From NCBI GenBank assembly GCA_964016885.1, contig OZ024743.1:61752001-61816000 (forward strand): 64,000 bases of DNA, in the 5' to 3' direction. The translations under genes were made by a program, and so were the position numbers. The notes beneath the pieces were generated by a model that saw only the letters and a list, made by a program, of their open reading frames with translations, was not told the DNA's origin and searched no databases. The stretch is from Eledone cirrhosa. Its lineage: Eukaryota. Of this stretch, positions 1 through 64,000 are shown piece by piece (positions within the stretch are counted from its first letter, which is position 1; each line of letters begins with the position of its first letter).

Positions 1-1914
1 ATCAATTTAGATCAGTCGAAAGCCTTCGATAGGGTCGACCATCGTTACCTAGCGGCAGTCCTGAGGGCGGCTGGCTTTGGGCCCGTCTTCAGAGGCTGGA
101 TCGCTGCCATGCACAGCGACATCTGCTCTGTAGTGAGAGTGAACGGTCACCTTTCGGAACCGTTCAACATCATGCGCTCAGTCCGCCAAGGATGTCCCCT
201 CTCGTCCCTATTGTACGTATTGACTCTCGAGCCATTACTGCACAAACTGGAGACGTTGAGGGGGGTCCCGCGCGAACTAGGATGCGGAAGATCCGTGTCA
301 GCATATGCCGACGATGTCACCGTAGTGGTGTCGAACGCCAAACACATCGAGGCGATCGGCACTACACTAAGAGAATACGAAGCGGTGACAGGAGCAATGA
401 TCAACCAGGAAAAGTCAGTGGGCCTGCAGCTCGGCACCTGGAGAGGCAGGTCCATGCCGTCCAACAGCGTCGTCAGGCGCTGGACGGACGGACCGGTTAA
501 ATTGCTAGGGGTCTGGTTCGGTCCAGACCTCCAGACGGACAAAAACTGGGACGAGGTGACGAGCAGGGTGGCTTCTCTCACCCAGAAATGGGCCGAGAGG
601 AAGCTATCCCTGAAAGGTCGAGCGGAGGTGGCAAATGCGTACATCGCATCCGTCATCTACTACCGCCTGACCGTCGTACCTTGTCCTAAGCCCCGCCTGA
701 CTGCGCTGGAGCGTTTGCTCTTTCGCTTCTTGTGGAAGGGACGCGCTCCGATGGTCAGGCGGTCCATCTGCTGTCAACACCCGCTACGTGGAGGGCTGGG
801 CATGCCGTGGCTGATGATGCGCAGACACGCGCTCAGGCTACGACATCTCCACCTCTTCCTCGACGGTGATCAGGTGTGGTCGCCGTTTGCAAGACACGTT
901 TTTCCCCAGCTCGTCTCCTTGACGGAGCTGCAGTCCTGGGTCAAGCGAAGACCGAGAGGGAGCGCTTTGGAGACTGGAATGTCTTCAGGCGCTCACAGCC
1001 CTCGACCAATCGGGCAATGTGATCGGTGGAAACTCCACCTTGGCGTTCTATAGGGGATTAGTGGAGGGGAAGAGCGACGACGTACTTGGAGAAACTCTAG
1101 GCGTCGACGAAAATCAACTAGCCAATCTCTTCGGAAGGACTTTCGGGCCGGGGCCTATGGACAACTTCCAGAAATCCCTGGCCTGGCAGTGCTACCGAGG
1201 AGCTTTGCCAGTTCGGGATAAACTCTACAGGCATGGAGGTGCCGTCAGCCGGGCATGTCCGAGATGCGCGCAGGGCGACGAAACCGTCCTGCACGCACTC
1301 GTCCAGTGTCCGAGCATTGCTGACTTGTGGGTTTATGTCGAACACCTGCTGTCACGTGTAGGACGGATCCAGCTATCAGCTGAGTCCATCGTGAGGATTG
1401 CCCCGCCCCCTTCCTTTAGCCTGGAAGGGCAGGCAGTTTTTATCTGTCTGGTGGCCATGGCGAAAGAGATAGTATGGTGGACACGTTTGAAAGGGCTGAA
1501 GACGAGCACTTACCTCTTCGGTGATGCCCTGATTAACTTTTTCAAATTTCATTTGAAAAGGAAAATCAGGGTAGAGAGGGAAGTGCTCTCTTCCCAGCAT
1601 TTCGTTGAAAGATGGGTGAGAGAAGCAAGTATGGCCCGAATGAATGGGCCTTCTCTGAGTATGTGTCTGTAAATTAAAGGTGTAAAACTGGGAGAGGGCA
1701 CTTGCCCTGGTGGTCAGGGCCACTGTGGTCTTTTAATGGGCTTTCTCCACAAATGTCCCTTGGAAGTCTCCCCCCTATTGGGGAATTTTTCTTTGTTATT
1801 TTATTTCAACCTCTGTTTTTTTACACGCAGAAATGCCCATTTGTACCGTCCTGTATTGTCCTGTACTGTCCTTAATGTCTACTTTATGTGAACCCTTGTG
1901 GTTAATAAAGAAAA

Positions 1915-1953
<39 letters not shown>
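1..1953 (+). mobile_element. Tx1/L1-clade non-LTR retrotransposon, 3' part (RT, C-terminal Zn finger, 3' UTR, (TTA)n tail); frameshift near 960-1020
   Basis: Frame open from base 1: INLDQSKAFDRV, RQGCPLS, AYADD, LLGVWFG. ORF 1019-1672 has CPRC...ETVLHALVQC (zf-RVT-like). AATAAA at 1904, (TTA)n at about 1917-1953. Confidence 0.9.
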
Positions 1954-1954
<1 letters not shown>

Positions 1955-2655
1955 GGCGACCTACGTAGGAAATCGTATTATCGTGAGCTCCACAAATGTT
2001 TGTTGTTTTCAGTCTTTGGTGGACCACGACGGGCGCATGCTACTCGATCCCGGGAAAATGTGTGAAGCTTTTTAGCGACACTTCGCTCAGCTGTTCGGGG
2101 GCAGCGACGGGTCGGATCGAGGGATGGACTTTAGTGTCTACCTAGACGGACTGCTGCGGCTCTCGGTCATTGAAGCGGAGTGTTGCGAAAAGCCGATAAC
2201 AGCAGCTGAAATACGGGAGGAAATGACTGGCTGCCAAGGGATAAATCGCCTGGTTTTTATGGTCTGCCCTATGAACTTTACGTACAGATGCCAGACTTGT
2301 TAGGAGGCCTCTTGGCGGACGTCTACTGCAACTGGCAACAGAACGGGAGAATTCCCAGCTCTGTGAGCCGAGGAGCGGTGGCACTGCTGAGAAAGGATCC
2401 GAACAATAGGGATAACATAGATAATTTCAGGCCCATAACTCTGCTAAACACAAAGTTCAAGATTTTGGCGAAGGTGCTAGCAAAGAGGTTGGCACTTGTC
2501 GTTGGTGGTCTTGTGGGAGAGGCACAGACATGCGCTATTCCCGACAGATCCATCCACGAGAACCTCCACCTCATGCGATACATCGTGGAGAGGGTAGCCA
2601 AGGAACCTGGCACGGATGGGTCCATGATCAATTTTGATCAGTCGAAAGATTTCTA
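1954..2655 (+). mobile_element. Second degenerate fragment of a related Tx1/L1-like LINE (ORF2 upstream of and into RT)
   Basis: NFRPITLLNTKFKILAKVLA, QTCAIPDRSIHENL, INFDQSKDF; stops and frameshifts. Confidence 0.85.
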
Positions 2656-2869
2656 ATATAGAAACTGGAACCTATTTACAATGTCTTTGCTAAGAGGGAT
2701 CTGCTAACCGCCAAGATTTGGTGTACATCAAGGTATGATAGCAACGAAAGATTAATAACAACAACAAGAAGAGCAGTTTCGACACACATTTGATGTAGGC
2801 ATGAAATAGTTCATTAAATATTGGAATATAAAGCAAGATAACAACCAGCGTAGAATGATAGAAAAGTAT

Positions 2870-2970
2870 CGTTAGCTAGCATCGTGGCCGGAACGGTTTC
2901 GTTGGCTAGCATCGAGACTAGAAACGTCTCGTTGGCTAAACATCGAGACTGGGAAGATCGCGTTAGCTGA
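2870..2970. repeat. ~30-bp tandem repeat, about 3.3 copies
   Basis: cgtt(a/g)gcta(g)catcg(a)g(a)c recurs at 30-31 bp spacing. Confidence 0.7.
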
Positions 2971-3035
2971 AATGAGAGTTAGGTTGGTTATCTTACGTAG
3001 AGAGTTGAAGTTTTGTTACCTAAACGTGAAACATC

Positions 3036-3360
3036 AGGTCATCCCATAAGTTATGTCTGAAATTTGGTTAAGAAAAACAAGTCATCAAATTTCACATTTT
3101 ATTAAAAATTAGTTCTCTATATAATTCCCATCATTATTGATGACTTCTCTCCATATACTCATCAGTTTTTCTTTAATTCCGTTGGTGAAAAGCCCTTTAG
3201 GTTTTGATGAGAAGAAGGAAGAGAGGTCAGTACGATCTCTTTGCGGCTTTTGAGTACAACTCCATCTAAATGATTATGTAAGCTTCGAAACAAATGGTTC
3301 TCAGAAGGAGCGAGGCCCGGGGAATAAGTTAGAGGTTTGTTAACTTCGCATAAAGAATGG
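3036..3360 (-). mobile_element. Mariner 3' relic
   Basis: Minus strand reads YSPGLAPSENHLFRSLHNHLDG (YSPDLAPSD motif); TIR-like caggtcatcccataagtt at about 3036. Confidence 0.7.
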
Positions 3361-3609
3361 AAGCCTTGTTACTTAATATATGGTAGGTAGTCTAGCTACA
3401 TCTCATGGAGAACGGAAAAACCTTGTTTACAACCCTACTGGAAAATATTATCTCCCGTCGAAACATTGATATCGTAGCTATGCCAACAGAGTTATATTTG
3501 TATCTCCCATAGAAGAGTGCGTAGAAATATTAACATATGAGGTAGAAGTTAGACTATTTGATACTGAAAAATGGAAATGTCTAGCCACATTATATAGAAG
3601 TTTCTAGCT

Positions 3610-3953
3610 ACACTCGGGTCCCCAATAATAGTGGGGGTGGGCTTGGAACAAGCGGGGTGGAATAAGCGAGATGGGTGGAACATCGGTAATTCTTCTATGT
3701 TGTATCCGTTGATTTCTTTCAAAACCAGAATTAATCGTTTAGTTTGCATTTTGAGACTCCAACCCATCCTATTCATTTTATAACGTATGGTATTTCTAGT
3801 AATGTACTTTATTTGTCATGTATAATGTTTTTTTAGTATATAAAGAAACATTAGCAAAATGTAATAAGTGTGGGGGCTGTAAGAGCTAGGAGGTGGAAAA
3901 AAATCTGAAAAATGAATAAGCAGAGGGAGACGATAATTCGAGACTGCAAAGTA
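3610..3953. mobile_element. MITE-like dispersed repeat (second copy at about 9026-9330)
   Basis: Both copies share gaattaatcgtttagttt...ttttataacgtatgg.atttctagtaatgtacttt; degenerate inverted ends ta(c)tctcggg... and ...gagacctgagagta. Confidence 0.6.
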
Positions 3954-3958
3954 CATTA

Positions 3959-5225
3959 CGAAGGAGATTCAAAAGGTTCGTGGAAAAAGTACATAACACA
4001 AACCACATGCAAGGATTTTGATTTCAATGCACCTGTACGTTCTCGTAGTAACGTGTCATAAGATGTTCTAACATGAACCCTTAAATGCATATTGCAACGC
4101 GGCGCCGCCAATCAGAAGCCAGCACCCGCTCAAGCAACATAGCCTTCATCAGGACAAACATCGAATTCATGGTGAAGCTATGGTGGAAGAGCAGCCAAAT
4201 CATTGACGCTCTAGAGCAAGTTTATAGGGACAATGCCCCCCAAAAATCAACAACCTACAAATGGATACGTCATTTTAGAAGTGGAAGAGTTGAGGTTGAT
4301 GATGATCTCCGCAGTGGCAAGACATCCACATCAGTTTGTATGGAAAACATTGATGCTGTTTGCGACCTAACTGAAAATGATAAGTGAATAACCACTGAAT
4401 CAGTAGCCGACACACTCAACATCTCCGTGGGCTCTGCACACGCAATTCTGGTGGAGAGTATGGGGCTGAGCAAGTTTTCCGCTCGATGGGTCCCAAAGCT
4501 GATGTGTCCAGATCAGCAGCAAACAATGTAGATATTTCGATGGAAATTTTGAACAAGTGGGATGACGACCCTGAAGCTTTTCTGCAGAAAATTGTAAACG
4601 GGGATGAAACGTGGCTCTACCAGTACGATCCCGAGGACAAAACTCAATCGAAGCAGTGGCTATCAGGGCTGGAGTAGACCAGTCAAAGCAAAATTGGAGA
4701 GTTCAAGACGGAAGGTGATGGCCACTATCGTCTGGGACGCACGGAGGATTTTGCTTGTTGACTTCCTCGAGAACAAGAGAATAATTACAGCTACCTATTA
4801 TGAAGGTGTTTTGAGAAAACAGGTCAAGAAAATCGAAGAAAAACGCCTGGAGAAGTTACATCAGTGTGTTCTCTTCAACCACGACAATGCACCCATTCAT
4901 GACGCTCGGCAGACACGAACTGTTTTACACGAATTTCGATGGGAAATCATCCGACATCTACCCTATTCCGACTTCTTTTTGATTCCAAACCTGAAAAAAT
5001 CATTGGAAGGTACCCATTTTCCATCAGTTGAAGATGTAAAAAAAGCTGCTTTGACATGGTTTAAATCGCATGGCCCTCAGTTTTACACAGATGGACTTAA
5101 AGGCTAGTATCAATACTTGCAGATGCGTATTGACCTAGATGGAGCATATATTGAAAAATAAACATCATAACTTAAACCGTTTTTTCCAACTGTCCTTTTA
5201 CCACGAACTTTTCGAAGCACCCTCG
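3959..5225 (+). mobile_element. Near full-length degenerate mariner (Hsmar2/irritans-like) with ~25-bp TIRs and TA flanks
   Basis: Left ta|cgaaggagattcaaaaggttcgtgg, right ccacgaacttttcgaagcaccctcg|ta. Broken transposase: RTNIEFMVKL..IIDALEQVYRDNAP, RWVP, GDETW, HDNA, YSDFF. Confidence 0.9.
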
Positions 5226-5969
5226 TATATGCAAAGAAGTTGGAATCTATATACCTAACACAAAAGGAAATAAAGAGTATTGTTAATTAACAATGTAGCG
5301 AGAAAACGATTATACACCTATCATAGGCGTAAGGACACGGCATGATACCTGACAGAAAGGTGGTGAAATCATATGTACCAAACATAACCTAGTGTATGAA
5401 AAGAACTAAATTAAATTCACATTTTCTTACTGAAGAATGTACCTGTCTGAAACCTCAGAACTCATTCCATCATACAAGAAATGATATCGTTTTTTTTTGT
5501 GTGTGTGTTTGTGGGGGGGACCATTGCTGGTTCTTTTTTTATTCAAGTTGATATTTCTCTCTTAAATTATAAAAAAGAAAGGAAAGGAGCGAATTGTCAA
5601 ATTGGACCAAGAAAACAATGTTTCTATTGGTTTTCTATTGCTGATACTATCTGCCAATCGTGAGCCTTAATAGAAAGCGGTGGGATTTTAACTCAGAACG
5701 CACAGAGCCAGATCAGATACCGCAAAGCAGCATGTTCCATACTTTACCAATCCCACCAATACAGAGTTCATATCTCCATCACAGACTGGTAATTAATTTA
5801 CCGACGAGCCTCAAAGACGAAGAACAAAGTAGACCTCGTCGGGATTTGATCTCAGATTAAAGTGAGCTAGAAAACATACTGCGAAGCATTAATTGTGACG
5901 CCCCCTATACTCTTCTCATACACCTATAAATCATGCTGATTTGCCGCCTATACCCTGCCTATTCATCAC

Positions 5970-6175
5970 GGCACTATAGGTAGAGCATCGGACACCATGC
6001 TGTGCAGCATAGACATACAGCCCTTTACGGGCTGAGTTCCAATCCGGCCGAGGTTAGCTTTGCCTTTCATCCTTAGGAGGTCGATAAAATAAAGCACCAG
6101 TAATACACTGGCATCGATTTAATCGACTTCCCCTCTCCCCAAATTCCTAGCCTTGTGCCTCTCGTAGAAATCAAT
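5970..6175 (+). mobile_element. tRNA-derived SINE with MetaSINE-like central domain (representative copy)
   Basis: B-box-like gagttccaatcc then gcctttcatcctt..gaggtcgataaaataaag.accag. Other copies at about 13615-13770(+), 14280-14400(+), 15295-15745(-, two), 27170-27352(+), 29080-29185(+), 31975-32155(-), 41230-41365(-), 41670-41830(+), 47510-47695(-), 50080-50245(-), 61020-61120(+), 62420-62580(-). The Meta-domain name is from memory. Confidence 0.75.
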
Positions 6176-7014
6176 ATTAAATAACAATCGTTTGGACGCA
6201 GCATGACCGAATGCTTAAGACGTTCTCTTCGCAATCATTAGGCTCCAAGTTCGATCCCACTGCGTGACATCTTGCGCAATCACTATTTACCATAGCTTCC
6301 AGTCGATCTATGCCTTGTGAGTGACATTGGATAGACGTAAACTTACATGGACGCCTGTCGTATGGGCTATACCTAGAATTCAAAGGCCTAGGCTTGTTAC
6401 ACATTGTCACACACTGAATCGCTTTAATTACTTTAAGGGTACACGTGTATGTAGAATGTTCAGCCACATACACATAAATTTTATGAGCAGATTGTCCTGT
6501 TTTTCAAACAACTGTAACAGTCATTGTTAAAACTGACGGAGGTTCATTCCATTCCTTCAATAAATAACGCTATTAGAAATTCTTGAGTGAGTCCCGGGAC
6601 AAATGGTTCGCTTACTCTACTCCACTATCAACCATGACTTTGTCATATTGAGATAACAACTTAACTTCACATAAAAATATATATTTAGTTGTGTTATGTT
6701 TTTAGCATGTTTCTAGAGCTGGGGATTGTGTCTTATGTCAGCCGTGGCTATCATTGTCAGCGCCGTACATTTCATGGTCTGAAGAACAACATCGAGAAGT
6801 AGCCATACTGTTTAGGTAATATCAATATTAAAAATAAGAAGACATTAACCAATTCCTACCATCTGTTATTCCCATATTCCTTTCAATGAGTTTCCTTTTA
6901 AGATTTTCTTGTTTGATTTCTTGTTGTTGTTTTGCCAGACGAAACTTTAATAACAAATATTGGAAATATAAGAAAACAAAGGTTTTACATGTATGTGTGC
7001 CTATCTTTCTAGCT

Positions 7015-7032
7015 ATACATACATACACACGC

Positions 7033-7087
<55 letters not shown>

Positions 7088-7338
7088 TGTGCATATGTGT
7101 GTATGTATGTATATGTGTGTATATATGTATATATATGTAAATGTGTGTGCATATATATATATATGTAAATGTGTGTGTATATGTTTGTATATATGTGCGT
7201 GTGTATGTGTATGTACGTGTGTGTATATAAGGTGTATATAAGTGTGTATAGGTGTATATATGTGTGTATATGTGAATATATGTGTGTGTGTATATGTATA
7301 TATGTGTGTATATGTATATATATGTGTACATGTATATA

Positions 7339-7426
<88 letters not shown>

Positions 7427-7560
7427 TATATGTATGATACATATACATATATATAAACAAACATATGTGTGAGTATAAACAAATATATATAGATATACAT
7501 GTTTGAGTACGTGTATATAAATATTTGTGTGTGAGTGTGTTTGTGTCTACATATGATGTT
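7015..7560. repeat. Compound (TA)n/(TG)n microsatellite
   Basis: Direct inspection. Confidence 0.95.
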
Positions 7561-7659
7561 TGTCTTGAATGTAACCTACCCAGCCCCTTCTTCTCTACTG
7601 TAGTTTGCTAAGTCACAAGGTGTTAAAATTGTCACAGTCATTCGATTGAACGTCGTTGT

Positions 7660-8670
7660 ATGTATGTGTGTTTGTATGTATGTGTGTGATGTGAGGTGGC
7701 TATATGTGTGTGTGATGTGAGGCGGTTATGTGTGTGTGTGATGTGAGGCGGGTATGTATGTGTGTGTCTGTATGTGTGTGTGATGTGAGGCGGTTATATG
7801 TGTGTGTGATGTGAGGCGGGTTTGTATGTATGTGTGTGACTGTATGTGTGTGATGTGAGGCGGGTATGTATGTGTGTGTGTCTGTATGTGTGTGTGATGT
7901 GAGGCGGCTATATGTGTGTGTGATGTGAGGATGGTATATCTGTGTGTGATGTGAGGTGGGTATGTATGTGTGTGTGTCTGAATGTGTGTGATGTGAGGCG
8001 GTTATATGTGTGTGTGATGTGAGGCGGGTATGTATGTGTGTGTGTCTGTATGTGTGTGTGATGTGAGGCGGCTATATGTGTGTGTGATGTGAGGCGGTTA
8101 TATGTGTGTGTGTGATGTGAAGCGGGTATGTATGTGTGTGTGTCTGTATGTGTGTGATGTGAGGTGGGTATATGTGTGTGTGATGTGAAGCGGGTATGTA
8201 TGTGTGTGTGTCTGTATGTGTGTGATGTGAGGCGGCTATATGTGTGTGTGATGTGAGGCGGGTATGTATGTGTGTCTGTATGTGTGTGATGTGAGGTGGG
8301 TAGATGTGTGTGTGATGTGAAGCGGGTATGTATGTATGTGTGTCTGTATGTGTGTGATGTGAGGCGGGTATGTATGTGTGTGATGTGAGGCGGGTATGTT
8401 TGTGTGTGTGTCTGTATGTGTGTGATGTGAGGTGGGTATATGTGTGTGTGATGTGAGGCGGGTATGTATGTGTGTGTGTCTGTATGTGTGTGATGTGAGG
8501 CGGCTATATGTGTGTGTGATGTGAAGCGGGTTTGTATGTGTGTGTGTCTGTGTGTCTGTGTGTGTGTCTGTCTATGTGTCTGTATGTGATGTGAAGCGGG
8601 TATGGGTGTGTGTCTGATGTGAGGCGGGTATGTGTATATGTGTGATGTGAGGTGGGTATGTGTGTGTGTG
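7660..8670. repeat. Minisatellite with core GATGTGAGGCGG(G/T/C)TAT in (TG)n, about 30 cores
   Basis: gtgtgatgtgaggcgggtatgtatgtgtg recurs with ~26-bp and ~42-bp unit variants. Confidence 0.9.
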
Positions 8671-8758
8671 TGTGGGGGGGGGGGGGGGTAGGGGAGAGAT
8701 CACACAAGGGAAAGCTATATTTCCAAACAGACAAACACACGTATTTCATTCCTGTAAA

Positions 8759-8805
<47 letters not shown>

Positions 8806-9347
8806 ACACACACGTAGGAGTGTATACAAGTAAATATGTTAACAAACACACATTGATATGCGTCTCACACTCACACTCTCACACACACTCACTTCATATT
8901 TTTTTATAAACTTAAAGATTGTAGGCACGTACTTTCGCACGGATAAAGACCATCTCTCTCTCTAAAGTAAATGAAACTCCGTCAGTTTCGACGATGAATG
9001 TTCCAGTTGTTCCGTCAAATAATCTATTCTCGAGTTCCAAATAATAGGGAGTGGATCGGTAATTTTCTAGCTTCTTCTAGTTTAAAACTAAAAAAGTGGA
9101 ATTAATCGTTTAGTTTACTGATTGAGACCCAATCCGTCCTATTTATTTTATAACGTATGGGATTTCTAGTAATGTACTTTTTTGTCATATGTAATGTTCT
9201 TCAATGCAGGAATAATACCGCTTAAAATAAAAATTTCGCCAGAGTTAGCAAAACTTAATAAGTGGGGAGACTGGAAATAATTTGAAAATTATTAACGGGT
9301 GGATGAGACGATTATGAGAGACCTGAGAGTACATAAAAGATAAAGTG

Positions 9348-9655
9348 CCTGGCTCGGTGGTTAGGGTGTTCGGCTCTTGTGTCATATGAACGTGAGTTCA
9401 ATTCCCGGCAACGCTGTATCCTTGAGCACGACAATTTATTTCTCGCTTCTTAAGTCCACTTAGCTGGGCAAAAGTAGGTTGTACTTATAATTCAAATTGC
9501 CATCTTTGACTGTCACGTGGAATCTGCCTAAAGACGACGTTTAGGGTGCACATATCTATGGAAAGATCACCCACTTGCATATAGGTTTAACGTGCAGGCT
9601 GTTCCATTGTTCAACAAACTGTAATAAACATCGCCGGAATCGACGGAAGTCCAAC
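9348..9655 (+). mobile_element. Second tRNA-derived SINE family
   Basis: A-box tggctcggtggttag, B-box gagttcaattccc, then tccttgagca. Related pieces at about 17408-17525(+), 51290-51530(-), 61760-61830(-). Confidence 0.6.
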
Positions 9656-12600
9656 ACACAAATTCATACGTGTGTGTGTGTGTGATTAGTCTCAAGTATG
9701 AAACAGTGAGTGACAGATCAAAAAGAATCAGCCAGAAACAAGTAAACAAAAACAGGAATATATATAGAATGCAAGTCATTGTAAAAGTAGAGTAAAGACG
9801 GACCAGCGGCCATTACAACAACGCCACCATAGACGAAGTGTTTATTGCTGACAGTGCCGCCATTTTAACTGCAGTCTAATTCAATTGCTATATTCCTGTT
9901 GTGTTTTTGTTGTTGTTGTTTTATTGAAGTTGTGGTTCAATATACGTCAACTTAAGGAGGTGTGAGAAATAGCAAATGTAGTGTATGGTTTCTTTTTTTA
10001 ATTTGTTTATAGTGGGCCAGAATAACCCTAGAAAATAAAGTCATAGTGAAATAAGAATGAATATAATACACACAACAGGGGGATTTAAAGTTATTTCCAC
10101 ACTAAAGCAGGGACTAGCCTTGCTGGGCCCATGAAAGTCTTCATACTCATTATTGCTTTTTTTTTTTTTAGGCAATTTTGTTATAATCGGATGCCGTTTC
10201 TGGTGCATCCTTTTTTAGTCACCTCTTACGGCTCAGAGATTTTGTGTACCTATTCCAAACCAGTTACATGTAAAAGGAAATATATCATGAACGAAGGTCC
10301 GGTGTGATGCTATCATCTGGATTTGGCGCAAAAAGAGTTCGAACCGTTAATTCCTAGATTTACTGAGTTATACATTGAATTTCATGACTTAAATTATCAT
10401 CTTTTATATTAAACTGGAAATTATTCACATTTAAAATTTAATATCTATAGTTTTTAGCTTGGTATTCACTGCCTACTTTAACTATCCAGAGTTTAGGTCA
10501 CTGGTTCATGCAGAAGGAAAGTAAAATGCTCACAAAGTAAAACCCACCAAACAATTGATTTGTCCGTACAGCTAACACTCATCTGTTTCTCACATACTTA
10601 CACTTAACCTGTCTTTCTTATACGTACACCTAGCACTTATGTTTACCATGTACATACATAGCAAATTCATTTGGCTCTTATACACATACACATCACAAAT
10701 TCATCTGGCACTTATGTTCGTACACATAATTAAACTATCTCCCATATGAGTACACTTAATTTGTATGTACCGCATGTACCTACACTTAACTCATCTATCT
10801 CTCTTGTCTGGTCTCTTCCCATCGTCATTGCCGAGGTTCGGGGACCATGGACAATTACATCATTGCTCATTTATATGACACTGTATGCCCATGATTCTCA
10901 TGAGGGAAAAAGTGACATCTGTGGGATCCCAAATCCTCGTCCGATGATTATTCGGAAGCTTGTTATCGAGCTGCAGCTCCTCTGCCTTCACCACACGGAT
11001 GAAGCCGTTGGCTACTTAAAAACTTGTGACCAAAATGACTAAAGAGTTTCATCTATCCCTGTTTGGGAATCAGAGTAATTCTCCTAGATAGATTACCAGC
11101 CATGTCTACTCGAATTTTTTACACACCCTAGGATGGCTGTTGACTCTATCTTGGGCTCCTCTGCCCTTTGAAGGGTTGTGTTTTTCATCAGGGTGTCCAA
11201 AAATTACCCTCCTCGCCAAGCAAGCTTGGTTGTATTGCCGGTTTAGTCGCCGACGAACCGACCATGTGACCATTTGTACTCGGTTACATGTTGCCAGTAA
11301 GGTAATCTCTTTTGACAGTATCTCACGTGCTTACACCTAACTCATGTTTCTTCTTGTACCTAACACTTAATTCGTCTGTTCCTCGTGTACATATTTGTAA
11401 CACACACTGATTTAGAATCAGCTCCAGCAATTTTCCTTATAACACACTATGGACAAATTCTCTCTGACCAGGAGTTTCTTTGGATTCAACTAACTGTATT
11501 GATATCTGCAGAGACAATAGATACACATTGATGCAGTGGGCTATTCCAATTTAGTAATTTTGATTCATTGGCCCTGAAATAGATACTGGAAAACATCTAT
11601 GTCGGTGCGGTTTGCCCCACCTGGGTTGTTATATCAAGACGTACGGATGATTACACACAGGACAGAAAAAGAAACTTCCTTACACCTTCGTTGTTAAAGA
11701 AAATAACAGAAGAAATAGGAGGAGAGGAAAGATAAAGGGCGAAGTTTAGGGGAAATACTAGAGAAAATAAGTGATAAAAGACAATGAAAAGAATGCATAA
11801 CAATGAAGAATAGAAGTAAAAAGTGAAAAATGGGTGGAGAAAGGAAAGAACAAAAATTTAAGAGGAAATAGAGAAGTGGAATGGAGAGGTGTGATGAAGG
11901 ATTAACTGACTTTTATGTTCTGTTGTCTTTCTGTCTCTTGTTCCTTGTTATTTCACTCCATTCTTCACACATGCCTCACTGATTCCAGTTGTACGGTTGA
12001 CTTAAACCTAAAGTTGGAAACTAAGTAGGAGCTACTTAAGAAATAACAAAAGAAAAAAGGAAAAGATGAAAGAAAAGAATTCGAGTAACTAGAGGGTTTG
12101 TTACAACTAAGCCGCGCTCCACCCTTGCCAACCCACGCAAGTATTTTAAGAGATATTTATTTATTTTAGTCTTGGCAATTATTGCTTTTTATCAAGACAG
12201 ATGTAAACATAAGAGGATAAGAAAAATGTAAATCAATAAGTGTGTGTGTGTGTGTGTGAGAGAGCAAGGAGTAATAAATACACATAAATATAGTAATAGA
12301 ATTGAATTAAATTAATGACTTTCTTTTAGTTGGATTCGTCTAAAAAAAGGGCAGTGTTCAGGACCTACGCAAACCATATATGACTGTTGAGATTGATGCT
12401 GTTAACATTCCACTTTAAACTGTTACAAGTCAGTGGCTGTAGAAATAAAAAAAACGGGGAAGTAATTACAGATGTATGGTGTAGTGTTAAATGCAGATCA
12501 TGAAAGAGGTCTGAATATGGGCATAATATAGCCGATGAGAAAAGGAGCGGCATGTCGGAAATAACTGTGTGAAAGCGGCAAGTGACAGCCAGTTCCCAAA

Positions 12601-13016
12601 ATCAGAGACCATTGTAGTAGAGGTAGTAAAGGTAGAGATGTAAGACAGTACATCTGTGTGCCAGAGCTTGAAGTATGTTGATAAGTGTCTTCTTGCCCAT
12701 CAGTCAACTGATCTTTCTCTATATATATTTTAGAATATCTGTGTGTAATAACAGCACTACTTCATCGTGAGTGTTATATCAGCGTTGCCGAGTTAAGTAG
12801 TTCTCAGGAGCTGATATATTTGGCTCTGATTTAATTCATTAGGTTAATGTACTCTGTAATTATCTCGATCAATTTCATTATAGAGCAAACAACCATGTTT
12901 GTTTAGCTTTTGAGAAGTAAAAAGTAGATGACAGAGTCTACCAAGGTGTTACATTAATGATGATTTTGAAGGAATTATTCCTTTTGACACATGTTCTTTC
13001 CAACAATTAGGCTCCC

Positions 13017-13205
13017 ATAAAGTGTGTCGTCTACTCTTTTAAGATGGTATATTAAAAAATGAGCTGTATATGGCTGCTATTTCTAGCTGTCGAGTGACTA
13101 CATTAGAATCCTATAAAGTGTGTCGTCCACTCTTTTAAGATGGTATATTCTAACATGAAGGGTATCTGACTATTTCTAGCTGGTCGAATCACTACATGGG
13201 AGATT
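13017..13205. repeat. ~95-bp tandem duplication within a dispersed repeat
   Basis: ataaagtgtgtcgtc(t/c)actcttttaagatggtatatt and ctatttctagctg each occur twice. Confidence 0.75.
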
Positions 13206-16139
13206 CGTCGTTGGATGCTGATGGTGTAAATTTTCCTGAACAAAACATAAATGCAATTTTAATTCCTTAAAGATAGACTGTAATTTTCAAGAAACATTAA
13301 AACAAAGACAAGAATAAAATGTGGACACCAGCTGTTTTTAAATGAAAATAACTGGGGCTTAAAATATTGTTTAATCTGCTGTAAGTTGTTATTTAATTCA
13401 ATTAAACTCTCACAGAAATTAGTATAACGAAAGACTAACTATAATACAGAGGTGCACTCACATTCAGCCCCAGATGAATCGTGAAGCAAAATAAGCACGT
13501 GCTTCAGGCACCTTGTGAATGGTGGGGGCCGCCATAGTTTTCTGCTGTTTTAATTTATTTTTTTTTGTTTTGTTTTTTCCAGTGGTATATTTACCATTGT
13601 GCATATTGTACAGCAAGGCGCTGAATTGGTAGAGTCGATAGAACGTCGGGTAGAATGCTTGGCAGTATTCATTCAGGATCTCTCCGCTTTGATTTCAAAT
13701 CCCATCGAAGCCAAATTTGCCTGTCATCCTTTCGAGGTCGATAACGTACCAGTCTAGTGCTGGAGCTGATTCTCTCTCTCTCTTTCTCCCCCCCCCTCTC
13801 TCTCTCTCTCACTTTCTCTCTCTCTCAGAAATCGGTTGCGTTTGCCATGGAGAGGGTTGAACGCTGCCAGATTTAAATTCTCAAGACAACGCCCCTACTA
13901 TCATGCATAAAGTACAGTGTGAAGCTAAGCTAAACATAAACTGCTAAAAACGTGGATTTGATTCTTTTGTCCCTAGTTATAAGTATATGATTTACTTATA
14001 TGCTTACTGCTATTTAGTGTTAAATAAATAATACAAAAGAAAAGTATATAACATATTTGTGGAGTTGTTCCAGAAGATGTCCTGAAAGAAAAGTGTATTT
14101 TTCAATATATTAATTTATATTTTGGTTCATGAATAAGCGATAAATTGAAGAGCTTTGTTTTGAGCCTCCAAATCTATCGATGTTGTAGTTTAGAATATGT
14201 TGTCAATGCAAGGGTATTTATTTGTCCGTCGATATGTTTATATTCTATATTGTTTTGCATTATTATTGTACCACCCTTTATGTTCTGAGTTCAAATCTAA
14301 CCGATGTCAATTTGTTTACCTCCTTCGAGATCGATAAACATAAGTATTGGATCGATTTAATTGACTCCTCTACCACCTAAAATTGCTAACATTTCTTCAT
14401 AATTTGAAACTCTAATTTTACATTTAGCATTTGTGTTAATGTCTAATCATTTCGATAATGGATGAGTCGAGAAGGGCACCGTTGTTCGGATTGATATAGT
14501 CGGCCTTAATCCTGCCCCCTCACAATATAGGACCTAAACGCATCGATGCACAACTACATCTATATAGTCAGTATATTGAACACTACACAGCAGCATCGGT
14601 AGATTATTTGAATGCTAAACACACAGCTCTACAAATCCATACTGCAACTATACATATGAAAAGCCCTCATCTTGTCGTTTTAGCGGCTAAATTTAGACAA
14701 ATTGCACTCTACAGTCTTGAGATAAAAACGAAGGACACGTTGGATAACATAGTCCAATGTACACCAAATGGTGTAATGGTTATGACTAGAACACATGACT
14801 ACAATGCCGTGCGTATTGGACCTCCATCGGTTCTCACGATGAGTAACAATGGTTTGCTCAAGGGAACGTCTGCTCGTGACGACTGCGCATTCCTCATAAG
14901 TACTCTTAACTTAGGGAGATTTGATGTGACATAGTATGAAACAAGGCAGGAAGGATATTGGGTAAAAATGAGGTACCCGTTTAGAGAAATATAATCGTTG
15001 GTTAAGTGTTAAGTGCACTAGTTTATCTGCTGGTGGTTAGTTTAATCCCTAGTTTTATGTATCTATAGACATACTTTAGCTTAAGCTAAACAAACAAGCT
15101 ACATTATAAACAATATGAGGATATACCGGACATAGATAAGCGAATAAAAACAAGCTACTCCTGAGGTTTGAATAAATAGTTTAGTTTGAGATTCCGAGAA
15201 TATTACTAAATAGGCGAAAGGGTACAACAACCTAAACGTTGTGACTACAACAACCAAGTTAACGACAATAGTCCGAATAAATCAATGTATAATAATGGTT
15301 TCTGATTTAGGCAAAAGGCCAGCAATTTATTTGTGTGGGGAGGAGAAAGTCGATTAAATCGACCATGGTGTATTACTGGTGCTTTATTTTATCGGCCTCG
15401 TAAGGATGAAAAGCAAAGCTAACCTCGGCAGGATTTGAACTCAAAATGTAAAGGATCGTAACTCTATGCTACAAAGAACGTTGTCCAACACTGTACCGAT
15501 ACTGCCAATCCACCACCCATTAAAAATAATTGTTTCTAATTTTGGCACAAGGCCAGCAATTTCAAGGGATAAAAAAGTCGATTAAATCGACCCAATGCGT
15601 TACTGGTACTTTATTTTTCGACCTCATAAATATAAACAACAAAGCTAACCTCGGTGGAATTGCAACACAGAACGTAAAGGGCCGTACCTCTATGCTGCAA
15701 AGCATGTTGTTCAACGCCGTACCGATACTGCCAATCCACTGCCCTTTAAAATATTAATGTATAATCATAAACACAAATCTCGTTAGAATTTTATTGGACT
15801 TAGACACAATGCCATATTTATCATAGACATTAACATGCAGTTCAATTAGTTATAGACGAAACAGAGAGACGTGCTGTCCCCTGAAATACCAACAAAACTT
15901 TTTACAATATTACATGCAACTAAATAAAAGAAATATGTCTTTTCTGTGCGGTTATTTCATCTATTTTACTTTAAAAACTGTTTAGAGTAACACCACCACT
16001 AAGAGTCAAATCAACAACAGTAACAACCTCAGTAGCAACACCAGCTACATCACCATCCTTAACTATTTACACCATCAACACCATCCACATGACTTACATT
16101 CCTACAATCAGAAACAGTTATATTATCACTAACTGACTG

Positions 16140-16830
16140 GCTAGTGGAACGGTTCGACAAGCACCGTCAGGCATGTTTCGCTCGGCTTCCCAACCCCACT
16201 GTGGAGCCTGGATCAACGCAGTTCCCTCACTTACGATTGGCACTGACTTGGAGAGTGACTGCTTGCGCATTGGTGTTTCCCTGAGGCTCGATCTCCGCGT
16301 CTGTGTGCCTCAAAATTACCTCTGCGGTACCATTGGAGATCCTTTTGGTCCCCATCCACCTTGCTGGCCACCCCCAAGCTATACTGCTCTAAACGGGATC
16401 ATAAAGCATGGCCTGGACGACGCAGGTTTCCCTTCCCAGCTCAAACCAGCAGGGCTGAACCGAGGGGACGGCATAACAATCTTCCCGTTCCTCAGGGGTA
16501 GGCCCTTCATCTGGGATGCCACATGCTGTGGCACCTATTCATGTGGAAACCTGGTGCGTTCGTCTACCAGCCCAGGCTTTGCTGCCCGCAAAGCCGGCGA
16601 AGGCAAACTCTGATAGGTTTTTGCTAGAGCTTGTAGCAGTGAAGACTTCCGGCGTTCTTGCCACGGGACCTCATCCCTACTCACTGCTATCGGAACAACA
16701 GAGTTGGACCGCCCGTAGGTGCGAGCTCCGCGAGGTGGTGTGACTGTTTCAGCTCGTCTCCCTCGCCGTCCTTCGGGGCAATGCATTCTCTATCGTGTCA
16801 GCCGGGATCCAGAGACGGGAGGGTAGGAGG
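16140..16830 (+). mobile_element. CRE-clade non-LTR retrotransposon 3' relic (Zn knuckle and restriction-like endonuclease region)
   Basis: GAWINAVPS..G..L...LRIGVSLRL..C...LNGIIK..L..AGFPSQLKPAGLNRGDG..ITIFPF..GRPFIWDATC..AARKAGEGK, then ELVAVKTSG, matching the CRE C-terminal layout as I recall it. Confidence 0.75.
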
Positions 16831-16944
16831 TTACTCGTTTGGACGTCACTTTCACACATGTATTGAGTGCTTTTTTGAACCCATTCATTTCATATAATAA
16901 ACTATTACAGTAGTTATGAAAAACATTATAAACGAACAATTTTC

Positions 16945-17160
16945 AACACCGCTACCAAATTCAACAGTACCATCCCCATTTCCACTATCACCACCAACAA
17001 CACCGCTACCAAATTCAACAGTACCATCCCCATTTCCACTATCACCAACAACAACGCCGTCACTATCATCAACAGCAACGCCGTCACTATCACCAACAGC
17101 AACGCCGTCACTATCAACAACAGCAACGCTATCACTATCAACAACTGCAACATCGCCAAC
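16945..17160 (+). repeat. 51-bp duplication plus 21-bp repeats, in frame, S/T/P-rich
   Basis: TPLPNSTVPSPFPLSP twice, then four TPSLS(S/P/T)TA-like units in ORF 16916-17218. Confidence 0.8.
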
Positions 17161-17367
17161 ATTAACAGTAGAGCCAATCGTTCCAATATTGAGGAAATGT
17201 CAATGCAGTAACCAGTAACTGGAAGTAGAAGTCGATATAGTTTTCTCAAGCGGAAGTAATATAAAATACTCCATTTCCTGCCTAATGCTATGTCACCGTT
17301 TGACACTTTACTAAAGTACTCAACTTCACTCCAGCCCCCCAGCTTAAACCTACGCCAACGGATAAAG

Positions 17368-17405
<38 letters not shown>

Positions 17406-17759
17406 TGCGTGGCTTAGGGGTTACTGGTGAGATCACAATCAAATGATCGTAAGTTCGATTTCCTGACTGGGTATCACAGGGAATCTTGAGCAAGGCACGT
17501 CATTCAACATTTTCTCCATTCTACTTAAAGCAACGTAAAAAAAACTCTCCTATGTAATATTTTGTATCACAATTTCTAAACGAAATTGAGACAATGTGCT
17601 TTCCAAGCGGTAGTTACTAACATTAACATTGTTCATAGTGAAAACGTTTATTATGGCTACGTGTTGTGAATATTTGTTTTCAAAAATAGAAAAGGAACAG
17701 GTCATTTTCATAGAACTAAATGAAAGCTGCTGTTCATATATAAGTGCCATGTTGAAGGT

Positions 17760-18516
17760 ATCTTTTGATCGAATAAGGAAGAATAGCAAAACTGAGAGAG
17801 ACTAGACAGCATTTTTATAAAGAGTTCTAATGAAAAATTTATTTTTAAAAGAGATTTTAAAGAAAAGTATTTCTTATGCATGCGTGTGAAAGAAAGTGAA
17901 GCATAAATCGAAAGTGAATTTATTAAAATGTAATTAGTTGCTGCTATACGAATTTTAAGTTTAGAAAATGTCGAATTGTTTTTTTGACATTAGCTTCTGA
18001 TCGTATAAAAGGCATGGCCAACAATATCCAAGTATATTTGAATCAAACACTATCAGAATATGTTTCGTTCTATAATTATAGATGAGACAAGATACACTAA
18101 ATTTGCTACATTTGTATATGACACAATGGAAAACTTATTGTCCACTTAATCGAAGTATGGGACAGCCAGAGGTGAAGACGTTCTTCTTAGAACAAATCCC
18201 CAATAGATTAATGCGATATACGAAGTGATCGTTGCTACCGAGGCCTGGTTGGAGGGCCAACTTTCTTAGTTCTTTTTACAAGTCTTTGAAAAACTGAAGG
18301 ACCGCTGCAATAAGTGTGTAGATCTGAGAGGAGAATATGTTGAATACAATCATTAAAAGTAGAAACAATTATTAACTGATCCTTCGGTATTTTCTTTTAC
18401 CCAAAGCCAGGAACTTTTCAGCACCCTCTCATACCCATAAACAATTCTAGTAGAATATATAGAGTGCCTTATCTATTGTTATGACCTTTTGCATTAGCCG
18501 ACTACATTTTCAAATA

Positions 18517-18573
<57 letters not shown>

Positions 18574-18980
18574 TATGTTTTAATGAAGAAAGATTGGAAC
18601 ATCGTCATTTGGGTCTTACTTCAATAGTATATCATTGTTATTTTATTCGCCAACATTTGTGTGTACATTTTAAAGATTGTGAGTAGTTAGAAATATATTA
18701 GCCTAATAAAGTTATTGAACAAAGGGGAACAGACAGGAATTTGGAAATACTTCGAGGAGCAGTTTGGTAATTTATATTGTACTATTCGAATGTTCCTTGC
18801 AAAGGGCACACGTTCAGGTGCTTCTGAGATGAAAGATAAACTGAAACTTCTTATGGATGTTAATGTTAATCCACTGATTCCAATATCCGAACCTAGTGCA
18901 CCACCTTCGAAGATAAAACAAATTATCTACAGAATAATACCCTCTTTACTTTGTTTCATTAAATATAAAGCTTAGTCTCT
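17760..18980 (+). mobile_element. Highly decayed hAT (Charlie/Buster/GTF2IRD2-like) transposase, interrupted by a mariner fragment and (TA)n
   Basis: Collinear motif relics: DRIKGMANNIQ, IIDET..T.FATFV, GTARGEDV, YHCYFIRQHLC (HCxxHQxxLC), EEQFGNLYCTIRMFLAKG (GDLLxxxxVRWLSKG). Confidence 0.65.
18220..18432 (+). mobile_element. Mariner 3' end fragment
   Basis: EVIVATEAWLEGQ..FF...EKLKDRCNKCVDLRGEYVE, then TIR-like gccaggaacttttcagcaccc. Confidence 0.8.
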
Positions 18981-19224
18981 AGACAGGATGAAAACAAGAT
19001 ATCCTAAAATAGAACTGCATTATTTGTGTGTCTAGCTGAGGATTAGTGCAAATAGAAATGTTGATAAAAGACAACACATGCATACATATATGCATTACTG
19101 TGCATACAAGCATATGCACATTCCTCTATGTATATATCTGGCATAATTACATATACGAGATATATACATGCAGGGATGCACAAATCTTATACCTTCTCCA
19201 CCCATGCACTATTTTATCAGGATC

Positions 19225-19395
<171 letters not shown>

Positions 19396-20242
19396 TTAAA
19401 AGCGCACATTTATTCATTTCTAGTCTCACACACTCATACACTAACACATGCTTAAACCTAGACATTCACATAAATGTTTTTAGAGATAAACACACTGTCT
19501 GTTTTATGGATGTTTAACATACATACATACATACATTAGTGTGTGGGAGTATATACGCCTTTATAATTAGCAGAAGAGAAAAGAAATAACTAAATCAGTT
19601 AATTGGAAAGAAACATGTTTAATTTTTTTGTTATCAAAATGTTTAATCTTGTACTGAGAATATAAATATATAATCTTTCCCCCTCCATTGTTATAGTCAT
19701 TATTTCTAGCCAAGGAACAAGAGGTCTATTGCTACACAGCCTTATTTGAAAGTGTTCTCACTCCTCTTGTTTCCAAAATCCTTCATAAACCAACACCTCT
19801 CTCTCTTGCCTTTTTCTCTTTCTCCTTCTCTCTCCCTCTCTCCCTCTCTCGCTCTCGCTTTCTCTCCCTCTCTCTCTCTCTTTCCTTTTTCTTTTACATA
19901 CACATATGTACTTCTGTGTCCGTGTATGTCTACCTGTGTCTGGCTACTTCGGTTTCTCTCTGTAACCTTGTTTGTCGTTTCTTTTGTTGTCACTATCGTT
20001 TGTTTATCTATGTGTCTGTCTACTTATAGATTTGTCTCCCAATATGTGTCTATCTACCCATGTGTCTGTCTAACTTTCCGCTTGTTTACCTATGTCTTCC
20101 CTTGCGTTTATCTTCTTCTGTGCCTGTCTGTCCATGAGCCCGGTCTGCATAAGTGTACTCTCTGCATCGATGTCTCTCTACCTCTATGTCTCTCGACTTA
20201 TATGTCTGTTTGTATCTTTCTGATTGTCTCTGTCTTTGATTG

Positions 20243-22106
20243 CACCGTGTAACATATTTTTTGTTCATTTCATGGTTTGTTATATCCCATCATTATAAAA
20301 AAAACACTATTATTTAATCAGAAGTTTGGGTTTGTGGTCAGGAGTTTGATATTTCGAAATTTTCATATTTTTCAAGAAAAAACACATTTTTTAAAAATTT
20401 ATCAGTTCATATAATTAAATCAACAGAGTATATATTTATTTTATTACACAAGCTTATCAAAAGTAAACAAGTAAAAACAAATAACACTTATAAAGAAACT
20501 TATACACGTCAGCTTATTCCACATCTTCGTGGAATCGTTCGCCTCGTTCTTCTGAGTAGGCGCCCATATTGTCCTTGAATTTTTCCAGGTGAGCGTCCAG
20601 CATATGGAATTTAAGCAACATCATGCATCCCATGGCGCCAAAAGCCTTTATCAGATCCTACACCAGTTGCTGGTAGTTTTCAGCTCTGTAGTTGCCCAGG
20701 AAGCCCTTAACAACTGCCTTGAAACATTTCCATGCTTTTCTCTCAATCCTATTGAGCTTATTGGAGAACTCGGTAGACTCAAACACCTTCTTTATCTGAG
20801 GTCCAATAAAAATTCCACCTTTGATTTTGGCCTCAGATAACTTTGGGAAGAACTCAAGAAGGTACTTAAAAGCGGCTGATTCTTGGTTGAGAGCCTTCAC
20901 AAACTGCTTTATCAACCCCAACTTAATGTGCAGTGGCGGCATGAGTACAATCCTGGGATCAACCAGTGGCTCCCACATGACGTTCCGGGTCCCAACTACA
21001 AATTCTGTTCGCTGCTCCCAGTTCTTTCTTTTGTAGTGGTCAGAGGTAGCCCTGCTGTCCCAAAGGCAGAGCAAGCATTGGAATTTGATAAAGCCTCCTT
21101 GGAGTCCAAGCAGGAAAGCCACCATCTTGAAGTCTCCAATGATTTCCGAATTGTACTGGTTGTATTGCAGAGCTTCCAAGAGGACTTTCACACTGTAGTA
21201 ATCTTCCTTCAGGCAGACTGAATGAGCTAGGGGCAGTGTCGGGAACTTGTTTCCATTGTGGAGGAGGGCAGCCTTCAAACTTGTGGTGGAGCTATCTATA
21301 AATACCCACCACTCCTTGGGCACAAACGGCATCCCAATAACGTCAAACAGTCCAGGCACGTCATGGCAGAAGCAGAGGCCATCCCTAAGAGTGTAAAAGC
21401 CTGAGAAAGGTTCGTGTCGACTTCTCTGACTTGTCACCTGCACTTCCTCCTCGACCAAGTTCCACTGCTTCATCCTGGAGACGAATAGCTCTGCATTGGA
21501 CTTGGTCAGACCCATATCCCTGATCAAGTGATTGACTTCTTTTTGGTTTGGGAAGTGAGGAACTTTTTCTGGTACCTCAGGCAGGTAATCCAAGTCCTCA
21601 GCATCCATCTCCTCCTCTTCATCAGAATACTTGTCTTGGAAAATAAATTTGATATGCAATACAAAATAAAAATTGTAAAGGGAAATACATATTTAAATAA
21701 TATAAAAGAACACTAATTATACTAAAGAAAATTCGTACTTAAAACACAACTTACCCTTTATTGAGGGTGCGAAAATCCAGTGTCAATAAATCTCTTTAAT
21801 CCACTTTTTAACAATTTTATACTTTATTGCACTTTTATAATTTTCTTTAGGTATTACTCTTTATTTTATAATTTTAATTTAACCTGAAACATATATTAAA
21901 AAAATCATTTAACATAAGCAAATTAAACTTACAACGTAAAATCCAGCAAACAAATAATTCTAGTGAATAGCTGAGAATTTTTACAAACCCAAACTTTTAA
22001 CTGTTTTATAGCACTTTTTTTTTATTTATTTAGGACCTAAGCAACACAAAAAAAGTGATTACAAGCCAGTAACAGAGAAACCATTTTTTTTTTTTGTTAC
22101 ACGGTG
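20243..22106 (-). mobile_element. Chapaev3-like (CMC) DNA transposon with 12-bp TIRs and 3-bp TTG TSD
   Basis: ttg|CACCGTGTAACA ... TGTTACACGGTG|ttg; subterminal inverted aagtttgggtttgt/acaaacccaaactt; transposase ORF inside. Confidence 0.85.
20515..21659 (-). pseudogene. Chapaev3-like transposase, N-terminally incomplete, one premature stop at about 20658
   Basis: LIRDMGLTKSNAEL, FIDSSTTSLKAALLHNGN, GDFKM, CLWDSR, PPLHIKLGL, GIFIGPQIK; past the stop it reads FHMLDAHL..F.DNMGAYSEERGERFHED. Confidence 0.85.
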
Positions 22107-22994
22107 TTGTTGTTCATTCTCGGATGATTTCTGTTTGTTTATTGACTTCGTGTTTGCTGGAAACTTCTCTGCAGAAATTGTACTTAGCGTTAGATGATGT
22201 TTCTTTAGGTCACTACACGAACAAGAATATGTTTGTGACAGAGAGATTGCCTGGTTAAGAGAGGGGGTGGAGCGAGATGCAGGGGTGGAATAGGGCATCT
22301 TATAAAGAAGCGGAAGCTGAATGTATGTAGATATGAATGTATATATGCATACACATGTGCATGTCTATACATACTTGTGATTGTCTTCTATGACATACAT
22401 GATGATAGGAACAGGAGAAAAGAGTATGTAATGTGTATTGTCGTGTTTACAGTATTTACTCTAAGCTGAAAACTTCCCTAATTGTTACTCCGAACTACAT
22501 CTTTCTGATCTGGTAGCAATTCCATCAAATCACTGGGTACGGTTTCATAGTTGGAACTACCCATTGACTAGTGTTATCCTAGTTATACTGTCTGAATAAG
22601 AGGCGGTATGTTCAATGGTTGACCACTGGTGATCATAGATCGTCTCAACCAGGAGTAATTTGAGGGCTGGAATATTGTCACATTCGGAAAAAGATGAGAA
22701 GAAATCTCATGCACGCTTTACTACAAACACACCAAGGACATTTAACTAGAGTTCATGTGTATAGAATGCGTTGTGTGTTTTAGTAGGTGGGAGTACACAT
22801 GTATGTAAATGGCGATGTGTTTGTATAAATTGTTTATGTAAGCGTTGTGTATTTCTATAGGTGCATATTTGCGCGAGCGTATATATATATGTGTGTGTTT
22901 GTATTTTTGTGTATGTGTATATGCATGTATGTATGTATATGTATGCATATGTATATGTGTATATGTATGTATATATATATATATATATATATAT

Positions 22995-25900
22995 GTCGCC
23001 TCCTCCCTTCCCCCCCCCCCCCCCACCGCTTCCCAACTCATCGTCCGCACCCCCCGCGCCCCCACCATCTACTTCCTCCCCAAACTCCACAAACCCGACA
23101 ACCCCGGCCGCCCCATCGTCTCCGCTTGCAACTGCCCCACCGAACTCATCTCCGCCTTTCTCGACTCCATCCTCGCCCCCCTTGTAACCACCCTCCCCTC
23201 CCACATCTCCGATACCAACCACGCCCTGCGCCTTTTCGACTCCTTCACCTACCACCCGGCCCACAGCCCTTCCTCTTCACCCTAGACATCAATTCCCTCT
23301 ATACCGTCATCCCCCACGCCGACGGCCTACGCGCCCTCAAACACTACCTCGACCTTCGCCCCTCCCCCATTCCATCCACCCCACCCTCCTTCGCCTCGCC
23401 GAGCTGGTCCTCACCCTCAATTGTTTCTCCTTCTCGGGTGAGTTTTACCAACAGGTCACGGGGGTAGCCATGGGTACAAGAATGGGCCCGAACTATGCCA
23501 ACCTTTTTGTTGGCCATGTTGAGGCCCAAATCTTTGCCCAGTACAGCGGCCCCACGCCCGAACTGTACGGTCGTTACATTGACGACTGTATCGGAGCCAC
23601 GACCCTCACCCGAGAACAGCTCGACTCCTTTCTCTCCTTCTTCTGCTCCTTCCACCCCTCCCTCCACTTCACCACCTCTATCTCCACCACCCACGTCCAC
23701 TTCTTAGACATCTCCGTCACCTTCGACCCCTCCCACCACTCCCTCGTCACCTCCGCCTTCTTCAAACCCACCGACTCCCACTCTTACCTCGACTTCACCT
23801 CTTCCCACCCACCCACACTAAACACTCCATTCCCTACTCCCAACTCCTCAGGATCCGCCGCCTCTGTAGCTGAGATGCTGACTTCGAGTCCCAGGCCCTT
23901 TCCCTAGTCAGCCATTTCATCCGCAGAGGTTACCCCCCTCTCTCGTCCACACCGCTCTCACCCGCGCCCGTGCTGTCCACCGCTCCACCACCCTCACCCC
24001 ACGTCACCGCACACCCACCCACGTCTCCCCTTCCCCATCACCTACCGCCCCTCCCACTTACCCCTCCACCGCACCATCCGCCGCCTCTTCCGACGCCTCC
24101 GGTCCGACCCCTCCACCTCCCACATCTTCCCAACCCCACCACTCCCCTCCTTCAAACGCGCACGCAATCTCCGCACCCTCCTCGTCCACAGCTCCCCCCC
24201 CCACGCCCCCCCCCCGGTTCCTTTCCCTGTTCTAGGCCCCGCTGCACACCTGTCCCCACATCACCAACACCACCACCTTCCAGGGTCCCAACGGCCACTC
24301 TCTCTCTGTCCGGCATGCCTTCCGCTGCACCTCCTCCAACCTAGTCTACGGACATCGCTGCACCGAGTGCAGCGCGACTTACGTCGGACAGACGGGACGT
24401 CGCCTGGCGGACCGATTCACTGAGCACCTCTGGGATATTCGTCTTGGTGGTAGTTCCCCCATCGCCCGCCACTTTGGTGCCCCTGGACATTCCGCACGCC
24501 ATCTCACAGTCTGTGGCCTACTCCAATGCCACGGAACACCCGCCAATCTCCTCAGAGTCGAACAAAGAACCATCTTCATCTTACAGACCCACACTCCCCC
24601 CGGTCTGAACTCCCCACCCTTATTCCTTTAGCCCTCGACCCCCCCCCCCCTCCCCCACACACATCCCCCACTAACACCACTAACACACCCCTCCTTTTCA
24701 CCGCCCACCCCACAACTAACAATACTAACACCTCTACTCCACCCCTCATCCGACCACCCTTCCCCAACTAACATACTAACATCCCTCCCTTCTTCTCCTC
24801 CCCCCTCCTTATCACACGCACACACCCACCGGCACATATATACACGCGCTCACACTAAACACACACCCTACTACCACCACTAACCCTCACCCCCCACACC
24901 TCCATCCCACCACCCCGCAACTAACATCACTAACACCCCCTGACCCCAAGCACACGAACACACGCACCCACTTACACCACCCACCCAACACGCAACTAAC
25001 ATCACTAACACCCCCCAACCCCACGTACACGTACCCACACACCCTCGTACACCACCAACTCTACACACCCTACCACCACTAACCCCCACTCACACCTACA
25101 TTCAACCCTTTCCCCACCTCCCGTATACTAACACCCACTAACACCCCCTTCATCAAACTACACACACACCAGTACACCACACTCCCTCCATCGACCCCCA
25201 CACTCTTCTCTCCCGCTCCACCCACACCCTTTCTCCACACTCACTCATCCCACTAACACCTCTACTAATACACACACACACCCTCCTCACTCCAACTTTC
25301 ACAGCTACCCATCCTCGCCCCTTTACGATTCCACCCGACTGCTGCTATGCCCTCTGACCACCTCCCAGCACAAACAGACGCACAGCACTCCCACCGCCTT
25401 GACCACTTCCTGTTGCGCGCGCACCCCACATCTCTCCTCTTCCGACCATTTCTTCATGGAATACTCGTATGTGGAACTTGACCACCGTGGAATCTACTAA
25501 CATCATAGGAGTTTACCAACATTTCAACCACATCCTCTTACGGAATCACCTATATAACTCACCCACACACACCCCAAAAAAATTTTTTTCTCCCACACGC
25601 CACCTACACCCACAACACGCTTAAACCCCACACACACGTGCTTTCCACCACATATTTACACCTTCAGCCTCCGGATTCCTCTCCCCCCCCCGACCCCTCT
25701 ATCCACACACGCACAGACACTCCGACCTACACCCCACACACACCTCTTCCTGAACATGCAACCCCGTTCTTCCCCCAACCCTTGCTTTCACATACACACA
25801 CAAACACACACACACACGTACACCTACACACACACCACCTTCAGCCCTCCCCGCTCGGACACCCCGTCTCCCTTTCCCCACTCCACCCGCCACCACCCCT

Positions 25901-26237
25901 ACACACCCCACACCCTTCCACCACCTGTTTAACCCCTTTTTAATTTCAGTTTATTTTGATCATGCTTTTATATTTATTTTTATTTCATTTCATTTTATTT
26001 TGATCATGCTTTATTTTTAATTTCATTCGCACCGTTTCCTCCCACCCCCTTTTCGCTATATGTCTCTCCACCACTCCCCTACACACCCTTTGAACTCTCT
26101 TCCCACACACTTCTCACCTGAAGAAGGGCTTATGCCCAAAACGTCGTTCCCCCACCACCACCCCACTCTCCAGAGCGTGAAATTAATAAACATTCGTTGT
26201 ACTGCCTCTCTGTTTTGTTCCTGTTCAAATTTTCCAT
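22995..26237 (+). mobile_element. 5'-truncated Penelope-like element (RT plus C-terminal GIY-YIG), very C-rich sense strand, flanked by (TA)n
   Basis: YFLPKLHK..PGRPIVS, LDINSLYTVIPH, GVAMGTRMGPNYANLF, RYIDD, FLD, KPTDSHSYL, NLVY...C..C...YVGQTGRRLADRFTEH; frameshifts; minimal HHR and AATAAA near the 3' end. Confidence 0.9.
26115..26148 (+). ncRNA. Minimal type I hammerhead motif in PLE tail, G12>A (probably inactive)
   Basis: cac CTGAAGA a gggc ttat gccc AAAAC GT C gtt. Confidence 0.7.
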
Positions 26238-26448
26238 TATATATATATATATATATATGGTGGCTGCCAACTCGTTTTCGAGTACGGCCACTACTTTATA
26301 TCCATGTAGGAGAACCCCTACCGATGCGCTGAACGAGTGTGACCCTTTAGTCCAGCCAACGACTTGAAAACTCTGCTACAAACGCTACACTTGTCACAAT
26401 TATTGACACATACATTTTCCTATATATATATATATATATATATATATA

Positions 26449-26633
26449 GGAAAATGTATAACTCCGACGGCAGAGCTCAAGTCGTTTGGATGGCTATTTC
26501 TAGAAATAGCCGTCGAAACGACTTGAGCTCTGCCGTCGAGGTTATACATTTTCCTATTACCCATTCTACTATCCTAAGTATTGAGTACTCTGGTGCGTTA
26601 TGGTCCAACTGGTTCCTTACTACACTTCCTTCG

Positions 26634-26635
<2 letters not shown>
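26449..26635. mobile_element. Inverted pair of PLE tail fragments (~106-bp hairpin) plus 3' extension, in (TA)n
   Basis: Near-perfect palindrome 26449-26554; same family as 33897-34003, 35048-35165, 37469-37614, 48693-48850. Confidence 0.7.
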
Positions 26636-26700
<65 letters not shown>

Positions 26701-27509
26701 GTACATGCACGTTTGTGTGCGTGTGTACAGAGGGAAACAAAATATCTTCTTCCCTTTTGAAATATAAAATGGTAGATCAGTTGTCAGTAAAGAAAACATA
26801 TTCTTCTTTCCTGTTTGGCGCGAAAACGAAACTATCAAATACGCTGTCTCTGGGTTATGTAGATGATTGTCCAAATTTGAGGAGATATTTAGCACAAACT
26901 ATGTTCGGAATTTCACGAGACATACTTGTTCTTATTTGTTATAGGAGTCAACCGTTACGTCATTGGGTGATTGAGCAAATACTGAGAGATAACTTGCCTG
27001 ACTTGTTCTATTAAACATCTATCTTGTCAATTAACTGCTTTGTGGAGCAGTTGAATACCGTATTGAGTTTCTTAAACTGAGAGGTTTGATGATGCATGCA
27101 AAGGAATATGTTACTGTATTTCTCTAACTATGGTGTTATTAAATCTGCTAACCATTATTAAATTACGGTGGATTGGCAGTATCGATAGAGAGTCGGACAC
27201 CATGCTTTGTAGCATAGAGTTACGTCCTTTTATGATCTGAGTTCAAATCCCGCCGTGGTTAACTTTGCCTTTCATCCTTACGGGGTCGATAAAATAAAGT
27301 ACCAGTAATGTACTGGGTAATTGCTGCCCTTGTGCCAAAAATAGAAACAATTAAATTACTTCTGATCCTCTACACATTTCATTGGTGCCACGCCACCTCA
27401 AACAAAAACGACCTACAAATGGTTACCATTAATAAATGAATATATATATATATATATATATAGTAATAATAATAAATTTGAAGACTAAAATCCAATGTTA
27501 TTTTAATAA

Positions 27510-27541
<32 letters not shown>

Positions 27542-28699
27542 GTGAGGTTTTTTTTACAAAATGAAAAATAACCGAGGTGTCCTACACGAGTGGAAGTATA
27601 AAGAAAAAGGGATGAAATCGAAAATGCAACTGAAGTCTTATTTTTTTTAAAAATATATATATATAATAGCTCGTTTGTTTGTCTGTTAAATATCCTATGC
27701 ACTTAAAACCAGTGGACGAATCCTGTTGAATCTTGGCATGTGAGTTCCTTAGACTCGGGAATAGGTTGTACCTATATTCACTTGTTTATATGATTCTCTA
27801 TCTGTTTCGCAATCTGTGGTAACGGTGGTCATCGTGAGTTAACGACTTTACAACGATGGAATGTGGCGGAAAATAGAGAGAATAAAGAAGTAAGAATTTG
27901 AGAGGAAGTCAGCACACGTGAAATTAAATAGAGCGCTGGCTACCAAAGATGGAACTAAGCAAGTAAGTTAACAATGTATAAACGAGGTGATAAAGAAAGT
28001 GAGCGACACGCGTTCAACATAGTAGCCAACACTAAATGATCAAACACACGCCTGCTAAGTATTGAATTCCCTCCTCTCTCTCTCCTGCATGCTAGGAAGT
28101 ACGACTAAAATAAATAGCGCCACTGTTGACATCACATTGTTTCCATGACTACCAACGTTATTTTTCCAAACTCAAAGCTTCTAGGTATAAATTTGAAAGC
28201 AGAGGTAAACAAGCGGAGTTTCAGTTAGATCCTGTCAACAAAATCTCAATACGGTTTAAGTACACAAGTCTCTAATATCTAAATGTCTAAATGTCAGCAA
28301 AAAGGTAGCCAGGAGTAATGAACTCGATGCGGCCCGACCCCCTTAGAGTGTAAGAAGTTAAAGGCCGAAACTCTTGCTTGAGAGGGGTTGCGGTCCAGCT
28401 CTCCTGGCAGTTTCTTTCTACTATCTTTTTCATATATTTCCCGTATGAGTGTATATATATGCCACATATTCGTATATAGCTCCGTGTGTATATATGTATC
28501 TATCAGCCTCTCATTAATGTTGGGTTCTTTATTAGAATTATAGAAACACTTCTAAAAATATGTAAAACCTGTAATATCTTTTTGGCATATTCATTCCCGT
28601 TAGAATTTTGTTGGTTGTTTCTCCCCCACCCACCCCCACCCACCCCAAAAAAATGAAATGTATTGCTGTGAGTCCTCATTCAACAACATTTTACTCGAT

Positions 28700-29610
28700 T
28701 AGGGTGGCCCTTAGCAATAGGCAATTTTCTGAAAGTTACAATTTTGCTGCTCCCACCCGCTGTTCCAATCAACAATAGCACAGAAACGCCTTCAAGTTGG
28801 AACATAGTATACACATCGATTAATTCTATTCAAAAGCGGTATACTGTTCCCTATTTTCTTTTTTCTTCTTCGAGAAATGTATGTAGACACATCCAGGCAA
28901 ATGTTTAAAAACGTTCTGAATCAAATTTATCAATAGTTAATTTGAAAAATTCCTGAAATAACATGAAAAACTTAAGTTTTATTAATAAGAGAAACGCATT
29001 TTTATTTACAACATTAATTTCTATAGAATCAAAAACATCATGTGAACACTGAACACTGAATATTGAACATTATTTTTGCAATCCCGTCGAGGTTAACTTT
29101 GTCTTTCATCCTTACGGGGTCGATAAAATAAAGTACCAGTAATAAACTGGAACAATTGCTGGCCTTGTGCCAAAAGTAGAAACAATTATTTTTGCATAAG
29201 AGAGTATTTAGTGGCAGTTGGGTAGGTTTTACGGTTTTCAGTAAAGATCTGTAAAACAAATTGTTTTTCAGTTTCACCTTTTGTGAGAATGTTATTGTAA
29301 TTCTGAATGAGTTTGACACCTCTTTCTGCAACATCAGTCACAGAACTGTCTTCTCAAGTTTTTCAAGTCCACATTTAAACCAGGATCATCCTTTCATGTT
29401 GAAGGGTCTTTGTCGAGGAAATCAGTGCTGATAGAAAATCTCGTGAAGAAAGTTTTTGTACTAGGAGTTACAAAAGACGAAAACTCGATGTTTGTCAAGG
29501 AAGAAAAGTCCTTTTGGTGAATGTACCTCTTCAGTTGATTATTTTTCTTCCTCTTCTTCACCTGCTTCCAGCATAACATGGGCAATATTTGCCTTAACCG
29601 CTCCTTGCTC
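28700..29610 (-). mobile_element. DNA transposon 3' relic (possibly Sola2), with SINE insertion
   Basis: Minus strand: STDFLDKDPST.KDDP...TDVAERGVKLIQNYNNILTKGETEKQFVLQIFTENRKTYP; terminus agggtggccc shared with 30688. Superfamily assignment is tentative. Confidence 0.55.
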
Positions 29611-29985
29611 TCCTTTTTCTCATTTCTCTCCTTGTTCTTCTTTTATCCTTGCTCTCCTTTTCTCATTGCTCTCCTTGCTCTTCTTTTCTCATCGCTCTCC
29701 TTGCTCTCCTTTTATCCTTGCTCTCCATGCTCGCCTTTTTCTCCTAGCTCTCCTTTTCTCCTTGCTCTCTTTGCTCTCCTTTTCTCATTGCTCTCCTTTT
29801 CTCCTTTTCTCCTAGCTCTCCTTGCTCTCCCTTTCTCTCTTTTTCCTTGTTTGCTCTCGTTGCTCTCGTTGCTCCCCTTGCTCTTCTTTTCTCCTTGCTC
29901 TCCTTTTATTCTTGCTCTCCTTTTATCCTCGCTCTCTTTTACTCCTTGCGCTCCTTTCATCCTTGCTCTCTCTTTCTCCTTGTAT
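29600..29985. repeat. Pyrimidine-rich degenerate repeat (cttgctctcc/tttt)
   Basis: Direct inspection. Confidence 0.85.
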
Positions 29986-30151
29986 CTATGATCTTCCTTA
30001 TATACTAATACAATGAGAAAAGGGGAGCAAGGAGAAGTAAGAAAGCAAGGATAGTAAGGAGAGTATATATATATATATATATATATATGTAAATATGATA
30101 ATAATGGAGCTGCGGCGTTGCAAATGGGATACATATGAAAAAGTGAGTCCT

Positions 30152-30216
30152 TCATCAGTGACCCTCCAACCGTCCTCGGCATTTCATCGCTTTAAGGGCC
30201 ATATGCCTCAGGTTGG
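30152..30216 (-). ncRNA. Conserved 65-nt structured RNA: pseudoknot, k-turn-like loop and permuted hammerhead core (candidate ribozyme)
   Basis: ccaacc tga ggcat a tggccc ttaaagcgat gaa atgcc gag gac ggttgg a gggtca ctgatga; gap-free alignment with compensatory changes against 38262-38326 and 38834-38898. Confidence 0.75.
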
Positions 30217-30460
30217 TGCGAACAACGGCTAAAAAAAGTCGTTGGGACACGTAAACAAAGGGGACGCTAGAGTAACAACAAAAAAGTTTAAGCAACGGAA
30301 AGTGAGTAGAAATAGACAAGTCCCAGATCTCTATGAATATAAACTCTGTGAAATCGTGAACAAGAGACAAAAGACCATCAAACCTGGTTGAAATGTGAGC
30401 AAGGAAAGAATTTCGCCCAAGTTTGACGGGGGGGAAAAAAGGGAGAGAGAAAGGAGAGAA

Positions 30461-30546
30461 GAGGAAGAAGAAGAAGAAGAAGAAGAAGAAGAAGAAGAAG
30501 AAGAAGAAGAAGAAGAAGAAGAAGAAGAAGAAGAAGAAGAAGAAGA
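30461..30546. repeat. (GAA)n microsatellite inside the motif-bearing element 30089-30598
   Basis: Direct inspection. Confidence 0.95.
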
Positions 30547-30596
30547 TAAAGGGGTCTGGTCTACGAATTCGGTAAACGCAAGTTTTGTGAAGTCGC

Positions 30597-30630
<34 letters not shown>

Positions 30631-30918
30631 TCAATACCGAGTACTCATTTCTCTCAGCTGTCAACCACATGCGGATATATGTGTATTAGGGTGGCCCTCA
30701 TATTATATGAGATAAAAGTTTTTATCTGAAAAAAATGACTTTCCGGGCGAAAACTTCAAAATTTCACGGTCGATGAGAGTCGCCTTGCATTTGTCCGCTT
30801 GAGCTAAATTTTGTATAAATTGTTTCTTTGTTAATTGGAACAAGATAACGGGGTGGGAGCTAAACTTTTAGAAAGTTGAAAAATAAGGGGCACCCTCGTA
30901 TATACATAAGTATATATA

Positions 30919-30958
<40 letters not shown>

Positions 30959-30965
<7 letters not shown>

Positions 30966-31575
30966 GACGTAAAATAAGAAAATATTTTTTTAAAAAAAAT
31001 TTTAAAAAAATTTTTTTCTTACTTAAATTTTCACTCCAACTAATTAGTTTCTGCAATGGGATAAAGACAGTTACGTAATCCAACTGTCGAGAATTCATTG
31101 CGTCATCAGGAAGTCTATTCTCAGTTAAGTCTCCAGGCAATGCGCGGACACTGGCGGCTCATATAAAAATAATAATAATTCGGTAGATCGAACAGCTTGC
31201 GAGGACTGGATTCTATGTACCGAAATTCTCACTGCTTCAAGTCAAATGGCCGATTCTAAAGAATCAATCACGTGACACAGAGGCTAGTTAGAAGGAATGG
31301 GATGGTAAGATGACTGACGCCTACTAACACCCCAAAAAAAATTTTTTTAGAAGTGGTTTTGACAAGTTTGCTCGACAAATCAGTGATTTGGAGATAAATA
31401 TAGATAATTTAATATATCAACTAACATAAGCGCACAGATGCACGCCCATGCCAGCAAATACACAGGTTATGTCATAGTACCTAGGTGGTTCAATGCAGGA
31501 GAATGCAGAACAATAATATAAAGGACGTAAAATAAGAAAATATTTTTTTTTAAAAATTTAAAAAAAAATTTTTTC
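30959..31575. mobile_element. Non-coding element with ~55-bp terminal direct repeats, in (TA)n
   Basis: taaaggacgtaaaataagaaaatatttttttt at 30961 and about 31519. Confidence 0.6.
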
Positions 31576-31685
31576 TATATATATATATGTGTGTGTGTAT
31601 ATGTATGTATATATATATGTATATGGTACATGGATATAAAGTAGTGGCCGTACTCGAAAACGAATTGGCAGCCACCATATACACA

Positions 31686-31737
<52 letters not shown>

Positions 31738-32537
31738 CTTGAAATAACTTATCAAATCGATGAGAAACATATACTGTTTTAATTGTTTATATTTCAATAC
31801 ATCGTTGGCAGTACGTATTATTTACTATGTATGTGTGAGTCAACTGCAAAATTTTAGTGAATGAAATAGACGTTTCTGTCGACCTCTGTACTTGACTGGT
31901 ACCTAATTTATTAATTTAAATTATAAAAGCCAAAGTCAACCCCAGAGAGTTTCGAACATTGAGTGTTAAACAAATAATTGTTTCTACTTTAGGCACAAGG
32001 CCAGCAAATTCACCAGTGCATTACTGGTACTTTATTTTATCGACCCCGTAAGGATGAAAGGCAAAGTCAACCTCGGCGGGATTTGAACTCAGATCGTAAA
32101 GGGACGTAACTATGCTGGAAAGCATGGTGTCTGACCCTCTACCGATACTGCCAATAAACAAATAATATGCGAAATTAGGTCGCTCGCTCTACTAGCCTTG
32201 CTATAGTAGAGCTGATTATAAAGATAAACAGGGAGTGCAATTCTTAAAAGTAAACCATAACAGGCATATGAAGAAACTGTTGAAAGGAAGGACATTTAGA
32301 AATTAGTAAGGGACAGGGAAATGTAACAAGTATCCACATGTAATAAACAGAATCTGATATTGTTAATTAACAGTGCAGTTGAGAAAGGTCAGTACAAGCA
32401 GAACAGGGGAGAATGTTTATCAACAAAGCTGTATGAATAGGGAGAAAAGGAGGAGGAATAGGGGATATAGAGAAATTTCTGCACACAAAACAATGGCACT
32501 TTTCGATGAAAACGTTTCTTTAAACAAAAATATACAC

Positions 32538-32934
<397 letters not shown>

Positions 32935-33009
32935 AGTTGTATGAAAAAATGCCTCAGTAGGCGGTATGCCGGTTGAGAACTCGATGTTCGCAGAGAGCAG
33001 AGTATAATA

Positions 33010-33270
33010 CTATAAGGATAAGGAACAAGGATTCAGTGTTACATCATAACATATTTAATAACCTATTACATATGTTTCACGATCGATCAGCTCGAGGCAA
33101 GACCTATTATAGATTGAATCTGAGTCTGTAATCGAATGGTCGTCACATATGCTTAGTATCAAGTTCGATCTATAATAGGTCTTTGCCTCGAGCTGATCGA
33201 TAGTGAAATACATGTAATATGTTATTAAATATATCGTGATGCAACAGTGAATCCTTGTTCCTTATCCTTA

Positions 33271-33272
<2 letters not shown>
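33010..33272. repeat. ~105-bp inverted repeat with ~45-bp spacer, between (TA)n tracts
   Basis: tataaggataaggaacaaggattca...ctattatagat versus atctataatagg...tgaatccttgttccttatccttata. Confidence 0.85.
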
Positions 33273-33347
<75 letters not shown>

Positions 33348-33618
33348 AATAATAATAATAATATACTTATATATGGCTTATATATAATTATAAATATGGA
33401 GGGTAGTACTAAGCACTAGACAATTACCGGTAAGAGAAAAGGCTCAATGTAAATTATCAAATGTATTACAGAACCGAGATACAAAATATAAAACAATCAA
33501 ATCTTAGTTTAATACATTTATTTGCTGACAATTACTCCGATAAATCCAGACTATCTCCTGGAAGAAACAATTGTCAGGAAATAAATGTATTAAACTAAGA
33601 TTTGATTGTTTCATATTT

Positions 33619-33694
<76 letters not shown>

Positions 33695-33865
33695 TTAGAA
33701 ACACACAGATACATGCGGACACACACATATACATGAATGCATCCACATCCAACTGTGAGTTAATGTGTTTATGCCACGAAACTACGTAGTCGAGGAATCT
33801 AGGAGCAGTTTAGGTATGATACATTTTATTACTAATTATATCTAAATGTTTCTTCTCTCTTCATA

Positions 33866-33896
<31 letters not shown>

Positions 33897-33897
<1 letters not shown>

Positions 33898-35162
33898 GAA
33901 AATGTTCAAGACCCCGACGACAGAGCTCAAGCCCTTTAGATGGCTATTTCTGGACTAAATTAGATCTTTAGCGTGGTAATAAATTGCCGAACTTTTCAAG
34001 GGGTAATTCCTTATATGGGAATATTCTAGTTGTCAAAAGTATTGGTCAAAATTTCTTGTAAGCACAATTAAATCTTTCATGGCGATGGATGGGAGGTGGG
34101 GGTGGCTGAACTTGCCTGTAGAACAATGAGGGAGTGGGTGAAGCCGGTCAAGCGTTGAAAGTGGATTCTATACAGCAAATTCTAAGGTGTGTGGAAGAAA
34201 TTAGCCTAGCTAGAAAGCAGGCGAAAAAAGAATTCTGGAGGAATCTAAGAGTGGGATGATATAAAATTAAAAAGTTAATAAATTGAAATTAAAAAATTAA
34301 GAAATAATAAATAAAAATAATAATAATATTAAAAAATTAAATAATAAAAAAACTAGAGTCTAAAACAGCTGCTATATTTTTAGCTGGTATTGCGTTTTCG
34401 GCCGATGCTATACAGATTTTACTGGGGTGGGGCTACTGAGGCTACAAAAGCCCGATGGGCTGCCTCAGCGTAAACGAAAGAGGAAAAAGGAAAAGGAAGA
34501 GGAGAGGGAGTGGAAGGAAGTGAGAAGAAGAGATAAAGGGAATTGTGGGGAGGGTTGAACCACGTTACGTGGCGTGAGCGGCGGCGTCGCCTGCTTGTTC
34601 CGCTAAGGGAAGCTGGGTAAAAGGAGTTTTCCTCCCGAAAGCAGCTTACCTTGAGGGCTTGGTTGTAATAAGGCGCATCTTCATCGAATATCAGCTCATT
34701 AGCGGACAAACGAGATATGCGGAGGGAGATGTTTTTAACCAGGTTATTGGTGATGTTTCTAGGATGGTTAGAGCGGCGGTGGATGTAGTGAAGGTTGTCG
34801 TTTGGTTTCCTTTATGGGTAGTACAGATCATTTTCGAGGTTGAGTGTAACGTCCAGGAAATTGACTGGGGTTAGGGACATCTGTAGGGTGATTTTAAATA
34901 CCCAGTCTCGGAAGAAGTTGATTAGGTGTACATGACATCCTAAAATCATTGACCACTCGCCATGTCAGACAAGAAAAACAACAAATTCTTGATTGTTTAA
35001 TTTGATACTTCTGCTTTTTTTTGGGTTTTGACTCCATGCCCATATATGGACTGCGCCCCTTGATAAGTTCAGCCAGGTCCCTGCCGTCCTAATACTGCCG
35101 GGTTAGTTCGGATCTAGCTGTCGAAACGGCCGGAGCTCAGCCGCCGGGGTCCTGACTTTGTT

Positions 35163-35165
<3 letters not shown>
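33897..35165 (-). mobile_element. Truncated PLE (WFNPP-type RT thumb) with HHR tail and an inverted tail copy at its 5' side, in (TA)n
   Basis: Minus 34870-34550: VNFLDVTLNL..RKPND..YIHRRSNHP..IFDEDAPYYNQAL..RRRRSRHVTWFNPP. HHR motifs at 33912-34003(-) and 35048-35152(+). Confidence 0.8.
35048..35152 (+). ncRNA. Type I hammerhead, U3-A8 core variant with long stem II
   Basis: ggac..cccc TTGATAA gttcagc...gctgtc GAAAC ggc cggagctca gccg CC ggggtcc; the sister fragment at 37491-37523 has an intact GTC site. Confidence 0.65.
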
Positions 35166-35216
<51 letters not shown>

Positions 35217-36607
35217 ATTACCATTTTATAAGTACAAGTTCTTTCGTGGTTCTGTCTCTTTGTATATTCCTGGTGTGTGTGTTAGAGCAATTGTGTAACA
35301 CATTACATGATATGATAATAATTAGCATTTCAACTAAACCGTTTGCCACAAAAAAATTTCCATAAGCAGAATATAATTTTAGCTAAAATCTTAGCTTTTT
35401 GATCCTTCACCGCTTAAATAAAGATTCCTTTAACTAAGTTACTGCGGGTGGAGAAAGATAGATAGAAGGAATGGGCGAAAAGAAGAATGAATGTAAAAAA
35501 GAAAGAAACAAAAAAGAATTGAAAGAACGACGAGAAGAAGCCATTTTGTTTATTTCAGCACCAAAGAAACAAATACGATAATAACAACAACGAGAACAGT
35601 ATCAACTCAGTGAGAAATAAAGAATTAAAATAAAATTAGCAACAATAACAACCGTAACTAATTAAATCGCCATCTTAAATGTTTTGAGTGATTCTTTTTT
35701 TCCAGTATTTGTCTCGCTGTAGAGTTACGTCTATCATTTGATACTGCAGGCATATTAGAATTGTTAACCTGCACGGAACGAAAGTTTCATAAAAGAGCAT
35801 TCCCGGCTTTAAAAGCTGTTCTAAATATAAGTGTTTTTATTTTACAGCCACCAGTTCTTTCTATCACTGTATCTCACCCGTCTCTATCTGTTAGTCTGTT
35901 TCTATATCTGTGTGACTGTCTCTCTATCTTTCTGTCTATCAATCTGTACTTATCTAGCTCTATAGTACATCGTGTAACACCACTTATGTACCACACCAAC
36001 TCAGTTTATTTTACTTCCATTTATATACGTGTATAAACTAATATTGGTGCAGATGCCATTCATAGACAAACCGGAACATTCTATTAGTATATTAGTAAAG
36101 TAATTTAATCTGTTTAGATATATCATAAACAAGCTATTAATGTGTGTATATATTAATATATGTATATACATATATTATATTATAGAATATCTGTAGAGAA
36201 AAGGTTAAGGGAAAAGATGCTCAATCTAATACAAGAGAGCTTATCTAGTTTATATTGAAGTTCATACACTTAATATGTATATATGTCTGATGGTTGTATT
36301 CCTTGCAAAATCCTAAATTTTTCACTGCGGCAGGGTGGGCATTTCTTAATTTCATTGATGTAGAGAGTGGACTCCGGTCACCTTCCATGATATTTCATGA
36401 GGTACTCCTTTTTCTTTTAACTGCCAAACTCTTGCCTGCGCTATCCTGGATTTCAGATCGGAGTGCTTTAATGAGAAAGGGTGCGAATAGAACTTTTGTT
36501 TTCATCAGTCCTCCACTATGCCCACATACGTTTTACTGGCTGGTGTTGGTATATTTAATCACTGCCTCTCTGCATATAGTTGTGTAAATTTTTAACTTTA
36601 TGAACAT

Positions 36608-36650
<43 letters not shown>

Positions 36651-36654
36651 TACA

Positions 36655-37443
36655 CATTTTAGTACAGCATTAACGAAGCTTTAGGTTGCAGCCAAGCTAA
36701 CGAATGCAAATTCGGAATGTAGCTTTAGCACTCGATAGGGAATATTACCCCAGAGTAATGACAATACTTTTAGAGAGCTTTGCAAATCAAATATAGCGAT
36801 CGGCAGTCTAGCCGCATTGCCATAACAACGAAAATGGTTGGACACAGGAAAAGATTTTAGACTGACTTGGACCAAGCGCGGAGACCGAATGCAACATATA
36901 ATGCATATCGTATAGCATACGATATACATCACATACAACACACAACATCCACGCTAGGTTTCTGTAAATCCGAGATCGACTAATTCCGCTTACCGGGGTG
37001 TGCAAGTTAATGGTCTTTGGCGACAGAACAAAGGATTTACTTTTTCAACAAATCTTGCGTTCTTTAGCCTCTGCTGGTGTGTACTAGCAGTAAATTTCGC
37101 TATAAACACGTGGTTTTCTCCAAGGGGAGTAACCCCCGTTTTGGCGGTGAATTCGAAATTTGAGACAAAGGAATGAAATTCCCTTAGAAAAGCCGATTAA
37201 AGCACTCAACTAGAAGTTATCAAACAAACATAAACAATTAATCAATCAATAGAATTTTCTAATTAAATTAATCAGTTAATCGTTAATTCTAGGAGTTAAA
37301 ATACAAATTTTAGTACAGCATTAACGAAGCTTTAGGTTGCGGCCAAGCTAACGAATGTAAATTCGGAATGTAGCTTTAGCACTGGATAGGGAATATTACC
37401 CCAGAGTAATAACAATACGTTTAGACAGCTTTGCAAATCAAAT
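36655..37443. mobile_element. Non-coding element with ~140-bp terminal direct repeats, in (TA)n
   Basis: attttagtacagcattaacgaagc...gctttgcaaatcaaatata at about 36656-36795 and 37307-37445, with a handful of substitutions. Confidence 0.75.
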
Positions 37444-37612
37444 ATATATATATATATATATATATATAATTCTGGACTCCAGAATTAGCCGTCGAAACGG
37501 CTTGAGCTCAGCCGTCGGGGTCCTACTCGTTCCTATTACCCACTCTACTACCGTAAGTATTGAGTACTTTGGTGCGTTATGGTCCACCTGGTTCCTTACC
37601 ACATTTCTTCCG

Positions 37613-37670
<58 letters not shown>

Positions 37671-37690
37671 ATTGTTATACTTGGGGAGGG

Positions 37691-38150
37691 TCATATTTGT
37701 GTAATAGTATTGCCAGAATTAATAACAGAACACACTCACTGTTTGGTTGGTTTTCGCTTCTGTGTCTTTTATATCGGTTAATTTAATTTATTCGGTCCTC
37801 AATGTTGCCATTGACTGACCAACGGTCAAAAATACCGATACAATATAGACACAAACACATATATATAGTCTATCAAAGTTCTTTCGTTGCGCATCTGCAA
37901 CATCGTCAGTGGTGCTATTATCATATTTGTGTAATAGTATTGCCATAATTAATAACAGAACACACTCACTGTTTGGTTGGTTTTCGCTTCTGTGTCTTTT
38001 ATATCGGTTAATTTAATTTATTCGGTCCTCAATGTTGCCATTGACTGATCAACGGTCAAAAATACCGATACAATATAGACACAAACACATATATATAGTC
38101 TATCAAAGTTCTTTCGTTGCACATCTGCAACATCGTCAGCGGTGCTATTA
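37691..38150. repeat. 230-bp tandem duplication between (TA)n tracts
   Basis: tcatatttgtgtaatagtattgcc at 37691 and 37921; both units end ggtgctatta. Confidence 0.9.
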
Positions 38151-38188
38151 TGTTTCCTCCCGTTGCATTGTATGCTTACGCCATCTTT

Positions 38189-38222
<34 letters not shown>

Positions 38223-38223
<1 letters not shown>

Positions 38224-39043
38224 ATAAATGAAAAATTAGAAATAGAAGCCAGGACTATCCGTCATCAGTGGTCTACTACTCATCATAGGTATTTCTTTGC
38301 ATTACAGACCATATACCTCAGGCTAGAGCAATGCAATAACCAAATTAAGTTATTGGGATAAAAAGAGTTGGGTGGAGAAAGAGAGACAGATAAACAAACA
38401 CGAATGGTGAGGCAACGTAAAGAGAGGAAAAATGAGAAAATCTAGTCAATAATTCATTTTGAACATAAGAACTTGCGAATATTGACGAGAAGGCAAAAGA
38501 CACATCTTGGCCGTGCGAATGGGAGCGAGGAAAGAATTTCGTACAGTGTGGGACGATGGAGGAAATGAGAGAGAGGGTGAGTAGCAGAGAGTGAGTGAGT
38601 GAAAGTGTGAGGAAGAGGCTAGCCGAGAAAGGGTGACTAGCAAAGGGGGTGAATGAAATTAAGAGGGAGGAGAGAGAAGGGGGAGAGAGAATGAGGATAG
38701 CAGTGACGGAAGAGAAAAAGACAGGTCACAGCGAAGAGGAAAGCATATATGAATGAAAAATGGCGAGCTGTGTTGTTGCAAATAAGATATATATAATAAA
38801 TGAAAAATTAGAAATAGAAGCCAGGACTATCCGTCATCAGTGGTCTACTAGCCATCATAAGTATTTCTTCGCATTACAGACCATATACCTCTGGCTAGGG
38901 CAATGCAATAACTAAATTAAGTTATTGGAATAAAAAGAGTCGGGTGGAGAAAGAGAGACAGGTAAACAGACACGAATGGTGAGGCAACGTAAAGAGAGGA
39001 AAAAATTAGAAAATCAAGTCAATAATTCATTTTGAACATAAGA
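38223..39043 (-). mobile_element. 572-bp tandem unit (about 1.4 copies), one 65-nt structured RNA per unit (38262-38326, 38834-38898)
   Basis: aataaatgaaaaattagaaatagaagccagg at 38223 and 38795; shares blocks with 30089-30598. Confidence 0.8.
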
Positions 39044-39121
39044 ATACCCCCCCCCCCCCTACTAAAACATGTATACATTCTTTGATTAGAATGCCGTTGC
39101 AGTGTGTATATAACCTTTGTA

Positions 39122-39177
<56 letters not shown>

Positions 39178-39468
39178 ATAATAATAAATTTGAAGACTAA
39201 AATCCAAAGAGGGCTCGATAAGGATAAATATATATCAAATATATAAGAACCGTAGAGCAAATATTTATTAAAATAACAGATTAAAGTTTAAGCAAAGAAA
39301 GGCTGCGTGTAATTGTTTTTCCCGCTCCAAATAATGACGTATTATATTCGTTTTTTTACGTTCTTTGCCAGGGAACGTTCCCACTAACCAAAGTATCGTC
39401 TTCCTGTCTCCCTCCGGTTGCAACGTTTTTTGAAATATTCACTTCTGCGTTCACAGATTGACTTTGTT

Positions 39469-39519
39469 AGTTTCAGAAGATCCCGTTAAGGGTGAAAGCA
39501 GGGATTCTTTGCTTAAACT
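39469..39519 (+). ncRNA. Type I hammerhead motif (U4>A) in (TA)n-flanked element 39174-39540
   Basis: agttt CAGAAGA t ccc gttaa ggg t GAAA gcaggg att ctttgc TT aaact; all three stems pair. Confidence 0.75.
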
Positions 39520-42500
39520 TTAATCTGTTATTTTAATAAATATATATATATATATATATATCCTTGCTCGTGTCTTTTTTTTTTTCTTTTTCCTTCTGGA
39601 ACCACATCATTCTAACCTATTTCAGGTGTCCTGCGAAAGCTATAGACGCGAGCTGTTTCTCTAGGCGAAATCATTAAAAATAGAATGATCCTAAGAATGA
39701 ACACTGATACGATTGTAGTTTAATGTAAACGTTGTTTCTTTCTATTACATATCATATAAATAATAGGTTTGTGACAATTACTTCATCTAATAGCGTATCC
39801 TTTGTACTCATGTAAAAATAACATATAAAATGTTTACTTTTCCTTTGCTTCGTGGAATATGGAAATGGACCTCCGTCGGTTTAGACGAGTGTCACGGTTA
39901 TTCGATCAACCGAACAAACATTTCATGAAATTAAACATTTCATGAAATTAACATGCAAGTGGCTGAGCATTTCAGAGATACGTGTACCTTTAACATAGTT
40001 CTCTGAATGATTCAGCGAAACACAGTATGTCACACGACTTACAACGAGGTTTCAAACATTTTTCGTCTACACAAGGCTTGGGTCGACGTGACTCTTTGGT
40101 AAATAATACTTGCCCAAAATGTTATGCAGTGAGATCGAACCTAGGACCTCGTGACTGTATGGCGAACTTCTTAACTATTTGGTCATGCTGATTCATGAGG
40201 TGCAGTATCACGAAATAAATCAAAAGTGAATGTCAGTTTTTGTATGTTTATATAAATGCAGACCTATCAACTCTCCCTGTCCATTGGGGTGGGTGATAGA
40301 TGTCTTCTCTTTTGAAAATGTGTATAGCTTTTATTATGTAAAATCTCCCCGTTTTTGGTTCACTTTTTCATGCTACTCCCCATTCGCGTTTTTAGAGGTT
40401 GGCTAGTCTGTACATGGAGAAAATAGCTCTTCCACGGCGTAACTGGTTCAGTTTCAATACTCTCTTAGACTATGGTACATGCCAAACAAGAATAACACCA
40501 AAATATAATTGTGTCTTTACTGAATTACATATATTGGATTCACATCTAAGTTGGATTTCAAAATCTGCATATTTTTTCTGTATTCTTGTGTGTATTTTGC
40601 TTGTTCACATATAAACTAATGTTATATATATATAGTAAATAATATTTCAAATGAAATTGTCCCAACCAGTTTTACTATTATACATCCGAGAAACCTCTTT
40701 AAGGGGACATACAATTTCCACACACACTTTCAAATATATCTCGGTGAATTTACCGTTTTCTCATGTTTTCATGTAATGTAATTTGTTCTTGTTCCCTTCT
40801 CATTTTACTCCTCCTTTTCCCACCTCTGATCGTCTACACTTCCATGCTTCCAGCCTTCCAGACAACCATATATATTTTTTCGTGAGATTTATTTTAATTT
40901 TCACTTCATGGTTTCAAATTTCATTGGTGAGACAATATTTTTCTTTTCAACCCAATAAAACATTTCAGCGCTGTGTCAACGCCTTTGTTGTTGTTTAGCC
41001 CTAGGGCAGACCTTGTATATCAAGTAAATGGTATGGTCCCGTAACTCCTGATAGAGTCGTAGGGGCGCCGTATTGACATACGGCGTTTCTTTGGCATTTT
41101 AAGCCAGGCGGAGCCCACCTCTTTCCAGTTCTGAGTACAGCAAATTTCTTCCTGAGAAAGATAGAAAGCGAGAGAGAGAGAGTGGGGTGGGGTGAGAAAG
41201 AGATATAGAGGAAGAATCGACCCTTATTATAGACTTGTACTAATTTTATTGACCTCGAAACGTTAAAAGGCAAAGTTGAACTTTGGCGAGATTTGAACTC
41301 AGAGAGCCGGAACGTATACTATAAGACATTCTATCCGACGTTCTAATGACTTCAATTCGCCGCCTATCAAGTAAATATATTGGCCAATAGGTTTTTCCTT
41401 TTTTATGAGGGTGGGGTATGATTTTCAAGATATTTGGCTGTTATTTCTAGCTGATTGAATGACTGCTTAGAGGCTTTTTATTAGCTGGTACATTGTTGTT
41501 ATTGCTACATCCTCTTCTGTTGCTACTCTAGCTATTACTACTACTGCCGTTACTGTTATATTTACTGCTGCAATCACTATGATCTGAAGATTAAGACAAT
41601 AAAGTTTTCAAATGAAAACCAAAACGATTGATATATTATCAAAACAGTGTTATACGTAATTGAAACGAGTCGAATTGGCAAAATTTTTAAAGTCTCTTGC
41701 GAAATGTCTTAGTGTATAAATTCCGGTTCTTTGTGTCTTGAATTCAAATTCCGCCGAGGTCAATTTTGCATGTCATTCTTTCGTGGTCGATAAATGAATT
41801 ACCAATCAAGAGTGGTAGAATGATGAAATCGATAGAGCTCCGGATGTGGTTTTCTCTAATGTTTGAATTCATTTTAAGTTCAAGTCTCCCTGTGGTGTAC
41901 GTGAGGGGATAGACTGGTGTAAAACCACCACCTAGCTATTGCGTGTTTTTATTGGAGTCTACTCTCTTGTAAGCATTCTAATCAGGTCTCCAGTTTTAAA
42001 ATACTTCCTTCCAATCCTCACCCACCACCACTACCTCCGCCGCTAATCACGTAGGCTTGGAGATATTACAGACAAAGGGATGAAATAAAGTATACGTCAG
42101 GAGAGAAGAAAAGAAAGTGAAAGCTAGTGGGCTTCAAGTTAGAACTATAGCACACCATACTCTATGCTACATGGCTTCCATGGGCCCTGAACACATGAAG
42201 GAGTCGTAGTAGCACCGTCCTTACATATGACGTGTCTTAGGCATTTTAAACCAGGCGGAGCCCATCCTTCTTCAGGTCTGGCCACAAGTAATTTCTTCCA
42301 GAAAGCAGGAGCGAGAAAGAGAGATAAAAGAATTGATTCCACTATGCCTAAAGAATGGAAGGAAAAGTTGATCTCAGTGGGATTTGAACTCAACACAGAG
42401 TTGAAATGAATACCACAAAGCATTCTAACTAACGTCTGTCCTTTAATGAAACTCATCGTCTGCTGGGATCTTGCTATATTAATTAAATCTTCCACGAAGA

Positions 42501-42816
42501 TTGTGATTGCAAATAAAAGCCTTTCGTTTGTTGTTGCTCGTTATTTTGTTTTTCTTGTTTTATTTTTCAGTTAGCACCCACGTTATTACCTATGCACACA
42601 CACTTACATATGTGTGTAAACATATACATACGTATAATATAGACACACATATATATGTATATATGTTAGCGCCCATGTTACTATCTGCACGCACACACTC
42701 ACGTGAGTGTGTGTATGTGAAAGTATATACATACGTGGATATATATAAATATGTATATGTATGTATACATGTATGAATCTGCTGGTCATGTATAGATGTA
42801 TACATATATATATTTA

Positions 42817-43027
<211 letters not shown>

Positions 43028-44047
43028 TATGTGCTAAAACACCCCCGTAAAACATATTAATTCCTCTTCTATTCAAGTCTTTGTTGACAACAACATCTAC
43101 AACAAACTACGAAAGACAATAAGGACATCAGTGTCTTTTACAGAGTTTCACTGTGTAACTACTTACTCATTGTCTACTTTACATTTTATATGACACTCTA
43201 AAGTTATCCAGTGAAATTTAAGTGTAATAAATGACATTATCGGGACAACAAAACCACCATTGTTTAAATACATTTCCTCTTTCTTTTGAAAGAAAGGGTC
43301 TTCTGGATTTAATCAAAATAGTTTTCCTAAACGGAAAACAGTTAAAATATAATTATAAACTATTTCTGTATTCATTCTCGTTTATTATATTTGTTGTTGT
43401 TTTACATGTTGTTATTGTTCATTGTTGATTTTTTTTTAGGTTATTTTTTTTTTCATTCTTTCGTATCAAACAGAGAGAAGTCATTCCGAATTCTCCAGAT
43501 AGTCTTCGTAATAAATGAAAGCAAAGAAATAAAAGACTGCATACTGAGTAGGCTTTCTAATACTGCCTTGTGTGTAGTAAATCTTATCTTTCACACGACC
43601 GCTCTCGAACAATTGCTCTATAACTCTCTCGGTATTAATCTCTTTGTGTCACTCTCTATACACTAACGTTCGGACAGATTGAACGTAAGAACCATGAAAT
43701 CAGATGAGGTTTCTTGTTTTTATTTTCATTATCCTTTGGGTGGCGGTGGGGGCGGGGGTTCCTACAAGGAGAAGGTAGGCACGTCGTGAAGACGGCGGGT
43801 CAAAAAGAAACTCAAGCAAATACAACAGCAAATGACTGCACGGAACAGCTTTCGAAGTGCTGCTTCGATGGCATTCTTGAACTTAACGACAGCGGCAAGA
43901 GACTCTACAAACGTACCGAAAGCGAAAGCTGCAATGGGAATGACCTTTCCACCACTACCTCGTCCGTTCAACAAAGTCCCACAAATAGGATTTTTGAAGA
44001 TATCTTCAACATTGTGAACAGAATACCTTCTCTCAAACAGGAAATGC

Positions 44048-44090
<43 letters not shown>

Positions 44091-44155
44091 TGTGCATACA
44101 TGTTACTGTGTATGGATGAATATGTGTTGGGTGTCTGTGTACATATATATATATA

Positions 44156-44264
<109 letters not shown>

Positions 44265-44863
44265 ATGTATCATTGCGTTGGTAAGTATGTGAATATATAG
44301 GTTTGATTAAGTGAGTGTGAATGTATTGTATGTAGGTACAAATAAGCATATACGTGTCTATGTATGTGTGTGTGTAAATTATGTAAGTCAACACTATACT
44401 GTGTTTGGCGGATATTTGGCGTCAATTTACTAATAGAGTGCTGTATTATAAAATTACGTGCCAGATAATACAGCAGTGGCTATCAGTATACCTTCTAGTA
44501 TTTACCTTTGAACGTGTGTGTGTGTGTGTGTGTGTTGGTGTGTGTGTGTGTGTGTGTGTTTATGTGTATGTGTGTGTGTGGGGGGGCGTGTGTGTTTGTG
44601 TGTGTGTGTGTGTTCTTAAATTTTATATGAATACGGCTTTTAATGAACATATATACAGGCTTGTTGCGAAAATAAAACACCTGTAAAAACCCTTGATGAG
44701 TCTTCAGAAAGTCAAAACTAACATGTATAAAGACATAGCTATATTTGTGTGTGTATAAGTGTGTGTATATATGTATATAGATGTGTATAACTATACACAC
44801 ACGCACTCATACATATGTATATATACAGAGTTTTAGTAAAGTTCGAGTTAATAGCGTGTTACG

Positions 44864-44901
44864 ATAACGTTTCTCCTATATGATTACGAGGTCATCAGAC
44901 A
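44864..44901 (-). ncRNA. Minimal hammerhead motif
   Basis: gt CTGATGA cct cgtaatcatat agg a GAAAC GT T at; palindromic ACGT stem III, weak stem I. Confidence 0.5.
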
Positions 44902-45089
44902 GAATATAACTGACGTCAGTTAACCGTATGGTAACCCTTTCGTCATATAGGATACGCTCCGGAGTAACAAGCCTGACTCGACCATAATGAAACTATTAAT
45001 CCCTACTATGTTATTGAGTATGGAATACTAAATGTGTGTGCGTATATATATATAAAGTCTAAAGTCTATATATATATATATATATATAA

Positions 45090-46040
45090 ACGTTTGGAGT
45101 TCGAAGGCCAGAACAATGCAGGTATGGATATAGAATACAAATGCAAAAGATATTGCTGACAATTAGTCTTTTACCTTAAATTTATTTGAATATCCTTAAT
45201 TTTTGAGATAATATCTCTTCTTCGGAGGGAAGTAAAGGGGTTAATCCAGTGTTCTAATTATCTTGCGAAGTCATGCTGACAGGAAATAGTATAGAAATTC
45301 CATTCTATTTCTAATGTCAAAGAGTGAAGGTTAGGTGAATAAAGGGTTGTCTCCCTTCAAAAGGGTTTGGGCATGTATGTCTAAGTGTGTGTGGGAGAAT
45401 ACGTGAAGGTGTAAGCCATATGTGTGTGAGTATGAGAGGATATGTTTATATGTAAATGTGGAGGCTAGATGCTCTATCATGTTACAACTGGTCTATGTGT
45501 GTGTATGTGTGTGTGTGTGAGAGAATAAGTGAAGGTGTAAGCGTGCGTGTGTGTGTGTGAGATGATGCGTGGAGGTGTAAGTGTGGGGCTACGTGCTCTA
45601 TCATGTTAAAACTTGGGTGTTGAGTTCTAGTCTGTTATTGATTGGTGGTTGCGTTTTGTCTATAATTAGTGCTTCTTTAATTCTAAGATTGCCGAGGTTT
45701 CTTTCCTTAGTTTCTATCCTAACTATTATGTTTTTGTCGGTGTTTTTGCATTTCACTAGATGTTTCTTAAATGAGAAAGCGTTAGTGTTGAGGTATTCTT
45801 TTATTCTAATGTGAAGTGGTCTGGTGGTGCTACCTATGTAGAAATTGCTGCATTTGTCGCACTCTAATCTGTATACGACGTAAGCCTGGTGGCATAGGTC
45901 TGTGTCGTCGATGGGGCAGTTAGCTATCCTGCAGCGGCTGTCGTGTCTGGTGGAGTGTCTTTTGGTTAGCTGTCCGCGTAGAGAAGGTCCTGAGTGGGCC
46001 AGTTGGATATCTAGTCCCTCTCGTCTGATAGCACTGCGGA
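45090..46040 (-). mobile_element. PLE 3' fragment (GIY-YIG, 3' UTR, minimal HHR at 45194-45228)
   Basis: CHQAYVVYRLECDKCSNFYIGSTTRPLHIRIKEY...LRIKEALII...PPIN. Tail reads cct CCGAAGA a gagat att atctc AAAA ATT A agg, then AATAAA. Confidence 0.85.
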
Positions 46041-46299
46041 TGGAGCAACACGAAATGAAGTGTTTACACGTAGCCGATCTCTCAGACTTTTACGAAACAC
46101 TAAGGAGATATAGTGAATATATAGAGTAGGGTATTACTCATGCACGGAGATGCTTTAAAACAGCTAATAAAATAGGCTTACTTTATAGCATCTCCGTGCA
46201 GGAGTAGACCACTATATTGCAGGGGGTTAAAATATAGTACCTGTGCCAATAGTACCAGTCATGAACTAGAGGTTATGAAAATACAGTCTCAGTCAAGTG

Positions 46300-46538
46300 C
46301 TGGGGTCATTAAGATGTAGTACCAGTTATGTATTGAGGGTCAAAAGTATCAGTCTAGAATTGGGGTCATTAAGATGTAGTACCAGTTATGTATTGAGGGT
46401 CAAAAGTATTAGTCTAGAACTGGGGTCATTAAGTTGTAGTACCAGTTATGTATTGAGAGTCAAAAGTATTAGTCTAGAACTGGGGTCATTAAGATGTAGT
46501 ACCAGTTATGTATTGGGAGTCAAAAGTATCAGTCTAGA
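46300..46538. repeat. 60-bp tandem repeat, 4 copies
   Basis: tggggtcattaagatgtagtaccagttatgtattgagggtcaaaagtatcagtctagaa. Confidence 0.95.
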
Positions 46539-46733
46539 TAGACAATTATTAAATATATAAATAGATAAATAAATGCCATTGTTAATTAATAAATAAATCA
46601 ACTAATACCTTAACACTTCACACAAAGTAAAACATTTCGTTTTAATCATTTTCTAACCCAGAAAAGAGAGAGAGAGAAATAAAAAAGTAAAAAAATATAT
46701 TTTTCTTCCTAATAATCGTCTCTTTCTCCCTGT

Positions 46734-46792
<59 letters not shown>

Positions 46793-47014
46793 AAAAGTTT
46801 AAATACACATAAACTAGACAGAGCCATAGTTATATATATATATATATGTTATTGGCAACCATTCACGGTGTGGCTCAATGATGAATTAATTAAATAATTA
46901 ACAATCAGAGCAATATATAAGAAAGTAAGTCCACTGGCCACGTGACAATTCTTAGCCATTTTGAATTCCTTTCGGGCGGGGATCATTTAAGAAAAATCTT
47001 TGTCCAATTGAGTT

Positions 47015-47099
47015 TATCTCCTGATGATTTCCAAACTCGTTGATTTATCCAAGATCGGATATATCCAAAAAGAGAATGAAATCCCCGGGGATGGAGATA
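47015..47099 (+). ncRNA. Type I hammerhead motif with long loop II and 12-nt palindromic stem III
   Basis: tatctc CTGATGA tttc...gaat GAA atccccggggat g gagata. Confidence 0.7.
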
Positions 47100-47397
47100 T
47101 ATTTTGATGATTTGGGTATGTTTATGTACATTTTTTTCTAACTTTGATTTTGTACCTAATTATGTATGGTTAACTATATGTCTAGTCAATTTCTACAGGC
47201 TATCAGAAATACTAGGTAAATTTTCTGTGGCTGTGAATCGCGGATGAAAAGCTATCATTTATTTATCTATTATTTCTTCATAAGTATATTTTAAACTTAT
47301 AGCCTCGTTTAAATGATTTTTTTTGTATGTATGATTATGCTGATTGGGAGAAGAAATAACTGTATATATTTTATCTAATGATTCTATGGACTTACTT

Positions 47398-47452
<55 letters not shown>

Positions 47453-48086
47453 TATATATATTATATAATATAATATACTATAGTATAATATAATACAATA
47501 TAATATAATTGTTTCTACTATTGGCACAAGGCCAGCAATTACCCAGTACATTACTGGTACTTTATTTTATCGACCCCGTAAGGATGAAAGGTAAAGTTAA
47601 CCTCGGCGGGATTTGAACTCACAATGGCAAGGGCCGTAACTCTATGCGTCAAAGCAAGGCGTCTGACCCTCTACCGATACTGCCAATTCACCGAATATAA
47701 TATAATATAATAATACAAGGACGATTTGTTAAGCCTTCATTACGTTTATTGATTGGTGGCACGCGTTTCGCTATTGATCAGCTCTAGGTTCGATCTGTAT
47801 CGATCTGGCCCGACTCAGGAATCAAAAGATCGTCGGACCTCTGCTGTTGTATTATTATATTATTATATTACATTCTGTCTAGCTCTACACCTCGCCATTC
47901 AGTGCTCACCTGGGTGAACCTACAGTAACTTCAGGTTGCACTCCCTGTATATATTTTCTGAATTCTAAATATTTACACTTTGTTGTAACCCTTTTCCAAT
48001 GCGTACACACACACACCCACACCACACACACACACACAGACACACACACACACATACACACACATACACACGCGCACGCACACACA

Positions 48087-48175
<89 letters not shown>

Positions 48176-48884
48176 TTACAGTCTTCCAAATAAGGATATG
48201 TGCACTCCGATATATGTTTGCGCTTGGGTGAAAAGATAAAACATTAGATAGTTCAGAGAAGTAGAGTCGGGTGTAGTAATGGTAGAACAGTGATTCACCA
48301 TCACTCAATAAAGTCGCCTGGCTTACTGGTTTTCTTCGCATGGGTTCCATTCATGGTGGCACGTTATGTCCTTGAGCAAAGATTTTAAGGACACGCCAGT
48401 CCACACACCTAGCGAAAAGGACTGAACTTATCCCTCACCGCCAATCAACTACGTTGAAGTTATCTGTCTATGTAATTTTCAGCTTAATTTCACGAGTCAG
48501 CAGTTCCGTTGATCGAACAATCGGAACACTCGTCGTCAAAACCGACGGAGGTCCAGCACAGTCAGTTCCATATAGCTCTCCACATCAGTTAAACTGTCGT
48601 GCAACACCCTTACTAATACCTGTTCGACAGAACACTGATACATTGTACTGTACTCTCCATATGTTCATACTAACACATATATATATATATATAACGAAGG
48701 AGTTGTGGTAAGGAACCAGATGGACCATAACGCACCAGAGTACTCAATACTTAGGGTAGTAGAGTGGGTAATAGGAAAAAGTATGAACCGACATCAGAAC
48801 TCTAGCCGTTTCGACGCTTGAGCTCTGCCGTCGGGGTCATACTTTTTCCTATATATATATATATATATATGCATTATGCATACT

Positions 48885-49930
48885 CACGAGGTTTATACCA
48901 AGAGTAATAGTGCTGATTTTCCTATGTACGACATGCTAACGCAGCACTTTGATGTATATGGGCATATTAGTTATTACCATGGCTGCACATACATACTTGT
49001 TTCAACTTGATCGAATGTCAGTCCTGAGTTTATGTTGTTTATGTATTGACATCTTTATACCCTCGGTCACGTTTGCGATGCAGGACAATATCGAACAACG
49101 GTACTTGATTAAATGTTTGTCTGTAAGCCAACAAATCTGCCACCGAAACATTTAATCCTTTAACAAAAGCTTATGGAGATGCCTCTCTTTCGAAAAGTAA
49201 TGATTTTTAGTGGTACAAAGCTTTCAAAGAGAGCCGAGAAAATGTTGAAGACTATCCGTGTTCTGGAAAGACAAATTTCTTCAATAAACAAATAACTGGA
49301 GATGAATCATTGGTGTTTGAGTGCGATCCAGAGATAAAATGGCAATGTGAGGAGTGACACACGAAACATTCTCCTTGTCTGAAGAAAACATGCATGAGCA
49401 GATCCAGGGTGAAACCGATGATTATCATTTTTTTTCTACAACCGTGGTATTGTTCACAAAGAATATGTACTCCAGGACAGAGTTAATCACACCTTAACGA
49501 TGTCTTGGGTCGACTTCGAATACGGGTCCAGCATGTCCGAAAGGAGATTGCAGGAGACTGGATACTGCACCACAATAACACGCCTGCTCACACAGCTCTT
49601 AGAGAATTTCTGGCGAAAAAAAACATTCCCATTTTACCACATTCTCCACACAGCCCAGATCTAGTTCCGTGTGATTTTTTACCTCTTCCCTCAGTTGAAA
49701 TTGAAGTTGAAGAGTCATCATTTGGGGACTGTGGAAAACATACAAAAATTTGTAACCAACAAGTTGAGGATATTTACAGAAAATAATTTTCAGTACTCCT
49801 ACAATCAATGTAAAAAAACATTTGAACCACTGCATGACTTCCCAAGGGTCGTATCTTAAAAAGGATAACTTGTAATTTCATGTATGTCTAATATCCATTT
49901 GAATAAAATGTCAGTACCCGTAAATGTTGG
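48885..49930 (+). mobile_element. Degenerate mariner
   Basis: MQDNIEQRYLIK, ITGDES.VFECDPE, WILHHNNTPAHTA, PHSPDLVPCDF. Confidence 0.85.
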
Positions 49931-50587
49931 ACAAATATTATATATTTGTTTGTATGTATGTATATATATACATGTTTGTGTGTATATGCATGTATGTATG
50001 TATGTATATGTATATATATATATGTACACACACACACACATATACACATATATTCCATGATATATATATATTATATAATTGTTTCTACTTTTGGCACAAG
50101 GCCAGCAATTATCCCGGTGTATTACTGGTACTTTATTTTATCGACCCCATAAGCATGAAAGGCAAAGTTAACCTCGGCGGGATTTGAACTCAGACGATAA
50201 AGGGCCGTAACTCTTTGCTGCAATGCATGGCGTCCGACCCTCTATACACATGTGTGCTTTAACATATGTATGTGTATGTGTTTATATATCTGTTTATATG
50301 TCAATATCCGTGAGTTACATTCACAGAGATACTAAAGAGTCATTATTTATGACTAATACGATTAGTAGATTAATGTCCACTGAATAGTGATGAAACCACA
50401 TCCTTTTCTGTGCGAAGTCTCTCAGATATTTTAGCAGATTGCAATAATAGATTGTGGGCTTTGTAGAAAAATGTTTAGAATTTTTGCAGACAAAAGGAAA
50501 TGATTATGGTAGCATTTGAATAGTAGGAAAACACCCACATGTATACACATGTACACGCGTGCACGTATGTTTGAACATTTAGTTTAT

Positions 50588-50635
<48 letters not shown>

Positions 50636-51033
50636 ACATCCTGGTTCCGCCACGTTTTAGAAATACCGTATGTCAACGGTACCATACAACACCCCGGAGG
50701 AGTTACGAGACCATGTACATATATATATATATAGTGGTGCTATTACGTTAGACATGGCCTGGGCCAATACTGGCCGAAACCTATCAAAGCTATCAAAGTA
50801 AATTATATAAATATATATATATATACAAATTGTTGGGACCTCAGACGCAGAAAATAGCTGTAAACGTTGTCAGTTGCATTAAATAATAGCTGAGAAAATC
50901 GGATAATTAACCCTATTGGGGGTAAAAAAAAAAAGTATTGTTTCCGACTCTTGCGCTGAGCTCAGATCCCGACGTGCTCATCTTTGACTTTCATCATTTT
51001 GAGGGTGATACAACACCAATTCAATACTGGGTT

Positions 51034-51067
<34 letters not shown>

Positions 51068-52197
51068 GCTCTCGCTCTCTCACGCCTCGCTCCTTCTCCT
51101 GCAGTTCCCTTTCTTCCTCCCTCCTGCACCCTCCTCTCTCCCTCTTTCCCTCTGTTTCTCCCTTCCTCAGTTCTCCTCTCCCAGTTCGCCCCCCCCCCCC
51201 CAGTTCCCTCTCCATTGGATTGTTACTGTTTTTAAACTGTATTTATATATTTTTATCGGGTCTCCGTCGGTTCTGACGATGAGTGTTCCATTCTATGTGA
51301 TCAACAGAACATCCTCCTGGTGTAATTTTACGTGCAAGTAGCTAATTATACCACAGAAACGTGAACCCTTAATGTAGTTATCAGGGAGATTACAGGTACA
51401 AGTCGTTTTTCCCCCCAACTGAGAGAACTGGAGCAGCCTGAAATTGTCTTGCTCATGGATATAGCATGTCTCGGGTAATTGAACTCTCAAACTTATGATT
51501 GTGAGTCGAGCACTGTAAGACACGTGCCTTTATATATTATAGATAAAATAACTCTGAAAAATCAAATTGCTCTTACTTTCAAAAATAAACAACAAATAGT
51601 AATTTTTCTTATGCTTTAAGATATCTTATTAAATTCCTATAAAGCTTGCTGACGTTCAAAATCCTGTAAAAAAATTGTCTGATTTAATTTTGTCTAAGTG
51701 GATTTAAATCGGTTCATATTGAGCGTGTAATTGAAGTTGCAGCACGGCATATCACTAATTGAAGATATACTCTTTCAATATTTAATTAAAGAAATTACTA
51801 AATTATTGAATTCTTAGAGAATCTCAAAGATACACAAGAGTACACTTATAAGTTTTTTTTAATGTTGCTAAGTGGAAGAGGGGGCAGTTCCCATGACCTT
51901 TACAAGCGTCATTCTTAGATTGGTGAGACTGAGGCCGTTATTGCCCAACCTGAACACTGTAAGTTAGTATCTCCTTGAAAAACGTGGGAAAGGAAAGGAT
52001 GCTGTTCGTATTCTTGGGTAACTTCAGACTTTTCTCTGAGTGTCACAGATTATTTCTTAATTTTTCGAAATTATCTCCCTTTTTCTTCGATAGACACTTA
52101 CAATTACAACTAGCATTTTGCTTTCCTACTCTAACTAAAAGAGACATTTAAATTAATCAGTACTCGTGTGTACGTCATTCAGTACATAACCCCTTAA

Positions 52198-52256
<59 letters not shown>

Positions 52257-52289
52257 GCATATATATATATATATATATACACACAAACA

Positions 52290-55200
52290 CACATGAATCT
52301 ATTTGGAATCTCATAAAAAATAATGGCAAGGCAGATATATATGAAAAGTGGCTAAACTCTACCCACTCAACCTCCTCAAAAAATTCCTAATAAAACCCAT
52401 CCCGAATGAATCAGAAAACCAACAAATTTTAGGGAAAAGATGGCCTTAGAAAAGTTTAAAATAGAAATAGAACTGCTGCGATTAAGAGCCAACTCCACCG
52501 AAGAAAAATTCAAGTCACTCGACCAACAGATGGAAACAGAAATCTCAAAGCACACTGAAGGCCTACTATATGAAAAAACCTTAAAACTTTGGAAAGAAAA
52601 TTGTGAGGATGAAGAACTAACATCCCTCCAGCGATGGGAAAAAAACGCCACCTGGTTCAACAACTACAAAATGGATTTCAAAAATGAACAACATACAGGT
52701 AACCCATTTTTAAAACAAACTAAAACTCACACACCACACTCATAACGAATAAAAAAAAAAGTAAGAAAACGCTCAACAGACCCCCAGCAAAGCTATGACG
52801 ATAATCCCAGAACACATAGAACCCTACTAAAAAAAAACGAATGTCCCCCAACACAAGACAGGACCCGATCCGCAGATCACAACCCACACAAAACCTATTC
52901 CAAAGCCGTAGAGCCCAACCCAAACAGAACCTGTTCCAAAATCATAGATCCAACCCACACAAAGGAACAAAATTTACAACCCGGACCATCAACAAACCGA
53001 ACCTCAATACGTCCGAAACCTCTATACAAGACCACACAACAGGGGAAATGCCATTAGTTATAATAATACCCATGAAAAAACAATTCAGAAAAATCATTTT
53101 TTAGACCAAGGCTACAGGACCCACGACACCCGGTGGCAAAAAACGATTTTGAAAAACCCAAAATAATCAATCTTTCAAATACAAACTTCTCAGCCCAACT
53201 AATTAAAATTCTCTCCAAAGGACTGAAATTCACACCAACACCACAATACTCTAACCTCAATGAGATAAATGACGATATCTCACACTTCTGTAGAAAATTA
53301 CGTCTCACATAGGAATTTTTTGACAAGGAGAATAACGACCAATCAATTGTACGGAATAAAAGCAGCTACAACATATCAAAGGGTAGGAACAGAGTTCTGG
53401 ACAAATTTGTTGACCACATAGCAACTTTTCCATACCATGAACTACCGCAACCTAAACCCAAATCCAACACGAGTCGAAGGGAATGGGAGATTATCCCTGA
53501 ACTAAAAAACAACACTGACATTGTAATTAAGGAAGCGGACAAGGGAAGTACTGTCGTCATTATGGATGCTGAACAATATAAAAATTCTATGTTCTCTCTC
53601 TTACAAGACACTAACTACTATGAAAGAGTAAAAACTACCAGCAATCAAAAACGATGACCAGATTAAATACATTCATTTGTCGATACAGGGAAGACTTAAC
53701 TAAAAACGAACGTGATTATTTAACACATTTTGAATACAAAACCAGGAACCTTTACGGACTTCCGAAGATCCACAAGTCTAAATAATTAACGATGCCTGTA
53801 AATAATCCACCTCAACCTGCGTGAACATACACTACCGCACTGACCTTAAATTAAGACCAATTGTAGTGGGCCCATAATGTGAAACACACAGACTAAGCAA
53901 CTTTATAGACATACTACTAAAACTAATTCTCAAACACATGCCAAGACTTGTAAGAGCCGATTGGACCTTTTAAACCACTTACCCAAACATGTCAACAACG
54001 ACACTATTATTGTGTCTTTCGATGTAGTGAATCTCTACACAACGATCCCACACCAATACGGACTAGAAGCAATAGGATTCTGGCTAGAAAAATATCCCAA
54101 TGAGATACCTGACAGAATAGAAAAAAGCTTCATCACCAAGGGATTAAAATCTATTTTACAGAACACCTTTTTTTATTTCGATGGCAGTACTTACAAGTAA
54201 ATATCGGGGACTGCGATGGGTGCAAAAGTCGCTCCAACTTGTGCTAACTTAGTCATGGCATACTCGGAAGTCCAGATATATAAACACTCCAAATCAAAAT
54301 ACGGATTGAACTTTCACAAATGTTTATCAGAGAATTGTAAACGCTACTTGGATGATTGTCTAATTCTTCGGTCTCACACACTCGACCAACTAAATGATTT
54401 CAAATATGTAATTACCGCCATTAATAACCACATCCAATTCACAATGGAATACTGCCAAGATAAACTCCCATTGCTGGACATCTTAATCATAAAAAAAGGA
54501 CACACATATTGAAACTCACATACACTACAAACCAACAGATTCCAAACAATACCTGCTATTCACCTACAGCCATCCAAAGCACGCGAAGACGAACATCCCT
54601 TTTAACCTAGCAAGAAGAATTTGCACATGTCTCCAATTATGAAACGCGAAATAAAAGACTTCAAGAATTAAAGGAAATTCTACTCGAAAGACAGTATCCA
54701 CCATTACTAATAAATAATGGAATAGAAAGGGCTAAAGCAATAGGCATTGATGAATTACGAAACCAGAAACAAATTCAAGGTACGCCAAATATTCTATCAT
54801 ATATCTCAACACACAACCCAAGAAATGCGGAAGCTTACAACATTATTCACAAGAACATCCCACTACTAAAACAAGACCCAAGAATGAAAAAAGCCCTTGA
54901 AACACACAAAATAATCAAAAGCAAAAGACAACCGAAATCACTAAAAACATTACTCACCAATGTCAAATTACCTACCACAAACTCACAACCAACTGGCAAA
55001 AAATGTGGTCGCTCTAATTGTGGAACCTGCACTCACCTCATTGAAGGCAACATGTATACATTTCAATCAGAACAAAATTTTGTTGTAAAAAATCACTTCA
55101 CTTGCTCATCAACAAATTTAATTAATGCCATTAAATGTAAAGGATGCAATGAAGATTATATAGGACAAACTAAACTCACAGAAACAGAATGACAATTCAT

Positions 55201-56484
55201 CGCCAACAATTACGAGACCCTACCACAAGACAGATACCTCTCAGTGCACATCTAGACATATGCGCAAGGGATAAGACACCCAAATTCCAAGTCTTCCCAT
55301 TTTATTTTTGCGCTGACAATACAACAGAACAAATACGAATAAATAAGGAAAATATGTTTATTCAAAAATATAGAGCAGCATTAAATATAGTTTAATATAC
55401 ATTATGTTAACACCATAACATACTAAACATCCAAACAGACACATACATACACACACACACACATAACACCTATATTCGAAAATAAAAACCAGAGCTAAAT
55501 AAACTTTAACATACGTTAATACTCTAACACCTTAACATGCTAACCACACCCCCACACACACATAACTCCCTCCCCCATTCTACTAACGGAATCATTTTCC
55601 TACACACACACATAAATATATATTCTCTCCGTCTTAACATGTTAACCAGACTCCCACACACACACACACACACACATATAACAGCCATACACACACATAT
55701 AACTCCCTCCGTCATTTCTACTAATAGAATCATCTTCCTACACACATAGACATACACACACACACACCAGCACACAAATACAAATACATATCTCTACTTT
55801 CTTTATTTCAATAGAAAGTCAGAATGTTTACACCCCAGCACATCAACCAATCTCACTGAACCAGAACAATTCTCCCCATCCCTTTTTTCTTTACCTTTAT
55901 CTTTTGTTTGGCACAAAATTCTCTAAATGGCTACAAAAAAATTCCCAAATACAGGCGCGATATTTAATGTACTTGTTCACGTGACAGTCATAGTTTCATT
56001 TTATAACCAATCAAATTACATTTATGAAAAAAACCTTCTTGAACCACTTTTTTTTAAATAAAAAGAAATTCAAACACAGACTGGCGCGAAAGTTGATGTG
56101 CTTATTCACATGACTGCATCACCCAACCAAATTTCACTCATATATGAAAAAACAATCTGAGCCCCCCCCCCCCCCCACACCTTTTTTTTTAAAGGTAAAT
56201 ATAATAAAAACTTTGTAACGCGAATTGGCGCGAAATTTATTATATTTATTCACATGACAGTCATCAACAAACCAAATTACTTTTCTAAAAACGTAGCATT
56301 TCGAGCCACTATTTTCCATATAAAACAGAAGTAACATTCAAACACCAACCAGATGCGAGAAAAACCACAAACCCTCCATCTCAATTCTACTTTTGAAAAG
56401 CACAAGCACTGCGAAACTGGTAAAGAAAACAAATAAATATGTTTAAAAAGACTGCAGTTGCATTTTCGATTTCATCTTTTTTCT

Positions 56485-56488
<4 letters not shown>
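52290..56488 (+). mobile_element. Near full-length degenerate PLE (A-rich sense strand), flanked by (TA)n
   Basis: IINLS, LSKGLKFTPTP, VIKEADKGSTVVIMD, YGLPKIHK, LRPIV, SFDVVNLYTTIPH, GTAMGAKVAP, RYLDD, GIY-YIG (CGRSNCGTC...NLINAIKCKGCNEDYIGQT); HHR motif at 56390-56425. Confidence 0.9.
56390..56425 (+). ncRNA. Minimal hammerhead, U3-A8 variant, in PLE tail
   Basis: ctt TTGAAAA gca caagcac tgc GAAA ctgg T A aag. Confidence 0.6.
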
Positions 56489-56519
<31 letters not shown>

Positions 56520-56522
<3 letters not shown>

Positions 56523-57246
56523 AAACAAATTATAAACGTAAACATGTAAGTATGTTTTTGAAACGGTGCGCGAGTTTGAAATTAGAAATTAGAAATTATA
56601 AGCCTTCACCGTATTTTAGACTAAAGAAATTTCTAGCCTGATAGTGGGGTTTATAACCCTCGGAGAAATGGAAAAAAAGATGAGTGTTGCCGTACATGGG
56701 AGCCGAACCCACATCTTTGATTATCCAGAACACTGTGCTACCATTACACTAATACACATCCCATCTCCTCCCATTCGAATTAGAAGCTATGAACTTAGCA
56801 AGTGAATGATAAACAAGCAAATTATAAACGTAAACATGTTTTTGAAACGGTGCGCGAGTTTGAAATTAAGATGTGGGTTCGACTCCCATGTACGGCAACA
56901 CTCATCTTTTTCGATTTCTCCGAGGGTTATAAACCCCACTATCGGGCTAGAAATTTCTTTAGTCTAAAATACGGTGAAAGCTTATAATTTCTAATTTCTA
57001 ATTTCAAACTCGCGCACCGTTTCAAAAACATACTTACATGTTTACGTTTATAATTTGCTTGTTTATCATTCACTTGCTAAGTTCATAGCTTCTAATTCGA
57101 ATGGAAGGAGATGGGATGTGTATTGGTGTAATGGTAGCACAGTGGTCTGGATAACCAAAGATGTGGGTTCGACTCCCATGTACGGCAACACTCATCTTTT
57201 TCCATTTCTCCGAGACATTTCTTTAGTCTAAAATACGGTGAAAGCT

Positions 57247-57250
<4 letters not shown>
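56520..57250. mobile_element. ~290-bp unit containing a tRNA-like sequence; permuted partial tandems in both orientations, in (TA)n
   Basis: Minus block 56520-56867 joined to plus block 56868-57250; each is slightly more than one unit. Confidence 0.75.
57117..57187 (+). pseudogene. tRNA-like sequence (A box TGGTGTAATGG, B box GGTTCGACTCC; loop CTGGATA), imperfect acceptor stem; minus copy at about 56687-56758
   Basis: D, anticodon and T arms fold; the acceptor stem pairs at about 5 of 7 positions. Confidence 0.6.
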
Positions 57251-57279
<29 letters not shown>

Positions 57280-59868
57280 GTAGAACACTGGAGGGTAATA
57301 TCCGTAGTGGTAGAGCACTCAGTCCATGAAACGGGCTGAAGATGTGCTAAGGTGAAACAATTGTTCTCGGTATGGTGAACTAACTATTGTGTTACTATTT
57401 CTATATATATTTATACCATTTTGTTATATAGCAATTTATGAACAATAGCGTCAGTTGTTATTAATTCCCATTGAAATAATCATTGTTTCACAACATTTCT
57501 GACTACAAAAGGGACTAGAGAGTGGCTAAATCGTTGGTTTTGCAGTATATATAAACACATGCACGAGTAGAAGACGACTTTGAATTTTTAGTTCTCAAGA
57601 TATTCCAGTAACGGATGTTTGATACTTAACCTCTTTTACGGATGTATATATATGTATGTATTTTATTTACGGTAGTAAATTCATGTTTATAATAGTAAAA
57701 ACAATTTAATAGAAAAAGAAAAAGAATTACGGATTATAACAGTAATATTATAACAGGGAAAAATCGTCTTATGTTGCTGATTGTGAAATTACAGTGAGCT
57801 CGAAATGTTATTGACAAACTCTTCATTTACCTGAATATTTAATAATGTGTGTGTGACTGTCTGTTTGTGTGAAAACATCACAAATAGTATAAAGGAGCAG
57901 GTGTGATATGTGCCTTACGCTGTGATTGAACCTATCCCCAAATGGTTATAAAGCGACAACGACTTCAAGAGAGAAAAATCTTAAATGTATAAACCGCGGA
58001 TATTACATGACTACAACATGTAACTATAAACATCAACTTAGAATATCTTTTTCTAAACCTATGCTAAATTATTCTACTTTGTGCCTCACAAAATCGAGAC
58101 TATTTCTTTATCATCATCATCGTCGTCGTCATTACCGTCGTTTTCATCATGACACTTCGATTTAAGATTTATGATTGAATTAAAATTTAATTTATTTCAT
58201 GAAATATTTATAATTATTTTCGTACACACCATACACTTTGAACATGCACGCATGCACAGACGCACATATACAGAGAGAGAAATAGGTAGGTAGGTTGGCA
58301 GACAGGCAGACAGGTTGGTAGATAGATATATATATATATAGATAGGTAGAGGCAGATAGATAGACAGTTAAGTCGGTAAAAAGATAAAGATATGTATATT
58401 GGTATACTCTCCGTGTAAACGATTGATAACTTGTTCTTAAACATTTCCTCTGTGTTTTACAACCACAAATTTACGTGCTTCGTGTATTTGTTTTTAATTC
58501 AGGCAGCAATTATTTGAAGAAGGAAAGAAAATTGCAAACTGCAAACCATTGTATATTATAAAAGAAACACAGTCCTTCTATGTATCACAGCACCATGTTA
58601 TCTTCATAAATATTGGCAGCTGTTTTTTTTATATATTTATTAGATGCCTGAGGTCTCAACGGCGACCGGGGCGAAACGTTGGCGGCTCGTCTGAGGAAGG
58701 AACCCCGCGATATTTTGGGGTGACTGTTGCAGCGGGTGTCCATTCCCATTGTCCGCGGTAACTCTTTTGCGGTCTTGTTCGCGGGCTGCAACCCCTTTAC
58801 TGCTGCCCACACCCAAGACCCAGAGCAGCTCAATCATCCCCCCCCCCATTCTTCTATGACAATAGAGTCCTTGCCATTCCCCTACCTTTCCGGTTTTTCT
58901 TTTTCTCTTTTTTCTGTTTTTTCTTTATATTTTCCTATTTTACATTACAATCTTTTCAATCTAATTTTTTTTTCCTTTTCTATTAAACTGTATTTGCATG
59001 ATATATTCCATAAATAAAATTACCCCAGTAACCTTTATTAGACTAATTCGGTATTAGGCTGTGCCCTTGGTCTTGAGGAATTGCTATCTCCTTTGACTGG
59101 TGAATGAGGTTGTACCCTTGGTCTGGGGGTAGAAGCTTTGTCCTTTGTCTGGCCGATGACGTTGCACCCTTGGTCTGGAAGGAGAGGCTGTGTCCTTGGC
59201 TTTCTTGGAGCTTGAAAGACCGGTAGGAGTGATTCCGCTAATGTCCCTCTTGAATAGTCGCAAGCTGATAGCTGCCGAGAAATGTTTAAAGAAGAGATTC
59301 AAAGGAGCTGGAATTCTGGAAAAGAAAGACTAGTTGTAGTGATTAGTGTGGAACCTGGGAGAGGAACACAATATGTGTGACGAGCGAAGGAACGATAAGT
59401 CAGTCAGGCATGTCTTTATGAATGTAGCACGAGACAAGCTAGAACCAAGAAGCACAGGTCACAGTTGTAGCAGTAGAAAAGGCAGTATAAGTCAAGTGGT
59501 TGAGGTGTGATTATGAATGACTGTGTGCCAATTAGTCAGGTGACGTCCGTTGGGATCCCTGTCTGGATCCAATTTCAGAACAATGTTACCTCAATAGGGC
59601 CTCATAAGACTTCCACAATATTTCCCTAGACTAACTTTATTCAGAAAACATCGGTCAATCTCAAGCTAAATAGATGTTTGCTCAAGTTTCGATAATAATG
59701 TGCAGAAGAATAGAATCCAGACGTGACTGCGAAGCGAACCCTTGACAATAGTGGAATGCTTGTCAAGGCTTCAATATGAATATTTTCTACTAGTACTGAT
59801 AAGTATGTTTAAAGGTGTGATAGCCTACTTTTCATTTTGTAAGTAACCTCTACATATTTCATTAAAAT

Positions 59869-59945
<77 letters not shown>

Positions 59946-61161
59946 ATTGCGTGTGTGTGTGTTGGAACAAGTAAAGAATTTATTGTATTTTGCGTGTATA
60001 TATGTGAAGTATTTTTGTGCACACGGAAGGTTAAAACAAATTGAAGTAAGCAAAGAGCTTATACCTAATTGGTTGACTTCAAGATAATTTGACCGGTAAA
60101 ATAACGTAATGTCGACAGATGTCGTTTTTGTATGTCGACATTATTTCCTTTTAACTTTCCTTAACAATCTGTCATTTATAACGGATAGAATCTTTACTGA
60201 AACATTCGCTCTTAAGAGAAATGTTCGAAAATATCTCTATGGAACAATATATTTTACTCAAAATCGTTTAGTCTTAGGGTATTTTGGGCTCCCTGTCAAA
60301 ATTCCTCTCTACACTGCTTCTCATTTGAAACTCATCCGATTTTTGTTCTCTTTTTGTTGCAATGATATCAAAACCGTTATCAGTTATTTAACAGATTCTT
60401 ATCCCAGGCTGTATGTCAACGGTAAGTGTGTATGCATGTGTGTGTGTGTTTATGTATATTCTTGTGTGTATATGTGTGTAATTATAAGCCTGTGTTTCTT
60501 TCTATATGTCTATATGCGAGTTTATATATGTATGCGGAAGAGATAGAAATGAGAAAGAAAAGGTGAGTGTGTGGAAAGAGAGAGAAAGAATGACAAGGCA
60601 TTGAGCATATGTTGCTAATAAAATTAAATGTTCCCTCATTAGCAATCTGGTTTCTGTGGAGATTGAGCTGGAACCAAGAAATAAAAGAAAGAAAACAAGA
60701 GAAAAGTTGTTTTCTAAAATTGAATTTTTGTGGGCGTTTTGTGGAGGCTTTATTGTTGTTTGTTAACCATAGAAAAGGATTTAAAAAAAAAGAAATAAAG
60801 TCCCCCAAAATCTCTCTCTCCCTCTCTCCCCCTCTCTCTCTCATCGCAAATTGTGATCATTCACCCGAGATAATTCTCAGGAGTTTTGGGTGGTTTTGTT
60901 ATTCTTATTGTTGTTTTTTTTGTTATTCATTCTTTCAAATACTTTCACCGTATTTAATCCCACCATATCCCAATACAACATTCTATTTCTGTTCTTTCTT
61001 CATCTTCCCTGACACTGGATTACTACACGAGTAGAGCATCAAACAAAATACCTTGCCGTATTTACTTATGTTCCTTTCCGTACTCAGTTCAAATCCCGCC
61101 GAAGCCAACTTTGTTTTTCAATGCTACAGGATATATCTCTAAATTTTTAACCAACACACAA

Positions 61162-61218
<57 letters not shown>

Positions 61219-62816
61219 CATCGTCTGTATATATATATATATATGTGTGTGTAGGTAGGTAGGTATATATGCAATATCTTCAGTTCCTTCTTTAATTGTT
61301 CAGAGACACTGTTTATTAAGTTTAAGTTAATGTTATAACGATTATAATGTAAACTTACAAGCTAGTTGGATTATTAAATTAATGTTACATTAAGAGGTTT
61401 CTGTTTCAATACTATACTGTACTACTGAGTATATCTGTATGTCATGGCTTATGTCATTACTTTTGTTGTTGATGTAGCTGTTGCTTGCTTTTAGACGTAT
61501 CAAGCCTTGACTTACAACATATTAGTCCGTTAACGCTCGCCATATTCTATGATTAATTTGAAAGATTTTTGTACCAGCCCAAAGAAGAGATTGCTAGAAT
61601 ATCCAATATCAACTCTCCTAAATTTATTGAGTGCTTTTAGAATAATTCCATCTATTTCAATCATTGGGGCTAAGACTTCTTTGCTCCTACTGATCTAGGA
61701 GGGCCTTTAAAATGAATTATTTCTCTTCTGACTAAACCATCAAGAGAAAGAATAAACGTGCCACCGAAAATCGAACTCACGAACTTTTGATCGTGAAGTA
61801 AATAAACATCCTAACAACACATGCCATGTACCTTCACTATAAATCTTGATAACCTGGCCTGAACCATCTATATAAGAAACACAAGATCAATCGAAGCAGG
61901 ATTCCTAGTTGTGAATAGAGCTTGTAACTGGGTTTGGCAAGTTCACCTGATGTGAAGGATGCAGAATCTAAATGTTTCTGTACTTGACCATCGTATGCCT
62001 GTGAAGAATATGTCACCCTGTTTAACAACACCCCCACCACTTGAATTCCTTGGTTGCCTCTAGCTGAGTCCATCTTGTTGAAAACATTCGCACCAGGGAA
62101 TGTGCCCGCGGAAAAAATCCACGTTTCCACCCACCGTTCTCGGAGGCCCTGATTAATTTATGAAATATTTAAAAAAAAACATTTAAAACCCTTGATATTT
62201 AGCTTCGACCATATGGAAGAATTTATGAAACTTCGAAACTTTCTCAACAGTTATAGATTAATAAATGATAATGTTAAAATCATCCACGAGGCCCTGAATC
62301 GCTGATGGCACCATAGGAGCGTTGTCATGATACACGTCATGTTTTAGGAATGTTTAAACCTGGTTTAGTTAATCCCTGTCCCGGTCGTAGCGCAGCCGAT
62401 TCCTTCCAGTGTAAAGAGAGGGGATACCAGTGCTGGGCTGGTAGTTTACATTTACTAGTAGACAGCGAAAGGATAAAAAGAAAAGTTGACCTCGGTGAAG
62501 TTTGAACTCAAAGCGCAGAGCTGAAACGAATATCGCGAAGTATTCTATCTGTCATTCTAACGATTCTGCCAGTTCACCTTCTATTAAGCACATCAACAGC
62601 TGCATAATTATTTTTGACGTCGAGAGGGTGGTCCTTCATCTCCTGCTGCTCAAACACAATGATAAATTAGACAATCACAACAGATTATATTTTCATTTCA
62701 TTAAATCTACGTTCTACTACAAACTGACAGTCAACAACACTAACACAAAACATGAACATCACCTTCAACAACAACAAAAGCAGGAACATTCCTTTCTGTA
62801 ATTCAACAAATACACG

Positions 62817-62859
<43 letters not shown>

Positions 62860-64000
62860 GGCGGTGAGTGTGAAAGAATGATATAACTCTGTTGGTTGCT
62901 GAGGGGCTCCACTTCAAACTAACAAACTGTCAATGTTATAATGCTGCTACTTAGAATGGGACGTTGTATAGGGCCTCCGTCGGTTATCTACCAAACAGCC
63001 TACTTGTGAAATTTATGGGCAAATGGCTGTGTATTCTGCAAACACGTGTACCCTTAATATTATTCTTAAAAGAGAAGATTCATCCCTTCACTCTGTGTGG
63101 AAAGTTTGGCCCTTTGAGTCATATATTTATAGGTAAGTTAATTGGGCTGTTTAAAAGTTGTCCATTTCCTCATATATTTTACTCAGTAAATATACTGATT
63201 TCTTTTCGAAAATGCTTAGTTCAGAGGTCCTGTTATATCCATGATCATTTTCTGTGCTTCTGAGACAAAAGAGTGATAAAGGGTGAAAAGTCCGAATGCT
63301 TATAACAGAGTTGATTCATGAAAGGCATCTAAGGACAGGAGGTGGTGTTAAAGCGAGCGACAGATGAATTACTAATTCTAATGTAATTCAAGTTGATAAT
63401 ACAGTGAGTGTCACTAGCTGTTCTCTGCGATAATGCATTCGCCATCTTGTCCGTGGGACGCAGCTATGTTAAACCACATATACATGTGTCGTGTCTGTCC
63501 CTCCCTTCCATTTCCCTTACTTTCCTTATTTAATGTTTTTATTGCAAAAACTATATATTTTAATTGAAATAAAATTAATTAGAACATTTTGGATATATAT
63601 ATATATATATACTAGTATCTGATTTTATTGCTACTGTTGAGCTCTCATCAACATTAATTCAACACAACTATGAACAAACATATTCCAGCCCTGATCATTT
63701 CGCCCTTTAAAAGATAGATAAGACTGCATTATCTAATGTGTCCTCTTTTGTAAGACGATATGGTGTGAGTTGAAGGAAATTCAGCTACTACTTTGTGTAC
63801 ATCATGCGACCACCTAGAATCTCCCATTTTGGCTCTATTATTTAGTTTATAGTATTGCTGTTGGCGATTCGAGAACAAAGGCTCATGCATAGTTTTGAGT
63901 AATTATCATTAACAAGAAGTCAGGTACTAAGTGCAAGATCAAATGATCATAATATAAGATCAATAAGACGAAGTATCCAGCTAGACTCAATCAACACTTG

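What the first reader, a model, noticed from the sequence alone, without database searches (positions are those of the whole stretch)
38223..39043. Retrozyme-like carrier: 572-bp tandem unit with one candidate ribozyme per unit
Seen: 1.4 tandem units starting at (TA)n, with motifs exactly 572 bp apart. The related element at 30089-30598 starts at a different point of the unit. Established: metazoan non-LTR retrozymes are tandem non-coding repeats with one HHR per monomer that yield circular RNAs and are thought to use PLE machinery. Inference: a retrozyme-like family using the permuted motif, predicting a ~572-nt minus-strand monomer or circle.
Basis: partly seen in the sequence, partly recalled or inferred. 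Interest (0 to 1): 0.75.

Follow-up and report, generated by a model that had tools for sequence, protein, structure and literature searches.

The report
Knotted-ribozyme retrozyme outliving its Naiad parent
This is one copy of a small, protein-free jumping repeat, present in thousands of copies in an animal genome, that carries a predicted self-cutting RNA wired in an unusual knotted order; it likely came from Naiad retrotransposons, which appear dead in this genome, so another transposon family probably copies it, but cutting and RNA circles are untested.

Summary
The 572-bp period is real (94.4% over 250 nt). The element is a non-coding, Penelope-type parasite: copies end at two fixed sites on (TA)n (118 of 138 segments), are 5'-truncated, and head-to-head pairs mostly join one long and one short end (23 of 35). 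The related 30-kb copy simply uses the other fixed site, so its 'different start' is not a random circle breakpoint. Each unit carries a hammerhead core in site-GAAA-CUGAUGA order (13,034 pattern hits versus 8 control), with covarying stems, a k-turn, and a stem II made mostly by an upstream strand. That order was published only from metatranscriptomes; the same fold reads by eye in 9 published Naiad ends, said to lack hammerheads. Naiad-like RTs here are all decayed, while C-terminal-endonuclease PLEs are intact, which suggests a helper switch. It works like a non-LTR retrozyme but fails the type I hammerhead criterion. Cleavage, expression and circles are untested. The scan has reported this ribozyme and Naiad link before, on this and other genomes; I reached it before looking.

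The parts
38223..39044 (-). Whole insertion, 1.44 head-to-tail units of a 572-bp non-coding repeat (family A); RNA sense is minus, fixed 3' end at 38223, truncated 5' end at 39044
38189..38223 (.). (TA)n target tract at the 3' end of the insert
   Evidence: 83 of 118 family 3' ends are followed by a TA run
38833..38903 (-). Predicted ribozyme, copy 2 (complete): strand a 38903-38900, k-turn helix 38898-38893/38853-38848, stem III 38889-38885/38864-38860, cut after A38884, stem I 38883-38877/38847-38841, a' 38872-38869, GAAA 38867-38864, CUGAUGA 38840-38834
   Evidence: coordinates; covariation
38261..38331 (-). Predicted ribozyme, copy 1: same layout, cut after A38312, core intact, but 2 of 6 pairs of the k-turn helix broken by private changes at 38280-38279
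38312..38883 (-). Predicted 572-nt cut-to-cut monomer (41% GC, U/C-rich, longest ATG ORF 19 aa in RNA sense, 37% paired as a circle)
   Evidence: existence as RNA not tested
38745..38794 (-). Optional 50-nt 'tail' between the two fixed 3' end sites of the family (long site at 38745, short site at about 38787-38795); both sit on internal ATATAT
30089..30598 (-). Related younger family B copy (0.7 unit, one motif, predicted cut 30202|30201, long 3' end, (TA)n on both sides)

Best explanation
This is a 1.44-unit copy of a non-coding, high-copy repeat with the insertion marks of Penelope-like elements, likely a non-autonomous retroelement whose RNA is predicted to fold into a knotted, core-opened hammerhead probably inherited from Naiad elements. 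Shown: period, copy number, two fixed 3' ends on (TA)n, variable 5' ends, head-to-head pairs, no ORF, covarying stems. Inferred mechanism: a PLE protein supplied in trans nicks (TA)n DNA and primes reverse transcription at one of two internal sites 89 or 139 nt past the predicted cut; priming on both strands gives the inverted pairs with one long and one short end; the enzyme runs back through the motif and often on into a second unit, so the template is an uncut multimer or a ligated circle (family A mostly looks like a linear 1.2-unit template, family B has arrays of 9 near-identical units that fit rolling-circle copying). The ribozyme would trim the transcript at the 5' end and, from the rare copies with two complete motifs, release a monomer that could be circularised. 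Odds by step: non-autonomous PLE-type element 0.9; motif cuts in vitro at family level 0.7; Naiad origin of the fold 0.75; circle exists in vivo 0.45; present helper is a C-terminal-endonuclease (Neptune-like) PLE rather than a Naiad 0.55.
For: Copy number: 2,929 and 1,959 first-look candidates for families A and B; 13,034 exact hits of the GAAA-to-CUGAnGA pattern against 8 for the reversed control. Ends: 60 short + 58 long of 138 segments in 85 loci; 23 of 35 head-to-head pairs have one of each; the same two-site pattern in the other families of a 91-motif consecutive sample. This matches the optional 30-40 nt tail at one end of PLE insertions (PMC8557442) and two internal RT start sites (PMC11167929). 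29 of 145 segments exceed one unit and continue into the same unit. Structure: 95% of 322 cells paired, 11 of 23 pairs change on both sides, 0 of 500 shuffles as high, slid controls 32-48% (14 hand-picked representatives). Base at the cut is A or C in 216 of 218 copies, G in 1. The base after CUGAnGA pairs with the base before GAAA in 145 of 164 copies with four pair types. k-turn 3b.3n position is Watson-Crick in 3 of 218 and fits the '3b=C or 3n=G' rule in 134 of 218 (rule from the abstract of PMC4382518). Naiad link: same site-GAAA-CUGAnGA order with an upstream stem II strand read by eye in 9 of 54 published Naiad consensus ends, with the same k-turn in the two octopus ones, and the cyclically equivalent C-S-G order in 6 more. 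Helper: Naiad-like RT hits are all decayed (115 matches, no open frame over 254 aa; 109 matches), whereas C-terminal GIY-YIG PLEs have ORFs of 844-1096 aa, 94-99% identical copies and also two (TA)n end sites; family B copies are 98.7% identical to the window copy (top 29 hits).
Against: No cleavage was tested. The canonical stem II between the C and G blocks, required for activity in published type-SGC ribozymes, is absent beyond one pair (35.7% paired), and in this family that one pair is mostly C.A. The substitute a/a' helix is only 4 bp with 1 of 4 pairs changing on both sides, and in the window copies ViennaRNA prefers another register of 9 bp; folding z-scores are about 0 (pseudoknots are not modelled). 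Sequences in the alignment are related, so the shuffle control overstates significance. U.U at 3b.3n (76 of 218) does not fit the self-folding rule. 44 of 54 tail-selected segments run through the predicted cut; the excess of 5' ends just after the cut (10 of 36 against 4.4, p=0.009) falls to 6 of 30 against 3.6 (p=0.14) without the segments shared with the first sample, is broad (+1 to +16) and could be RT stalling. The circular monomer is weakly structured (37% paired, z -2.0), unlike the highly self-paired 170-400 nt retrozyme circles. In a Poseidon PLE, cleavage was not needed for insertion in vitro. No motif could be read at the 3' ends of this genome's own decayed Naiads, so the descent is argued from other species. 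No copy joined to a helper was found.
Confidence: 0.62

Rival explanations
1. Same non-autonomous PLE-type element, but copied only from linear read-through transcripts; the fold is kept as a structural or protein-binding signal (or a slow, protein-assisted cutter) and no unit-length RNA or circle is made.
For: Most segments pass the predicted cut uncut (44 of 54); family A stops sharply near 1.2 units (1 of 145 segments over 1.5 units); stem II is reduced; HHR cleavage was dispensable and protein-assisted for a Poseidon element; template jumping can also give multimers (own knowledge).
Against: The base at the cut avoids G (1 of 218) and all core bases are invariant in 14 representatives whose stems covary; 5' ends are 3- and 10-fold denser at the first and second predicted cut zones in the motif-selected sample; a 9-unit array with six of eight units 0-2 nt from the first over 290 nt.
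Confidence: 0.22
2. The helper is still a Naiad: an intact lineage that the assembly or my searches missed, or that died very recently.
For: The fold is Naiad-type; Naiads prefer (TA)n; genome searches score only the best 131-150 candidates and used decayed queries.
Against: Three kinds of search found only decayed remnants at 28-79% identity and a pattern from the octopus Naiad ribozyme found 0; published work also calls cephalopod Naiads long inactive, if this genome is one; young intact Neptune-like PLEs with the same target and two-site ends are present. This rival concerns only the helper and overlaps the best explanation in all else.
Confidence: 0.12
3. The 1.4 units are a DNA-level tandem duplication, a satellite, or the 3' end of a truncated coding PLE, and the motif is incidental.
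For: The neighbouring 230-bp tandem is indeed the 3' end of a coding PLE, so such pieces exist here; the two copies differ by 5.6%.
Against: Dispersed copies with shared fixed 3' ends and inversions; segments over one unit continue into the same unit; 2 of 300 loci have any PLE protein hit, one on the opposite strand and one a 20-aa match; covariation across at least seven subfamilies.
Confidence: 0.04

Closest known systems
Metazoan non-LTR retrozymes (Cervera and de la Pena 2020, PMC7229834, passages; Li et al. bioRxiv 10.64898/2026.07.22.740005, parts 1-2 of 5 and passages)
   Same: Non-coding head-to-tail repeats, one hammerhead per unit, low GC, monomers to multimers, co-occurring with PLEs and proposed to derive from PLE pLTRs.
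   Different: Ribozyme is not type I; unit 445-806 nt against 150-450 in the 2020 paper (up to 972 in the preprint); monomer weakly paired; RNA not shown; both studies searched type I/III descriptors, which would miss this motif.
Type-SGC and type-CSG hammerheads (Eckert et al. 2023, PMC10085705, parts 2-5 of 8, supplement excerpts)
   Same: Block order site-GAAA-CUGAnGA; all core bases; stems I and III as crossing helices; short link from stem I to the strand before GAAA.
   Different: Theirs have a full stem II between C and G blocks; here one pair at most, continued by an upstream strand, which opens the 'block C' that they assumed unbroken; a k-turn caps stem III ('kink' 0 hits in their supplement); theirs were not found in genomes of known organisms.
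Naiad PLEs (Craig et al. 2021, PMC8557442, passages, section 6, supplement excerpts)
   Same: (TA)n targets, partial tandems, inverted 5'-truncated copies, one-sided tail; the same fold by eye at 9 consensus ends.
   Different: No ORF here; paper states Naiads lack canonical hammerheads and lists only 'core' or 'half core'; in those Naiads the upstream strand pairs right up to GAAA, here one base is left for the base after CUGAnGA.
Poseidon PLE of Anolis (Frangieh et al. 2024, PMC11167929, parts 1-2 of 4)
   Same: Two internal RT start sites bounding the optional tail, downstream of the hammerhead; both DNA strands primed; AT-rich targets.
   Different: Autonomous, canonical hammerhead; priming reported without homology to the target, whereas both end sites here sit on internal ATATAT like the target.

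Membership tests
Non-LTR retrozyme | Short non-coding tandem unit | tested here: met
   572-bp unit, longest ATG ORF 19 aa (RNA sense) and 57 aa (other strand); tandems
Non-LTR retrozyme | Type I hammerhead in each unit | tested here: not met
   Order is S-G-C; no Rfam hammerhead hit
Non-LTR retrozyme | Self-cleavage; linear and circular monomer RNA | not testable with these tools
   Needs bench work and RNA data
Non-LTR retrozyme | Highly self-paired monomer | tested here: inconclusive
   37% paired, z -2.0 against 40 shuffles for this 4.5%-diverged copy
Non-LTR retrozyme | Autonomous PLEs in the same genome | tested here: met
Non-autonomous PLE | Fixed 3' ends with optional tail, 5' truncation, partial tandems, inverted copies | tested here: met
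   118 of 138 ends at two sites; 23 of 35 pairs long+short
Non-autonomous PLE | Sequence shared with an identified autonomous partner | tested here: inconclusive
   No partner with the motif among 50 GIY-YIG loci or 25 Naiad-like loci; only a low-complexity 20-nt likeness of 3' ends to one Neptune-like family
Type-SGC hammerhead | Core bases and S-G-C order | tested here: met
   Invariant in 14 representatives; intact in 34 of 41 similarity-selected family A copies
Type-SGC hammerhead | Stems I and III with covariation | tested here: met
   Stem I 5 of 7 pairs, stem III 1 of 5 pairs change on both sides
Type-SGC hammerhead | Stem II formed between C block and G block | tested here: not met
   35.7% paired over 5 positions; only the first pair holds
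Type-SGC hammerhead | Site-specific cleavage | not testable with these tools
   No assay available
k-turn | 3-nt bulge, tandem G.A/A.G, flanking helices | tested here: met
   Sequence pattern invariant with covarying outer helix, 3 of 6 pairs; the bulge and GA were part of the search pattern, so that count is not independent; kinking itself untested
Naiad PLE (autonomous) | N-terminal GIY-YIG plus RT ORF | tested here: not met
   No ORF in the unit

The most novel reading that the evidence does not exclude
A retrozyme class built on a core-opened hammerhead outside the six published permutations (stem II supplied by a separate upstream strand, stem III folded back by a k-turn). It is the ribozyme thought missing from Naiads; here it has outlived its Naiad parent and spreads as an RNA circle copied by unrelated Neptune-like PLE proteins.
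Probability: 0.25. Interest if true: 0.85.

Novelty: new variant of a known kind. Interest (0 to 1): 0.7.

Why it matters
If it cuts, non-circularly permuted hammerheads are not a metatranscriptome curiosity but sit in more than 13,000 places of one animal genome, the statement that Naiads lack hammerheads is a search artefact, and the hammerhead core tolerates a break between CUGAnGA and stem II. Standard retrozyme surveys would be missing a whole class. A ribozyme conserved in a parasite after its parent family died also makes the open question of what PLE hammerheads do directly testable, and the construct is only about 75 nt.

Tried and rejected
Rfam: no hammerhead hit at gathering or E<=5. 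Classical type I reading: no GAAA follows CUGAUGA. Canonical stem II: rejected. Sequencing runs: no RNA holder listed; three contig sets of one sample, kind unknown, hold the family and show TA-run loose ends at 38745 but may be the source sample, so not counted as support. Partner search: GIY-YIG hits were all C-terminal and carried classical or variant type I cores, none the motif; my relaxed scanner missed those variant cores, so it is insensitive; two Naiad-derived patterns gave 0 hits and one gave 3, equal to its control, two of which were decayed Naiad-like RTs. A pattern excluding families A and B gave 2 hits. Cut-site footprint in 5' ends: suggestive, not confirmed independently. Target-site duplications cannot be read in (TA)n. 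Literature searches that found no report of this motif in an animal genome or in Naiads; a 2026 octopus repeat annotation has 0 hits for hammerhead, ribozyme, retrozyme, Naiad in its main text. The library lacks most subscription journals; the preprint's supplements were not seen; only excerpts of the 54 Naiad consensus sequences were read, and several excerpts (for example Bfor, Esco, a spider) were ambiguous and not counted.

Full report
OBSERVATION. The window holds 822 bp (38223-39044) made of one 572-bp unit and 250 bp of the next, 94.4% identical; lag 572 gives 221 of 260 matches against 73-98 at the 14 neighbouring lags. It abuts (TA)n on the left only. The minus strand carries two hammerhead-core motifs 572 bp apart. 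Rfam sees no hammerhead. The unit has no ORF.

FAMILY. The window's genome (3.0 Gb) gives 2,929 first-look candidates for this family and 1,959 for the 30-kb relative. A pattern for the GAAA-to-CUGAnGA part has 13,034 exact hits against 8 for the reversed control; 354 match this family's letters exactly. A consecutive sample of 91 motifs falls into at least six subfamilies with unit lengths of 445-806 nt. Family A is older (mean 92.8% to its majority); family B is young (98.7% among the 29 best hits) and includes a 9-unit array flanked by TA runs, in which six of eight units differ from the first at 0-2 of 290 positions; the last two differ at 36 and 29 in an ungapped comparison, probably through an indel, not checked.

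INSERTION ANATOMY. In 85 family A loci chosen by the motif, 138 segments of at least 84% identity were mapped (145 before that filter). In RNA sense 60 end 66-100 nt and 58 end 128-146 nt after the predicted cut; 20 end elsewhere. 83 of these 118 ends are followed by a TA run. 5' ends are spread over the whole unit. Of 35 head-to-head pairs, 23 join a long and a short end. 29 of 145 segments exceed one unit and run on into the same unit; one exceeds 1.5 units. These are the published PLE marks: partial tandems, inverted 5'-truncated copies and a tail at one end only (PMC8557442 section 6), explained by two internal RT start sites and priming on both strands (PMC11167929). None of 300 loci has same-sense PLE coding sequence next to the motif, so the unit is not just a 3' UTR.

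RIBOZYME. The order is site, GAAA, CUGAUGA, the type-SGC permutation of Eckert et al. (PMC10085705), found by them only in metatranscriptomes and not in genomes of known organisms. On 14 hand-picked representatives the model (stem I, stem III, a 6-bp helix beyond a k-turn, a 4-bp helix a/a', and one pair across the core) has 95% of cells paired and 11 of 23 pairs changing on both sides, above all 500 shuffles and all slid controls; relatedness inflates this. A canonical stem II is not there (35.7%). Only its first pair holds, in 145 of 164 copies with four pair types, but it is mostly C.A in family A. The strand before GAAA pairs instead with an upstream strand, which opens the block that Eckert et al. 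took as unbreakable. The base at the cut is A or C in 216 of 218 copies. The k-turn 3b.3n position is Watson-Crick in 3 of 218 and follows the self-folding rule in 134 of 218, with U.U in 76 (rule from the abstract start of PMC4382518). Against: a/a' is short, an alternative 9-bp register is preferred by ViennaRNA in both window copies, folding z is about 0, and window copy 1 has a damaged k-turn helix.

NAIAD LINK. Craig et al. state that Naiads target (TA)n and lack canonical hammerheads, noting unexplained 'half cores'. In excerpts of their consensus file I read by eye the same order with an upstream stem II strand at 9 ends (Obim, Ovul, Amil, Aacu, Anas and four whose header was not in view), with the same k-turn in the two octopus ones, and the C-S-G order with a normal stem II at 6 ends (Nbra 1-3, Hcon and two whose header was not in view). 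That is 15 of 54, from excerpts only and without a computed test.

HELPER. All 20 long-ORF GIY-YIG regions fetched have the endonuclease at the C-terminus, with ORFs up to 1096 aa, copies 94-99% identical, classical or variant type I cores and two (TA)n end sites 49-66 nt apart in three families; the label Neptune-like is my reading of the cysteine linker, recalled. Naiad-like RTs exist only as decayed remnants (109 and 115 matches, no open frame over 254 aa), one resembling the octopus Naiad protein by eye; no motif was readable at their 3' ends. A young parasite with a Naiad-type fold and no live Naiad points to a helper switch; this is inference, and an intact Naiad could have been missed.

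DOES IT CUT IN VIVO? In the motif-selected sample the rate of 5' ends is 0.0022 per nt in the body, 0.0063 at the first predicted cut zone and 0.021 at the second. In 93 segments chosen by the tail alone, 10 of 36 ends fall at +17 to +1 against 4.4 expected (p=0.009), but p=0.14 without six segments shared with the first sample, and 44 of 54 pass through. This is suggestive only. About 5 of 118 segments hold two complete motifs; the window copy is one of that rare kind, so a monomer could arise from few loci.

VERDICT. A real, high-copy, non-autonomous PLE-type element that works like a non-LTR retrozyme but is not one by the published type I criterion (PMC7229834; bioRxiv 10.64898/2026.07.22.740005), carrying a predicted hammerhead that resembles but is not a member of type SGC. 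Six searches found no report of it, within a library that lacks most subscription journals. Earlier notes of this scan give the same ribozyme and Naiad reading on other DNA; they are not independent support.

Noticed in passing
window 37691-38187, minus: The 230-bp tandem beside the finding is the 3' end of another, coding PLE family: 90% over 239 nt to the region 243 nt after a GIY-YIG ORF in L124; it has a CUGACGA-hairpin-GAAA core in classical order whose cut site I could not place.
   Followed up: partly
window 52362-55392, plus: Near full-length, frameshifted C-terminal GIY-YIG PLE, 67-91% identical in protein to L123.
   Followed up: partly
window 23055-24580 plus; 45604-46089 minus: A more distant decayed PLE RT-EN region, and a 5'-truncated PLE end with a GIY-YIG ORF followed by a decayed type I core and (TA)n.
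   Followed up: partly
L123, L135, L139, L141, 3' UTRs: Several young Neptune-like families have a hammerhead-like region in which CUGAnGA is replaced by UUGAUAA or UUGAAAA before a hairpin and GAAACCGGU; possibly variant or dead cores in active elements.
   Followed up: no
window 38745 and 38787-38795: Both fixed 3' end sites sit on internal ATATAT that matches the (TA)n target, suggesting homology-assisted priming, unlike the non-homologous priming reported for the Anolis element; many 5' ends also stop at the internal TA tract, giving near exact one-unit inserts.
   Followed up: partly
PMC8557442 supplement, nematode Naiads: C-S-G order with a normal stem II, i.e. the type-CSG form for which only two natural sequences were published.
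   Followed up: partly
window 57120-57184 plus; 56517-57201: tRNA-like Rfam hit (38.1 bits) inside a nest of 97-98% inverted repeats, possibly a SINE.
   Followed up: no
window 923-2653 and 4598-5104, plus: LINE fragments (zf-RVT, RVT_1) and a Tc1/mariner transposase fragment.
   Followed up: no
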